DNA of 60,726 bases, filler included, from Squatina squatina (taxonomy: Eukaryota), in assembly GCA_031763465.1 (NCBI GenBank). It is 3 parts of 3 records of this genome, joined end to end, with 100 filler letters (N's around TTAATTAATTAA, not from the genome) between each part and the next. Parts side by side here need not be neighbours in the genome. Positions count along the whole stretch, not along the records: positions 1 to 16,937 come from JARFOE010000004.1; 2 more parts are not named here. One strand, given 5' to 3'. A program made the translations under genes and the position numbers. Positions 1-60,726 of this stretch are shown here, one piece after another; within the stretch, counting starts at the first letter, position 1; each line of letters starts with the position of its first letter. Under the pieces are notes generated by a model. The model did not search any database, had not been told where the DNA came from, and was given only the letters and a program-made list of their open reading frames with translations.

Positions 1-218
1 AGATTGGAAGAGTCCCAAACCAGGACAATCACAGGGCTGCGCATGTGCAGTCCGTTCTTCAGCGGAACTGTGCATGCGCAGTCCATTCTTTACTGGAGCT
101 GGGTATGCGCAGTGTGTTCTTCGCTGGTCGCATGCGCAGTCCCAGCGGGCACGAAAAACCAGGACATTTGAGCAATTGTGAGGTAAGCGTCGGGACACCG
201 GGACATCTGGTCACCCTA
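1..218. mobile_element. Right end of a non-autonomous hAT-Blackjack-like DNA transposon (truncated by window start)
   Basis: 191-218 CGGGACACCGGGACATCTGGTCACCCTA is the reverse complement of a TAGGGTGACCAGATGTCCCG-type terminal inverted repeat typical of Blackjack/MER81-MER94-like hATs. The interior has four GCATGCGCAGT-like motifs. Confidence 0.6.
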
Positions 219-783
219 TACATAATGGATTAGTCTTTTTTAAATGCACATGGTTTTCTTTTTTTTTAATGTTTTCTTTTTCCAGAAGTTGCACCAATGA
301 TGGCAAAATCTTTAAGGGCCTTTAAGAACAGACTGGGTCCACGATGAATATACTTGCCAGCAGCTGCTTGAGCCATTTATGTTGAAATATATTGTTCAGA
401 AGATGGAACATTTGTTTACTGTTATTTATTTTTCTATACTATTTTGACCAAAAAGTGCATCTTGCACATATTTATTTTCTGAAAGAAAACCGATCATTTG
501 CAAAGTTCTGGAGTAAGTGTGTTATGAATGTAAAGGCAAATAGAGACGTGAGATTGAGATGAATTAAAGTTTCTCAAATGTCTTAAGTTGATGTATGTAT
601 ACATGATTCACATCACATNNNNNNNNNNNNNNNNNNNNNNNNNNNNNNNNNNNNNNNNNNNNNNNNNNNNNNNNNNNNNNNNNNNNNNNNNNNNNNNNNN
701 NNNNNNNNNNNNNNNNNNTACCATCTGTATCATTGGTATGGATTTGTCCTGTACTAAAAATACAGGCGAAGGAACCTGTTCCC

Positions 784-2719
784 CTAGCTTGTTCCCAGTG
801 CTATCGGAACCCCCCCTTTAGCCGCTCTCCTGTGTGTTTCCTCTCGATGCTGTGAACCAAAAAGCAGTACTATCAACTGGGCAATAACCAAAACGTGGAA
901 AAAGATCTAGATCCATGGGTGTACTTGGATATTCAAAAAACCCCAATTCCATAAATCTTCTCATCATGTGGTGTTGTCTATCCGTTTGATGTCGTTTGTC
1001 AGCAAACGAACCTGTTGCTGCAATATGTAATAAGTTCGATGCATTCGCTGGGCCTTCTCGCGAATGTCAGTGAGGTGTTCAGCTAACAACGGAATTACAT
1101 ACGAGAACTGGCTCAGATACGGAGTAAAATTTTCCTTCATGCTGTCTTCCACCTGCATGTTAACTGTGTCTCTCTTGTATATCTCCATCACTTCTATTTT
1201 TCCCACCCTTACTGATGTCTGTGGGTGTAGGCACACCGTGGGGCAAGTAATGGGGCAGCATCGATTATGCCCATATTGATATTCCCGTTGCGGCGAGGTG
1301 ATGCAATATCTTCCTTTACCCAGATGTGCCGCGTGAGTGGGCTCTAGTATATCCCGTATTGCCTCCATCGTACAGTTGGCTGTTGCATTAAACCCACATT
1401 TTGATTCCTCTGTCTCATATATTGGATGTGGACACACAACTGAAGAGGCTTCTACACTACATCTCTCTAACATAGTACCTACGATAATACCCCCTGTCCC
1501 TATTGCATATGGTGGTATCTTGTAATACTTTATATAATAACCTCCCCTGATTACCCCAATATTTTCTACTCTATATAATGTTTTAATGGGTGTTGAGTCT
1601 GGTACGACTGGAATCATCAAGACAATACTGATTAACATATTATTATGTACAATACACTTGGCATTAGTTTTGTATATATGCATTACACAAACCCCTGAGC
1701 TGGCAACGGGTCAGACCGTGATTGTGATTTCGGGAAAGGTTATACAGGTGTGAATTTATTATCTACAAGGGGACCTCCCCTTCATGGATTTGTCCCAGAT
1801 TTTCTCATGTTTGCTCGAGCATCCATGATCCGCATGCATCATTTCTGACCACGTCGTCTGAGATGTTCTTTTCTACATTAACCAATTGATTAATGGTCCA
1901 GGCATGGCTTTCTAATATAGTGTCTAGGCTTTGGATTACTTGTGTTAAATCCTGGCCCGCACCGAGTTGTCTGTCCTGAATGCTTTGTCCCCCTTCCAGA
2001 ATTTTCTTAAGTTGGGAGCTCAGGGTTCAGACTTTCTGGTCCAGTGTACCCACATCAATTGCATTTATTATGGAGTTTCCGGTGTTAAACGCGGTGGCAG
2101 CGTCGCTAATCAGCCCACGCTGCTGTCGCCTTCCCCCGGCCAGGGGCATATCCACCCACCCACTGTGCTGCCTGTGTGATAACTTGTTTTAACAGCGCTA
2201 CATACAGGGCCCGGGTCTGTTCCGGGTACCACACTGGTAAGCCAATACCTAAAATATTTAGGACTATGGGAACCAGCTCATGGTGTGCATTATCATACAG
2301 AACGCTATCCTCTGTTACTAATACCAGTCCATTCTCCAGTCCTGGACTCAGTGTCGGACAAGGTCAGTTTGTCGGTGTCGTCTTATCGTCACATATGGAA
2401 ACAGCCTTTGTTGTAACTGCCGGGGTCATGGTGCACGCCGTCGTGGTAACGTCCTGTTCCTTAGGACTCAGCGCCCACCACTGAGTCCCCTGTTTCCTTA
2501 CGTTCTCAATTCCTGGATATGGTGTCCAGTCGTTTTCACCTTTTCCAGTCATGAGCTGGGTGAATCCAGCATCACACTCTGCACGTACATGATTGTATGG
2601 TAAACAGATCATCATTTTCTCCGGGTCTCCTTTTTTCTTAATACAGATCGTGCTCGTATTTCGCCATTTGATCACTATCCCTTGTGGACCGGATCCGAAG
2701 CTACCCGTGCTGTGGGTTA
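784..2719 (-). pseudogene. Decayed endogenous viral envelope gene, class I fusion glycoprotein of F type (lokiretrovirus-like env)
   Basis: Hand translation across stops and frameshifts gives: SPGLENGLVLVTEDSVLYDNAHHELVPIVLN; cleavage site RRQQR|GLISDAATAFNTGNSIINAIDV (2131-2117); long HR1-like helix; QIHEGEVPL*II; LISIVLMIPVV..TLYRVENIG; Cys-rich block (ERC..VVCPHP..KCGFNATANCTME..RYCITS..RCCPITCPTVC); HR2-like helix; Trp-rich **EDLWNWG; hydrophobic IFFHVLVIAQLIVLLFG. Several N-glycosylation sequons. The ORF track shows only the pieces 964-1683 and 2364-2719. Confidence 0.8.
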
Positions 2720-3564
2720 NNNNNNNNNNNNNNNNNNNNNNNNNNNNNNNNNNNNNNNNNNNNNNNNNNNNNNNNNNNNNNNNNNNNNNNNNNNNNNNNN
2801 NNNNNNNNNNNNNNNNNNNTAGAATTACAGAAATCAAAACTTCTAGTTCTGCTACATCAAACAAACAAAAAAGATTACCAAAGTGCTGCTGTGTTCCCAC
2901 TTGCAATTCAAGAGTCTTAACTCCTGGTCATGGACTCAACCACAGATTAATGATTGACCTTCTGTACTGGATCCAGTGCAACTATTTCCATCCCTTCCTG
3001 CAGAATGCTCAGGCACCACTGATTTGCATCCAGTACCCATTAAAAAGATGGAAGTTGGAATTACAGCTGAAGCTATTATAATGCTCAGTGCTAATACAAT
3101 AGCTATAGTTGCATAATGAGCCAGCCACCTTATTTGCTTATGGGGATTTTTTAAATGTGCTTATGGAGAGCCTGTTGAGGAATGGACTGTTTCTATGTAA
3201 TTATCAAGTAACTCCTGACTCAACTGAATACAGGCTAAAGTTAGTCTTTCTATGCTGCATGGAAAAAGAAACCCCTCTAACCCAGCACACCCAACTCTTG
3301 CACCAGTGTCAATTTTCTAATATGCAAGATCATGCCATTGCCTTTAATGAGATTGCCATGTGGCTTCAGGCCCATCCCATTGTGAACAGAAGTGACACTG
3401 CTGTAAACTTATTCCACTCAACACACTGTGTCAGTATCGTAGACTTTCATCCTGCACGAGTTGGATTGAACCCAGACCCTAAGCTGCTGTCTTATTTTGT
3501 TCAAAACATTCAACCCAGGACATCAGATTTGGGGGGGGGTGGGCGGAGGAAGTCAGAACTACTA

Positions 3565-3756
<192 letters not shown>

Positions 3757-4159
3757 TCATTCAGAAAAGGATTCATCCCAGTTTCTTCCCCCACAACTGA
3801 GCCATTCAAATAGAGGACTCAGTGAAAGTAAAGGACTTGTAATTTACACAATACCGTAACACACCCACAAGACATTCACAGCTCTTATTTTATTTTCTGA
3901 TATGGAACCACTTGTGATTAATCACTAACATCACTTATTAGAACATCCTTGCGACAGTCAGGTACCCAAAGCTGCAGACATTTCAAGTGAGCACCACCGT
4001 TTTTATACAAGTCTAGAATACCACATTTTGATTTCCCTGGAGGTCTAGTCTAGTACCTTATATAGTTATGTGTAAAACAAGACCATGAGAACAATTGGAA
4101 GGAAAAAATGAAAGCAGTATGACTGAACATGCAGCCAGAAAGTGTCTGCCATTAGCTTC

Positions 4160-4498
4160 AGGAAGAATTTATCTAGATTTCCAAAAGGTCTTCAATAAGG
4201 TACCACATAACAGACTAATGAATAAGGTCAGGGAATGCGGAGTCAGGGGTCAAGTCGCAGAATGGATAGGTAGCTGGCTGCAAGACATAGGAGAGAGATG
4301 GGATAGTGGGTAGCTACTCAGTGTGGCAGAAGGTAAGAAGTGGGGTCCCACAAAGATCAGTGCTGGGATAACTGTTATTCACAATTGATATTAACAATTT
4401 AGACTTTGGAATCAAAAACGGATTTCTAAACTTGCAGACGACACCAAATTGGGAGGGAAAATCAACAGTGAGGAGAACTGCAACAAATTACAAGTCAT
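4160..4498 (+). mobile_element. CR1-clade LINE reverse transcriptase fragment
   Basis: IYLDFQKVFNKVPHNRLMNKVRECGVRGQVAEWIGSWL and downstream ADDTKLGGKINSEENCNKLQ are typical CR1 RT motifs; frameshifted. Confidence 0.85.
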
Positions 4499-6143
4499 NN
4501 NNNNNNNNNNNNNNNNNNNNNNNNNNNNNNNNNNNNNNNNNNNNNNNNNNNNNNNNNNNNNNNNNNNNNNNNNNNNNNNNNNNNNNNNNNNNNNNNNNAA
4601 AACCAGCCTGATTTTCATTCCATTGATTTCATGGGATAAGCTACCAGATGTGTTTCTGGAAAAACAGGAGCCAAATGATATACTGAGAAAGTATTGTTGC
4701 GATCAATCAAAAAGGATGTTTTTATTGGAGCAAATAACCTTTTTTCTGTTCCTAAATTTTCCTTTGTATTTTTTGGCGGTCAGTGAACCTTTTATGTAAC
4801 TTTCTTGACTGAAGGACATTTATAGTCATATTAATTTCATTGAAATTTAAAAATGCGTCACCCAAGACTACTTTGTTCAGCTTAAAAATATGACACACAT
4901 GATTGTAGCACGTCACTGTACTCTCTTTGAGCATTAATAGAGGCTATACTGCCTTATCTGGATTATGCTGTTGGGATATTTTGTTCTTTTTATAATTATG
5001 GATATATCATTTTGTTATGAGAAATAAACATTTAGGAGTTTTTTATTCACTCATTTTGGTCAACAGAATTGACCTTAAACAAGAACAGATTTAAAAAAAA
5101 ATGAAAGACACATGAACCTGTTTTTAATTATCCTTTCCCCTCATTTAAATTGTGGCATGAAAATGCGTTGTAAAATAATGCTATGATGTTGGAGCCCAAG
5201 TATTATAATTTTATAGCACTACTCCGACATTGCACTCTAATGACAAAAGAAAACTGGGTGGGAATTTTATATGAATAGAAATCAAGGCATACTTTCAAAA
5301 GTTAATTCCACACAAAACTTTTATACTTTTTAAAGTTGTTTTAGCCCTTCAATTTTCCATCCTTCCTTTCACCTCTGAAGGTATTGTCTGCCTTCGTGGG
5401 GTATGCTTCCATGTTCAGCAGTTGCCCTCCAATACCTTGTCCAAGTAGCCCTTGTTTATGTGTAATCCTCAGTGGTGAGGAGGCTTTTCAGTAAGGCTAA
5501 TAAATGAAATTGACATCTGGCTGGGGAGATGGCGTACTGGAACTACAGGTTGCTCCTTGTGCACTTGAATGTGCATATTGGACCTCAGCTCTTCTTCCTC
5601 CCTCTCTGCCTTCACTCATCTTGTTCCCAGTCTTTGCTTTTTATGCTCCCCTTCACTCTTCCTGACACACTGTCTGATGTCTGCATCAATCTTCTACCTT
5701 ATTCATTGCAACTTCCTTCTGAGCTATCCAACTGCTGCCAAAGCTCTTACCTTTCCTGGATTTGCTCACAGTCTCCCTCTGCTCCAGCTGGCGTTCCTTT
5801 GTCAAACGCATGATGGCACACATTTTTGGCACTCTCTACACAGCCACTTGTGCTGTATCATCCTCCTCCTCCAGTACTTAGGTGTCTGGGGATTAACTTC
5901 TCTCATACCTGTCTCCACTCCCACACTCCCTGCAAGTTTTCTTGTATTACTTCCAACTCCCACAAAGGTTTGACTGCCCTAATCTCTTTTTCATCAACAA
6001 TAACAAATTGTATTTATATTGCATATTTAATGTAATAGAATGTNNNNNNNNNNNNNNNNNNNNNNNNNNNNNNNNNNNNNNNNNNNNNNNNNNNNNNNNN
6101 NNNNNNNNNNNNNNNNNNNNNNNNNNNNNNNNNNNNNNNNNNN

Positions 6144-6245
<102 letters not shown>

Positions 6246-7888
6246 TAAAAAGAACTACAAGAGCAAGAATGCCTCATTGTACCTTTCATCACACATTGTT
6301 TTAATCTGAGCTGTTTGCGACTAGATATTAAGCGTACAACATTGTTAGCATAACTGAAAATAAAGTCACTTTTACGCATTACTAGCATTAGCGTTTTGGT
6401 GATTAAGACCAATTTATACAAAACTTTATTAAACGGGTGAGCAAACTCTCGAGGTCTTCATTTTTTTTTTAAACTTAAAAATGACGTGTTTTGCAAATTC
6501 AGTCTTAGTGGCTTGGTAAAAGCTATGACAATGGAAGATTGTGTGAAGCTCTGCAGGATAACATGTCTTGTATCTTTACAGAACTGGAATTTTCTATAAT
6601 GGATCCACCTCGTATTTTATTTGCTTTCTAGATTCTGTAGGGATGCATTGTAGAGAACATTTTGGATATATAATGGGGATTGAAAAGTCGCTAACAGACT
6701 TATTACATTTATGGATTTTGTTTAGAACTAAAGTGGTGCAGTTGGTTACCAAAGCATTTTGCATAATCTGATAAATCCCTCAGCCTTGACGGACTCTGAT
6801 TTGTAGGTTCATTGTGCAGGTGTGTGTGACACACGTTTACTGACTGGACAGACAGAAGATTGGAATTTAGTAGTTGACTAAAAAATCCTGCACTTAACAG
6901 ATTATCATCTGAAAATGACATTTTGAAGGAATGCTTTTCAAGAACATTGTGTGCAATTATGGGTACCCTTCCTTCGGAAGGCCATTTTGTGTATCCAAGG
7001 AATTAGAAAGAAGCAACAAGGGTAAATTTCGGCCTTGGGCCTGTGAATTATGAAGAGAGATGTGTTGCAGAAGTGAACTTGTTTACATTGGAGAAAAGAT
7101 TGAGTGGATATGATGCAGGTGTCAAATTCTGAGGGAAATGTATGATTAGAATCACAGAATCTTGCAGCAAAGAAGGAGGCCATTTGGCCNNNNNNNNNNN
7201 NNNNNNNNNNNNNNNNNNNNNNNNNNNNNNNNNNNNNNNNNNNNNNNNNNNNNNNNNNNNNNNNNNNNNNNNNNNNNNNNNNNNNNNNNGGGAGCTTCTT
7301 TTACCAATCCCACCCCCCACACCACCCTCCTTTGCTTGACTATTTCCGGCACATATTTATATTGTATCTCCACAGCATGTCAGCCTTTTCTATCACTAAT
7401 TTGAGTGTTCCTAATCTCTATCTGGTTGCCAAGTTGGCAAAGTGATTTGCGTCTAGACACTCTGCCAGCCGGAGGGAGGACAATCACAGGCAATTCCCCT
7501 CAGGCCATTCTTCATTCCATGTCCTTTTAAGCCCCAAGTGTGGAGAATTTGAGGTATTTTGGTTATTGCACATTGTCTAAATTATAACTTTAAAAATGTT
7601 GCTGTTTAATTTGGACTAACCCACAGAATTATAGGGTCAGTAAGATTTAGACTTCATCTGCACCTCAAAATTATCAACTTGACAGTACTTCTCAACTACT
7701 TAACCAGAACTGCCTCTGGTACCACTGCACCCTCTGAAATATATTAAAAGAAAAAGAAAGCTGGAACCTCTGGTGCACACATACAAGATTTATTTTTGTT
7801 AGTCGTTGGTTTATACAGTTGGGTCACTGAGATATTGTAGGTGGTAGTTAGCCATCTGCTGTTTACTTATTTTTCATTTTATGTCTAG

Positions 7889-8047
<159 letters not shown>

Positions 8048-8147
8048 NNNNNNNNNNNNNNNNNNNNNNNNNNNNNNNNNNNNNNNNNNNNNNNNNNNNN
8101 NNNNNNNNNNNNNNNNNNNNNNNNNNNNNNNNNNNNNNNNNNNNNNN

Positions 8148-8313
8148 ATTGAGTACATTCAAAACAGAGATCAATAGATTTCTAGATATTAAAGGCATCA
8201 AGGGATATGGAGATAGTGCAGGAACATGGCGTTGAGGTAGAAGATCAGCCATGATCTTGTTAAATGGCGGAGCAGTCTTGATGGCCTACTCCTCCTATTT
8301 CTTATGTTCTTAT
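8148..8313 (+). mobile_element. CR1/HER1-like LINE 3' end
   Basis: FKTEINRFLDIKGIKGYG-like ORF2 end followed by a gcctactcctcctatttcttatgttcttatg tail. Confidence 0.8.
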
Positions 8314-9150
8314 GAAGGAGAAAACACAAAAGAAGAAATTCATATCTGAAAATGCAGTTTTATTCTTCAGGGAATTCAGACTCCTGAATTTTTAGCAATG
8401 ACTCGGTGAGTAATCAAAACAAAGGCTTGTGGCTTGTTTCAGATTGGAAATAAAGATACTTAAACACTAACCCCCTCCCATTTGATTTGAGTACAGTAGA
8501 AACTTTTTCTTGGGAGTGTTTCCGCCAAAGCAGGATTGACTCATGAAAACATCATGTAAAAATAATTCTGCCATGTACTATCATTCCAAGTGTTTGTAAT
8601 TATTGAAGCCTTTGTGAATTATTTGGCTAAGCCATAGGTTAGTATGGCGCAGTCTTACATTAGACTGTAGTATACAAGGAAATAAGGATTCAATGTTTTT
8701 CTGGGTAGTTAAAAGGACTAGGTGGCCAACAGGAGAAATTATCTTGAACCCGAGGCTTATCTAGAACTGACTGGTCTAAATTAACTTTTTTAAAAAAAAG
8801 CAAGGATTTTAGTTAAGTAGCAAACAAAGAGAAATAAAAAGACTTGTATGTAGCACACGAGAAATCTCTGGTAAACGCCAGCCTTTCCAGGCTTTGTACA
8901 TAAGGTTTGAGTCGCTAGTACCTGGCTACAACTTCACCTCCCCCCTGTTAGCCCTCTGTCCCTCCCCTACAGTGTGTACAGAGCCAGTGCTGGTAGATGA
9001 AAAGACTGACAGCACCAGCTGGAACAAGAATGTGAACTGTGGCTCCGTCANNNNNNNNNNNNNNNNNNNNNNNNNNNNNNNNNNNNNNNNNNNNNNNNNN
9101 NNNNNNNNNNNNNNNNNNNNNNNNNNNNNNNNNNNNNNNNNNNNNNNNNN

Positions 9151-10717
9151 GCCCTCAGCCCTTCATACCAAATCCCTTTTCCCATTCAACTCTTCCCTTA
9201 AAAAGTCTAAAACAGTTACTCCTTCCTATCCCCCACCCCCATTACACTTTCTGAGCTGCAGTAATTTGCATTCTTCTCCAGCCTGGTCCTCCACATCTCT
9301 ACCGTATTCAAGGTCCACCATTTGCTCTTCAACTGGTGTGCAGCCGTCACTTCATTCTTCAAGTAAGAATGTACTTTCTCCCACTTCTCAGCAACTTTCA
9401 TATCATTCTCCTAGAATTCCTAATTATTCCTGTCAGAGCTTGACACGCACTACTTCAGCAAAATCTGATGTAGTATCTTCTCCTCCAACTCAGCTGTCAT
9501 TATTGACTTCAATCCTAAGATCTGGAAAACTGCCTCCTGTATCATCCAAATCCTCAGAACAATCAAAACTAGTTTCCTCGGCCCCATCCCTGAGCACCAT
9601 TGGTTCACAATCTTCTAGCAAATCTCCAATTCTGATAACCCAAAAAGCATCTTCTTCCTGTCAAAAAGCCAGATCACTTTCCCCCACTCCAGGGAAGTAT
9701 CTCCAGCGCCCTTCTGGAATACTTGGAGGTGTTTCTTCCGTCTCATCAAGATCCCTAACCCCTCCTTTGNNNNNNNNNNNNNNNNNNNNNNNNNNNNNNN
9801 NNNNNNNNNNNNNNNNNNNNNNNNNNNNNNNNNNNNNNNNNNNNNNNNNNNNNNNNNNNNNNNNNNNNNNNNNNNNNNNNNNNNNNNNNNNNNNNNNNNN
9901 NGCTCATTACTTGAATCCAGGTAATTCTGCACCCACTCTCTCTTCATCGTGGCATGCCACAAAGCCCCCTACATCTCCCCGTTCTCCCTCCCCGAGACAT
10001 GGATTGCCAGGACCTTTTCCTTCACGTCGTTTCTCACCAATCAGTTCATTTTTCCCAACGCCAGAACTACAGTCTCCTTTATCAGACCACACTTTAGATC
10101 ATTTACCCTCTGACAGATTGAGTAGAATTTCCCCCACCCCTGATTCGAGCTTGAATTACTGCCCTGTAAAACTTGGCAGTCTTTCACTTACTCCAACAAG
10201 TCCTTCCCTTTCTCCTTCTGCAAGACCCTACAATATTTCCCCCTTATCAGAACAGTCTGTGCCATCTTCCCCAACCTCTCTTTCTTCTTCCCCTACCCCA
10301 GTTAATTCTTCCCCGCAATCTGGTTCTGTTACTCCGACTCCATTGAATACTGATCCTTTTTTCTCTTCACTAAGATCAAGCTCTGTTCCTCCTACCCAAA
10401 ATCAAACCTCTCCTCATTCCTCTTTAAAACTGAGCTCCCATTACTCTACCCCAAATTCTTCTTCTTCACTAAATCCTCCTACCTCAGGGCAGTTATCTTT
10501 CCATCCTTCTCCTCTCCCTAGATCCAATGACACTGTCATTACTCCAGCTCACTCTGCAGCACATTTCTCTAACTCAAGGATTGACATACTGTCACCTGGT
10601 CCAGTCCAATCCCCTCCACCACCATCACTATCACCTTTCTCAAGGTCTGGCACACAATCTCCAGTACAATCTTTATCCTGTTCTGCTGAGAATGAGACTA
10701 AGAAACCAGAACAAAAG
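9151..10717 (+). CDS. MLIP: MLIP large Ser/Pro-rich exon (5' part lost in gap)
   Basis: Long open Ser/Pro-rich frame containing QLSLLTSILRSG (MLIP-like motif), ending ..NETKKPEQK|gtactt in phase 0. The next exon is the conserved MLIP motif. Confidence 0.75.
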
Positions 10718-11506
10718 GTACTTTGCATCTCTTTCTTTTGCATGTGGTAGATAGCAATGGATACTGTTCTCTTGGAATGGCATTTTCATCCTTTGCTTGT
10801 ATTGCTTGAATTAGCTTGCATGAAATAATTAAAGTTCTTTTAACCAGTATTGTTCTGATTTATATCAAATGATATGGTTAATCTTCCTTTTCTACTAATA
10901 ATTAGAAAAATCCTGCACTTTTTTAAACTTGCTTGAGTTTGCCAGAATTGTTATATCTGAGACTTGAGACGTCTTGNNNNNNNNNNNNNNNNNNNNNNNN
11001 NNNNNNNNNNNNNNNNNNNNNNNNNNNNNNNNNNNNNNNNNNNNNNNNNNNNNNNNNNNNNNNNNNNNNNNNNNNNTGGGAGATTTTTCTTAAATAAAAA
11101 TTGTTAAGGTGGGGTGATGTCACTTTATCTGGGCAGATTCAATTTCCATGTCAGCCGTTGAAAATTCCATAGCTTCATTTTAGTTAATTTTTTAAATTAA
11201 ATATATAATAAAATAAATTTGCACTGCAGATTCACTAGTTGCTCCAATGTCTTTCGGATACAGTCCTTTTCAACATTCTAATACTGCATTGTAAATGAAA
11301 CCCAGCACTACTGAACATTATACAGATGCATTTATTGCAGGGTTACAAAAGGTAGCTGTTACCACATTTTATTGCAATTGAGCTGAAATAATAACCATAA
11401 ACTTTTATCATCTCTTTTCAGTAATAAATATTTTTAATTTTTTTTTCTGCATCTCTCATTTTTAGTGCATGTTCCTTTTTTCATTATTTCCTCACTTCTT
11501 CCACAG

Positions 11507-11575
11507 TACAAGATCAAATCAAGTTATAAGGCTTTTGCAGCAATACCAACAAATACATTGCTTATGGAGCAGAAG
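11507..11575 (+). CDS. MLIP: MLIP conserved 69-nt exon
   Basis: ccacag|YKIKSSYKAFAAIPTNTLLMEQK|gtcagt; this is the hallmark conserved MLIP peptide. Confidence 0.92.
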
Positions 11576-12216
11576 GTCAGTGTCAGCTGCAGAAAATTTC
11601 CTTTAACAGTCCTGCTTTCCTCTTTGTACAAATCAACAAGTCACAGACATTTGCATTTCAGTATTAAATTGACTGTTGACAAAGATTGAAGGTGCTGATG
11701 GTGATTGGGGGAGGACTGAGTGAGGTGAAGCCTTTCTGTCATACAGCAAAAGATCCTAAACCAATATCATGGTTAATAATATTTTGTATGTTGCTGCCTG
11801 TTGAATGGTTGTTGTGAGGTGGGTGTTCTGTTCTGTAGTATGGCGTGTATTTTGCAATGGGTTCTTATTTTGTCATGTAATNNNNNNNNNNNNNNNNNNN
11901 NNNNNNNNNNNNNNNNNNNNNNNNNNNNNNNNNNNNNNNNNNNNNNNNNNNNNNNNNNNNNNNNNNNNNNNNNNNNNNNNNATTGTTTGTTACTGATTTG
12001 TGTTCTGCACCATAAATCTTTGAGTGTGAAATTCCATTGACAATTTTAATGAAAAGTTTAACGAGTAAAAAAAAAGAAATCCTTTTATATGCTCGCACTG
12101 ACTATTTTATTCTAAAATTATCTTGAGTAGAAAATTCACCTCCAAAATGTTATTGAGTGCAAAAGTTCATTCACTGTATTCTTCCATCTGTTTTATTGTC
12201 TGCTTTTCTTCAACAG

Positions 12217-12447
12217 TGGCTGTTCCCATTATCCACCATCTTAACCTCTGTCCCATATCCCAGTTTGTGCCATGAAATACACCAGACCATGCTGTGCTCT
12301 CAAGACATGTCCCAGTCTATTCCTCTGTCTCTTTCACCTGTCACTTGTCTAACCACTGGATCACATATTCGCTTCTCTCCCATTGTCCCATGTAACTACT
12401 ACATGATCTCTAACCTCTCTCGCAGTCTCCACTCCCTGTACATTAAG
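12217..12447 (+). CDS. MLIP: Probable MLIP downstream exon (231 nt, phase 0/0)
   Basis: Strong acceptor (ttttcttcaacag) and donor (aag|gtgaga), open 77 codons. PYPSLCHEIHQTMLC..PLSLSPVTCLTTG resembles the MLIP C-terminal region. Confidence 0.55.
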
Positions 12448-13147
12448 GTGAGAAGCTGGTCAGTACTGCTTTCTTGTGCTGTGATATNNNNNNNNNNNNN
12501 NNNNNNNNNNNNNNNNNNNNNNNNNNNNNNNNNNNNNNNNNNNNNNNNNNNNNNNNNNNNNNNNNNNNNNNNNNNNNNNNNNNNNNNTATGTTTTGCAGT
12601 CGGGCTTAAAGGTATTTTGGAAAAAAAAAGTTAATTTCAGGCCTGCTCATCAGTAAAGGTATCTACAGATAATTTCAATTGATGTCACATCATATTTTCT
12701 GTATGAATGTATGGATTTTTGATGCTTTTTGGAAAAATAAAGTGTCAAATTTTATTGATACTGTTTTAAAAATGGGTGTCTTGAGTTTTACATTGTTACA
12801 TTTAAGCCTTGCAGAGTTACTAATTTATCACTGCGCACCATGTAGATAAACATGATTATAAATGTCAATCTACATTTCAAAAGAAGATACAATGTACCAC
12901 TTTTCTAAGTCAAATGGAAACAATGAAACTTGTTAAATCAAATGAAACAACCTTGTTACATATATTATGATTGTGTCTGACAAAATGTTCAAAACCTGAG
13001 CATCTCCTATAATGGCCTCCATGAAGATAGCAGATTTAGCATGGGCACACTAGAAAAGTGAAACAGGTATTACTGACTTTCTCGAAGGAATTGAAAGCTA
13101 CCTACAATTGACAGCAGCAGAAGAATGTGAAATTTGAAGCTATATAA

Positions 13148-13383
13148 AGTGGAGATATTTGCTGATGATTTCACAGTGTTCAGTTCCATTCACAACTCCT
13201 CAGATAATGAAGCAGTCCATGCCCACATGCAGCAGGATCTGGACGACATTCAGGCTTGGGCTGATAAGTCGCAAGTAACATTTGCACCACACAAGTGTCA
13301 GACAATGACTATCTCCAACAAATGAGAGTCTAACCACCGTCCCTTGACATTCAACGGGATTGCCATCGCCGAATCCCCCATCG
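13148..13383 (+). mobile_element. CR1-clade LINE RT fragment (second family)
   Basis: FADDFTVFSSIHNSSDNEAVHAHMQQDLDDIQAWADKSQVTFAPHKCQTMTISNK carries the RT FADD motif. Confidence 0.85.
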
Positions 13384-14507
13384 NNNNNNNNNNNNNNNNN
13401 NNNNNNNNNNNNNNNNNNNNNNNNNNNNNNNNNNNNNNNNNNNNNNNNNNNNNNNNNNNNNNNNNNNNNNNNNNNNNNNNNNNAATATTTGAGGTGCAAC
13501 GCAAAGAAATTGTCCAGTCTTTCCGGCCCCAACCCATCCTCATTTAAATGCAACAGTCAAGGATTGGGTGACTGAGATGCCTGTCAGTGTAAGGGGGAGA
13601 AGTTACCGCAGTGCTGGCGGGGGTAGGGATCCAGTGATGGCCTCCAGTTCCATTTTTTTTACTGCAAGAGTGTAAAGGAAACCCCGTCCTGTGCTCTCCA
13701 ATGACTCTGTTATACACCTAATATCTTAGATGTAATGAATTGAAGCCTCTACACTTATCTTGTCTGTACACATCCAGGTTAAGTTTATTAGATTTTAAGT
13801 CTACATAAGCTTTATGCAGTATTTAGTTACGAGTACAACTAAGTATGACATGGCATGAGTAGTTATACTCAGGAAGCTGTCGGTACATCTTTATTATTTA
13901 TCTGAAATGTCAAAACGCGGAGAATAAACAAATAAAGCATTCTTGTTACAATATTCAAGCCTGCTGTAAATACTTTCTTCGGTTCAGCGGTGTAAATTAT
14001 TCCCTTAAGCAGTCTGAATATTGACTTACACTGCCTTGAATCTACTTGCACTATAGTATAACCCAGGGATATAACAATATCCCCTTGTGATCTGAACTTC
14101 ATATCTTTTGTATGTGTATTTCTTCAATCTCCCCAAAGGTAGACTGAGTGAACAGTTGGTCAGATGAGACTCGATATAGAACAATAGTTATGATTGGATT
14201 CACTTATTTCCATCAATACAATTTGTTTTAACATAATTATATAAATATAATGAACTCCATACACTACCCCACTTCAGTAGGTTGTTTTACATAAAGCTAA
14301 CTTATTACCTCCTCTCCCTGTATTCCATCTTTTACACATCCCTTTGATGCTTGGTTGCCCCTAGTTTTTACAACTCTCTCTTTTCTTACAAATAACTGAC
14401 TCCAGTGNNNNNNNNNNNNNNNNNNNNNNNNNNNNNNNNNNNNNNNNNNNNNNNNNNNNNNNNNNNNNNNNNNNNNNNNNNNNNNNNNNNNNNNNNNNNN
14501 NNNNNNN

Positions 14508-15092
14508 GTAAAGGGGTTAACGTGCGCGCACCCAACGTATGTAGAGCAGGCAGGTCATGACAGCAATCAGTGTGCAATGCCGATTTGATGCTATTGCTGC
14601 CATTTTGGAGCTCCGCAATCCAGCCGACGGCCTCTCTTAATGTCACACAGCTGAACACACATTAAGCAACGCTATTTAAAGGGATCATCAACCACTTACA
14701 GGTTAGTTGCTGGTATATTTCTTCTGTCTGTTGCTACAATCCTACACGTTTTTGATGCTTTCCACTGTTGTTTCAAGTTTCAAAAGCCTACAGGGAGAGG
14801 TGTGGCAGGTGCTGAAGTACTTTTTGCTGACTTCAAGGCATCTTCACAAACCAGTTGATCCCAGACATGGGTGCGCCAGTTGGCCTTTCTCTTGGAATCG
14901 AGCATGACTGGGAAAATGAACAGAGGCCACGCAGAGCAGGACAAGCCGCTAGAAGAGGGAGGAGGAGGAGGGGAGAAGGGCTCTCAGCAGGAGGCCGTAT
15001 TTGCTCAGGCTGTTCAGGGAGTGATTCTCCTAGTTGAACCTTAGTGACGACCAATGTTCGAGACGTCTGCGCTTCACTGAGGAAGGCGGCAT
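14508..15092 (+). mobile_element. PIF/Harbinger transposon 5' region with decayed transposase N-terminus
   Basis: TATTTAAAG box, then MGAPVGL..RRGRRR/RRALSRRPY..FRE*FS*LNLSDDQCSRRLRFTEE, which matches the HARBI1-like N-terminal pattern (RRPY..V.R...SYL.LS..QC.RRLRF). Confidence 0.65.
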
Positions 15093-15263
15093 TGTAAGTG
15101 GTTCGCTCGGCCGTACCAAGAGCAAGCCTCTCACTTTAATACAGAGTTCGGACCAGTGGGACTACTAAAGTCAAATGACTCAGACACGGTTTTCGGCCTC
15201 AACCGTGTGTGCTTTATTATAACAACAATCAATGTGGTGCAGTTCACTGCAGTACAGTACAGT
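15093..15263 (-). mobile_element. Possible LTR 3' end (R/U5) interrupting the Harbinger copy
   Basis: On the minus strand, AATAAA lies ~120 nt before a ...CACTTACA end exactly where transposase similarity stops. Confidence 0.35.
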
Positions 15264-16308
15264 NNNNNNNNNNNNNNNNNNNNNNNNNNNNNNNNNNNNN
15301 NNNNNNNNNNNNNNNNNNNNNNNNNNNNNNNNNNNNNNNNNNNNNNNNNNNNNNNNNNNNNNNCTGCTCTCAGGTTGGCACTTGCTGGCGACTTATTTCT
15401 GAGTATTGCTGTGATTAAATGGCAACTAACTTTGGTTTGATCAATTTCAAATCAAATTTCATTTGTAAAATGGCGTAAGGCTCTGAAATGGTATTTTAAC
15501 ATGTACTAATAGGTACGTCGGTGCAAACAGATAGCCAGGATAATGCAGGCAGGACAGCGGTCTGATTAAACTCAACTCCAGTTTCTGTGCAGCTAGAAGC
15601 GTGGGTGTAGAACAAGGCATTTCTTGTGTTGCTGTACATCTGCTCTGCTTAAAGAGTATTGCATTATTACAGGTAATTGTTCAGAATAGGTCGTTGAGAT
15701 AAGGATTGTTTTAATATAATGAGAGAGGACTTTGTGCAGTGTAACCAGCTTAGAGCAAAGTCACTGGAGCCACAGTATTACTTTGTATGCAATTTTTGCT
15801 GTATCAAGATTACTTAACTTTTTTTGTCTGACAACACTTTGCTGTTCCCCAGCCCACCTACCCAGCGCTGCTGTGGCCATCTGTATCCCAATGATCTGTA
15901 TGAAACTATTAGCTGGTACACTCATTGACTGATGTAAATTAAGCATACACTTCTCTGACTGAAACTCCAAGTAAGTTTCAAACAGGTATTGAAACTTCAA
16001 ACATGCTTTAACAAGTAGTCCCTGAACCTTTGAGAGCAGCCAAGTTTGTTACACTGGGTGTGAAAGGATTGTGCCAGTTGGTCCTTAATAGCTGCCATTT
16101 CACCGTGATCATTTAATTCTGGTCAAACAACAGGAGACAAGCTCATTCTTCTGAAGAATTTTATAAGGGTTTTCTTTACAAGGGGTTTCCACTGTATATA
16201 TTTCTGGTGTGTATTCCCTGCTGTTCAGAATTATAATACTGTTTTTTTCTTTCCCCATAGGTACGGAAATTCAACCCTGGATAGCATTTAGTATTCAATT
16301 CTGCTAAT

Positions 16309-16752
16309 ATGAACTTGTCTTCCCGCATCTCTTCCTTGGGTGATGAATACAGATCTGAGGATTATGTTGAGCCTCACTATAAGGAATGGTACCGATTAGC
16401 TATTGATACATTAGCAGATGAAGGTATTCTTGCCTATAAAGAATTTCTAGCACAAGAAGGATTGAGTGAGTTCTTGGCTGAGGAAGAGCTTTATTTCATC
16501 AAAGACAACATTAGGAAAATCTCTCCGTCAATCACAGCCCATACTCTCGAGAACAATAATGATGGCTCCTCCTCTGGCACGTACTGGCCTGTTCAGTCTG
16601 ATACAGATGCTCCTGATTTAGACTTGGGATGGCCTTATGTTATAAAAGGCTTAGAGACGGAAAGCAAAATTGATCTACGTTTTCATCCGCCTCGAGACAA
16701 CTCGCCTACAATCAAGGAGATAATAAGGAAACTGATAAAGAATGGACGGCAG
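16309..16752 (+). CDS. FAM83B: FAM83B first coding exon (DUF1669 N-terminus)
   Basis: MNLSSRISSLGDEYRSEDYVEPHYKEWYRLAID..FLAEEE..SSGTYWPVQSDTDAPDLDLGWP..FHPPR..TIKEIIRKLIK. Acceptor at 16260 and donor cag|gt after 148 codons. Confidence 0.93.
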
Positions 16753-16981
16753 GTCCCAAAATGATTTAATAATACAATAAATGTTACACTGAAATTAAGG
16801 TATATGGACACGATAGGCCGAATAGCATGCTTCTGTGCCGTAAATTTCTATGGTTCTATGAACTGACTGTTGTGACAAGGTTATTGCTAAGGTTAAGAAT
16901 GGGCTTTGGTAGAAAACATGGCAAGCTCAGCAGAAAGNNNNNNNNNNNNNNNNNNNNNNNNNNNNNNNNNNNNNNNNNNNN

Positions 16982-16993
16982 TTAATTAATTAA
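16982..16993. other. Artificial six-frame-stop spacer TTAATTAATTAA inside a 100-nt N gap
   Basis: 44 N + TTAATTAATTAA + 44 N; identical construct at 40909-40920. Confidence 0.9.
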
Positions 16994-17079
16994 NNNNNNN
17001 NNNNNNNNNNNNNNNNNNNNNNNNNNNNNNNNNNNNNTCTATGTTTCTATGTAACATAGGGATGATATGGGATTAGATT

Positions 17080-17420
17080 TAATGGTAGATAAGATGTGGA
17101 TAGCAGAGATTTTTGGAGAAGTTGCAACTTGTGGGAGAATCCAAAACTAGAGACTATAAATACAAGATAGTCACTAATAAATCCAATAAGGAACTCAGGA
17201 GAACCTTCTTCACTCAGAGTGGTGAGAATGTGGTACTCGCTACCACATGGAGTGGTTGAAGCAAATAGAAGAGATGCATTTAAAGGGAAGCTAGATAAGT
17301 ACATGGTGGAGAAAAGAGTAGAAGGATATGTTGATTGGGTGAGATGAAGTAAGGTGGGAGGAGGCTCGTGTGGACCATAAATAGGCCTATTGGGTTGAGT
17401 GGCTTGTTTCTGTGCATTGG
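17080..17420 (+). mobile_element. CR1/HER1-like LINE 3' fragment
   Basis: FFTQRVVRMW..LPHGVVEANRRDAFKGKLDKYM-like ORF2 end plus 3' UTR. Confidence 0.8.
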
Positions 17421-17740
17421 CGGTGAGGTAGGGATGCGAGCAGGCAATGCAATGGGAATAGGCACTATTAGAAGTGGCTCTGATGTGGTATTTGCAGCTC
17501 AGCTTATGGTCAAGCAGGACACCAAAGTACACACACCAGGCTTAGTCTGAGCAAGCTGCCAGAGAGAGGAAGGAAGTATAGAGCTTAAAGGGTTGGGTTT
17601 TTGGTTGGAGCCAAACCGGCTGGCTTCATTCGTACTGATGTTGAGTTGAAGGGTCTTTCTCATCCAGGATTTAACAAGGGTTAAGCAGTTGAGCAGCACA
17701 GTGTTAGTTAAGGACTCAGGTGGTGTCAGAGAGGAAACAA
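17421..17740 (-). mobile_element. L2-clade LINE fragment
   Basis: FGVLLDHKLSCKYHIRATSNSAYSHC.IACSHPYLT resembles the L2 post-RT motif (LGV.FD..LSF..HI..ITK.AYFHLRNIA). Similar fragment at ~37340-37480 (+). Confidence 0.55.
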
Positions 17741-19212
17741 CTATAGCAGAATTATATTGTAGAATATAGTGACCATTGTAGTGACCATATGGATGTTGTG
17801 TTCAATTTGTTATTGCCAAAACCACTTTACACGGAATATTATTCTTTTGCCAGCACTTGTAATAATCAATAGTGTCAATTGTACTGGTTACTTTTCAGGG
17901 CTGTTCAATAATTTAATCACTGCTTGATCAGGAGCTTTCTGCTACACTGTTTTTAACTACAGTATGAGGGTCATATCACTGAGTCAATAGAGATATAATA
18001 TTATTGATCTAGCCAAAACAAAATGTAACATAAAATTGTGACAGAATTTAGTTCATGTAAACAAGCTGCCATTGCCTGCCAGTGTCCTGTAGAGTTGGGA
18101 TAGTGGCAGCACAATGCAAGGAAAAGACTGTTACTGAGCAAAAAGGAGTCTGAATCAATCACAAGGGGAGTGTTAGAGAATCTTATTCAATACCGTTCGT
18201 TATCTGAGTTTTTAATGTGGATCTTCCTGGAGCAGATTGTGTTATCACAAGAAATGTAAGCACATGAGGAGCAGGAAGGAAAGCAAAGGAGCATGGTCAG
18301 TAGAGAAGAAGTAATAATTGTTGACGGGGGCAATTGAGGCCATTTTTTTAAGGGAATAAAGCAAAACAAAAAGAGATTAAAAAATCAATCCTCTGAGAAA
18401 ACAGGCACAGCTATGTGTTGAACATGCAGATCAACATGCAGAACATGCCAGAGAGTAAAAATAGTTTGGAAATAGTTGAATATTTAATCCTGTTTGAAGA
18501 CTGGGGACCTGGAGGATCTCAGGATACTTAACTTTACCTATTCTGCATAGTCGGATATAATGATCATTTACACTATTTGCTCAATTGAATACTGTATCTG
18601 GATTCTGCTGTAGGCCTTTTCTTCCTTGAATATAGCTCATCTCAATTAAGTATAATGTATACTGGGCACAAAATGTCCTTTAATTCAATTGCAGATTATT
18701 TCTTCATTAACTTGAAATAGTCTTTTTGACTGGTAGCTCACATTAAGGATATGAAGTACACACCTAATATATGTTGTCCCTGCGAAAACTTCCTTTCAAA
18801 CGCTGCAGAATTCCGCTCAGTATATTCCCCCAAGCAGCTCAGGAGTGCATATGTGGACCTGGGATCNNNNNNNNNNNNNNNNNNNNNNNNNNNNNNNNNN
18901 NNNNNNNNNNNNNNNNNNNNNNNNNNNNNNNNNNNNNNNNNNNNNNNNNNNNNNNNNNNNNNNNNNAAATATAAACTAACAATGTTCAGGGATCTTGGTT
19001 AAAAAAAAATTATTTGGAAATAAAATCCTTTTATTAATCTTCAGCTTTTAGCTGAGGTAATGCAGTAGCAAACAATTTTAACTCTTGATTTTTTTGTTGT
19101 TCAATTACTTGCTGTCGACGTCGCCCTTGCATTTCGTCGGAGCTCGCCCCCTGCCTGCCCCACAGCACAGTCCTGTTAGATTGGATCAAGCCAGGGGCAA
19201 GTCATCTCAAAG

Positions 19213-19330
19213 TAGGGTGAACAGACATCCTGGTTTTGCCGGGGCAGTTCCTGTTTTTCTTGAGGAAGTGCCCCGGTGTCCCGGCACTTACCTCAAAAGC
19301 GCTCCCAAATGCCCCGGTTTTTCGCGCTGA
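19213..19330. mobile_element. Degenerate hAT-Blackjack-like element end
   Basis: TAGGGTGAACAGACATCCTGGTTTTGCCGGGGCAGTTCCTGTTTTT resembles the same TIR family as 191-218. Confidence 0.45.
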
Positions 19331-19767
19331 AGAACGCACCGCGCACGCGCAGCCTGATTGTCCTGGTTTGGGACTCTGCCGATCTGCTCACCCTATCTCG
19401 AAGGCTAACGGCAAAGAAAATGCAAAAGGAAGCCCCCTCGGAATTAGGCTGTCTGAACAGCTTTGGGAAGCTGCGAATTAGTAAAAGGGGAACATTACAA
19501 CCACACGGAGGGACACCGCAAGGGATCACAAGATTCTGGGAGACACTTAAAAACATAAAGATCTCCTTTTGCAAACAATATAAAGGCAATGTAGTTAAAA
19601 TGATACTTTTTTTTGGTCTCCTATTTGCTTTCCCGTTTATGTGGCGGAATTCCTTCTCTCGGTAATTAATCTCGTTTATATAACATATAGCGAAGGTCTT
19701 ATTACTCCCCGTCCTTATCTTTCCGTCTGATCCCCGACGTTTTTTTTTGGCAATCTGTTGGTTCATG

Positions 19768-20030
19768 ACTCACCCCGTCCCGTGTGCATCGTCAGAGCTC
19801 CCGAAGCAGGCCGGTGAGTCAGCACTGAGCTGTCGCCATTTTGAGAGCCGATCCCTCCAGCTGGTGTTGCTGCTTTGCACTGCTCGTAATTAACCAGAAA
19901 GTACACTCCTGGCCGGGTCCGAAGGCTTTCCTTCGTAAAGATCCAGGGTGTTTGTAAAGTTGGCAGGATACGCGTGACGCCCTTGGGTGCAGGCGTAGAA
20001 AGTCGCCTTGCAATCTTCAAAGTGTCACGG
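19768..20030 (-). promoter_or_regulatory. CpG-rich promoter and first exon of an unidentified minus-strand gene
   Basis: Local CpG enrichment in an otherwise CpG-poor region. YY1 motif CAAAATGGCG (19843-19834) opens uORF MATAQC*. Consensus donor GG|GTGAGT at 19773-19768. Confidence 0.5.
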
Positions 20031-20504
20031 CCTGGTTTTATTTATTAAAGCAACAACGCAAAAAAAAGATCTGCCCGAGCCCTGGGTGAAAATAGTGCGC
20101 AGGCTTATTGAATTTCACTCATGATGCACCTTTAAAAGGTTGTAAAGATCCAACTTCTAATTGGCAGCTAGTACCGTAAGGCCTTACAGACTCATGGGAG
20201 GCCTGGGACGATGACGGGAGATGTAAGGCCCTGCTTGCCTCTCCTATTTAGGGGATTAGCAATGGGACTGTTGACTTCTTTATAAGAAGGGTTGACTGTA
20301 TCAGGGATGTTCTCTGCTTCCATATTCCCACCAGGCACTGAGAGTACATATTGGGATTTTGTATGCTCACAGCCTGTGATATTCGATCTGTTAAAATAAA
20401 TTGATAGAATACCTGCAGACCTTTCGAGGTGCCGCATTCCCAGGTCCCACCCTACACAAGGCACCGGGTGATTCTCACACTGTGACCTTCCTTTCCAGTA
20501 GAAT

Positions 20505-21310
20505 TATTGCATAGAATTACACAGAATGTACAGCACAGAAACAGACCATTCCGCCCAACTGGTCTGACACTGTGCCAGTGTTTATGCTCCACACGAGCCT
20601 CCTCCCACCCCTCTTCATCTCATCTCATCGGCATATCCTTCTATTCCTTTCTCCCTCATGTGTTTATCCAGCTTCCCTTTAAATGCATCTCTCCTATCCA
20701 CTTCAACCACTCCCTGTGGGAGCGAGTTCCACATTCTCACCACTCTCTGGGTAAAGAAGTTTCTCCTGAATTTCCGATTGGATTTATTACATAGGGTTCC
20801 ATTGCATAGGATATACGGCACAGAAACAGGCCATTCAGCCCAACCAGCCCATGCTGGCATTTACACTCCACTCAAGTCTCCTCCCGTCTTTCCTCATCTA
20901 AATCTATCAGCATAACCCTCTATTCCCTTCTCCCTCATGTGCTTGTCTAGCCTCCCCTTAAATGCATCTATACTATTTGCTTCAACCACTCCCTGTGGTA
21001 GCAAGTTCCACATTCTCACCACTCTCTGGGGAAAGAGGTTTCTTCTGAATTCCCTATTGGATTTCTTAGTGACTATCTTATGTTGACGGCCTCTAGTTGT
21101 GCTTTTCCCCACAAGGGGCAACATTCTCTCTGTATCCACTTTATCAAAACCTTGCATAATTTTAAAGACCTCGATTAGGTCACCCCTCAGCCACCTTTTT
21201 TCAAGAGAAAAGAAGCCCAGTCTGTTCATCCTTTCCTGATGGGGATACCATCATATTTTTAGCATCATCCTTGTAAATTTTCTCTGCACCCTCTCCAGTG
21301 CCTCTATATA
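20505..21310 (-). mobile_element. Two adjacent CR1/HER1-like LINE 3' fragments
   Basis: ORFs 20615-20860 and 20894-21229: LFSLEKR.LRGDLIEVFKI..GFDKVD..RRNFFTQRVVRMWNSLPQGVVE..FKGKLDKHM. Confidence 0.9.
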
Positions 21311-22731
21311 TCCAGACCTTTCCCAGATAATTGTAAAATGTACCCTTGTATTTATCTACATAAATATCTTGTGTCTATCCCATCTCAGAGGTCCCACTTA
21401 AAATTGTAAAAAATATTTTTAAAAAGGAGAAAGACAGTCATTTTTTGTGGGTTTCTTCTGTCTTGCAGCATGAAATCTATAAGCATCTTCCAATCTGCAA
21501 ACTTCTCTCACCAACAGCAATTAACCACTAATTGGCCACAGAATTTAAAGGAGATATATTTTGTGGTATTGAATATACAGACCACATTGACAGCGAAGTA
21601 CCATCTGTTACCTGGTGTTACTATTAAACGGGTTATCTAACACTTCTGTCCTTATTAAAATGACTCATCAGCCACCTGAGAGCAAGGTCATGGGGAAATC
21701 TACTAGTATAATGCAATCTTCAGGTTTAATCAGAAGGTTAAGGGTTAAGCAGAATAACTTTTTTTAAAAAAGCACAGTCAAATTTTAATCATAGTACTGA
21801 GTGTTGAATTCCACAAGGTACATGCACAATGAGCGATGCATTAAAGATGATTAAGAATTATTTTTAATGAGTTTAGTTGGTATACCATTGGTCTCCGAAG
21901 CAATTATGTCAGCAATTCCAGTCACTTTATTCCTATGCTGAGCCTACAATTTAGAAATAGTACCCAATTTGAGAATAATTTTCTAAAACAGCAATAGAAC
22001 ATGACATGAAACATTCGAGAAAATACTTTGTAAAGTAAACTCTACTGCTTGTTTCTGAATTTATCATTAGTTACCCACAATTTTATCCAAACAGAATTGA
22101 ATTGTAACAAATTAATTTTTACACTGATTTGTAGATGGCTCAACTAATTAATAGCTTTTATTAAATTTGTAACATTTAAGTTTCTACCAAATGTTTTGGT
22201 GCACAAGCCAAATCATTTCATCTTTAGCTCTTAGAACTTATGAGGTCAACAGTGTTATCGACAACTACTTTCAAACTATTCTTGGCTACAGGCAGTCCTT
22301 GTCAATTTTATGTTCCTAAATTTATTGAAATTGTACAATAACTTTCCATTGGAAGCCTGTGCCCAATTATCGATATATGTTCCTGGAACATGAGGTTCAT
22401 GATTCAGCCCAATAATTTTAGCCCCATTTGGTTTTAATGCCTCTAACCATCGATATTAATATTTAATCAATCGTCCATTATTCTGATTAATGTCCATGCT
22501 TTAATCATTGCTAAAAAGTTAACATTATTAACTATTACTATTTTAATACTTTGGAGTAAATCTTGACTTTGTTCCTAGTGTAAAGCGGGTGATAGTGAGT
22601 CGGCAGCCCGTTTTCCATCTTTCCCGTTTTTNNNNNNNNNNNNNNNNNNNNNNNNNNNNNNNNNNNNNNNNNNNNNNNNNNNNNNNNNNNNNNNNNNNNN
22701 NNNNNNNNNNNNNNNNNNNNNNNNNNNNNNN

Positions 22732-23478
22732 GAGGTTGTGTTAATGAGAGGGTTGTGTCACAGAAAGGTGTGTGTTACAGAGAGGTTGTGTTAATGAGAG
22801 GGTTGTGTTGCAGAAATGTGTGTGTTACAGAGAGGTGCGTGTTACAGAGAGGTGCGTGTTACAGAGAGAGTGTGTGTTACAGAGAGAGTGTGTGTTACAG
22901 AGAGAGTGTGTTACAGAGAGGGTGTGTTACAGAGAGAAGCGTGGTGCAGAGAGGGTTTGTTACAGGGAGGAGTTTGTTACAGAGATGGTGTGTTACAGAG
23001 AGGAGTGTGTTACAGCGAGGGTGCGTTATAAATATCAGTTTTACAGTGAGGGTGTGTTACAGAGAGGAGTGTGTTACAGAGAGGGTGCGTTACAAATATC
23101 AGTGTTACAGAGAGCAGCGTTTTACAGAGGGGACTGTGTTACAGAGAGCGTGGGTTGCAGAGAGGTTGTGTTACAGGGAGGTGTGTGTTACAGAGGGTGA
23201 GTTACAGAGAGAGTGATTTACAAGGAGTGTGTGTTACAGAGAGGAGTGAGTTACAGAGAGGAGTGAGTTACAGAGAGGAGTGAGTTACAGAGAGGGTGTG
23301 TTGCAGCGAGAGTGTGTTACAGAGAGGATTGTGTTACAGAGAAAGTGGATTGCAGAGAGGGTGTGTTACAGAAAGCAGTGTGTTCCAGAGAGGGAGTATT
23401 GCAGAAAGGTGTGTTTTACAGAAAGGGTGTGTTACAGAGTGGATTGTGTTAGAGAGGGAGTGTTACAGAGAGGAGTTG
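22732..23478. repeat. Degenerate minisatellite, core GTGTGTTACAGAGAG(G), ~15-19 bp
   Basis: About 40 copies of a TGTTACAGAGA core with variable purine-rich spacers. Confidence 0.9.
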
Positions 23479-25689
23479 CCAAAATTCATAAAATGGAAGC
23501 AGAATCAATGCTCTATTGTAAAAAGCAGTTTTCCCACAAGGAAGACACAAAAGAATATCCTGAACATTAAAAAATATATGTGTTTTTGGGGTAATGTAGG
23601 TCAATTTCAGGCAGAGAGGTTCTGCATGTTCACAGCAGTAACCTTTGCTCCAACCATATCAGGTTGCTTATGAAATCACTGATCCAGGACCCAGTGACAG
23701 AGATTGGATGTCAGCAACACAAGTGCTGTCAATCCGTGCATTCCATTAAATTAACTTCTTCCACCCAAAAATGTCAGCAACGTGCACTTTGTCTATCCAG
23801 GCAATTTGACAGTTCCTCTGCCCCAGGGTTTCCAAAGGGCCTGCAAGATCAGAGGAGACACACCTGTCCGACCAATTATACCTACCCAACAGGGGTGAAT
23901 TGGGGGCCACCTGGGAGTTCTTAAAAGGCCTTAAAATTAAAAATAAATTCGTCAATGCGACCAGCTGGATGCAGAATCACCCTCCCTCCCCCAGCCAAGC
24001 TACCTTCTGGCCTTATATCAATGGCGAGCACCCCAGGTGGGCCCATGGCGTGGCGCCTGCTGTTGATGTTACAATTTAGCGACCTCCACCCGATCCTGCA
24101 AGTTTTGGCAGGGCCAGCGGTGGATGTCACGAGTGTGTGAATTCCCCACCTCCTTGTTCAGACGTGGACACTTAGGGCCAAAACGTCCTTCGCTGTTGCT
24201 CTCTTTATGATGAAGAATGTGAAAGTGGAAACATCTTGGATACTTCTGCTGGTGAAATGGGGCAGGGCCTCAGTCAACTCCTCAATGCTTTGACATCTTA
24301 ACAAGCGAAGCACAGATGTTACGTTGTGGCTTCTGATAATGGAAATTAAGCAACTGATAGTATTTAACATTCATGACTGAAGTTACATTTTTCAAATTAT
24401 TTGACTCAGTGGGTGGCCATCAGCAAGCTGGCAAAAGTTGTCAAGGTCCAGATCAGCCAAACGTACTTCTCTGTAGGATACAACATTGTATATCAGGCAA
24501 CATAAGAGATGGATCAGAGATCAGATTGCTGTTACCTGCGTATCCAGCATATTGATTACTAATGGATGGATGGATGGACACTTGGTTAGCAGTGGAATCT
24601 TGATTAGCAATTGCTGAAAATTGGTTTTGACAGTATAAAAATCCAGACTCATTGTTAAAAATTAATTGGACACTGCTGTCACATCACATCTTCTGTTCAA
24701 GTCCCAAGTTGGAAAAACTGACAGTCACCATTTTGATGTTGGGAGGCGGGATTTAAAAATGGTGGTGTTATGATTTTATCAGAGAAAAAGAGCTATTCAC
24801 GGGGACGTGATCTTAATAAAAGGTGGTTCCTGCATATTAAAATGGGAGCAATCGCGTTAACCCAGAAAAAATAAAATCAGTGAATGAATAAAAATCATGG
24901 GGACATATGATAACTGGCCATTTTATATAGGTGTGACAATTCATTGCTTCTAATAACAGTGATGTGGGTAAGTTTCTTTTTGCGATCCATTTATTACATT
25001 TTCCTACTGGGGCTTTGGTATCAATCAATAATTAAAATGGACAGAAGAGGAACCTGAAATCCCATGTTACTGATCTGGCCAATTCAATAAAACGCTTAAA
25101 TTCTCAGGTTCAGCAGAATAGTGATTACAGTGTAATTCTATCCCTTTAAAAGGATGTTACACCTTTTGTATTTTCCTCTTTAAGACAAAGGGCAAGAGTG
25201 ATGTGATATTTTTAACAGCTTTGAATCATTTAATATCATTCCCCCAGCAGTACCTTTTCATTTGAGGTTTATCATACAACTGACTTCCCCCCCACCCACC
25301 GCAGTGCTCTTTCTGATTCTCTCAGCAGAAGAAAGAAAAAAAGTTTTTGCACTGATTTATGTTTGACCTGAATGTACAAAGCAAAACTTTTTTTTTTTTA
25401 ATTGCTCTTTGTGTAATGTTTCACTCGCAGAGATATCATCTATGTTTTTCTTCTTTATTTTCAAACATTTGCAGCTTTTAGACACTTTCCCTGTGATGCA
25501 GGATATTTCAACAGTATTCTAGGCAAGCCAGTTCTTTGCAATTGCAGAAAATANNNNNNNNNNNNNNNNNNNNNNNNNNNNNNNNNNNNNNNNNNNNNNN
25601 NNNNNNNNNNNNNNNNNNNNNNNNNNNNNNNNNNNNNNNNNNNNNNNNNNNNNCTTCAGCATTTCAGCTGAAAGAAAGTATCTCTAAGT

Positions 25690-25722
25690 AGTGGAGTAGG
25701 ACTCGAACCTACAACCTTCTGA
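25690..25722 (-). mobile_element. tRNA-derived SINE head remnant (B box)
   Basis: Minus strand GTCAGAAGGTTGTAGGTTCGAGTCCTACTCC contains a Pol III B box (GGTTCGANNCC). Confidence 0.45.
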
Positions 25723-25778
25723 CATGGCTTAATGTATTCATGTTGTTTCTTTCGGGTAGATTTTCAACTTGCCGCCTA

Positions 25779-25891
25779 GGGGTGAAACTGACCTTGCGGA
25801 TCAACCGTCCGTTACAGAAACCATCCACTGTGGAAATGAAAATCAGGTGGTTTCTTTAACAGGTAACCGATCCACAATGCCAGTTTACCCC
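25779..25891. mobile_element. Small foldback/MITE-like imperfect inverted repeat
   Basis: GGGGTGAAACTGACCTTGCGGATC..TTACAGAAACCA pairs with TGGTTTCTTTAAC..GATCCACAATGCCAGTTTACCCC; arms ~45 bp. Confidence 0.55.
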
Positions 25892-26469
25892 AGGCAACAG
25901 GCCCTTTACATGTTATTTTAATCAAGTTGTTAACCCATTCATTTTAAATAACATTAACTGATGGACTCAAAATAGCACATAAGAAATTCAATCCAAAAAT
26001 GAGGACATTGATTAAATCATTGATGTCCCCACCAAAAACCTATAAAAGGCAGAATGTTTCAAAATAACTGATAAACAAGTGGCTCAATTACAAACTTTGA
26101 TATTTAACCATATGCAAAATGTTCATTGCTCTATTCAACTACTCTACATGCAAATATTGTTGTGCTGATCCATCTTTCTGTCTCATACTACAAGCTGCTG
26201 TCAGAAATGTCTTGAATAAGATTCCTTGTACTACCGGAAAGGTTAATTCAGTGTAAGAAATCCGAAGTATATGGCTGTAACAGTAATTGTCTTCTGTTAA
26301 TTTCATATCATCCTTGTGCTGTTATCTGGCATCTTACATCATCAATAATACTGGCAACACCATATTAAATTCAGAATTTTTTTTTCTTAGAAGTAAGCAA
26401 TATATATATATATATATATACCCACACACAATTACATAAAATGTATCAGGGTTTTTAAATTTTGTGGCA

Positions 26470-26884
26470 CCCAATTGGTCCGTTAGTGCAGGCACAGAAT
26501 GAGTGCTAAACGGGCGCGAGGGGTGTAATGCCCGTTTCTGGCGCTGAGGGGCTCCGATGCAGAATTCGAGTCAGAGCAACAACGGTGCCAAATGGGCGCT
26601 TGCACAGGAGCACTGGAAACTTGGCGTCGGGTGTTGGATGGAGTCCATGACGTCATCAAGCGGCGCGACGCCAAAAATGGCCATCCCAGAGACAATTCGC
26701 TAACGCTGCAAACCTGAAAAAATAGCGGTGCCCGCGCCTGTTTGTTCGGGCAGTGACACACTCCCGGGATTTTTGGCGCTATTTAAAGGGGTAGGTGGGT
26801 CCACCATGTTGTTTGCAGAAATCGCATTGGTGACGGTTCAATCAGACTGGAGGCGTTGTCTGCAAGTTGGGAGGTCCATTCCCC
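26470..26884 (+). mobile_element. Harbinger-like DNA transposon 5' region (CpG-rich)
   Basis: Shares GCTAAACGGGCGC.AGGGGT and TTGGCGTCGGGTG..CCATGACGTCATCAA..GCCAAAATGGCC with 34880-35080. TATTTAAAGGG box as in the 14508 copy. Confidence 0.5.
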
Positions 26885-26984
26885 NNNNNNNNNNNNNNNN
26901 NNNNNNNNNNNNNNNNNNNNNNNNNNNNNNNNNNNNNNNNNNNNNNNNNNNNNNNNNNNNNNNNNNNNNNNNNNNNNNNNNNNN

Positions 26985-27462
26985 AGCATCGAGGCACTGA
27001 CCAGGCTCAATCAGCTGCGATGGGCAGGCCACATCATCCATATGCCTGACACGAGACTCCCAAAACAAGCACTCTTCTCCGAGCTCCATCACAGCAAGCG
27101 ATTACCTGGAGGGCAGAGAAAATGCTTCAGGAACATCCTCAAAGCCCCCCTGAAAAAATGTAACATCCCCAGCGACTCATGGGAATCCCTGACCCAAGAC
27201 AGCCCGAACTGGAAGAGAAGCATCCATGAAGGCGATCGCTTCGAGCATCTTCGACGGGAGCATGTGGAGGCCAAGCACAAACAGCGGAAGGAGCATGCGA
27301 CAATCCAAGCATCCCACCCACTCGCTCCTTCAAACACCACCTACCCAATTGTGGCAGAGCTTGTGGATCCCGTATGGGACTCATTAGTCACCTCAGAACC
27401 CACAATACTGAAGTGGAAGCAAGTCAACCTCAACCCCGAGGGACTGCCTAAAAAAAGAAGAA
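26985..27462 (+). mobile_element. RTE-clade LINE 3' end
   Basis: SIEAL..QLRWAGHIIHMPDTRLPKQALFSEL..GGQRKCF..LK..LKKCNI...WESL, with a GAGGGACTGCCTAAAAAAAGAAGAA tail typical of RTE elements. Confidence 0.9.
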
Positions 27463-28086
27463 TCTGTTGGAGGACAGATTGCTGGACTGCTAGGACACCC
27501 TGAAAGCCCCTTTGAACATTGGTACCAGCAGCCATGGTGGCAGTAGTATGCGCTTGCATGGCAGCATGCTGAGCTTGCATGGCAGCACTCAGATTTTTGG
27601 TGGAAGCTGCTTGTGCTGCAATGGAAGCTGAGCCATCGGCCACCAGATACTGCATCATGGTTGGTTCCACAAGTGTGCTAATGGAATTGGCCACCAGTTC
27701 TGTGCTGGAAAGGATGGGGTCCAAGCAATGCGCAAAGCCCAGTGCCAGGTTGGAAAACCTTTGACCCTGCTCTGTCCCATGTTGTGCCATTCATCACTGT
27801 TTCCCAGGTCGCATTCACTTCCTGGATGACTCCCAGCACCTGCTCCAGTCACAATACTCCTCCCCTTTAAGAGGTGCAGGCTTGCTTTAAGTAGTGCTAG
27901 TAAGTTATGATTTTGGGCCCCCTGCTGATGCATACAGCCAATTAACAGTGCAGTTAGCACTGGCTGCATGTAGAAATAATGCTAATGCGCAGGCAGCACG
28001 AAGATGGCGTGCTGCCTGCATTTCAAACAACGAGCGCAGGTTCGATCCCTGCACCCGTTTTCATGGGCTATTCACTTTAGCCCCCA
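27463..28086 (-). mobile_element. Probable Harbinger second-ORF (Myb/SANT-partner, coiled-coil C-terminus) fragment and element end
   Basis: Ala/Gln-rich helical peptide LALGFAHCLDPILSS..SASIAAQ..QRGFQGVLAVQQSVLQQI, cut by the RTE. Terminal ..TTTAGCCCCC. 12-bp hairpin GCAGGCAGCACG/CGTGCTGCCTGC at 27989-28019. Confidence 0.45.
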
Positions 28087-28862
28087 ACTACTTTGGTGTA
28101 CGAGTAGAGTCATATATAGGCCAGAACAGGTAAGGACGGCAGGTTTTCTCCCCTAACATACAATAGTAAACCAGTTGGGTTGATATGATAATCATATAGC
28201 TTTTAAAAAAACACACAGAATGTGCTGAAGGTCCAGAGTACACTGCGTTGAAAGATCTGCAATACATTTACCGTCGCACGTGACACTAAATTGACACTAA
28301 AAATAGGTAAGTGAAACAGTCCTCAACATATTTTATGCAGCAACATTCATGATGAGCAACAGTCAGCACCATTACTTATTCTCGCAGGGAAATCACAAAT
28401 AACTGGGACAATTACTACAACGACTAAAATACCACAATAAGTCACTTAGAGCTTCACACAACCACCCTGAGCGTACAATGTAAAGACATTACAGTGGCAG
28501 CTTTACATAATTTCCAAAATGTGACAGTGCTCAGACCTTTTCTCCTGATTTTTTCCCTCCTCACTTACTTACAGTGAGCTAATATTTTGTCATGTCACTG
28601 AAGGAATCTTATTTGACACACTTGTCGGTGAGTATTTATTGAAGGAATTCTGAAAGCAGAAAAAGGAAAGTAAAATGGAAGGCAGGCTCTGCAGCAGTTA
28701 CTAATAGTGACCTCCCCTCTTCCCCCCCCCCCCATTGCCACCCGCAAGCCCCCCCCCGGGCTNNNNNNNNNNNNNNNNNNNNNNNNNNNNNNNNNNNNNN
28801 NNNNNNNNNNNNNNNNNNNNNNNNNNNNNNNNNNNNNNNNNNNNNNNNNNNNNNNNNNNNNN

Positions 28863-30002
28863 GCGAATGGGAGAGATTAGCACGCAGCTGCTCGAATGAA
28901 TGCGAATGGGAGAGTTTGGCAACGCGAAAGGGAGAGTTTGAAAAGAAAGTACTTGAATTAATGCAAATGGGAGAGCCTGACACTGCGAATGAGAGAGTTT
29001 GGCAAGAAACTGCTCTCCGGAATGCGAATCAGAGAGTTTGGCAAGAAACAACTCGAGTGAGTGTGAATGGGAGAGTTTGATGCTACGAATGCGAGAGGTT
29101 GGCAAGGAACTACTTGAATGATTGCAAATGGGAGAGTTTGGCCAGAAAGGTCTTGAATTAATGCGAATGGGAGAGATTGGCAAGAAACTACTCGAGTGAG
29201 AGTGAATGGGAGAGTTTGATGCTGCGAATACGAGAGTTTGGCAAGAAACTACTTGAATGAATGCAAATGGGAGAGGTTGGCCAGAAAGATCTTGAATGAA
29301 CGCGAATAGGAGAGATTGGCAAGAAACTACTCGAATGCATGGGAATGGGAGAGTTTGATAATGCGAGTTGTAGAGATTGGCAAGAAACTACTCGAATGAA
29401 AGCGAATGCGAGAGTCTTGCAAGAAACTGCTCGAATCAATGCTCATGGCAGAGTCTGGCAAGAAACTACTCGAATGAATGCAAATGGGAAAGTTTGGCAA
29501 GAAACTACTCAAATGAATGCGAATGGGAGAGTTTGGCAAGAAACTATTCGAATCAGTGCGAATGGGAGAGATTGATGCTCGGAATACGAGAGTTTGGCAA
29601 GAACCTACTTGAATGAATCTGAATGGGAGAGTTTGGCTGGAAACTACTCGACGGAATGCGAATCGGAGTGTTTGGCAACAAACTACTCGAATGAATGCGA
29701 ATGGGCGAGTTTGTCAACAAACTACTCAAATGAATGCGAATGGGTGAGATTGGCAAGAAGCTGCTCGAATAAATGCGAATGGGAGAGCTGGGCAACGCGA
29801 AAGGGAGAGTTTGAAAAGAAAGTACTGGATTGAATGCAAATGGGAGAGCCTGACACTGCGAATGAGAGAGTTTGGCAAGAAACTGCTCTACGGAATGCGA
29901 ATCAGAGAGTTTGGCAAGAAACTACTCGAGTGAGTGTGAATGGGAGAGTTTGATGCTACAAATGCGAGAGGTTGGCAAGTAACTTCTTGAATGATTGCAA
30001 AT
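28863..30002. repeat. Satellite of ~39-bp monomers (GAATGAATGCGAATGGGAGAGTTTGGCAAGAAACTACTC) interspersed with ~20-bp half units
   Basis: Direct tandem repetition visible. 28888-29129 recurs almost identically at 29761-30002 (offset 873). Confidence 0.92.
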
Positions 30003-31940
30003 CTCAGCAGTCCGCTATTAGAGACAAAAGTGCTTTGACAGGAAAGTACAGATATGATAACATTTTCAGCCAAGTGAGTAGGAGGTGTGCAATGCAATGT
30101 GGCAATGGTTGATAAGTGGGTTTATCCCACATTAACACTCATGAGAAATGACAGAATAGTTTTTTAAAAAAATGCAATCCACAAATAATCTATATTGCAG
30201 CTTCGGCAAATACATCTTGGTCACCCTCGTTTTTTTCTCTCCTTCCAGATTGCACATCCTATGAACTACAATTACCATGATGATAAAGGGTTTTGTGCGT
30301 CATCTGCCTGTGTGAATCATTATACCCAGGTAATTATCATGAGAATTATAATTTACGTGGAGGCAGTAGAAGAATAGTGTGTGGGTGGTGTGAGTGTGAG
30401 CACAAAGTGGGAAGGATGGCACATATAGAGGATACACTGTGTACGTGTCAAGCAAGTGACTGTGCTGTCAGATTTTATCTGAAGTCTCTTTGAGCCATTC
30501 AATTTATTCTCTCTTCACTCTTAGCATTAAATTCTGTATAGGTAAATGCTGCAGAATCACATTTTCTGAGTCTTTCTTCAGGTCTGTATTGAAAGTGAAG
30601 TTACAAATGCATTGTGAGCGTTGGCACTCTCTCAATCATTCCCTTAACTAGTTTATTTAAATATGAGGAGAATATTGTCACTGACGGCAGTCCCAGTTTC
30701 CAAATGACGACTGGCTGCTTGGTTGCTTTCAGGCCTGCTTTAAATTGAAGTGACCATGTGGATCATTAGCAGAGATCAGTTTTGATATGGCACAATGCAG
30801 AAAGACATCAATGCCCTGAACACATACTACAGTTAGTGATGGAGAATCTACTTTTCTATTCGACTGCTAGATGTTTGCTTAATGCAGGTAAAAAGACTCT
30901 TTCTGTCAATCGTTTCCCTGCACTCCTGGTTACAGAACAGCTTTTCCACAGATAGCTCTGCTGCCTTTTACATAGCATTCTAGCATTGATAGCAATTGGC
31001 TGAATTTTATCACTAATATTTCTCTTGTCAGTCATTCAGTGCTACAGCCCTTCAGCAAATTAGTGAAAATGGCTTGGAGATGGAAACTTTTCATCTTAAT
31101 GAAGACTAACGTAAAATATAGANNNNNNNNNNNNNNNNNNNNNNNNNNNNNNNNNNNNNNNNNNNNNNNNNNNNNNNNNNNNNNNNNNNNNNNNNNNNNN
31201 NNNNNNNNNNNNNNNNNNNNNNNNNNNNNNNNNNNNNNNNNNNNNNNNNNNNNNNNNNNNNNNNNNNNNNNNNNNNNNNNNNNNNNNNNNNNNNNNNNNN
31301 NNNNNNNNNNNNNNNNNNNNNNNNNNNNNNNNNNNNNNNNNNNNNNNNNNNNNNNNNNNNNNNNNNNNNNNNNNNNNNNNNNNNNNNNNNNNNNNNNNNN
31401 NNNNNNNNNNNNNNNNNNNNNNNNNNNNNNNNNNNNNNNNNNNNNNNNNNNNNNNNNNNNNNNNNNNNNNNNNNNNNNNNNNNNNNNNNNNNNNNNNNNN
31501 NNNNNNNNNNNNNNNNNNNNNNNNNNNNNNNNNNNNNNNNNNNNNNNNNNNNNNNNNNNNNNNNNNNNNNNNNNNNNNNNNNNNNNNNNNNNNNNNNNNN
31601 NNNNNNNNNNNNNNNNNNNNNNNNNNNNNNNNNNNNNNNNNNNNNNNNNNNNNNNNNNNNNNNNNNNNNNNNNNNNNNNNNNNNNNNNNNNNNNNNNNNN
31701 NNNNNNNNNNNNNNNNNNNNNNNNNNNNNNNNNNNNNNNNNNNNNNNNNNNNNNNNNNNNNNNNNNNNNNNNNNNNNNNNNNNNNNNNNNNNNNNNNNNN
31801 NNNNNNNNNNNNNNNNNNNNNNNNNNNNNNNNNNNNNNNNNNNNNNNNNNNNNNNNNNNNNNNNNNNNNNNNNNNNNNNNNNNNNNNNNNNNNNNNNNNN
31901 NNNNNNNNNNNNNNNNNNNNNNNNNNNNNNNNNNNNNNNN

Positions 31941-32349
31941 CTGGCCCAATGCCGCTGGACCACTAGGGAGCCAGGTCCAGGGACTGAAAAATGCTGGCAT
32001 GCCAGAGAGTGTGCTGGCGAATGGGGCCAGTGGCAATGGCAGCTGTTCGGCCGCCAGTCTTTGGCCGACAATGAAGTCGGCTGATGGAAAAACATGGCAG
32101 CCGGTGGCGCTGTCACCGCGCCTTTAAGCGGCCTTGGCAATGACAGGTAAACCCTGTCGTTGCCAATGCTGCGGGGTTCGCCAGCATCGCAGAGGGGGGT
32201 CATGGGCCAGTGTTCTGGGGTCGTCGCGTGACCTCATGATGTTGCGCGCCTTACCCCAGTGCCAATGGCGTCCCCGGCGAGGCGGCCTTAGGCCCATTAC
32301 ACACTGTTAAGCGCTACTGCGGGTCTAAAGCAGGTCAATTGGGGCCCCT
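31941..32349. mobile_element. CpG-rich non-autonomous DNA-transposon-like repeat end
   Basis: Abrupt GC/CpG-rich block ending CAATTGGGGCCCC, then returning to AT-rich DNA; no recognisable ORF. Confidence 0.35.
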
Positions 32350-33555
32350 ATATATTTTCTTTCCATTAAACCCATGAAACATTGTACATGATTTAAAGGT
32401 GGCTGACAAAAATCTGGGCCGTGTTCTGGACATACATGTTACTGTATTTTTACATATTATTCAAAGTGTATTCAAAGTTAGCCTAGCTTGACAAAATTTC
32501 CATCAGAAAATAAATAGTTTCACTTATTTATAAGCTGTGCAGAATGTTTGAATCCCTGAAATCACAGGTATTTTCAATATATTTCGTCTTATAGGCACAA
32601 CATTTACACATTGTGAATGGAGATTGTTTTGAGAAGGGACTGAGTGATAAGATTTCATTAATGTTAATACTCACAAAATGAGCACAGACAGAAGCCGCAG
32701 TTGTAGGCCAAAGGCCTTTCTCCGACACCATGAACCTGGTAAATGCGACACTAGGAATAAGCTGGTATCAGACATTTTAGTTCAAATTAACACACTGGAC
32801 TAAACTCATTTTCAAATCATTTCAGCTGGCTGCTACCAGCTACAATGAACTTGTGCTCCGATTTTCTACAATATGTTATTAGCTTGCAATTGCACAAGGC
32901 TTAATGTTCATTTATGTAGTTGAACTGTAACCATGACAACACCATTTATAAAGAATATCAGTTAAGTCTGCTGCTGTATCATCTGTTCATCTGTTTGGCA
33001 CTGAAAGTACAGACTGTGACTAATGGTAGAAGTGCAGCTTCACATTCACAAGAAATTCCAAATAATTTGAAATGATGTGCTTCTCAGACCCAATTACAGA
33101 TTTTTTTTCATGTCAGGCTCATTTTAATTTTAATTCCCTTTCTTATTTGTGCCCCCACCTCATTTTACAATTACTTGTTTCTTTACAACTACCCTCTTGT
33201 ACAGCATGAGTCACTCACTTGCTAAATGTGTAGGCGGCTGACCTGCTCCCCAGCCTCTGCCATTGCTACCTTTCGATCTAAGAGATCTATAAGCCTATTT
33301 CGCTCTTTTCGAGTGTGCAAGGATCCCCCAGTGATAGAAGAGACTCACCATTCACAGTGGGGTTGACAACAACTAGCACATTATACAATAGATCTTGTCT
33401 GTGAGAGAAGGCACAATTCTGTCACATCCTCCCCGCTAAGCTTCAGCTTCCTTTGGCACTTAGAGGTAGAAGTAGAGCTAAAATTAAAGAGATACCCATA
33501 ATAAGGAGCACACATCACAAAAAGGTGACCCTTTACGTTAAATACACATGCCCTA

Positions 33556-33641
33556 AAACATAGAAACATAGACATAGAAAATAGGTGCAGGAGTAGGCCA
33601 TTCGGCCCTTCGAGCCTGCACCGCCATTCAACACGATCATG
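33556..33641 (-). mobile_element. Shark-type CR1/HER1 3' tail
   Basis: AAACATAG-repeat tail followed by AAAATAGGTGCAGGAGTAGGCCATTCGGCCCTTCGAGCCTGCACCGCCATTCA. Confidence 0.8.
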
Positions 33642-33741
33642 NNNNNNNNNNNNNNNNNNNNNNNNNNNNNNNNNNNNNNNNNNNNNNNNNNNNNNNNNNN
33701 NNNNNNNNNNNNNNNNNNNNNNNNNNNNNNNNNNNNNNNNN

Positions 33742-34065
33742 ATGGCTCAACTGGTAAATATACTGCCCATTGTGGAACTGAACCATTCAAGGATTAATCC
33801 ATAATCTGTGCTGGGTTAGCTAATGTCAACTGCATATCAATAGGGATAATGCAATTTACCTCAGCACCAATGGAGGGGAAAATATACTTGAGTTCCTGTG
33901 CCTGATTGGTTTTCAGTGAGGTGCGTGTGTGGACTTAAGGCAAAGCTATAATTCCCCCACTATAGAACAGCCTTCCAACACTCACTGTCTAGGCTCACAG
34001 ATAAAGAGTTATCATTCTAAGCAAGATACTGAGCTGATGCCCATGGAACTGCCCCCACCCCTCCC
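33742..34065 (+). mobile_element. Old tRNA-derived SINE
   Basis: Starts with A-box-like TGGCTCAACTGG. Its 3' part (CTCACTGTCTAGGCTCACA..CCCATGGAAC) has a diverged inverted copy at ~5395-5480. Confidence 0.45.
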
Positions 34066-34879
34066 CAGAACAAGTGAGGACCATTAGCAAAGGAGCACAG
34101 ATATTTGGTGGGGGACGTGCGGGTAGCGGTGGGGCGGCGACGGGGAGGGCAAAAGAAAGCTTCCATTATATAACTTAGAGAGAGAGGCCAGGGGGATAAA
34201 AACATAATAAAAATGTGCCCAATAAAATAACGGAATGACCCTCCAGGTCAAATCATACCTGCCCTGGGGCAAAAAGCTTAAACTTTGCTTTTACTCATGA
34301 CACCATCCAACTGCTGTGAGTCAAAAAAAAGGGAATACTTGCCTCGCCAAATCTATTAAATAGCATTGTTGCTCCATAAATCTGCCACAATGACTTATTT
34401 GCTGGCTTTTAATATTTTAACTAATCTTTTCTACCCTTTCTAAATGAATGTCAAGTTACATCATTCAGTTATTGATGCGCCAGGGATTAAAATGCATTCG
34501 TAATATGCCCAGTACATCAGGAATCATTACAATAAAACAAAACATGGATATGACATGTTATGAGAACATCATGTTTTAATTAATATTCTATGAATGAACT
34601 CAAAGTGCAGCATTACTTTGATCCAAACTTTTGGTGTGCTGAGGCATTACATTAGCTCTAAATGTACTGGTCTTGTTGGTGAACTAACAGGGTCACCTGG
34701 GAACACAAATGGATTATTGCTTTTTTCATTTACCATCATTCTATTCCCAGGCACCAGTGATTTCTTGCTGGTAACAGTTATGAATCCTGCTGGGGTACCC
34801 TGACTCATTCCTAAATTGACATAACTCTGCACTAGTTTTCTGGAAATTATCTCCTTGTATTTGCAGAGGAATAATTCGT

Positions 34880-35080
34880 CAGAATGAAAACAATGCAGGC
34901 GCCCAATTGCTCTGCCAGCGCAAGTGCAAAATAAGCGCTAAACGGGCGCAAGGGGTCTAACGCACTAGATCCTTGGCGTCGGGTGGCCTCCATGACGTCA
35001 TCAATAGGCGCAGTGCCAAAATGGCCGCCTGACAATGAATTGGCTTCCGTTTAAAACCTTTAAAAGTAGCGGCGACACCG
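34880..35080 (+). mobile_element. Second copy of the 26470-type DNA transposon 5' region
   Basis: Shared motifs with 26490-26760, including the TGACGTCA palindrome. Confidence 0.5.
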
Positions 35081-38000
35081 NNNNNNNNNNNNNNNNNNNN
35101 NNNNNNNNNNNNNNNNNNNNNNNNNNNNNNNNNNNNNNNNNNNNNNNNNNNNNNNNNNNNNNNNNNNNNNNNNNNNNNNNATGTTTCTATGTTTTTCTCA
35201 CACTGGCATTACATTTACCATCGAGCCAACAGAGCACTTTAAACTGAATCTTATCTATGTTTTGCATTTATAATAAATCTTATTTATTTATTATCTCTGA
35301 ATGGATGTGCAGAGCTTAACTTTTAAAGCCACATCAGCGGCGTGTTCTAAATATATAATTCTGACAATCAGAAGCAAAACCTGCATCAAGTACTCCTTCA
35401 GTTGTCATAGTAACGTCAAAACATCTGCTACTGTTAGAGGCTCCATGCTTCAATTATTCTTAGGATTTTAAAAAGTGAAATGAATAATAATGTAATATAT
35501 TAAAATATTTTNNNNNNNNNNCCTGCTTAATTCTTATATGAAGCCCTGTCACTTTAAATTATGCAGAATGGTAAATCATCACATTCCTCCTCAAATGGTA
35601 ACAACTGTTTCATAACCAAGATATTTGCATGTTTTACTTAGAGGAAAATAATCTCCCTCCCACTCACTCCTACAGTTCCTAATAAATTGGCGTTGAATGA
35701 ATGACATATGTACACTAATAGATGGGTAGGAGTCAGTCACAGCAGTTTGCATATTCACAAGGTTCAGAAGATGTCAAAAACCAAAGATGTCGAAGCTTAG
35801 AGGTTTGCAAATGTCACTTGAACCCAAAGTGTATATGTGTGTATCTATGACTAATTTTGACACTGATATTTTCATAATACCATATAGATGAGTGAGAATT
35901 TGGCTTTCGCTTTTATTTCAGGGTTTCTGAACTTCAAGGGAGCCATTGAATCTGAACTACCATAAGGAATATATATTCAGGCAGGCAGCTTGTGCTGGAT
36001 CTGTAAAAATGCACAGCCCTCCCCTCCTCCACCCCGTGTTTGGTAACTAACTGGAATGAGTTTCGACAGTTTATCTTTCAGTGTATTGACATGGTTCAAT
36101 TTGCACCAGGGACTGACTGTTCGAGAGGATTTGTTATAATGCAGTAAAGCCAGGTGAGGTAAGGGTATGACTGCAAGTTTTGCATTTGGATACCCAGTTC
36201 ATGCCTGGTGCAGACACATATTGGTGACACACAACAATAACTACCATTAGTGTTTGCCTCAGATGGGTATAAGGAAGCGAGTTTCACTCTGTTTGCTCAG
36301 CTGTCTTGACGTGGAAATGCTTTCCAGCTGCTCAAGCCTAATGCAGTCAAATGGATGTCGTAATTGAATGAGTGAAGTGCTTGCCAGGCTGATAATGGTG
36401 CTGGAGGAGGAAAGGTGTATTATAGAGCCTCGTTCAAGCCCGATGAGAATACATGACGCCTTACTGGCTCAGTGTTGGATGTTCTTCTCAGTATTTTTCT
36501 CAAGCCAGAAGTTTGTCAAAGGAAAAGATTCATGAGTGTGTGTGGCAAAATTAAAGTAATAGGTGTTAAAATTCATTGCTGAGGGAGGGTATAAATGGGA
36601 AATTGAGCCTTTGGGTGGCCCACAGTTTCTGATGGGGCTGAGTTACGCGGGTTTGCACTCGAGAAGCCCCCCAGTATAAATTATTTAATCTCATGGCAGG
36701 CTGAAGAAATGCCCCTCCCCGCCCCTGATAGTCATAGCCCCACAAAAGTGACAGAGTTAGGATGGGATGATGTCACCTGTCCTAAACTCCGTGACCTCTG
36801 CCTTCTCACTTGTCCTTAAGAACGTGTGTCACAGTTTGCCAGGACCAGTCCATCAAGGTGGAAGTATTTGTTTAAAAGATGTACTGCTCAACTGAGATTG
36901 CCTGTGGAAACCTTTGCTACATCTAGGGATACACTGAGGTTTTGGTCGGTCGTACTTGGGAAGCCTTCCCCTACATGCTGCATTATTTCAGAGACGTCTC
37001 TCCTTGTGCCAGCAGCACTTCCACATCTGCCTCCGAAAGGTTCGATGCTTGCCTTATTCCTACTTTAGCACCAGCCGTGTCAATCCCTGTTCTGAGAATG
37101 TGCTCAGCCCTTTAACTGCTCGGAAATCTTAACGGAAAGACGTTGTGCCCTTACTCTGCCTACTCACTGAATTCTCCAGGCTCTGCCAATCTATCAGACC
37201 CTCTGGTAGTGGACCTCCATTATNNNNNNNNNNNNNNNNNNNNNNNNNNNNNNNNNNNNNNNNNNNNNNNNNNNNNNNNNNNNNNNNNNNNNNNNNNNNN
37301 NNNNNNNNNNNNNNNNNNNNNNNCTTCAGCTAGCCTCTTAGGTTGAATCCTGACTGTCATGCTTGACTCTGAGTTAAATCTCACTTCCTGTTCATCACCA
37401 AGACCACTTACTTCTGTCTCTGCAACATTGCCTGTGTCGGCCCCTCCTGTCTATCCACTGCTGAATAGCTGACTCGGTGGCCATACTCCTTATGTCTATT
37501 TGTGAAGCACCTTGGAATCTTTCTTTACATTAAGGATGTTATATGAATACAATTTGTCTTAGAGTGATGCTTAAAAAGCAACCAGTGGAAAAATAAAGCA
37601 TCTGTACTCCTTAGATTCCAGAGCTTTTTATTGCAGCAGTTTCCTTGACCAGTTTTCCTCTTCACTCGTACATCTGCACAAGTGCTCCCAAGAGTAGCAT
37701 AATGCCTTTGCAGGGAGTAAGATTTGCCTTGTAATTACTTTTTCCTTGCAGCTTCTGTGCAGGAGGTAAATGTGCATTAAATAATCAATGCTTCAGAGTG
37801 TCCTTTGTTGGAATGGTGGCCATCAGCTGATTGAAGCATCTGGCTGCTCCCCGTGTTTTAATTGGTCATACAGGGTGAATTTTGTGAATTTGTTCTGAGC
37901 TGGGAGCTCATATCGGAAATTTAGGTCTGCAGATCAGTAGACTTAAGAGGATTTTCTGTTGATGAACATTCTTCATTTTAATGAATGGACAACTGCGCAG

Positions 38001-39639
38001 GACCTACTAACCATCGCACCTGAATTACTGATCTGCTGTTGTGATGCGTGATGCTCTGTATCGGGAGTATATACTCAACCCTTGTATTTCAGCATGAAAT
38101 GCTTTTGAATGTTTATTATAACCATACAAATACATAGTTGAGTGTAACTTAAAAGTAGTGCTAGCAAGTTATTTCTATCTAGTGATGGCTTTTGGACCAA
38201 AGAACAAATTCAGACTTTTTTTAAATGGCTGATACAAAAGAAAACAGCAAAAAAAAAGCTCAAATGAAAGTTTTATTTTGGTAAGGAGCATCAGTCTTTG
38301 AACACTTGTGGAATATGCTTATGAAGTGTGTCTTAGAAATTACACCACAAATACTTGGACATAGAACGATACTACAAAGAAGCAGGTGCATCTAAGGTCA
38401 GATATGAAAGAGCAGGTTGCATTGCTTAGATGCAAGTGTCATAATATCAGAGGAGCAACAGCTTGTAATTATATAATATCCTCAAATAAAATAAGTGTCT
38501 CTAGCAAATTTGCTGAATGGTGGACCCCAATCAAGAAAAAAAGAGGAATTTTAGTGGAGTGAGGGCAGGGAGAGGACCATTGACACAGTCAAAGAGAAGG
38601 GTTTATAAGAAACCCCTGAGCCAAGAAGAGGGGTAACAAGGTACAGTGATTTTGGGAGAGAATTCCAGAGAGTTCTGTGGAGGAAATGAGGAATATACTT
38701 CTTAATTAACTAATGAGGATGCAGCAATCAGATAATCTTTACCATCTTACAGATCAGCAATCGATAAAGGAGGATAACTAAAAACAAGCACAGCAAGTGA
38801 AATTCCTAAAGTATAAAGATTTAACCATGAGATTAAATGCCTAGAAANNNNNNNNNNNNNNNNNNNNNNNNNNNNNNNNNNNNNNNNNNNNNNNNNNNNN
38901 NNNNNNNNNNNNNNNNNNNNNNNNNNNNNNNNNNNNNNNNNNNNNNNATTTTGCTTGCTATATTTGCAAACGACATCAAAAATGCAAAATGAATATTACA
39001 TAAAAGTCTAACAAATCTAATTGTAGATTCACCCCCTTCCCTTCTTGGCTAATTATCCTGCTTTAAGATTGCTACATATTGTACAACCTCCCCCCGCCCC
39101 CATCCTGTGTCTTTTAAAGTATACTGGTTGACATAGTATGGATGCAGCTGGAAACAACTGCAATGAGAAAGATGTTCTTCAAACGTTACTGTGGTATGGT
39201 TTTAAAACAAAAAAATGGATTGTGCTGCCAACAGACACAGATTGTAATCGAAGTAGCAGCAGGCTTGATTCATGGTTCAAGTGTTTGTGAAAGTGATGAG
39301 TGATGCTGGCATAATGTTCCACCTCTAAGTGAAAATGAAGATAATGGAGCATATTTTTACCTGAAAAATTCTGAGTGTAAACCAGCTGTGGAAGATAATG
39401 AAAGATCAATATTTGTGTTGGCGAGCGGTAGGATAGGGGGCGGTGGCAGAAACGGGGGGAGAGGGAGGAGGCGAAAATATAAGCGAGGGGCAGAGAAACT
39501 CAGGAACCACTAGGAGCTGTGTGGAAGTAATGCCAAAGTAGTTAATATTAACTCTCCAAAATGTACTGTGCATAATACTGAGAATATTTAATACAGATAT
39601 AAGAAAATACAGAGTGAGAGAAGGCCACTCAGGCCAGAA

Positions 39640-40864
39640 AACTTCTTCCATCAAATCCGCGTATGATTATTCTGTCATGGACTTTGTTCCCACATCACGG
39701 TTTGCATTAGAGAATACCAATTTCCTTCCCTGTCCACCTATGGAAAAAAAGCAGTTTTGTTGATTATCACTATAACCCTCAATCCTGGTTCTCAAAGCGA
39801 GGTGATCCAGCTTCCTTTTAAAAGTGGTAATTGACACTGAATCAGCTCCCTTCCCTGGGAGTTTGTTCCACATATTGACTACACAGTGGGAGAAAAACAG
39901 CTTTTTCAAATCTGTAATTATATTTGAGGTTTGTGAATTTTGTACTTGTGTCCTCCAGCTCTGTTTGTTGTCCAGGAAAAGTAGTTTCTTTACTTCCACC
40001 TCATCCGTACTTTTCAATTATTTTTGAATCATGTCTTCCTCAGTCTTCAGTGAAAATTAATTCAGTCACTTTAATCTTTCTTCATTGTTTTCTAAGGCCT
40101 GGACATGCCCTGATCACTCCTCTGTGTATTCTTTATCATGCACTTGTATTTAATGTAACATACAATGACCTAAACTGTGTGTTCACTTCAGAATTGGCCT
40201 TGCCATCAATCTGAAATGTCTGCATGGCCAACCCCAGTATCCTGAATTGTCTTATTAATAACTGCCTTACAATGACCAGATACTTTCAGAGAATGATCAG
40301 TGATCACTCCAAATCCTTTTCTTTGTGTCTCTAACAGGAGAGATGGGACCCTTTCATGTTCTGCATTTTACTGTAATCTGCTCCTTTTATGCTTCACTCT
40401 ATATTTATATCAACATTAAAATATATCCACTATATCTCAGCCAATGTATGTAACTAGTTCAGGTCTTTTGGAAGACACTCAATCTCTTTTCTAATTGTAG
40501 CCTGCCCACAAAGCTCTGTGTCATCAGCAAATTTAATAGGACTGTGGACATCCTGTTCCATGTCATTAACAAATACTGTAAATAGTATGGAATGGATACC
40601 AGTGGATCTCGACTGTTTACTATTTCTCAGGCAGAGCATTTTCTGTTAATCACCCCATCTGTATTCTGTAGCCAGTCTAGTTCTCTGTCCATCTAGACAA
40701 TTTGTAAATCATACCATAAGCTTTAAGCTTCTTTCCAAGCCTCACAAGGAACTTTGCCACACACCCTTGAAAATCCAAGTAAACCACATTTACTCAATTA
40801 CTTGCTTCAGAAGATTTGTTCACCTTCTGTTAGAAGGATGACCTAATTTAGATACCAAATACAA
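39640..40864 (-). mobile_element. Old CR1 LINE, RT domain through 3' end
   Basis: ILFTVFVNDMEQDVHSPIKFADDTELCG (40454-40639) and FFSHCVVNMWNKLP..FKRKLD (39667-40017). Confidence 0.8.
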
Positions 40865-40908
40865 NNNNNNNNNNNNNNNNNNNNNNNNNNNNNNNNNNNN
40901 NNNNNNNN

Positions 40909-40920
40909 TTAATTAATTAA
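40909..40920. other. Artificial six-frame-stop spacer TTAATTAATTAA inside a 100-nt N gap
   Basis: Same construct as 16982-16993; coincides with a shift to GC-richer sequence. Confidence 0.9.
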
Positions 40921-41755
40921 NNNNNNNNNNNNNNNNNNNNNNNNNNNNNNNNNNNNNNNNNNNNACATGAAGGAGGAACAATTAATTGGGCAATGTGCAG
41001 GAAGGGCAGAGAGCTCACAGCACCTGCCAGTGGGGTGGGGAAATGAGAAAAACCCTTTCCTGTTGCTGGAGGCCGTGGAGGGGCTGCAGGTTAATGAGCA
41101 GATTTACCTCAGATTAAGTTGAAAATAACGTTTAGTATTTGTGCGCGGCCCAGCTCACACCTGTTGCAGTGAAGAACTGAATTGGTTCTGAGCATGATGG
41201 GTCGAATGATCTCCTTCTGTGCTGTTTGATCAGGAAATCCCCATGTATTGTGTATTTGTTTAATTTTAAGCTTTAAGAAAAAGACAGAGACGGCAGGTTA
41301 TTTTTCTGTACAATGTCTATTTAGGCTGTATTGTAAATGAGGAACAGAACACATTGTATAAGATAAACCTATTTACATAACCTGTCACTCTACCAATGCT
41401 GGTCTACATCAGAGACAGTCCTGGTCTGGTGCACAAAGCACGTGGTTTAAAATGGGTCAAACTTCTACAGGGAAAAACCTGCTCAAAGTGGTCACCTTCC
41501 GGGCACAACACGACTGCAAAACAGGCGGTGTGCGTCAGTTAGAGTGGCTGCTCGGAGCACGGTGTCTAGGGTTACAGGAGAATCAGCTCTGCCAGAATTC
41601 ACTCCAGGCTCCAGTTACTCTGCATCCAGTTTGTGTCAGACTGCCTGGAGCCTGCNNNNNNNNNNNNNNNNNNNNNNNNNNNNNNNNNNNNNNNNNNNNN
41701 NNNNNNNNNNNNNNNNNNNNNNNNNNNNNNNNNNNNNNNNNNNNNNNNNNNNNNN

Positions 41756-44700
41756 GGCCATTTCCACAGCTTCTTGCAGTCCATACAGTCTCCCAGAGAC
41801 CAGATAGACCCCACTGGCCCAGAGCACGCAGGCCTCATGGATCCACAGCTCCTCGGGGTCGAGAGGTAGTTGAGGGAGCTGGAGCTCCACTTGGGAGCCA
41901 AGCTCACTTTTAAATCTTTGAGTCCGTAAGTCGACAGAAGAGGTCTTCTCACAGCAGTAGCAGCGCCTGTGGCCCTTGCTGCTCCGGGGGCTGGCCCAGG
42001 AAGGGGTGCAATCCTCGGAGTAGTGACGCCTTTTGAACCTCGGGTGTCCCATGACATTCCCGAACTCCTTGCCCTCGTCCTCCGATTGGCTAGTCTTTAG
42101 CAGCTCGGGCATGCTTTTGTGCCTCACCTTCACCCGGTTCTGCGCCGGCATCATCTTCTTGGGGGGCGGGTTCTTGGGCAAGGTGCCAGCATACTGGTGT
42201 GGGTAGTAGGGCCCAAAGAGGTCACCCAGGTCCCTGTGGTTGGCGCACTTGCCGCACAGGCAGCACACCAGCAGGCCGAGGGTGGAGCTCTCAGTCACCA
42301 GCGGGCCCGGCACCATGTGCGAGGAGGTCGGTAAGGCTTTGCCAGCACAGCTGGGTGGGGGGGCGGAGGCCGGTCCCTGATGACCTTTCACCCCTTTCTG
42401 GGCCCGGTCCTGTTCTTCATCCTGGGTGTTGATTATTGTGCAAAGCAGCGCGGCCTCGCGCTTCCTCTCCAGCAGCACGTACGGGGAGAAGCCCTTATCC
42501 TCGGACTCCCCTCGCCTCCTGCCCACTGTTCGAGCCGCGTGTTTCAGCTTGACCTCTGGTTCCTGGGGCAGCACAATGGGGCCTTCGAGCCTCTTGCGAC
42601 GCCTCCTCGGGTGGGAAGGTGGTTTCTTTCTCTCGGGCCTCCTCTTCCTTTTGGCCGTCTCCTGCACCTCCTCCTGATTCCGCGCTCCCTGACACTCCTG
42701 CCGACACCGCTTCTGCTTGTTGATGCTCCCCAAGGGCCTCCCCCGCTTCTTGCCGGACGGAAAGTACCCTTTGACAGACCCACCTTCGGCCTTGGGGGTG
42801 ACGACAACAGGTCCTACCCCAGCCTCGCGGCCTGGGGAACAGGGCAGGGGGCAAGGGGTACCACATTGCTTGGATTCAGGGTGATGCGGAACCCGGATGG
42901 TTGGCGAGGGACCTCCACCAATCTGGGAGCAATTGGCACGCACTGTTTCACGAGCTGCCCCATGGTCCATGGCCTTCGCTTCCGGCTCCTCCAATGGATC
43001 TGCATGCACCTTATCCCGAGGCTGCGCCACTGTCGGGTCGCCACTCTCCCAGCCTCCCTCTCTGACAGACAGGATGTCCTCCAGGGTCACGCTGTCAGAG
43101 GCCCCATCGAGCGTTCCCACTGCAGAGAACTTCCTCCCGTTGGGCGACGTGATCTTCTGGACAATGGCTTCCAGCTTTAAGCCACGGCCCTTTCGTGGTG
43201 GTAGAGTTTTGGTTTTGCCTGGACTGGCGAGAGAAGCAGCCGGAGAAATGCTACCACTGGGGCTGTCCTTCTCGTCATTCATCTGCTGAGGTTCGGTACC
43301 AAACTCGGACTTGTGCGCGGGGCTCGGACTAGCACTGTGCTGGGGGGCGTGGGGGTCGCGAGGGGGAGCTGATTTGGCCTCTACATCCCTGGCTTTTGAC
43401 TCTTGGCAAAGTCTTTTGGCTGGAATAGGTGATATAAAAGATCGAATCCTTCTCCTCGACAAAATAGAGGATTGAATTGACTGGTCCTCCTGACCCATCG
43501 TATCGTTTTGCTTTTTAGTCACAGGTGAAAGTTTGTCCGCGTTCACTGACCATTCGTCCGGCTTTGGGCTTTGGGGCTGGCGACTCTGAAGTGAGAGGTG
43601 GCTGCCTATCTCCTGCTGCATGACGTTAGAGACTCTCGACTCTTTCTGAAGCCCGCTCCTGCAGAACTCCGCCGGGAGGTCCTTCCTGTCAGGCACGTTC
43701 CTCCAATCACTTGGCTCTTCGGGGTCGTGCAACTGCCTCTGCGAATGGATTGGGGACATCATAGTGGCTTCTGACTCCATACCCAATAAAGGAGCACTAA
43801 CTTGCTTGNNNNNNNNNNNNNNNNNNNNNNNNNNNNNNNNNNNNNNNNNNNNNNNNNNNNNNNNNNNNNNNNNNNNNNNNNNNNNNNNNNNNNNNNNNNN
43901 NNNNNNNNNNNNNNNNNNNNNNNNNNNNNNNNNNNNNNNNNNNNNNNNNNNNNNNNNNNNNNNNNNNNNNNNNNNNNNNNNNNNNNNNNNNNNNNNNNNN
44001 NNNNNNNNNNNNNNNNNNNNNNNNNNNNNNNNNNNNNNNNNNNNNCGCCTCACTCTCGAGGATCGACTGTTCAAAGCCTGATGGGGAAAGTTGGCGGCGG
44101 GTCCCACGGGCAATGGTGTGGAAACCATGGTGGAATCTCTGGCCAGCTCGCAATGGTCATACTTCCAGAGGGTCCCAGGGTCTCTGCTTTCGCGGTGTCC
44201 AACACTCCTTTGCTGTCCTTGGCTTTGGTCCACCTCACCCTTAACTCTTGTTTCTGCAGCTACAAAAAGACCCGACTGGATAACCGACTGTCCTGCTTTG
44301 TAAGACTTATCTGCCTTCGTGTTCTGGCCAAACCCTCGATCGTGAGAGTGTCCGCAGGCCGGAGGCACGGAGCTTCTGCCAAACAGCCTCGACGGGGAGA
44401 CGTCACAGATGACCGACTTCCTCTCCGACATCCCACTCTCGAGCTGCGTCTCCAGATCAACCTTGCCCTGCTCCGTTCCAAAACCGGGGTCCGGTGCCCT
44501 CCCGTCCCCCCAGGCCGAGAGAGAAGCCATGGGGTTACAGCGCACTTCCTTCCTGGCCAACTCAACCATCTGCCGTGCCGGGTAGCCAAGTTGCACAGGG
44601 GCATCCAGAAAACCCGAATACTGAAGCTCTGGAGCGTAACTGGAGTGAAACTTCCTCCCGTGATAGTTGGCTTGCAAAGCTTCTTGGAGCAAACTGTGGC

Positions 44701-46741
44701 TCTTTTCAGACTTGCCTGGGAGGACCTTCCGGTCTCCGAGAGCGAACTGGTCCGCCTCCGGTTGGCTGTAAGTGACTGGATACTGCATGTAATGGTACCC
44801 GCCGTCATTCTTAGGCATGTCCCGAAACCCATACACCAAGCAGCTGGAAGACTTGGAGGAGGGGTCCAGTCTTGTGGCCAAGGGGTCACCGAGCACCGCC
44901 TGACCTTGATGCACCAGACCATTCCCATTTTGGGCTGTTGATCGCGCCATGATGTTGCGAGTGTTATTGGGTTGCTGGTTGCGACCAGATCCCTTCACGT
45001 CACTGATGGGGAAAGTGTTCGGCCTGGAGTGTTGGTCCTCTTGCCGGCTGACGCCCATCGCATCCCCTCTGCTGATCATCGCTTCCCGGGACACGATGAC
45101 GCCAATGGGCTTCTCGCTGCGCGGTGGGCCTTGCTCTGCCAGCGTCGTCATGGCGCCCCCTTTCCCCTCCTGGCACATCTGGGCGATCAGCTCCTCCTTC
45201 GAGAGCGGCTGGCCGGGGCCGTCGCCATGGGAACTGGGTGTCTCCGGGAGGTGGGCCTGGTAGGCCCGCTCAGAGCAGCCACTTTGCCCGCTGAGCTGCC
45301 GGACCCGCTCCGCGTGGTCCTCGGAGGAACTGGAGCAGCCCCCATCCAGGGACTCTGCCTGCGGTGACTTCAGCTGCTCCTCCAGGCCCAGGTGCTCGGT
45401 GGGGCCTCCTGGCCGCTTGGCGGTGCGCCGGGCCTGGCGGCGGTGCAAAGCCAGCGTGTCGGAGATCAGCAGGTGCTGCACAGTGTTGGGGATGTTGGCC
45501 ACTTGCGAGCTCAGGGCCGTCAGGCTGCTCAGGCCCAGGTCAGAAGCCCGCTTCTCACTCCCGCCCTCCAGCCCAAAGCCCTCATAGGCTCCGGACTGCG
45601 AGCCGGGGCTCGGCACCAGGCCTGTCGGAGTGGGGCTGGGCTGGGGCAGCAGCTGTAGGATCCGGCTTCTCGCCCCCATGCCCATGGCTCCGGGCCCACA
45701 TTGCAGGCTGTCGTTGCTGACCATGAGAGGAGACGGGGTGGAGCTACACGAAGGGGACTGGGCCATGGGGNNNNNNNNNNNNNNNNNNNNNNNNNNNNNN
45801 NNNNNNNNNNNNNNNNNNNNNNNNNNNNNNNNNNNNNNNNNNNNNNNNNNNNNNNNNNNNNNNNNNNNNNNNNNNNNNNNNNNNNNNNNNNNNNNNNNNN
45901 NNNNNNNNNNNNNNNNNNNNNNNNNNNNNNNNNNNNNNNNNNNNNNNNNNNNNNNNNNNNNNNNNNNNNNNNNNNNNNNNNNNNNNNNNNNNNNNNNNNN
46001 NNNNNNNNNNNNNNNNNNNNNNNNNNNNNNNNNNNNNNNNNNNNNNNNNNNNNNNNNNNNNNNNNNNNNNNNNNNNNNNNNNNNNNNNNNNNNNNNNNNN
46101 NNNNNNNNNNNNNNNNNNNNNNNNNNNNNNNNNNNNNNNNNNNNNNNNNNNNNNNNNNNNNNNNNNNNNNNNNNNNNNNNNNNNNNNNNNNNNNNNNNNN
46201 NNNNNNNNNNNNNNNNNNNNNNNNNNNNNNNNNNNNNNNNNNNNNNNNNNNNNNNNNNNNNNNNNNNNNNNNNNNNNNNNNNNNNNNNNNNNNNNNNNNN
46301 NNNNNNNNNNNNNNNNNNNNNNNNNNNNNNNNNNNNNNNNNNNNNNNNNNNNNNNNNNNNNNNNNNNNNNNNNNNNNNNNNNNNNNNNNNNNNNNNNNNN
46401 NNNNNNNNNNNNNNNNNNNNNNNNNNNNNNNNNNNNNNNNNNNNNNNNNNNNNNNNNNNNNNNNNNNNNNNNNNNNNNNNNNNNNNNNNNNNNNNNNNNN
46501 NNNNNNNNNNNNNNNNNNNNNNNNNNNNNNNNNNNNNNNNNNNNNNNNNNNNAGGCTCTCTGCGGAAGGCCGGGTACAGCTGCTGGTCACAGCCCTCGCT
46601 GGCTGGCCGGTTGGCGTAGCTGGCAAACATCTGGCCCTGGTGGTGCTGTCCGTACTCGGCCAGCCGGGCCGACTCCTGGGCCTCTTGGTGCAGCAGCCTC
46701 TGGTTTCCGTGGTAACTGCTCTGCTCCCGGTACGACTGCAT
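41756..46741 (-). CDS. TCF20: TCF20 giant first coding exon (two internal gaps, 3' end lost in gap)
   Basis: Starts MQSYREQSSYHGNQ after an acceptor at 46777. Contains SPSCSSTPSPLM, LSSLTALSSQVANIPNTVQHLLISD, RRRIRSFISPIPAKR, GRGLKLEAIVQKITSPN, AT-hook PSGKKRGRP and the ePHD start LVCCLCGK..LGDLFGPYYP..ELWIHEACVLWASGVYLVSGRLYGLQEA. Confidence 0.93.
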
Positions 46742-47977
46742 GCTGTGGTGTGGCACAGTCCAATCCTCGGCGGGTTCTGAGGAAACAGAAGAGGAGGAGG
46801 AAAATCAATCAAGAAACCAACGGGGCTTGATACCAACAGCGCCCAGAGACACGAGCAGCAGGAATCGCTCCCAGGGTCACTGCCTTTGCAAAGTAGCTTG
46901 CGACCATTACTGCTCCAAGCCCTGTCACCAGGGTCAGTACAAAACTAAAACCCTTTTCCTTTAATCATGCATCGAGGGGGAAGCACGGAGCAGAAATGGG
47001 AATGATGAGGAAGCTAGCCCTCCGCTCGCTGGCAAACTGGCAAGGGGTGGCGGTGCTCACCTGGCACACGAAGCCAGTGACTCGCCAGGTTTACACCCGG
47101 GAACGACTCGATTTCATCCAAACTGCGCTGAGGATTGCCAGCAGTAAGGAGAGAGGGTCTCACAGTAAGTGATCCCCACACCAGGGCATTAATGGAAGAC
47201 TCTCAAAGCCACAGTGGGCCACGGTGCTATCGGAGTCAAAAGCAATAGGCTTCCTGCAGCCCCCTCACTTCTTGCTTCAAGTCCTTCAAGGCCAGGCTGG
47301 GAAGAGCAAGTTTGATCCTGGCAACATTTCCCGTGGCCAAGAGGCCGACACTAAGCCCTCCCTCTTACAGCCTGAAAAGAGTCCATTCACTTTGACACCT
47401 GGAGCTGGAGCAGGGACAGCGCATGGGGNNNNNNNNNNNNNNNNNNNNNNNNNNNNNNNNNNNNNNNNNNNNNNNNNNNNNNNNNNNNNNNNNNNNNNNN
47501 NNNNNNNNNNNNNNNNNNNNNNNNNNNNTCTCCCCTCCTTTCTCCTCTCACTCCTCATGTAGGGCTCATTCCCAAAGGAACCTTGCCAAGCGGAGTATTG
47601 GACCGAGGCAGAGGGTATTATAGCCGAGCCTCGACCTGTGCCCGACTGACGGGTGTGGAGGGGACCGATGGTGGAGTAGGAGGTCCCTCCTGCCCCAGGG
47701 ACCAGGGAGAGCAGTTGAAGCAATCTGACTGCAGTAGGTTGAGGTCAGCTACTGGGCGGGGTACTGGGACTGTTCCAGTCTGTGACTAAGCTCCACCCTC
47801 GTCACTGCATTCACCCACATTCGGGAAAGAGGGGTTCAAAGATCATGCCCCATAAACAGATGACATCAGTCCCTTAAATCATGTGTTGCAGCTCAAAAGG
47901 CTGCACTCAGAACCTTGAGTATGACCTTGTAAGATCTCCTCTCTAATGTGAAGCCCTCTTTCTACTCCAGCCCAGCC

Positions 47978-48218
47978 ATGCTGAATGTGCCAGCCAAAAA
48001 CTCCTACAGGATGGTGATCCTGGGAGCCTCCAAGGTGGGAAAGTCCTGCATCGTGTCCCGCTTTCTGAACAGCAGGTTTGAGGAGCAGTACACCCCCACC
48101 ATCGAGGACTTCCACCGCAAAGTCTACAACATCCGTGGCGATATTTACCAGCTTGACATCCTCGACACGTCCGGGAATCACCCCTTCCCCGCCATGAGGA
48201 GACTTTCCATCCTCACCG
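47978..48218 (+). CDS. RASD2: RASD2 (Rhes) coding exon 1
   Basis: Acceptor ctactccag|cccagccATG. MLNVPAKNSYRMVILGASKVGKS (P-loop)..YTPTIEDFHRKVYNIRGD..DTSGNHPFPAMRRLSILT G|gtaggt. Confidence 0.93.
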
Positions 48219-48228
48219 GTAGGTCCGG

Positions 48229-48622
48229 ACGGAGAGAGGGAGAGAGGGACAGAGCGAGAGGGAGGGGGAGGGAGAGGGATAGAGAGAGTGAGAGAGGAAT
48301 AGAGAGCGAGAGGGAGGGATAGAGAGAGAGCGAGAGGGACGGATAGAGAGAGAGAGAGGGATAGAGAGAGGGATAGAATGAGAGAGTTGTATTGGATTGA
48401 GCGAGAGGGATAGAGAGATGGGGATAGAGAGGGGGAATGGAGAGAGAGAGGGGGATGGAGAGAGAAGGGGGTGGAGAAAGGTAGAGAGAAAGAGAGTTAG
48501 AGTGATATAGGGAGAGAGGCAGGGATAGAGATGGAGAGACTAGGATAGAGAGAGAGTCAGGGATATGTGTGTATATAGATATAGAGAGATAGAGATAGAG
48601 AGAGAGGGAGGGAGGGAGGGAT
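48229..48622. repeat. GA-rich polypurine low-complexity tract in the RASD2 intron
   Basis: Nearly continuous GAGA/GGGA/GATA repeats. Confidence 0.9.
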
Positions 48623-48710
48623 ATATATAACAGAGCAATAATGGCTTCTCCTGCCCTCGCCTGGGGCCTCCACAGTCCGAATGACTTTCCGTTGCCCTCT
48701 GTTTTTGCAG

Positions 48711-49240
48711 GTGATGTTTTTATCCTGGTCTTCAGCTTGGACAGCCGGGGATCTTTCGAAGAAGTCCAGCGCCTACGCAGGCAGATCATCGAGTGCAAGA
48801 CGTGCCTGAAGGACAAGACCAAAGAGCCGATGGAAATCCCCATGGCCCTGTGCGGCAACAAGGTTGACCGTGTGGAGCTGCACCGGGAGGTGCAGTCCGA
48901 CGAGGCCGAGCGGTTGATCGCCGGCGATGCCAACAGCGCCTACTTCGAAATCTCCGCCAAGAAGAACTCCAACGTGGAGGAGATGTTCCGGGCCCTGTTC
49001 AGCATGGCCAAGCTCCCCCATGAAATGAGCCCGGCCCTTCACCGCAAGATCTCAGTGCAGTACTGCGAGGTGTTCCATCGCAAGTCCTTCCGCCTCAGGC
49101 GGGTCAAGGAGGTGGACGCATTCGGCATGGTGTCTCCCCAGGCCCGCAGGCCCAGTGTCAACAGCGACCTGATGTACATCAAGGAGAAGGTGCTGGGCCG
49201 AGCACAGGCCAGGGATCGTGAGAAATGTCTCATCCAGTGA
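48711..49240 (+). CDS. RASD2: RASD2 coding exon 2
   Basis: tttttgcag|(G)DVFILVFSLD..CGNKVD..EISAKK..MAKLPHEMSPALHRKISVQY..RRPSVNSDL..CLIQ* (CAAX). Joined CDS is 771 nt (256 aa). Confidence 0.93.
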
Positions 49241-49820
49241 CTGCTATCAAAGAGCGGGGCGGTTCCAGGCTGCTCTCCGACACGGCCCTGCGCACGGGAG
49301 AGAGAGCACGGGACTTCTAAAATATCTATCGTCTCAATATTCTAAGCAAAAACTAAATCTGCAAGATAATGTAAATCCTTTGCTCAATATCTAATTGTTT
49401 CTCAGTGAATAAACAGGGGGAAATCTCNNNNNNNNNNTCTCCCTGCCGTCGCAACATGATTTCTGTACAATGATGGCTGCACCTCAGGCAGTGCGGAGGG
49501 ACCATTGCTACAAGTTGCAGACCAGTCAGCTGATTAAACACATCGGTGGTGTGTGTCCAACTGCATCTTCATGTTTCTGCCTGTAGGTGGGTGTCTCTGG
49601 TGATGGCTTGAAGTTTGGTATTTATTGAAATCTGGTTCGTTTTCAGCACTTTACTGGAGAACGAGCCCTTACCGTATAAAGCTCAATTTCTCAGCCGTTT
49701 CTTGGTATTATGGAAACTTTNNNNNNNNNNNNNNNNNNNNNNNNNNNNNNNNNNNNNNNNNNNNNNNNNNNNNNNNNNNNNNNNNNNNNNNNNNNNNNNN
49801 NNNNNNNNNNNNNNNNNNNN

Positions 49821-51004
49821 CATCACACAGCAACCATCACCCAGCAACCATCACCAGTCCATCCACCAGCAACCATCACCAGTCCATCACCCAGCAACCA
49901 TCGCCAACCCATCAACCAGTAAACATCGCCAGCCCATCACCCATCGCCAACTCATCACCCGGCAACCATTGCCAAACCATCCCCTGGCAACCATCACCAA
50001 ACCATCACCCATCGCCAACTCATCACCCGGCAACCATCAGCAGCCCATCACCCATTGCCAACTCATCACCCGGCAACCATTGCCAAACCATCCCCTGGCA
50101 ACCATCACCAGCCCATCACCCATCGCCAACTCATCACCCGGCAACCATCGCCAACTCATCACCCAGCAACCATCGCCAACCCATCACCCGGCAACCATCG
50201 CCAGCCAACCTCCCAGCAACAATCGGCAATCCATCCCCCAACAACCATCGCCTACCCATCACCAATCGTCAATCTGTCACCTAGCAACCATCGCCATCCC
50301 ATCCCCCAGCAACCATTATCAGCCCATCCCCAGCAACCAGCGCCAGCACATCCCCCGGCACCCATCGCCATCCCATCCCCCAGCAACCTTTGCCACCCAT
50401 CACCGAACAACCATCACCCAGCAACCATCGCCAGCCTTTCACCCAGCAACCATTGCAAGCCCATCACCCAGCAACCATGACAACCCATCATCTGGCAGCC
50501 ATCGCCAGTCCATCACCGAGCAACCATCGCGGACCCATCACCCGGCTACCATCGCCAGTCCATCAGCCGGCAACCATTGTCAGCCCATCACCCAGCAACC
50601 TTCGCCACCCATCACCGAACAACCATCACCCAGCAACCATGGCCAGCCCTTCACCCAGCAACCATTACCAGCCCATCCCCAGCAACCACCGCCAGCCCAT
50701 CCCCCGGCACCCATCGCCATCCCATCCCCCAGCAACCAGCGCCAACCCATCACCCGGCAAACTTTGCCACCCATCACCGAGCAACCATCACCCGGCAACC
50801 ATCGCCAGCCCATCACCCAGCAACCATCACCAGTCCATCCACCAGCAACCATCACCAGTCCATCCCCCAGCAACCATCGCCAGCCCATCAACCAGTAAAC
50901 ATCGCCAGCCCATCACCCATCGCCAATTCATCACCCGGCAACCATCGCCAAACCATCCCCTGGCAACCATCACCAGCCCATCACCCATCGCCAACTCATC
51001 ACCC
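49821..51004. repeat. Low-complexity C/A-rich tandem array (CCATCACCCAGCAA-like units)
   Basis: Permuted CCATC(A/G)CC / CAGCAA modules throughout; 49821-50040 recurs near 50800-51004. Confidence 0.9.
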
Positions 51005-51179
51005 NNNNNNNNNNNNNNNNNNNNNNNNNNNNNNNNNNNNNNNNNNNNNNNNNNNNNNNNNNNNNNNNNNNNNNNNNNNNNNNNNNNNNNNNNNNNNNNN
51101 NNNNGGCCCCGTTTCCCCCAGTCAAATTGCCCCAGGCCTGTATGTAAATGAATTGGTTTGTATTGAATAAAAAGTTTGA

Positions 51180-51400
51180 TTGCATAGAATGGCATAAAAT
51201 GTGCAGCACAGAAACAGGCCATTCGGCCCAACAGGTCTATCCCGGTGTTTCTGCTCCACACGAGCCTCCTCCCACCCCACTCCACCTCACCCCACCTCAC
51301 CCCATCAGCAGATCCTTCTATTCCTTTCTCCCTCTTCTGTTTATCGAGCTTCCCCTTAAATGCATCTATGCTGCTCACCTCAACCACTCCAGGTGGTAGC
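51180..51400 (-). mobile_element. CR1/HER1-like LINE 3' end
   Basis: LPPGVVEVSSIDAFKGKLDKQKREKGIEG plus the same 3' UTR as 20505-20790. Confidence 0.85.
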
Positions 51401-51514
51401 ATTAAGTCAGTGTTTATGCGATTAAGTGATTTTATCTTTCATAAAGAATGAAAAAAGCTTATATAAAATGAGAAGATTAATAACTGGGTCACCCAGTTCC
51501 AGGTAAAGATTAAT

Positions 51515-51615
51515 AAACAAACTGCAAATCTGAAATGAAAACAGAAAATGCTGGAAAGCCACACCAGATCTGGGAGTGTCTGCAAAGAGAATCGAGACCC
51601 TTCATCAGACTGAAC
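51515..51615. mobile_element. Penelope-derived short repeat remnant
   Basis: AATCTGAAATGAAAACAGAAAATGCTGGAAA..GAGACCCTTCATCAGACTG resembles a common shark Penelope-associated repeat. Confidence 0.45.
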
Positions 51616-52257
51616 TCTGGCTGATAAGCAAATCCCTTCATTGAACAGAACAAACGGTGGCGGAGTTGAAGAGTCAGGAATGCTGGCTCCTGTCACAGAG
51701 AGGCCACCGTGGGCAGAATGTCCGACAGTCTTGATAGAAAAGCTGGGAAGAGGTGAAAGGTGCTGGGAGATCCCAGTGAGGCGAAGGAGAGGCATCAGAA
51801 AACACACAAAGAGGAAGCGAGCAAGAGAATGGGAGAGAGAGATAGCCCTTAGCCTATCAGGGGAACCAAAGGTTGTTAAACTAGGTATGGCTCCAGAGGG
51901 CCTCCTCTGAACCTTTTCCTAAGTCTCAATATCTCCCAACACCTGAGGGAACCAAAATTGCACACTATTCTGAATGGGGCCGAACTAAGGCCTTGCACAG
52001 GAACACGATAATGCTCTGTGTTTTATATTGGATTATTCTAATAACGCTACTTGCCTTCACTATAGCCTCTCGGCAGTGATGGTGAACCGTTAGACACACA
52101 CACTGTAACACCTGGGTCTTTCCCCCACTCAACAGACTTTAGTTCAGAACCCAATATGATGTACAAATGCCTGGTGTTAGCCCCACATACACAAACTACA
52201 TTTATCTACATTAAGTGTCCTCTGTCAGACCCAGTGATTCCCCATCACATCTACACT

Positions 52258-52349
52258 TTTTAATTTATTCATTCACTGGCAAGGCCAGCATTTATTGCCC
52301 ATCCCTAGTTGCCCTTGAGAAGGTGGTGATGAGCCGCCTTCTTGAACCG
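52258..52349 (-). mobile_element. CR1-clade LINE 3' end (second family)
   Basis: Reverse complement of CGGTTCAAGAAGGCGGCTCA.CACCACCTTCTCAAGGGCAA..GGGATGGGCAATAAATGCTGGCC. Same family on + strand at 53528-53680. Confidence 0.7.
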
Positions 52350-52449
52350 NNNNNNNNNNNNNNNNNNNNNNNNNNNNNNNNNNNNNNNNNNNNNNNNNNN
52401 NNNNNNNNNNNNNNNNNNNNNNNNNNNNNNNNNNNNNNNNNNNNNNNNN

Positions 52450-52735
<286 letters not shown>

Positions 52736-52841
52736 GTGAGTACAATATTTTAAAGGAAAGGGAATGGGTAGGAATGTCCCAGTGTCTGTGTGTGGTGTGA
52801 CCCAGCCCGGTGGACTGTCGATAACCCCGTCTGTTTTGCAG

Positions 52842-53118
52842 CTTGGCCTGGCTCTCCTTCACGTTCTGCATGGCGTCTTCAGTCACCGCTCTGAACATCT
52901 ACACCAAGACCGTCCTTGAATTCCGCCAATCGCAGAAAATCTACAAGCACAGCCTGAAGCGGAGGCCCGAGGGGCTGTACTATCTCCCAGGGCATTCCAG
53001 CCAGTCCATTTCCAGCTCTGTTGAAGTCTTCTCCAATCCGGCTCCGAATCTCTTGACAAGGACAGTATCGGTGGACGAGCCTGAGACTGCGGAGTCCCTT
53101 GGGGATGAGCACTGCTAG
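52842..53118 (+). CDS. GSG1: GSG1-family terminal exon
   Basis: ttttgcag|(Y)LAWLSFTFCMASSVTALNIYTKTVLEF...SQSISSSVEVFS...GDEHC*. The acidic-Cys end resembles GSG1 more than GSG1L; the phase matches the previous exon. Confidence 0.75.
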
Positions 53119-53527
53119 TGCGGGTTGCAGCCCGCACCTCCTGCCTCAGCTGTTCTTTAGTTTCCTGCAGGAATACAGTCGATATAAAACCACTTCACAT
53201 TAAACAGTCTGAGTTTTGGGCACAGCGACAACTCCTGGAGTTTGGTGTAGAGATCAATTCCATCACACATTCCGTGCAAGGCCCGGTCACTGAGTGTGAC
53301 TCCGAGCAGCAGTGAGCTGGATGTAGACAAGCGGATGATATAAAGAGCGCTCAGCAGATCCTGGGGTTGTGCTGTTTGACTGGGACTTGGTCAGAGAGAG
53401 AGTGCAGCCTTTGGGCACCCTGTAGTCNNNNNNNNNNNNNNNNNNNNNNNNNNNNNNNNNNNNNNNNNNNNNNNNNNNNNNNNNNNNNNNNNNNNNNNNN
53501 NNNNNNNNNNNNNNNNNNNNNNNNNNN

Positions 53528-53680
53528 GCTGTACCTGCCCTGGGAATGTTTGTTGGGACTCCCTCCCTAACATCACTATGGGAGCACCTTCACCACACGG
53601 GCTGCAGCAGTTCAAGAAGGTGGCTCACTACCCGGGGCAATCTTGCCAGTGACACTCATATCCCGAAAATCAGTAACTAG
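53528..53680 (+). mobile_element. CR1-clade LINE 3' end (second family)
   Basis: ACTCCCTCCCTAAC..CACCACACGGGCTGCAGCAGTTCAAGAAGGTGGCTCAC..GCCAGTGACACTCATATCCC. Confidence 0.7.
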
Positions 53681-53738
53681 TGTGCATGTTACAGCATTGC
53701 TTCCAATAAAACCAAAAGGTGTTTTGATTTATGTTGAG

Positions 53739-53990
53739 GTCGACACCATGTTGAAGATGGGATTCCAGCAGCAGGTATTGGATATTCTGGAGAAAACGCC
53801 TGAGGAGCATCAAACGATTCTGGTCTCTGCCACAATCCCAGCAGGCATCCAGCAGCTGGCCAGCCAATTCCTGCAGGACCCAGTCAGGATCACGGTGGGA
53901 GAGATGAACCAGCCTTGTTCCAACGTCCGTCAGATTATCCTGTGGGTGGAGGAGCCATCTAAGAAGAAGAAACTGTTTGAGATTCTGAAC
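53739..53990 (+). CDS. DDX59: DDX59 DEAD-box helicase internal exon (252 nt)
   Basis: [74 protein letters not shown], containing motif III (SAT). Flanked by ttgag| and |gcaagt. Confidence 0.88.
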
Positions 53991-54202
53991 GCAAGTAGAA
54001 TTGGAGTTTTGTGTGTGAATGAAAAGTGGGGAATCTCTGATCCAAGCAAGGGGCAGTGGGCGGGGGAATCGGGCTCATATTCATGATAGAGATTGGTGAG
54101 AGGGCAGAGAAGCTCCCCTCGTAGATGAGTTGGGAGGTGTGGGACTGAACCATCACTGAACAGGAAGGACCCTTGTTTGGCCCCAATCTGTGTACAGTTA
54201 AC

Positions 54203-54600
54203 TGGGCTCCATACCTAAAGAAAGATGTGTGTGCCTTAGAGCAGGTGCAACGCAGGTTCACCAGATTGATTCCTGGGAGGAGGGGGTTGTCCTGTGAGGA
54301 GAGATTGAGTAGATTGGGCCTGTAATTTCTGGAATTTAGAAGATCGAGAGGTGATCTCATTTTAAAGTATAAGATTCTGAGAGGGCTTGACAGAGTAGAT
54401 GCTGAGAGATTGTTTCCCCTGGCTGGAGAGTCTAGAACTAGGGGACACAGTCTCAGGATAAGAAGTCGGCCATTTAAGACTGAGATGAGGAGGAATTTCT
54501 TCACTCGGAGGGTGGTGAATCTTTGGAATTCTCTACCCGAGAGGGCTATGGATACTAAGTCTTTGAGTATATTCAAGGCTGATTTTTGGACTCTCGGTGA
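54203..54600 (+). mobile_element. CR1/HER1-like LINE 3' fragment
   Basis: WAPYLKKD..LEQVQRRFTRLIPG..LFPLAGESRTRGHSLRIRSRPFKTEMRRNFFTRRVVNLWNSLP. Confidence 0.9.
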
Positions 54601-55620
54601 CTCGNNNNNNNNNNNNNNNNNNNNNNNNNNNNNNNNNNNNNNNNNNNNNNNNNNNNNNNNNNNNNNNNNNNNNNNNNNNNNNNNNNNNNNNNNNNNNNNN
54701 NNNNTTGCCTGCCTACTTCAATCTGCAAGGGAATTACAGAAACACCCCGCGTTCATCGAGCCGTGAGTCATGACTAATTTTTCCAGCTGTGTTAATAAAT
54801 GTGGACAAGGAAACGGTCAATTTTAATAGCTGCAATATACAAAGATGCGGTGTACACAACAATGGAAAATGAGTAGACTGCAATGCAGTAGCAACTCTGG
54901 CCAGACCAATTTGATATGTAGGTTTACTTCGGATTTGGGGGAACAATAGAAGGGATACTACTGCTAAACTTCAAGCAGCAATTTGAGACCACTAGATTTA
55001 AACTGGGACCAGTATTTACTGGATATGTGCTGAGATTTAATTGCATTGTTTGCTCATATCAAGAAACAAATTCTGGAGTAGTTTGCTCTGGGCTTAAATG
55101 CCATTTTAAAAATCTTGGATCATCAATTAGTTTTTCACTCACTGAAGCTATCTTTTTTCAAGAATTGGTCCAGCACTAAAAGCTTGCATAGTTGCTTCAT
55201 CTAAAAAGAGCAACCATCTCGACTTAGGGTTTCACTTTACAAGTAACGAACATTGCACTAAATGTGATTAACATCAAAGATGATTGTGGCAAAAGGCTGA
55301 ATTTTACAGGCAGAGCCACCACCAGTATTATTCAAACTGTTGTAATGAAGTCACAACCTTAAAATCTGATGATACACATCTGAATAATCTGCCATCGCAT
55401 ATCCTGGAAAATGAAGTATCCATACTTCATCGGGTGCACATGAAAAGAGGACTATTGGGGAAAAGGTGGCTTTATACCGTATTGTGGGAACACGGAGACG
55501 ATTTCCTCTCTCCCTCACTGNNNNNNNNNNNNNNNNNNNNNNNNNNNNNNNNNNNNNNNNNNNNNNNNNNNNNNNNNNNNNNNNNNNNNNNNNNNNNNNN
55601 NNNNNNNNNNNNNNNNNNNN

Positions 55621-55746
55621 GTGTCTGTGTGAGTTTCTGTGTGTGTGTGTCAGTGTGAATGTGTGTGTCTGTGTGTGTCTGTGTGTGCATGTTTCTGTGC
55701 ATGGCTATGTGTGTGTTGTTATGTCTGTGGTTGTGTGTGTGTATGT
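55621..55746. repeat. Degenerate (GT)n microsatellite
   Basis: TG-dominated low-complexity run next to a gap. Confidence 0.85.
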
Positions 55747-58700
55747 CACATGACCAATCAGGCGATGTTGGTGAGATTTGGTAAGAAGCAAAACAGAAAG
55801 AATATTAACCCTTAGATGAGGATCAGTGGCGGTATTATATATATATATCTTTTTCCCCCACCCACCCCTTCTACTGGCCACTTAATTTGAGGGAAAATAT
55901 ATCTGCATAATGGAAAAAAAGAGACTTCAAAGTCTTGCAACACCATGGCCAGGCCAGTACTATGTACTGATTACAAAGCTGGGTATTGAAACATGAATTT
56001 GGATGCTTAGCTGAAAATCCCAGCACCAAAAGCAGTGAGCAGTGTCGGTTTCTGAGGGCCACAGCTGTGAATATTTCAAAAATACTTTTTTTAACTTGCA
56101 AAAATGTTTGAGAATTACATTCTTATAAACTCCAATTGTGAAATATTCCTTCAATAATGTTTATTTTTTTAAATGATAAAATGTTGCTTTACATTATAAA
56201 TTAATGTCATAGATTAATGTTAATAATATAATTGATCAACTGATTATTTTATCTGCAGCAATTATTACTGTTCCCTCAAAATAGGAGACCACAAATGTAC
56301 TTCCCTGTTGCACTGTCGAAGGAAAGATGTTAGAAAACTTCACAATAAGTGCTTTGATCAGTTTATGAAGTGAATTACAACTACAGCATGGTGGTTCACC
56401 AAAGTTTACATTGCCCTGTGCTTTCTCACCACAGTGCTGGAGTGTTCCTCATTACTTCTGCATGGAGCATTGAAGCATTCTCGATATAGCTGAAAATAAT
56501 CATCACTCCTGAACACTTTTCACTGAGTAGTTGAAAGCATTCAGGGTTTTTTTTTGTGTGCCTCTTTCTCTCCTGCAAAACCCAGCAGGAGCTGTCCCTT
56601 TCTAAGACTCCACAATCAGGAATGAGAACCTCAACTATCTCTGGATGGAGAGTAAGCTGGGGAGAGGAGCAGTTCACTACCTTTTCAAAGACACCCAACT
56701 TGCAGTTGAGAACATTCTGTCCATGTTAAAAGCAGTATCCCAACTCCATGTGTATTATAATACTGCTCATTCAGTGCATCTGGATTAGTGCTCAAAAAAT
56801 CTTTGTATTATGAGCAATAACATTTACTCCAGGATATTATGATGGTGGGAGATCACTCACTGTGATGCCTGACATTCTTCAGAATTTTTTTGTAAGTTGC
56901 TACCCATCTGCTGTACTTTTTCTAATGACCAGAATCTGTGACAATGCTTTTTTTAATCATAAACATGTATCTCAATAGCCCCAGCTTTAAATCAAGTGGC
57001 CTTAATTGTTACAGTCTAGTAACTTAGCAGTAGATTTCTTTCTGCAGTTAATGGTCTTAATGTCGTAGTCCACAAGATCATTTATTAATCATTAATAAAA
57101 CTGTCATTGAGTAGTGTCGTAAGTGACAGGAGCATTGTATACCCAAATTTCATTCAAAGGCAAAGTATGTAGAATTGTTATATACACTAGCTTGGTACAT
57201 AGGCATCAAACAAGGCTTGACATTGTGCTAATTTGACACATCTGTTGCAGGTTATTGGGTATATTTGTTGGTTAAGTACAACTAGAAGATTATTTTCCCC
57301 CTACTTCTTCCCCAGACTATACACACACAGGCCATGGCCTTTGTGTGCAATGTTGGGGGTGCACGTGGTTTATGAATAATGGTTGTGTGTAAGCGAGTTC
57401 CAATGCAGTTCTCTCAATAGAGCAACTCTGATGGCCTAAACAATGAAAATTAAGTTGATCAACATTATCTGAACCTGAAATGTGATTTTACTGTCATTCA
57501 CTTCGAAGTATGCTGTTGCTTCAGAATTTGTATGATGGTGAATTTACATTGCATTGGCTTTCTTAGTGTTGTGGTGCAGCTTGCCTGTTTGATTTGGCAG
57601 CTTTTTTGCAGTGCTGTTTGAAGATGAAAATAGTGTTGCATAGCTTAGGTTTACCAATTTGACACAGCTTCTGAAGCATAGTGGATTTTGTATTTTGGGG
57701 CATGGATAGTCCAGAAGCAATCTGGACAACCACAAAATGTCTCCCAAGACGGAAAATATGGACACTCTATATTGCAGTACCTAATCTATATATTTATACA
57801 GCTGGCCAGCAATATCTACTGGCAGAACGTGTGTACTCCGGCAGTATAGTACTGAGCAGACTGAATATTTGACCATCAGTTTCTGAATGATCACAGAAAC
57901 CGTCAAACCCACTTTCTCCCCTTTTCCCCTCACAAGCCTTCTTACTTTAAAAAGTACATTTCTAACAAGGCTTGATGGCATTTTCAAGCATTTTAAAATA
58001 AATACTGCCAAAATCAGGTGATTGTGATCTCACTTCATTAGCAGGGATACTTCACTCAGTTTTCTTGGGGCTTTATTCTGTTGCCTTCTTGCAAGTTGCA
58101 AATATACCCAATAACTTTCTGTTAGGACTTAGAACTTTAAAGTCTCAAAAATACCCTTCAAACCCAGGCTTCAATTTAAACAATGCCTATGGGGTAATTG
58201 CCCTGAACTGAGCCGCAGTCATTTGTGTAACTGCATTTGGAGAGACTCAAGTATGGCTTGATGCATTTACTCTCTGCAAAAATATTTCTGCTGCCTTGCT
58301 TCCAGTTCTTGTTGCCAGCTTTCTACTAAGGAGCTGTAAAGTTACGGCTATTTATCTGAAATTTCTAAATTTGAGGCAAACTCTGAGCTCAGTATAGAAT
58401 TTAGTACTTCTGGCATTTGTTTACCAAATAATTGATATAAAATATACCTCTTCATAAGCAAATGGATTGTGCATATGCTCGAGACTTAAACTATTAATTG
58501 CAGTACCAATCATGTATTGCATAATCATTCCAGAAGTCATAATTGGTCACATATTCAAAATTGTGACCATTGATCATTTAACATGAATCATGAAATTAAA
58601 TAAACTGTAGAATATTCAAATTCATTTTTTTGCAAATAAATAACTATGTCAAGGCTTGTTCAGAAAAGTATCAATCTATTGGGTATGGCATTCTACTCAA

Positions 58701-60726
58701 GATCAAATCAGCAGCATCATACTGAATGAAAGATTTAAGCAGAAGCTGTCGGGCTAAAGTTCATTCTCTTCAAACCCAAATCCCTCTAGTTTTTCCTCTA
58801 AGGTTCCATTTCCTTATCTTCTAGCTTGTAGTTTAATCACTCATTTGGAAAAGGGCAATTCTAGCTCATCTTGCATTTTTTTATTTATGGTTTCAATAAT
58901 GTTGAAAAGTTAAAACTATTCTAGTTAGTGTGTGAAACATAAATTATTTAATTTTAACAGCCTTGAGTTGAAATAGTGCCTGAAGTGTGTGAGAAATGAT
59001 CTCACAGTTGTGCAGTGCAAAAGTTTTAAACCTACATTTTAATTTGGAATGGCCTTCAGAGAAGTAAACTGNNNNNNNNNNNNNNNNNNNNNNNNNNNNN
59101 NNNNNNNNNNNNNNNNNNNNNNNNNNNNNNNNNNNNNNNNNNNNNNNNNNNNNNNNNNNNNNNNNNNNNNNNNNNNNNNNNNNNNNNNNNNNNNNNNNNN
59201 NNNNNNNNNNNNNNNNNNNNNNNNNNNNNNNNNNNNNNNNNNNNNNNNNNNNNNNNNNNNNNNNNNNNNNNNNNNNNNNNNNNNNNNNNNNNNNNNNNNN
59301 NNNNNNNNNNNNNNNNNNNNNNNNNNNNNNNNNNNNNNNNNNNNNNNNNNNNNNNNNNNNNNNNNNNNNNNNNNNNNNNNNNNNNNNNNNNNNNNNNNNN
59401 NNNNNNNNNNNNNNNNNNNNNNNNNNNNNNNNNNNNNNNNNNNNNNNNNNNNNNNNNNNNNNNNNNNNNNNNNNNNNNNNNNNNNNNNNNNNNNNNNNNN
59501 NNNNNNNNNNNNNNNNNNNNNNNNNNNNNNNNNNNNNNNNNNNNNNNNNNNNNNNNNNNNNNNNNNNNNNNNNNNNNNNNNNNNNNNNNNNNNNNNNNNN
59601 NNNNNNNNNNNNNNNNNNNNNNNNNNNNNNNNNNNNNNNNNNNNNNNNNNNNNNNNNNNNNNCTGCAACACAGCATCTGTAGGGTAGGGTGATGCAACTA
59701 CCAAAATTATATTTGTGAAGATTTGCATTTGTTTGGCGTGTGATCTTAATGGAGCTTACATTATTTCCCATGTGTTTTTTTTTTAATAACAGCATCCTAA
59801 ATTTTGCCACTTGCGCACATGGGTTTAGAATTAACAAGTTAACTGCTTGGAGTAGTTTAGACAAAGTGAACGCACTGCACTTCTGTGACATAATTGAGGT
59901 TATAAAATTCTGGACGGTGCTTTTTTAATGTATTTATAACTCGTCTTCTGAGTGGTGTTTTCATCTTTTTTTAATTTTTTTTTAGTTTTATGTGATTTCA
60001 ATGTGTTTTTCTCCTGTCCGTTATCGCTCACATATGTAATGGCTCCAATGCAGCTAGATGAAAGAAGTGCGTGGGCAGGTGTATAAAGTGGGTTCGAATC
60101 AGGTCAGTATGGAGAGAATACTGTAAGTGACCGCATCTGAATACCCTTACTTAAATTGGAATCCTGCTTTTAATTTGGTTGTTTTGGCATGATTGCTGTC
60201 AAAAATGGAGTTCAGACAGTCATTTTAGTTGCTTCGAGTGATAGTCCAACCTCTTTAAATCTTTAGTAGGAGCCTCATTTGGAGGATACATTTCCCCTTG
60301 TTTCTCTTAAGGTAGGGCAAGGAGCTCAGGCCTCCTTTAACTGAATCTGTTGATATCGACCACTGTGTAAGTTTGAAATTAGACTGTAGTACAATGTTAT
60401 ACACATCGCTCTCTGAGCGTGCACAGTCCAGATAGACTGGCAATTTTGTTGGTGAACTTCTTTCCCTGCAGCCGGCGTAATGGTATCCAGCTTTGTAGTT
60501 ATCACAAAGTTGATTTTCCTACAGGTTTTATTTCCAAGACATGGTACTTGCCTGGAACCTTCTTCACAAAAGACTGATTGATGACCTCTTAAAATACAAG
60601 TTGCCCGAAACAAATGTGAAATCATCTGTGATTTGTAATATTAACCTACAGTAAACGTACTTGGGTGAAAAAGTATGTTTCCGATTGCCTTCTTGCCCTA
60701 CAAGTCCAGACCCCAAAAGCAACGTC

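Follow-up and report, generated by a model that had tools for sequence, protein, structure and literature searches.

A decayed envelope gene with a predicted F-type fold in Squatina squatina and the shark-centred family to which it belongs

A broken envelope gene on a short contig

The window, by which we mean the whole stretch of 60,726 nt of Squatina squatina DNA analysed here, consists of 40 short segments with a median length of 1231 bases; of its 39 long gaps, 30 have a length of exactly 100 N, and the window as a whole resembles a reference-guided scaffold of short contigs. The whole setting of the env-like locus is a contig of 2001 bases at 719-2719, bounded on both sides by gaps of 100 N, and neither a pol gene, an LTR nor a signal peptide was identified on this contig. 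The adjoining contigs, as named by eye, contain unrelated host exons and LINEs. Sequences that we take to be host exons were located at 3567-3712 (minus strand), about 6146 (plus) and 16285-16764 (plus), resembling RPL11, LRRC1 and FAM83B, and at 41636-46804 (minus), 47933-49240 (plus) and 53571-54086 (plus), resembling TCF20, RASD2 and DDX59. Fragments at about 4100-4480, 8813-10750, 26787-27503 and 54326-54766, all on the plus strand, are presumably LINEs of the CR1/HER1, L2 and RTE types. Tandem arrays were also noted elsewhere in the window, at 37-122, 22732-23473, 28891-29984 and 49821-51004, the repeat periods being 31, 17/33, 39/61 and 18-68 bases.

The env-like gene is encoded on the minus strand in 3 collinear frame pieces, identified by both tblastn and profile searches. 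The tblastn searches with homologues yielded collinear HSPs at 2381-2154, 2137-1676 and 1677-856, in the same order as in the profile search, where a profile of 18 homologues, from which the window sequence was excluded, gave scores of 39.0, 95.1 and 263.9 bits to the pieces from the N- to the C-terminal end. The maximum score of the same profile against 100 shuffled versions of the contig was 3.3 bits, and the env homology of the window pieces is far beyond chance. The gene contains 2 frameshifts and 7 stop codons (at 2366, 2029, 1807, 1765, 966, 963 and 909); this copy is dead, and a full-length protein cannot be made from it.

The most upstream segment is an open frame of 117 codons at 2367-2717, which is truncated by the contig end, shares its reading frame with the F2-like piece and contains no stop codons, as compared to 8 and 9 in the remaining minus-strand frames. 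Its product has 5 cysteines, one sequon and a Thr-rich end, and showed no match by Pfam, BLAST, hhalign or HMM searches. Since full-length homologues contain about 150 to 195 residues ahead of the same C-P motif, this frame is probably the N-terminal extension of the Env protein, although it may instead represent the end of a pol gene. An in-frame stop codon at 2364-2366 separates the extension from the F2-like piece, and the tblastn HSP with the homologue P0007 crosses it from position 2381. The first-pass annotation had proposed a repaired protein of about 640 amino acids for 784-2366; that span corresponds to about 527 codons, and the proposed length is reached only if the frame at 2367-2717, which lies outside it, is included.

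The F2-like segment at 2154-2363 matched the family profile at 43.6 bits (E = 1e-15) and is 42% identical to P0007. It is followed by the first frameshift, placed approximately at 2137-2154 by a shift from frame -2 to frame -3 in the tblastn alignments, and by a minimal furin-type site, RQQR, at 2117-2128, the only R-x-x-R motif in its frame piece, where the homologues have RSKR, RKRR or RRRR. A Gly/Ala-rich putative fusion peptide was placed immediately after this site (2060-2116) in the alignment of homologues; it is weakly hydrophobic, with no 19-residue window reaching a value of 1.6. The HR1 coiled coil at 1862-2074, interrupted by the stop codon at 2029, has a hydrophobic fraction of 0.67 at the a and d positions, and tblastn identities to P0007, P0011 and P0012 in this region were 34% to 36%. 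The adjoining segment at 1676-1861 contains a cysteine at the end of HR1 (1834), a G-E-V-P motif at 1769-1780 and stop codons at 1807 and 1765, and the second frameshift was located by tblastn near 1676-1690.

Downstream of the G-E-V-P motif are the strands described as ISIVLMIPVV and LYRVENIG. According to the Pfam hit, the model and the fold searches, the uninterrupted segment at 1099-1677 is a beta-rich and cysteine-rich core corresponding to predicted F domains I and II, with 10 cysteines between 1656 and 1233. The HR2 segment at 970-1098 forms a helix of 39 residues in the model, with a hydrophobic fraction of 0.83 at the a and d positions. It is followed by a Trp-containing membrane-proximal region at 925-966 with 2 adjacent stop codons (966 and 963), a transmembrane helix at 847-924 with a Kyte-Doolittle peak of 2.57 over 19 residues and a stop codon at 909, and a short cytoplasmic tail with the terminal stop codon at 784-846. 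A purine run inside the tail region, AAAGGGGGGG at 819-810, was noted as a candidate polypurine tract. Every motif that the first-pass annotation had named in describing a minus-strand gene with F-type env anatomy, including the R-X-X-R site, was thereby located. As it had also stated, the CX6CC motif is absent from the 3 window pieces, and the 7 homologues scanned lack it as well; the CX6CC motif and immunosuppressive domain that characterize the transmembrane subunit of gamma-type retroviral Env proteins were not found.

Predicted fold and env family

The order of elements, from F2 over the basic cleavage site, the fusion peptide, HR1 and the cysteine-rich core to HR2 and the transmembrane helix, is that of F proteins, and the three-dimensional core of the F type was recognized in a low-confidence predicted model. 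The Pfam domain Fusion_gly (PF00523) was hit with 13.1 bits (E = 0.03), which is below the gathering score of 29.8. When the low-confidence model was compared to the PDB with Foldseek, a check that had been suggested at the outset, all 36 matches listed were paramyxovirus or pneumovirus F proteins, the best with an E-value of 6.8e-4. The 50 matches listed in the BFVD fold search included 12 paramyxovirus F0 proteins, 4 named baculovirus F proteins and 3 retroviral Env proteins, namely WEHV-1 at rank 14 (E = 3.2e-3, probability 0.97) and foamy virus and WDSV at ranks 44 and 46 (E = 0.14 for both), and none of the 50 was named as a gamma- or beta-type Env. An unfiltered VIA search with the model placed F proteins at ranks 1, 3 and 4. 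The identity to F proteins in the fold matches was 9% to 19%. Taken at these modest scores, the model supports an F-type (class Ib) fold for the window protein.

The family was delineated with HMMER searches over 1.84 billion representative sequences at a threshold of E <= 0.001, which gave 17 matches, the best with 42% identity and an E-value of 2e-43. Sharks were the source of 11 of the 17 matches (genera Heterodontus, Heptranchias, Pristiophorus, Chiloscyllium and Mustelus) and a frog, Pelodytes, of one; all 12 named sources are vertebrates, with no teleost among them. Most of the matches are fragments of decayed copies, while the Pelodytes protein P0014 is an uninterrupted ORF of 723 amino acids. 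A protein from Xenopus tropicalis, P0024, enters the family through the frog match, being 54% identical to P0014, and its alignment to the shark proteins by hhalign had a probability of 99.2% (E = 9e-20). Env fragments were also joined to an fbxo15 isoform model in Heterodontus (P0013) and to a cadherin-related 5-like model in Pristiophorus (P0015), each reflecting either exonisation or an annotation artefact. The N-terminal module of the family is variable; the source annotation of one relative reads "Ig-like domain-containing", and a second relative touched the V-set domain at an E-value of 0.045. We found no description of this shark-centred env family in the literature searched, in which the relevant papers were incompletely covered.

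A phylogeny with 16 rows, rooted at the midpoint only, was inferred from the window sequence and 15 of 24 proteins after exclusion of short fragments and chimeric models. The window sequence paired with P0001 from Heterodontus with support values of 88/91, within a group of 11 rows that contained diverse shark copies and was split with 100/100 support from the other 5 rows, which comprise the 3 intact proteins from sharks, that of the frog and one Logan protein. This placement is consistent with a shark-type host.

The carrier of the envelope gene

The Pfam hint, the fold searches and the profile homology bear out the original description of the locus as an endogenous F-type fusion envelope. 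We favour the reading, with a probability of roughly 0.6, that it is a decayed env gene of a shark-centred family, with a predicted class Ib fold, that is likely the remnant of an ancient, non-loki endogenous retrovirus. As its most likely carrier we infer a basal canonical retrovirus in the SnRV/Ovex1-proximal, epsilon-like or foamy-like grade. Chondrichthyan genomes are rich in RT loci of clades III and I, with 2843 and 2018 loci, respectively, in 6 genomes, and epsilon-like ERVs are described from the elephant shark in the available part of PMC4422223. In the same text, CmiERV, which clusters with SnRV, bears what by eye is a gamma-type env, which argues against an SnRV-type carrier.

Class Ib proteins release their fusion peptide upon cleavage, HR1 becomes extended and HR2 folds back, and F has been described as a minimal scaffold to which receptor-binding modules can be added either N-terminally or between the subunits (PMC11468914, available sections). 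By analogy, the Env of the ancestral virus would have formed a trimeric spike, the variable N-terminal module of which would have bound the cell, presumably through a receptor. The fusion peptide would have been released by cleavage at the R-x-x-R site, and the zipping of HR1 and HR2 into a six-helix bundle round the cysteine-rich core would have merged the membranes.

The locus had been annotated as probably lokiretrovirus-like, and an env gene from a divergent shark lineage of lokiretroviruses, in which an N-terminal module and additional disulfides would have been acquired, is the strongest of the alternatives, although we consider it unlikely and give a basal canonical retrovirus the higher probability. 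Our comparison was made by eye with 8 of the 23 Env entries and 4 C-termini in PMC7947760, of which only part was available. It showed that loki Env proteins share with the family the start motif of F2, the Gly/Ala/Ser pattern after the cleavage site, the histidine in HR1, the G-x-(I/V)-P, (L/I)-P-(I/V)-(I/V) and N-(V/I)-G motifs and the spacing of C-P and C-G. Both are also F-like, with an R-x-K-R site in loki Env, a fusion peptide, a coiled coil and a transmembrane helix, and PF00523 is touched by both loki Env and the window protein. Because the Env entries share real motifs, as judged by eye, kinship of the family with loki Env is likely, and the annotation is supported at this level of motifs.

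Membership in the lokiretroviruses is another matter, being defined by an RT clade that is sister to the canonical retroviruses, with a gag-pol-env layout between LTRs, a tether plus RNase H and a CGIN1-like integrase (PMC7947760, in the part available). The window protein resembles Mononegavirales F proteins as loki Env does, but this similarity is not diagnostic, because foamy virus Env is also F-like; nor does the Trp-rich stretch before the transmembrane helix discriminate, since amphibian lokiretroviruses also have it. According to the available text by Wang and Han (PMC7947760), loki RT was detected in none of 6 chondrichthyan genomes and lokiretroviruses in at least 120 ray-finned species, yet no named teleost is among our 17 matches. 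By eye, the architecture also differs: in the entries compared, the conserved motif directly follows the signal peptide, the N-terminal extension is missing, and the cysteine at the end of HR1, the G-x-G-x-Y-C motif and the later cysteines are lacking. Furthermore, X. tropicalis contains both the family member P0024 and a Loki-Xtr Env that by eye is unlike it. The underlying premise, that among vertebrate elements this layout belongs to lokiretroviruses, did not hold: foamy virus Env is F-like, walleye Env proteins were retrieved by the fold search, and the ORF3 products of Ovex1, GGLTR11 and TERV have a cysteine pattern that is alike by eye.

An origin from an env-bearing Ty3/Gypsy element of the errantivirus type, the other carrier suggested previously, is improbable. 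F-type ENV proteins of errantiviruses are widespread in animals, P0013 hit Baculo_F at an E-value of 0.0011, below the cut-off, and Atlas pointed weakly to Gypsy/Baculo_F clusters at scores of 0.80 to 0.81, where scores under 0.9 are leads only. However, the 12 named family matches are all from vertebrates, and the survey of errantiviruses, in the part available, reported no intact element in vertebrates with homology to those of invertebrates (PMC13524379). Similarly improbable is a non-retroviral insertion, in which host retroelements would have copied F from a mononegavirus or another F-bearing virus into the germ line. The best fold matches of the model are indeed mononegavirus F and G proteins, and paramyxovirus-like EVEs have been reported from sharks, but the low identity to F proteins, the many divergent and decayed relatives in shark lineages and frogs, which suit an amplifying retroelement, and the position of the similar Ovex1 ORF3 behind gag-pol all speak against it. 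Finally, the window copy has the family and layout expected of a pseudogene of the gene that is intact and conserved in sharks (P0009, P0019 and P0020), but it is only 25% to 27% identical to that gene and hence a different one, as also indicated by their separation in the tree, which makes this origin very improbable.

Intact shark relatives and known F-type envelopes

The intact shark proteins are P0009 from Chiloscyllium punctatum (739 amino acids), P0019 from Scyliorhinus torazame (754) and P0020 from Heterodontus francisci (754) (accessions of the set: XP_072333160.1, XP_067889054.1 and GCC29952.1). They have an R-x-(K/R)-R site and a transmembrane helix and are 85% to 88% identical to each other over 3 shark orders, with uneven conservation that ranges from 95% to 98% in HR2 and the membrane-proximal region to 63% to 73% in the transmembrane helix and tail. 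The identity of the intact copies alone is no proof of selection, because neutral rates in sharks are slow. The 3 lineages diverged roughly 160 million years ago or more. With this split and an assumed rate of 2.2e-10 (PMC4422223, available text), and on the premise that the genes are orthologues, about 3.3 stop codons would be expected per lineage and the probability that all 3 frames stayed open would be about 5e-5, an estimate to be read with the sample bias that intact copies alone appear in protein databases. Intact copies in 3 orders may alternatively stem from recent cross-species infection. From their sequences, we regard P0009, P0019 and P0020 as a gene that may be a domesticated F-type env or fusogen. 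It is a testable candidate for syncytin-like or antiviral co-option, with a fold that was not found among co-options in the literature searched.

The window locus itself is a dead fragment, and its value is as a handle on this env family. A shark and frog family of F-type proteins in which characters of loki Env and of Ovex1 ORF3 are combined makes the idea of a single ancient F-type envelope testable when it is taken with the F-like foamy virus Env. Wang and Han favour independent acquisition of env by lokiretroviruses and canonical retroviruses, because the 2 sets of envs showed no similarity (PMC7947760, available part). We tentatively raise a different scenario, which we think has the odds somewhat against it, in which the shark family, loki Env, the ORF3 of Ovex1 and TERV, walleye epsilonretrovirus Env and foamy virus Env would form one lineage, the F-type fusogen would be ancestral among retroviral envelopes instead of having been captured by lokiretroviruses alone, and a member of the family would have been domesticated in galeomorph sharks as an F-type fusogen or receptor-blocking gene.

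Among known systems, the F proteins of paramyxoviruses and pneumoviruses share the predicted fold and the order of elements, but they are only 9% to 17% identical, lack the N-terminal extension and belong to another virus order. The Env proteins of the walleye epsilonretroviruses WEHV-1 and WDSV include the best retroviral match to the predicted fold, that of WEHV-1, but are much longer (1159 to 1317 amino acids in the library) and only 12% to 13% identical. Foamy virus Env is likewise retroviral with a class Ib, F-like core (PDB 8RM0/8RM1), but according to the available sections of PMC11468914 its receptor-binding domain is inserted between the subunits, whereas the extra module of the shark family is N-terminal and only about 80 codons lie between the C-P motif and the cleavage site; no Pfam match to foamy Env was obtained for the window protein or the homologues scanned.

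The remaining comparison is with the avian Ovex1 ORF3, GGLTR11 and TERV env, described in PMC2717909, of which part was available. Ovex1 ORF3 sits behind gag-pol, and its identity as an envelope was left uncertain by the authors. All three are long ORFs in the env position that, like the shark family, lack CX6CC and the immunosuppressive domain, and by eye they share the G-x-L-P motif, matching cysteine spacing, the coiled coil, Y-(V/I)-G-K-G-x-x-C and, ahead of the transmembrane helix, W-W and H-P; Ovex1 and GGLTR11 also share the cysteine at the end of HR1 (Fig. S6). Ovex1 ORF3 differs in its length of 873 to 874 amino acids, in lacking the C-P and C-G of the family and in being reported without a signal peptide. 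The top Atlas cluster for P0009 was an unnamed chordate protein of 874 amino acids, equal in length to the zebra finch ORF3, at a score of 0.82, which is a lead only. No link between Ovex1 ORF3 and F-type fusogens was found in the literature searched. The resemblance to the family by eye suggests that the avian Ovex1 ORF3, GGLTR11 and TERV env may be F-type fusogens, and a family link would supply a fold for Ovex1 ORF3.
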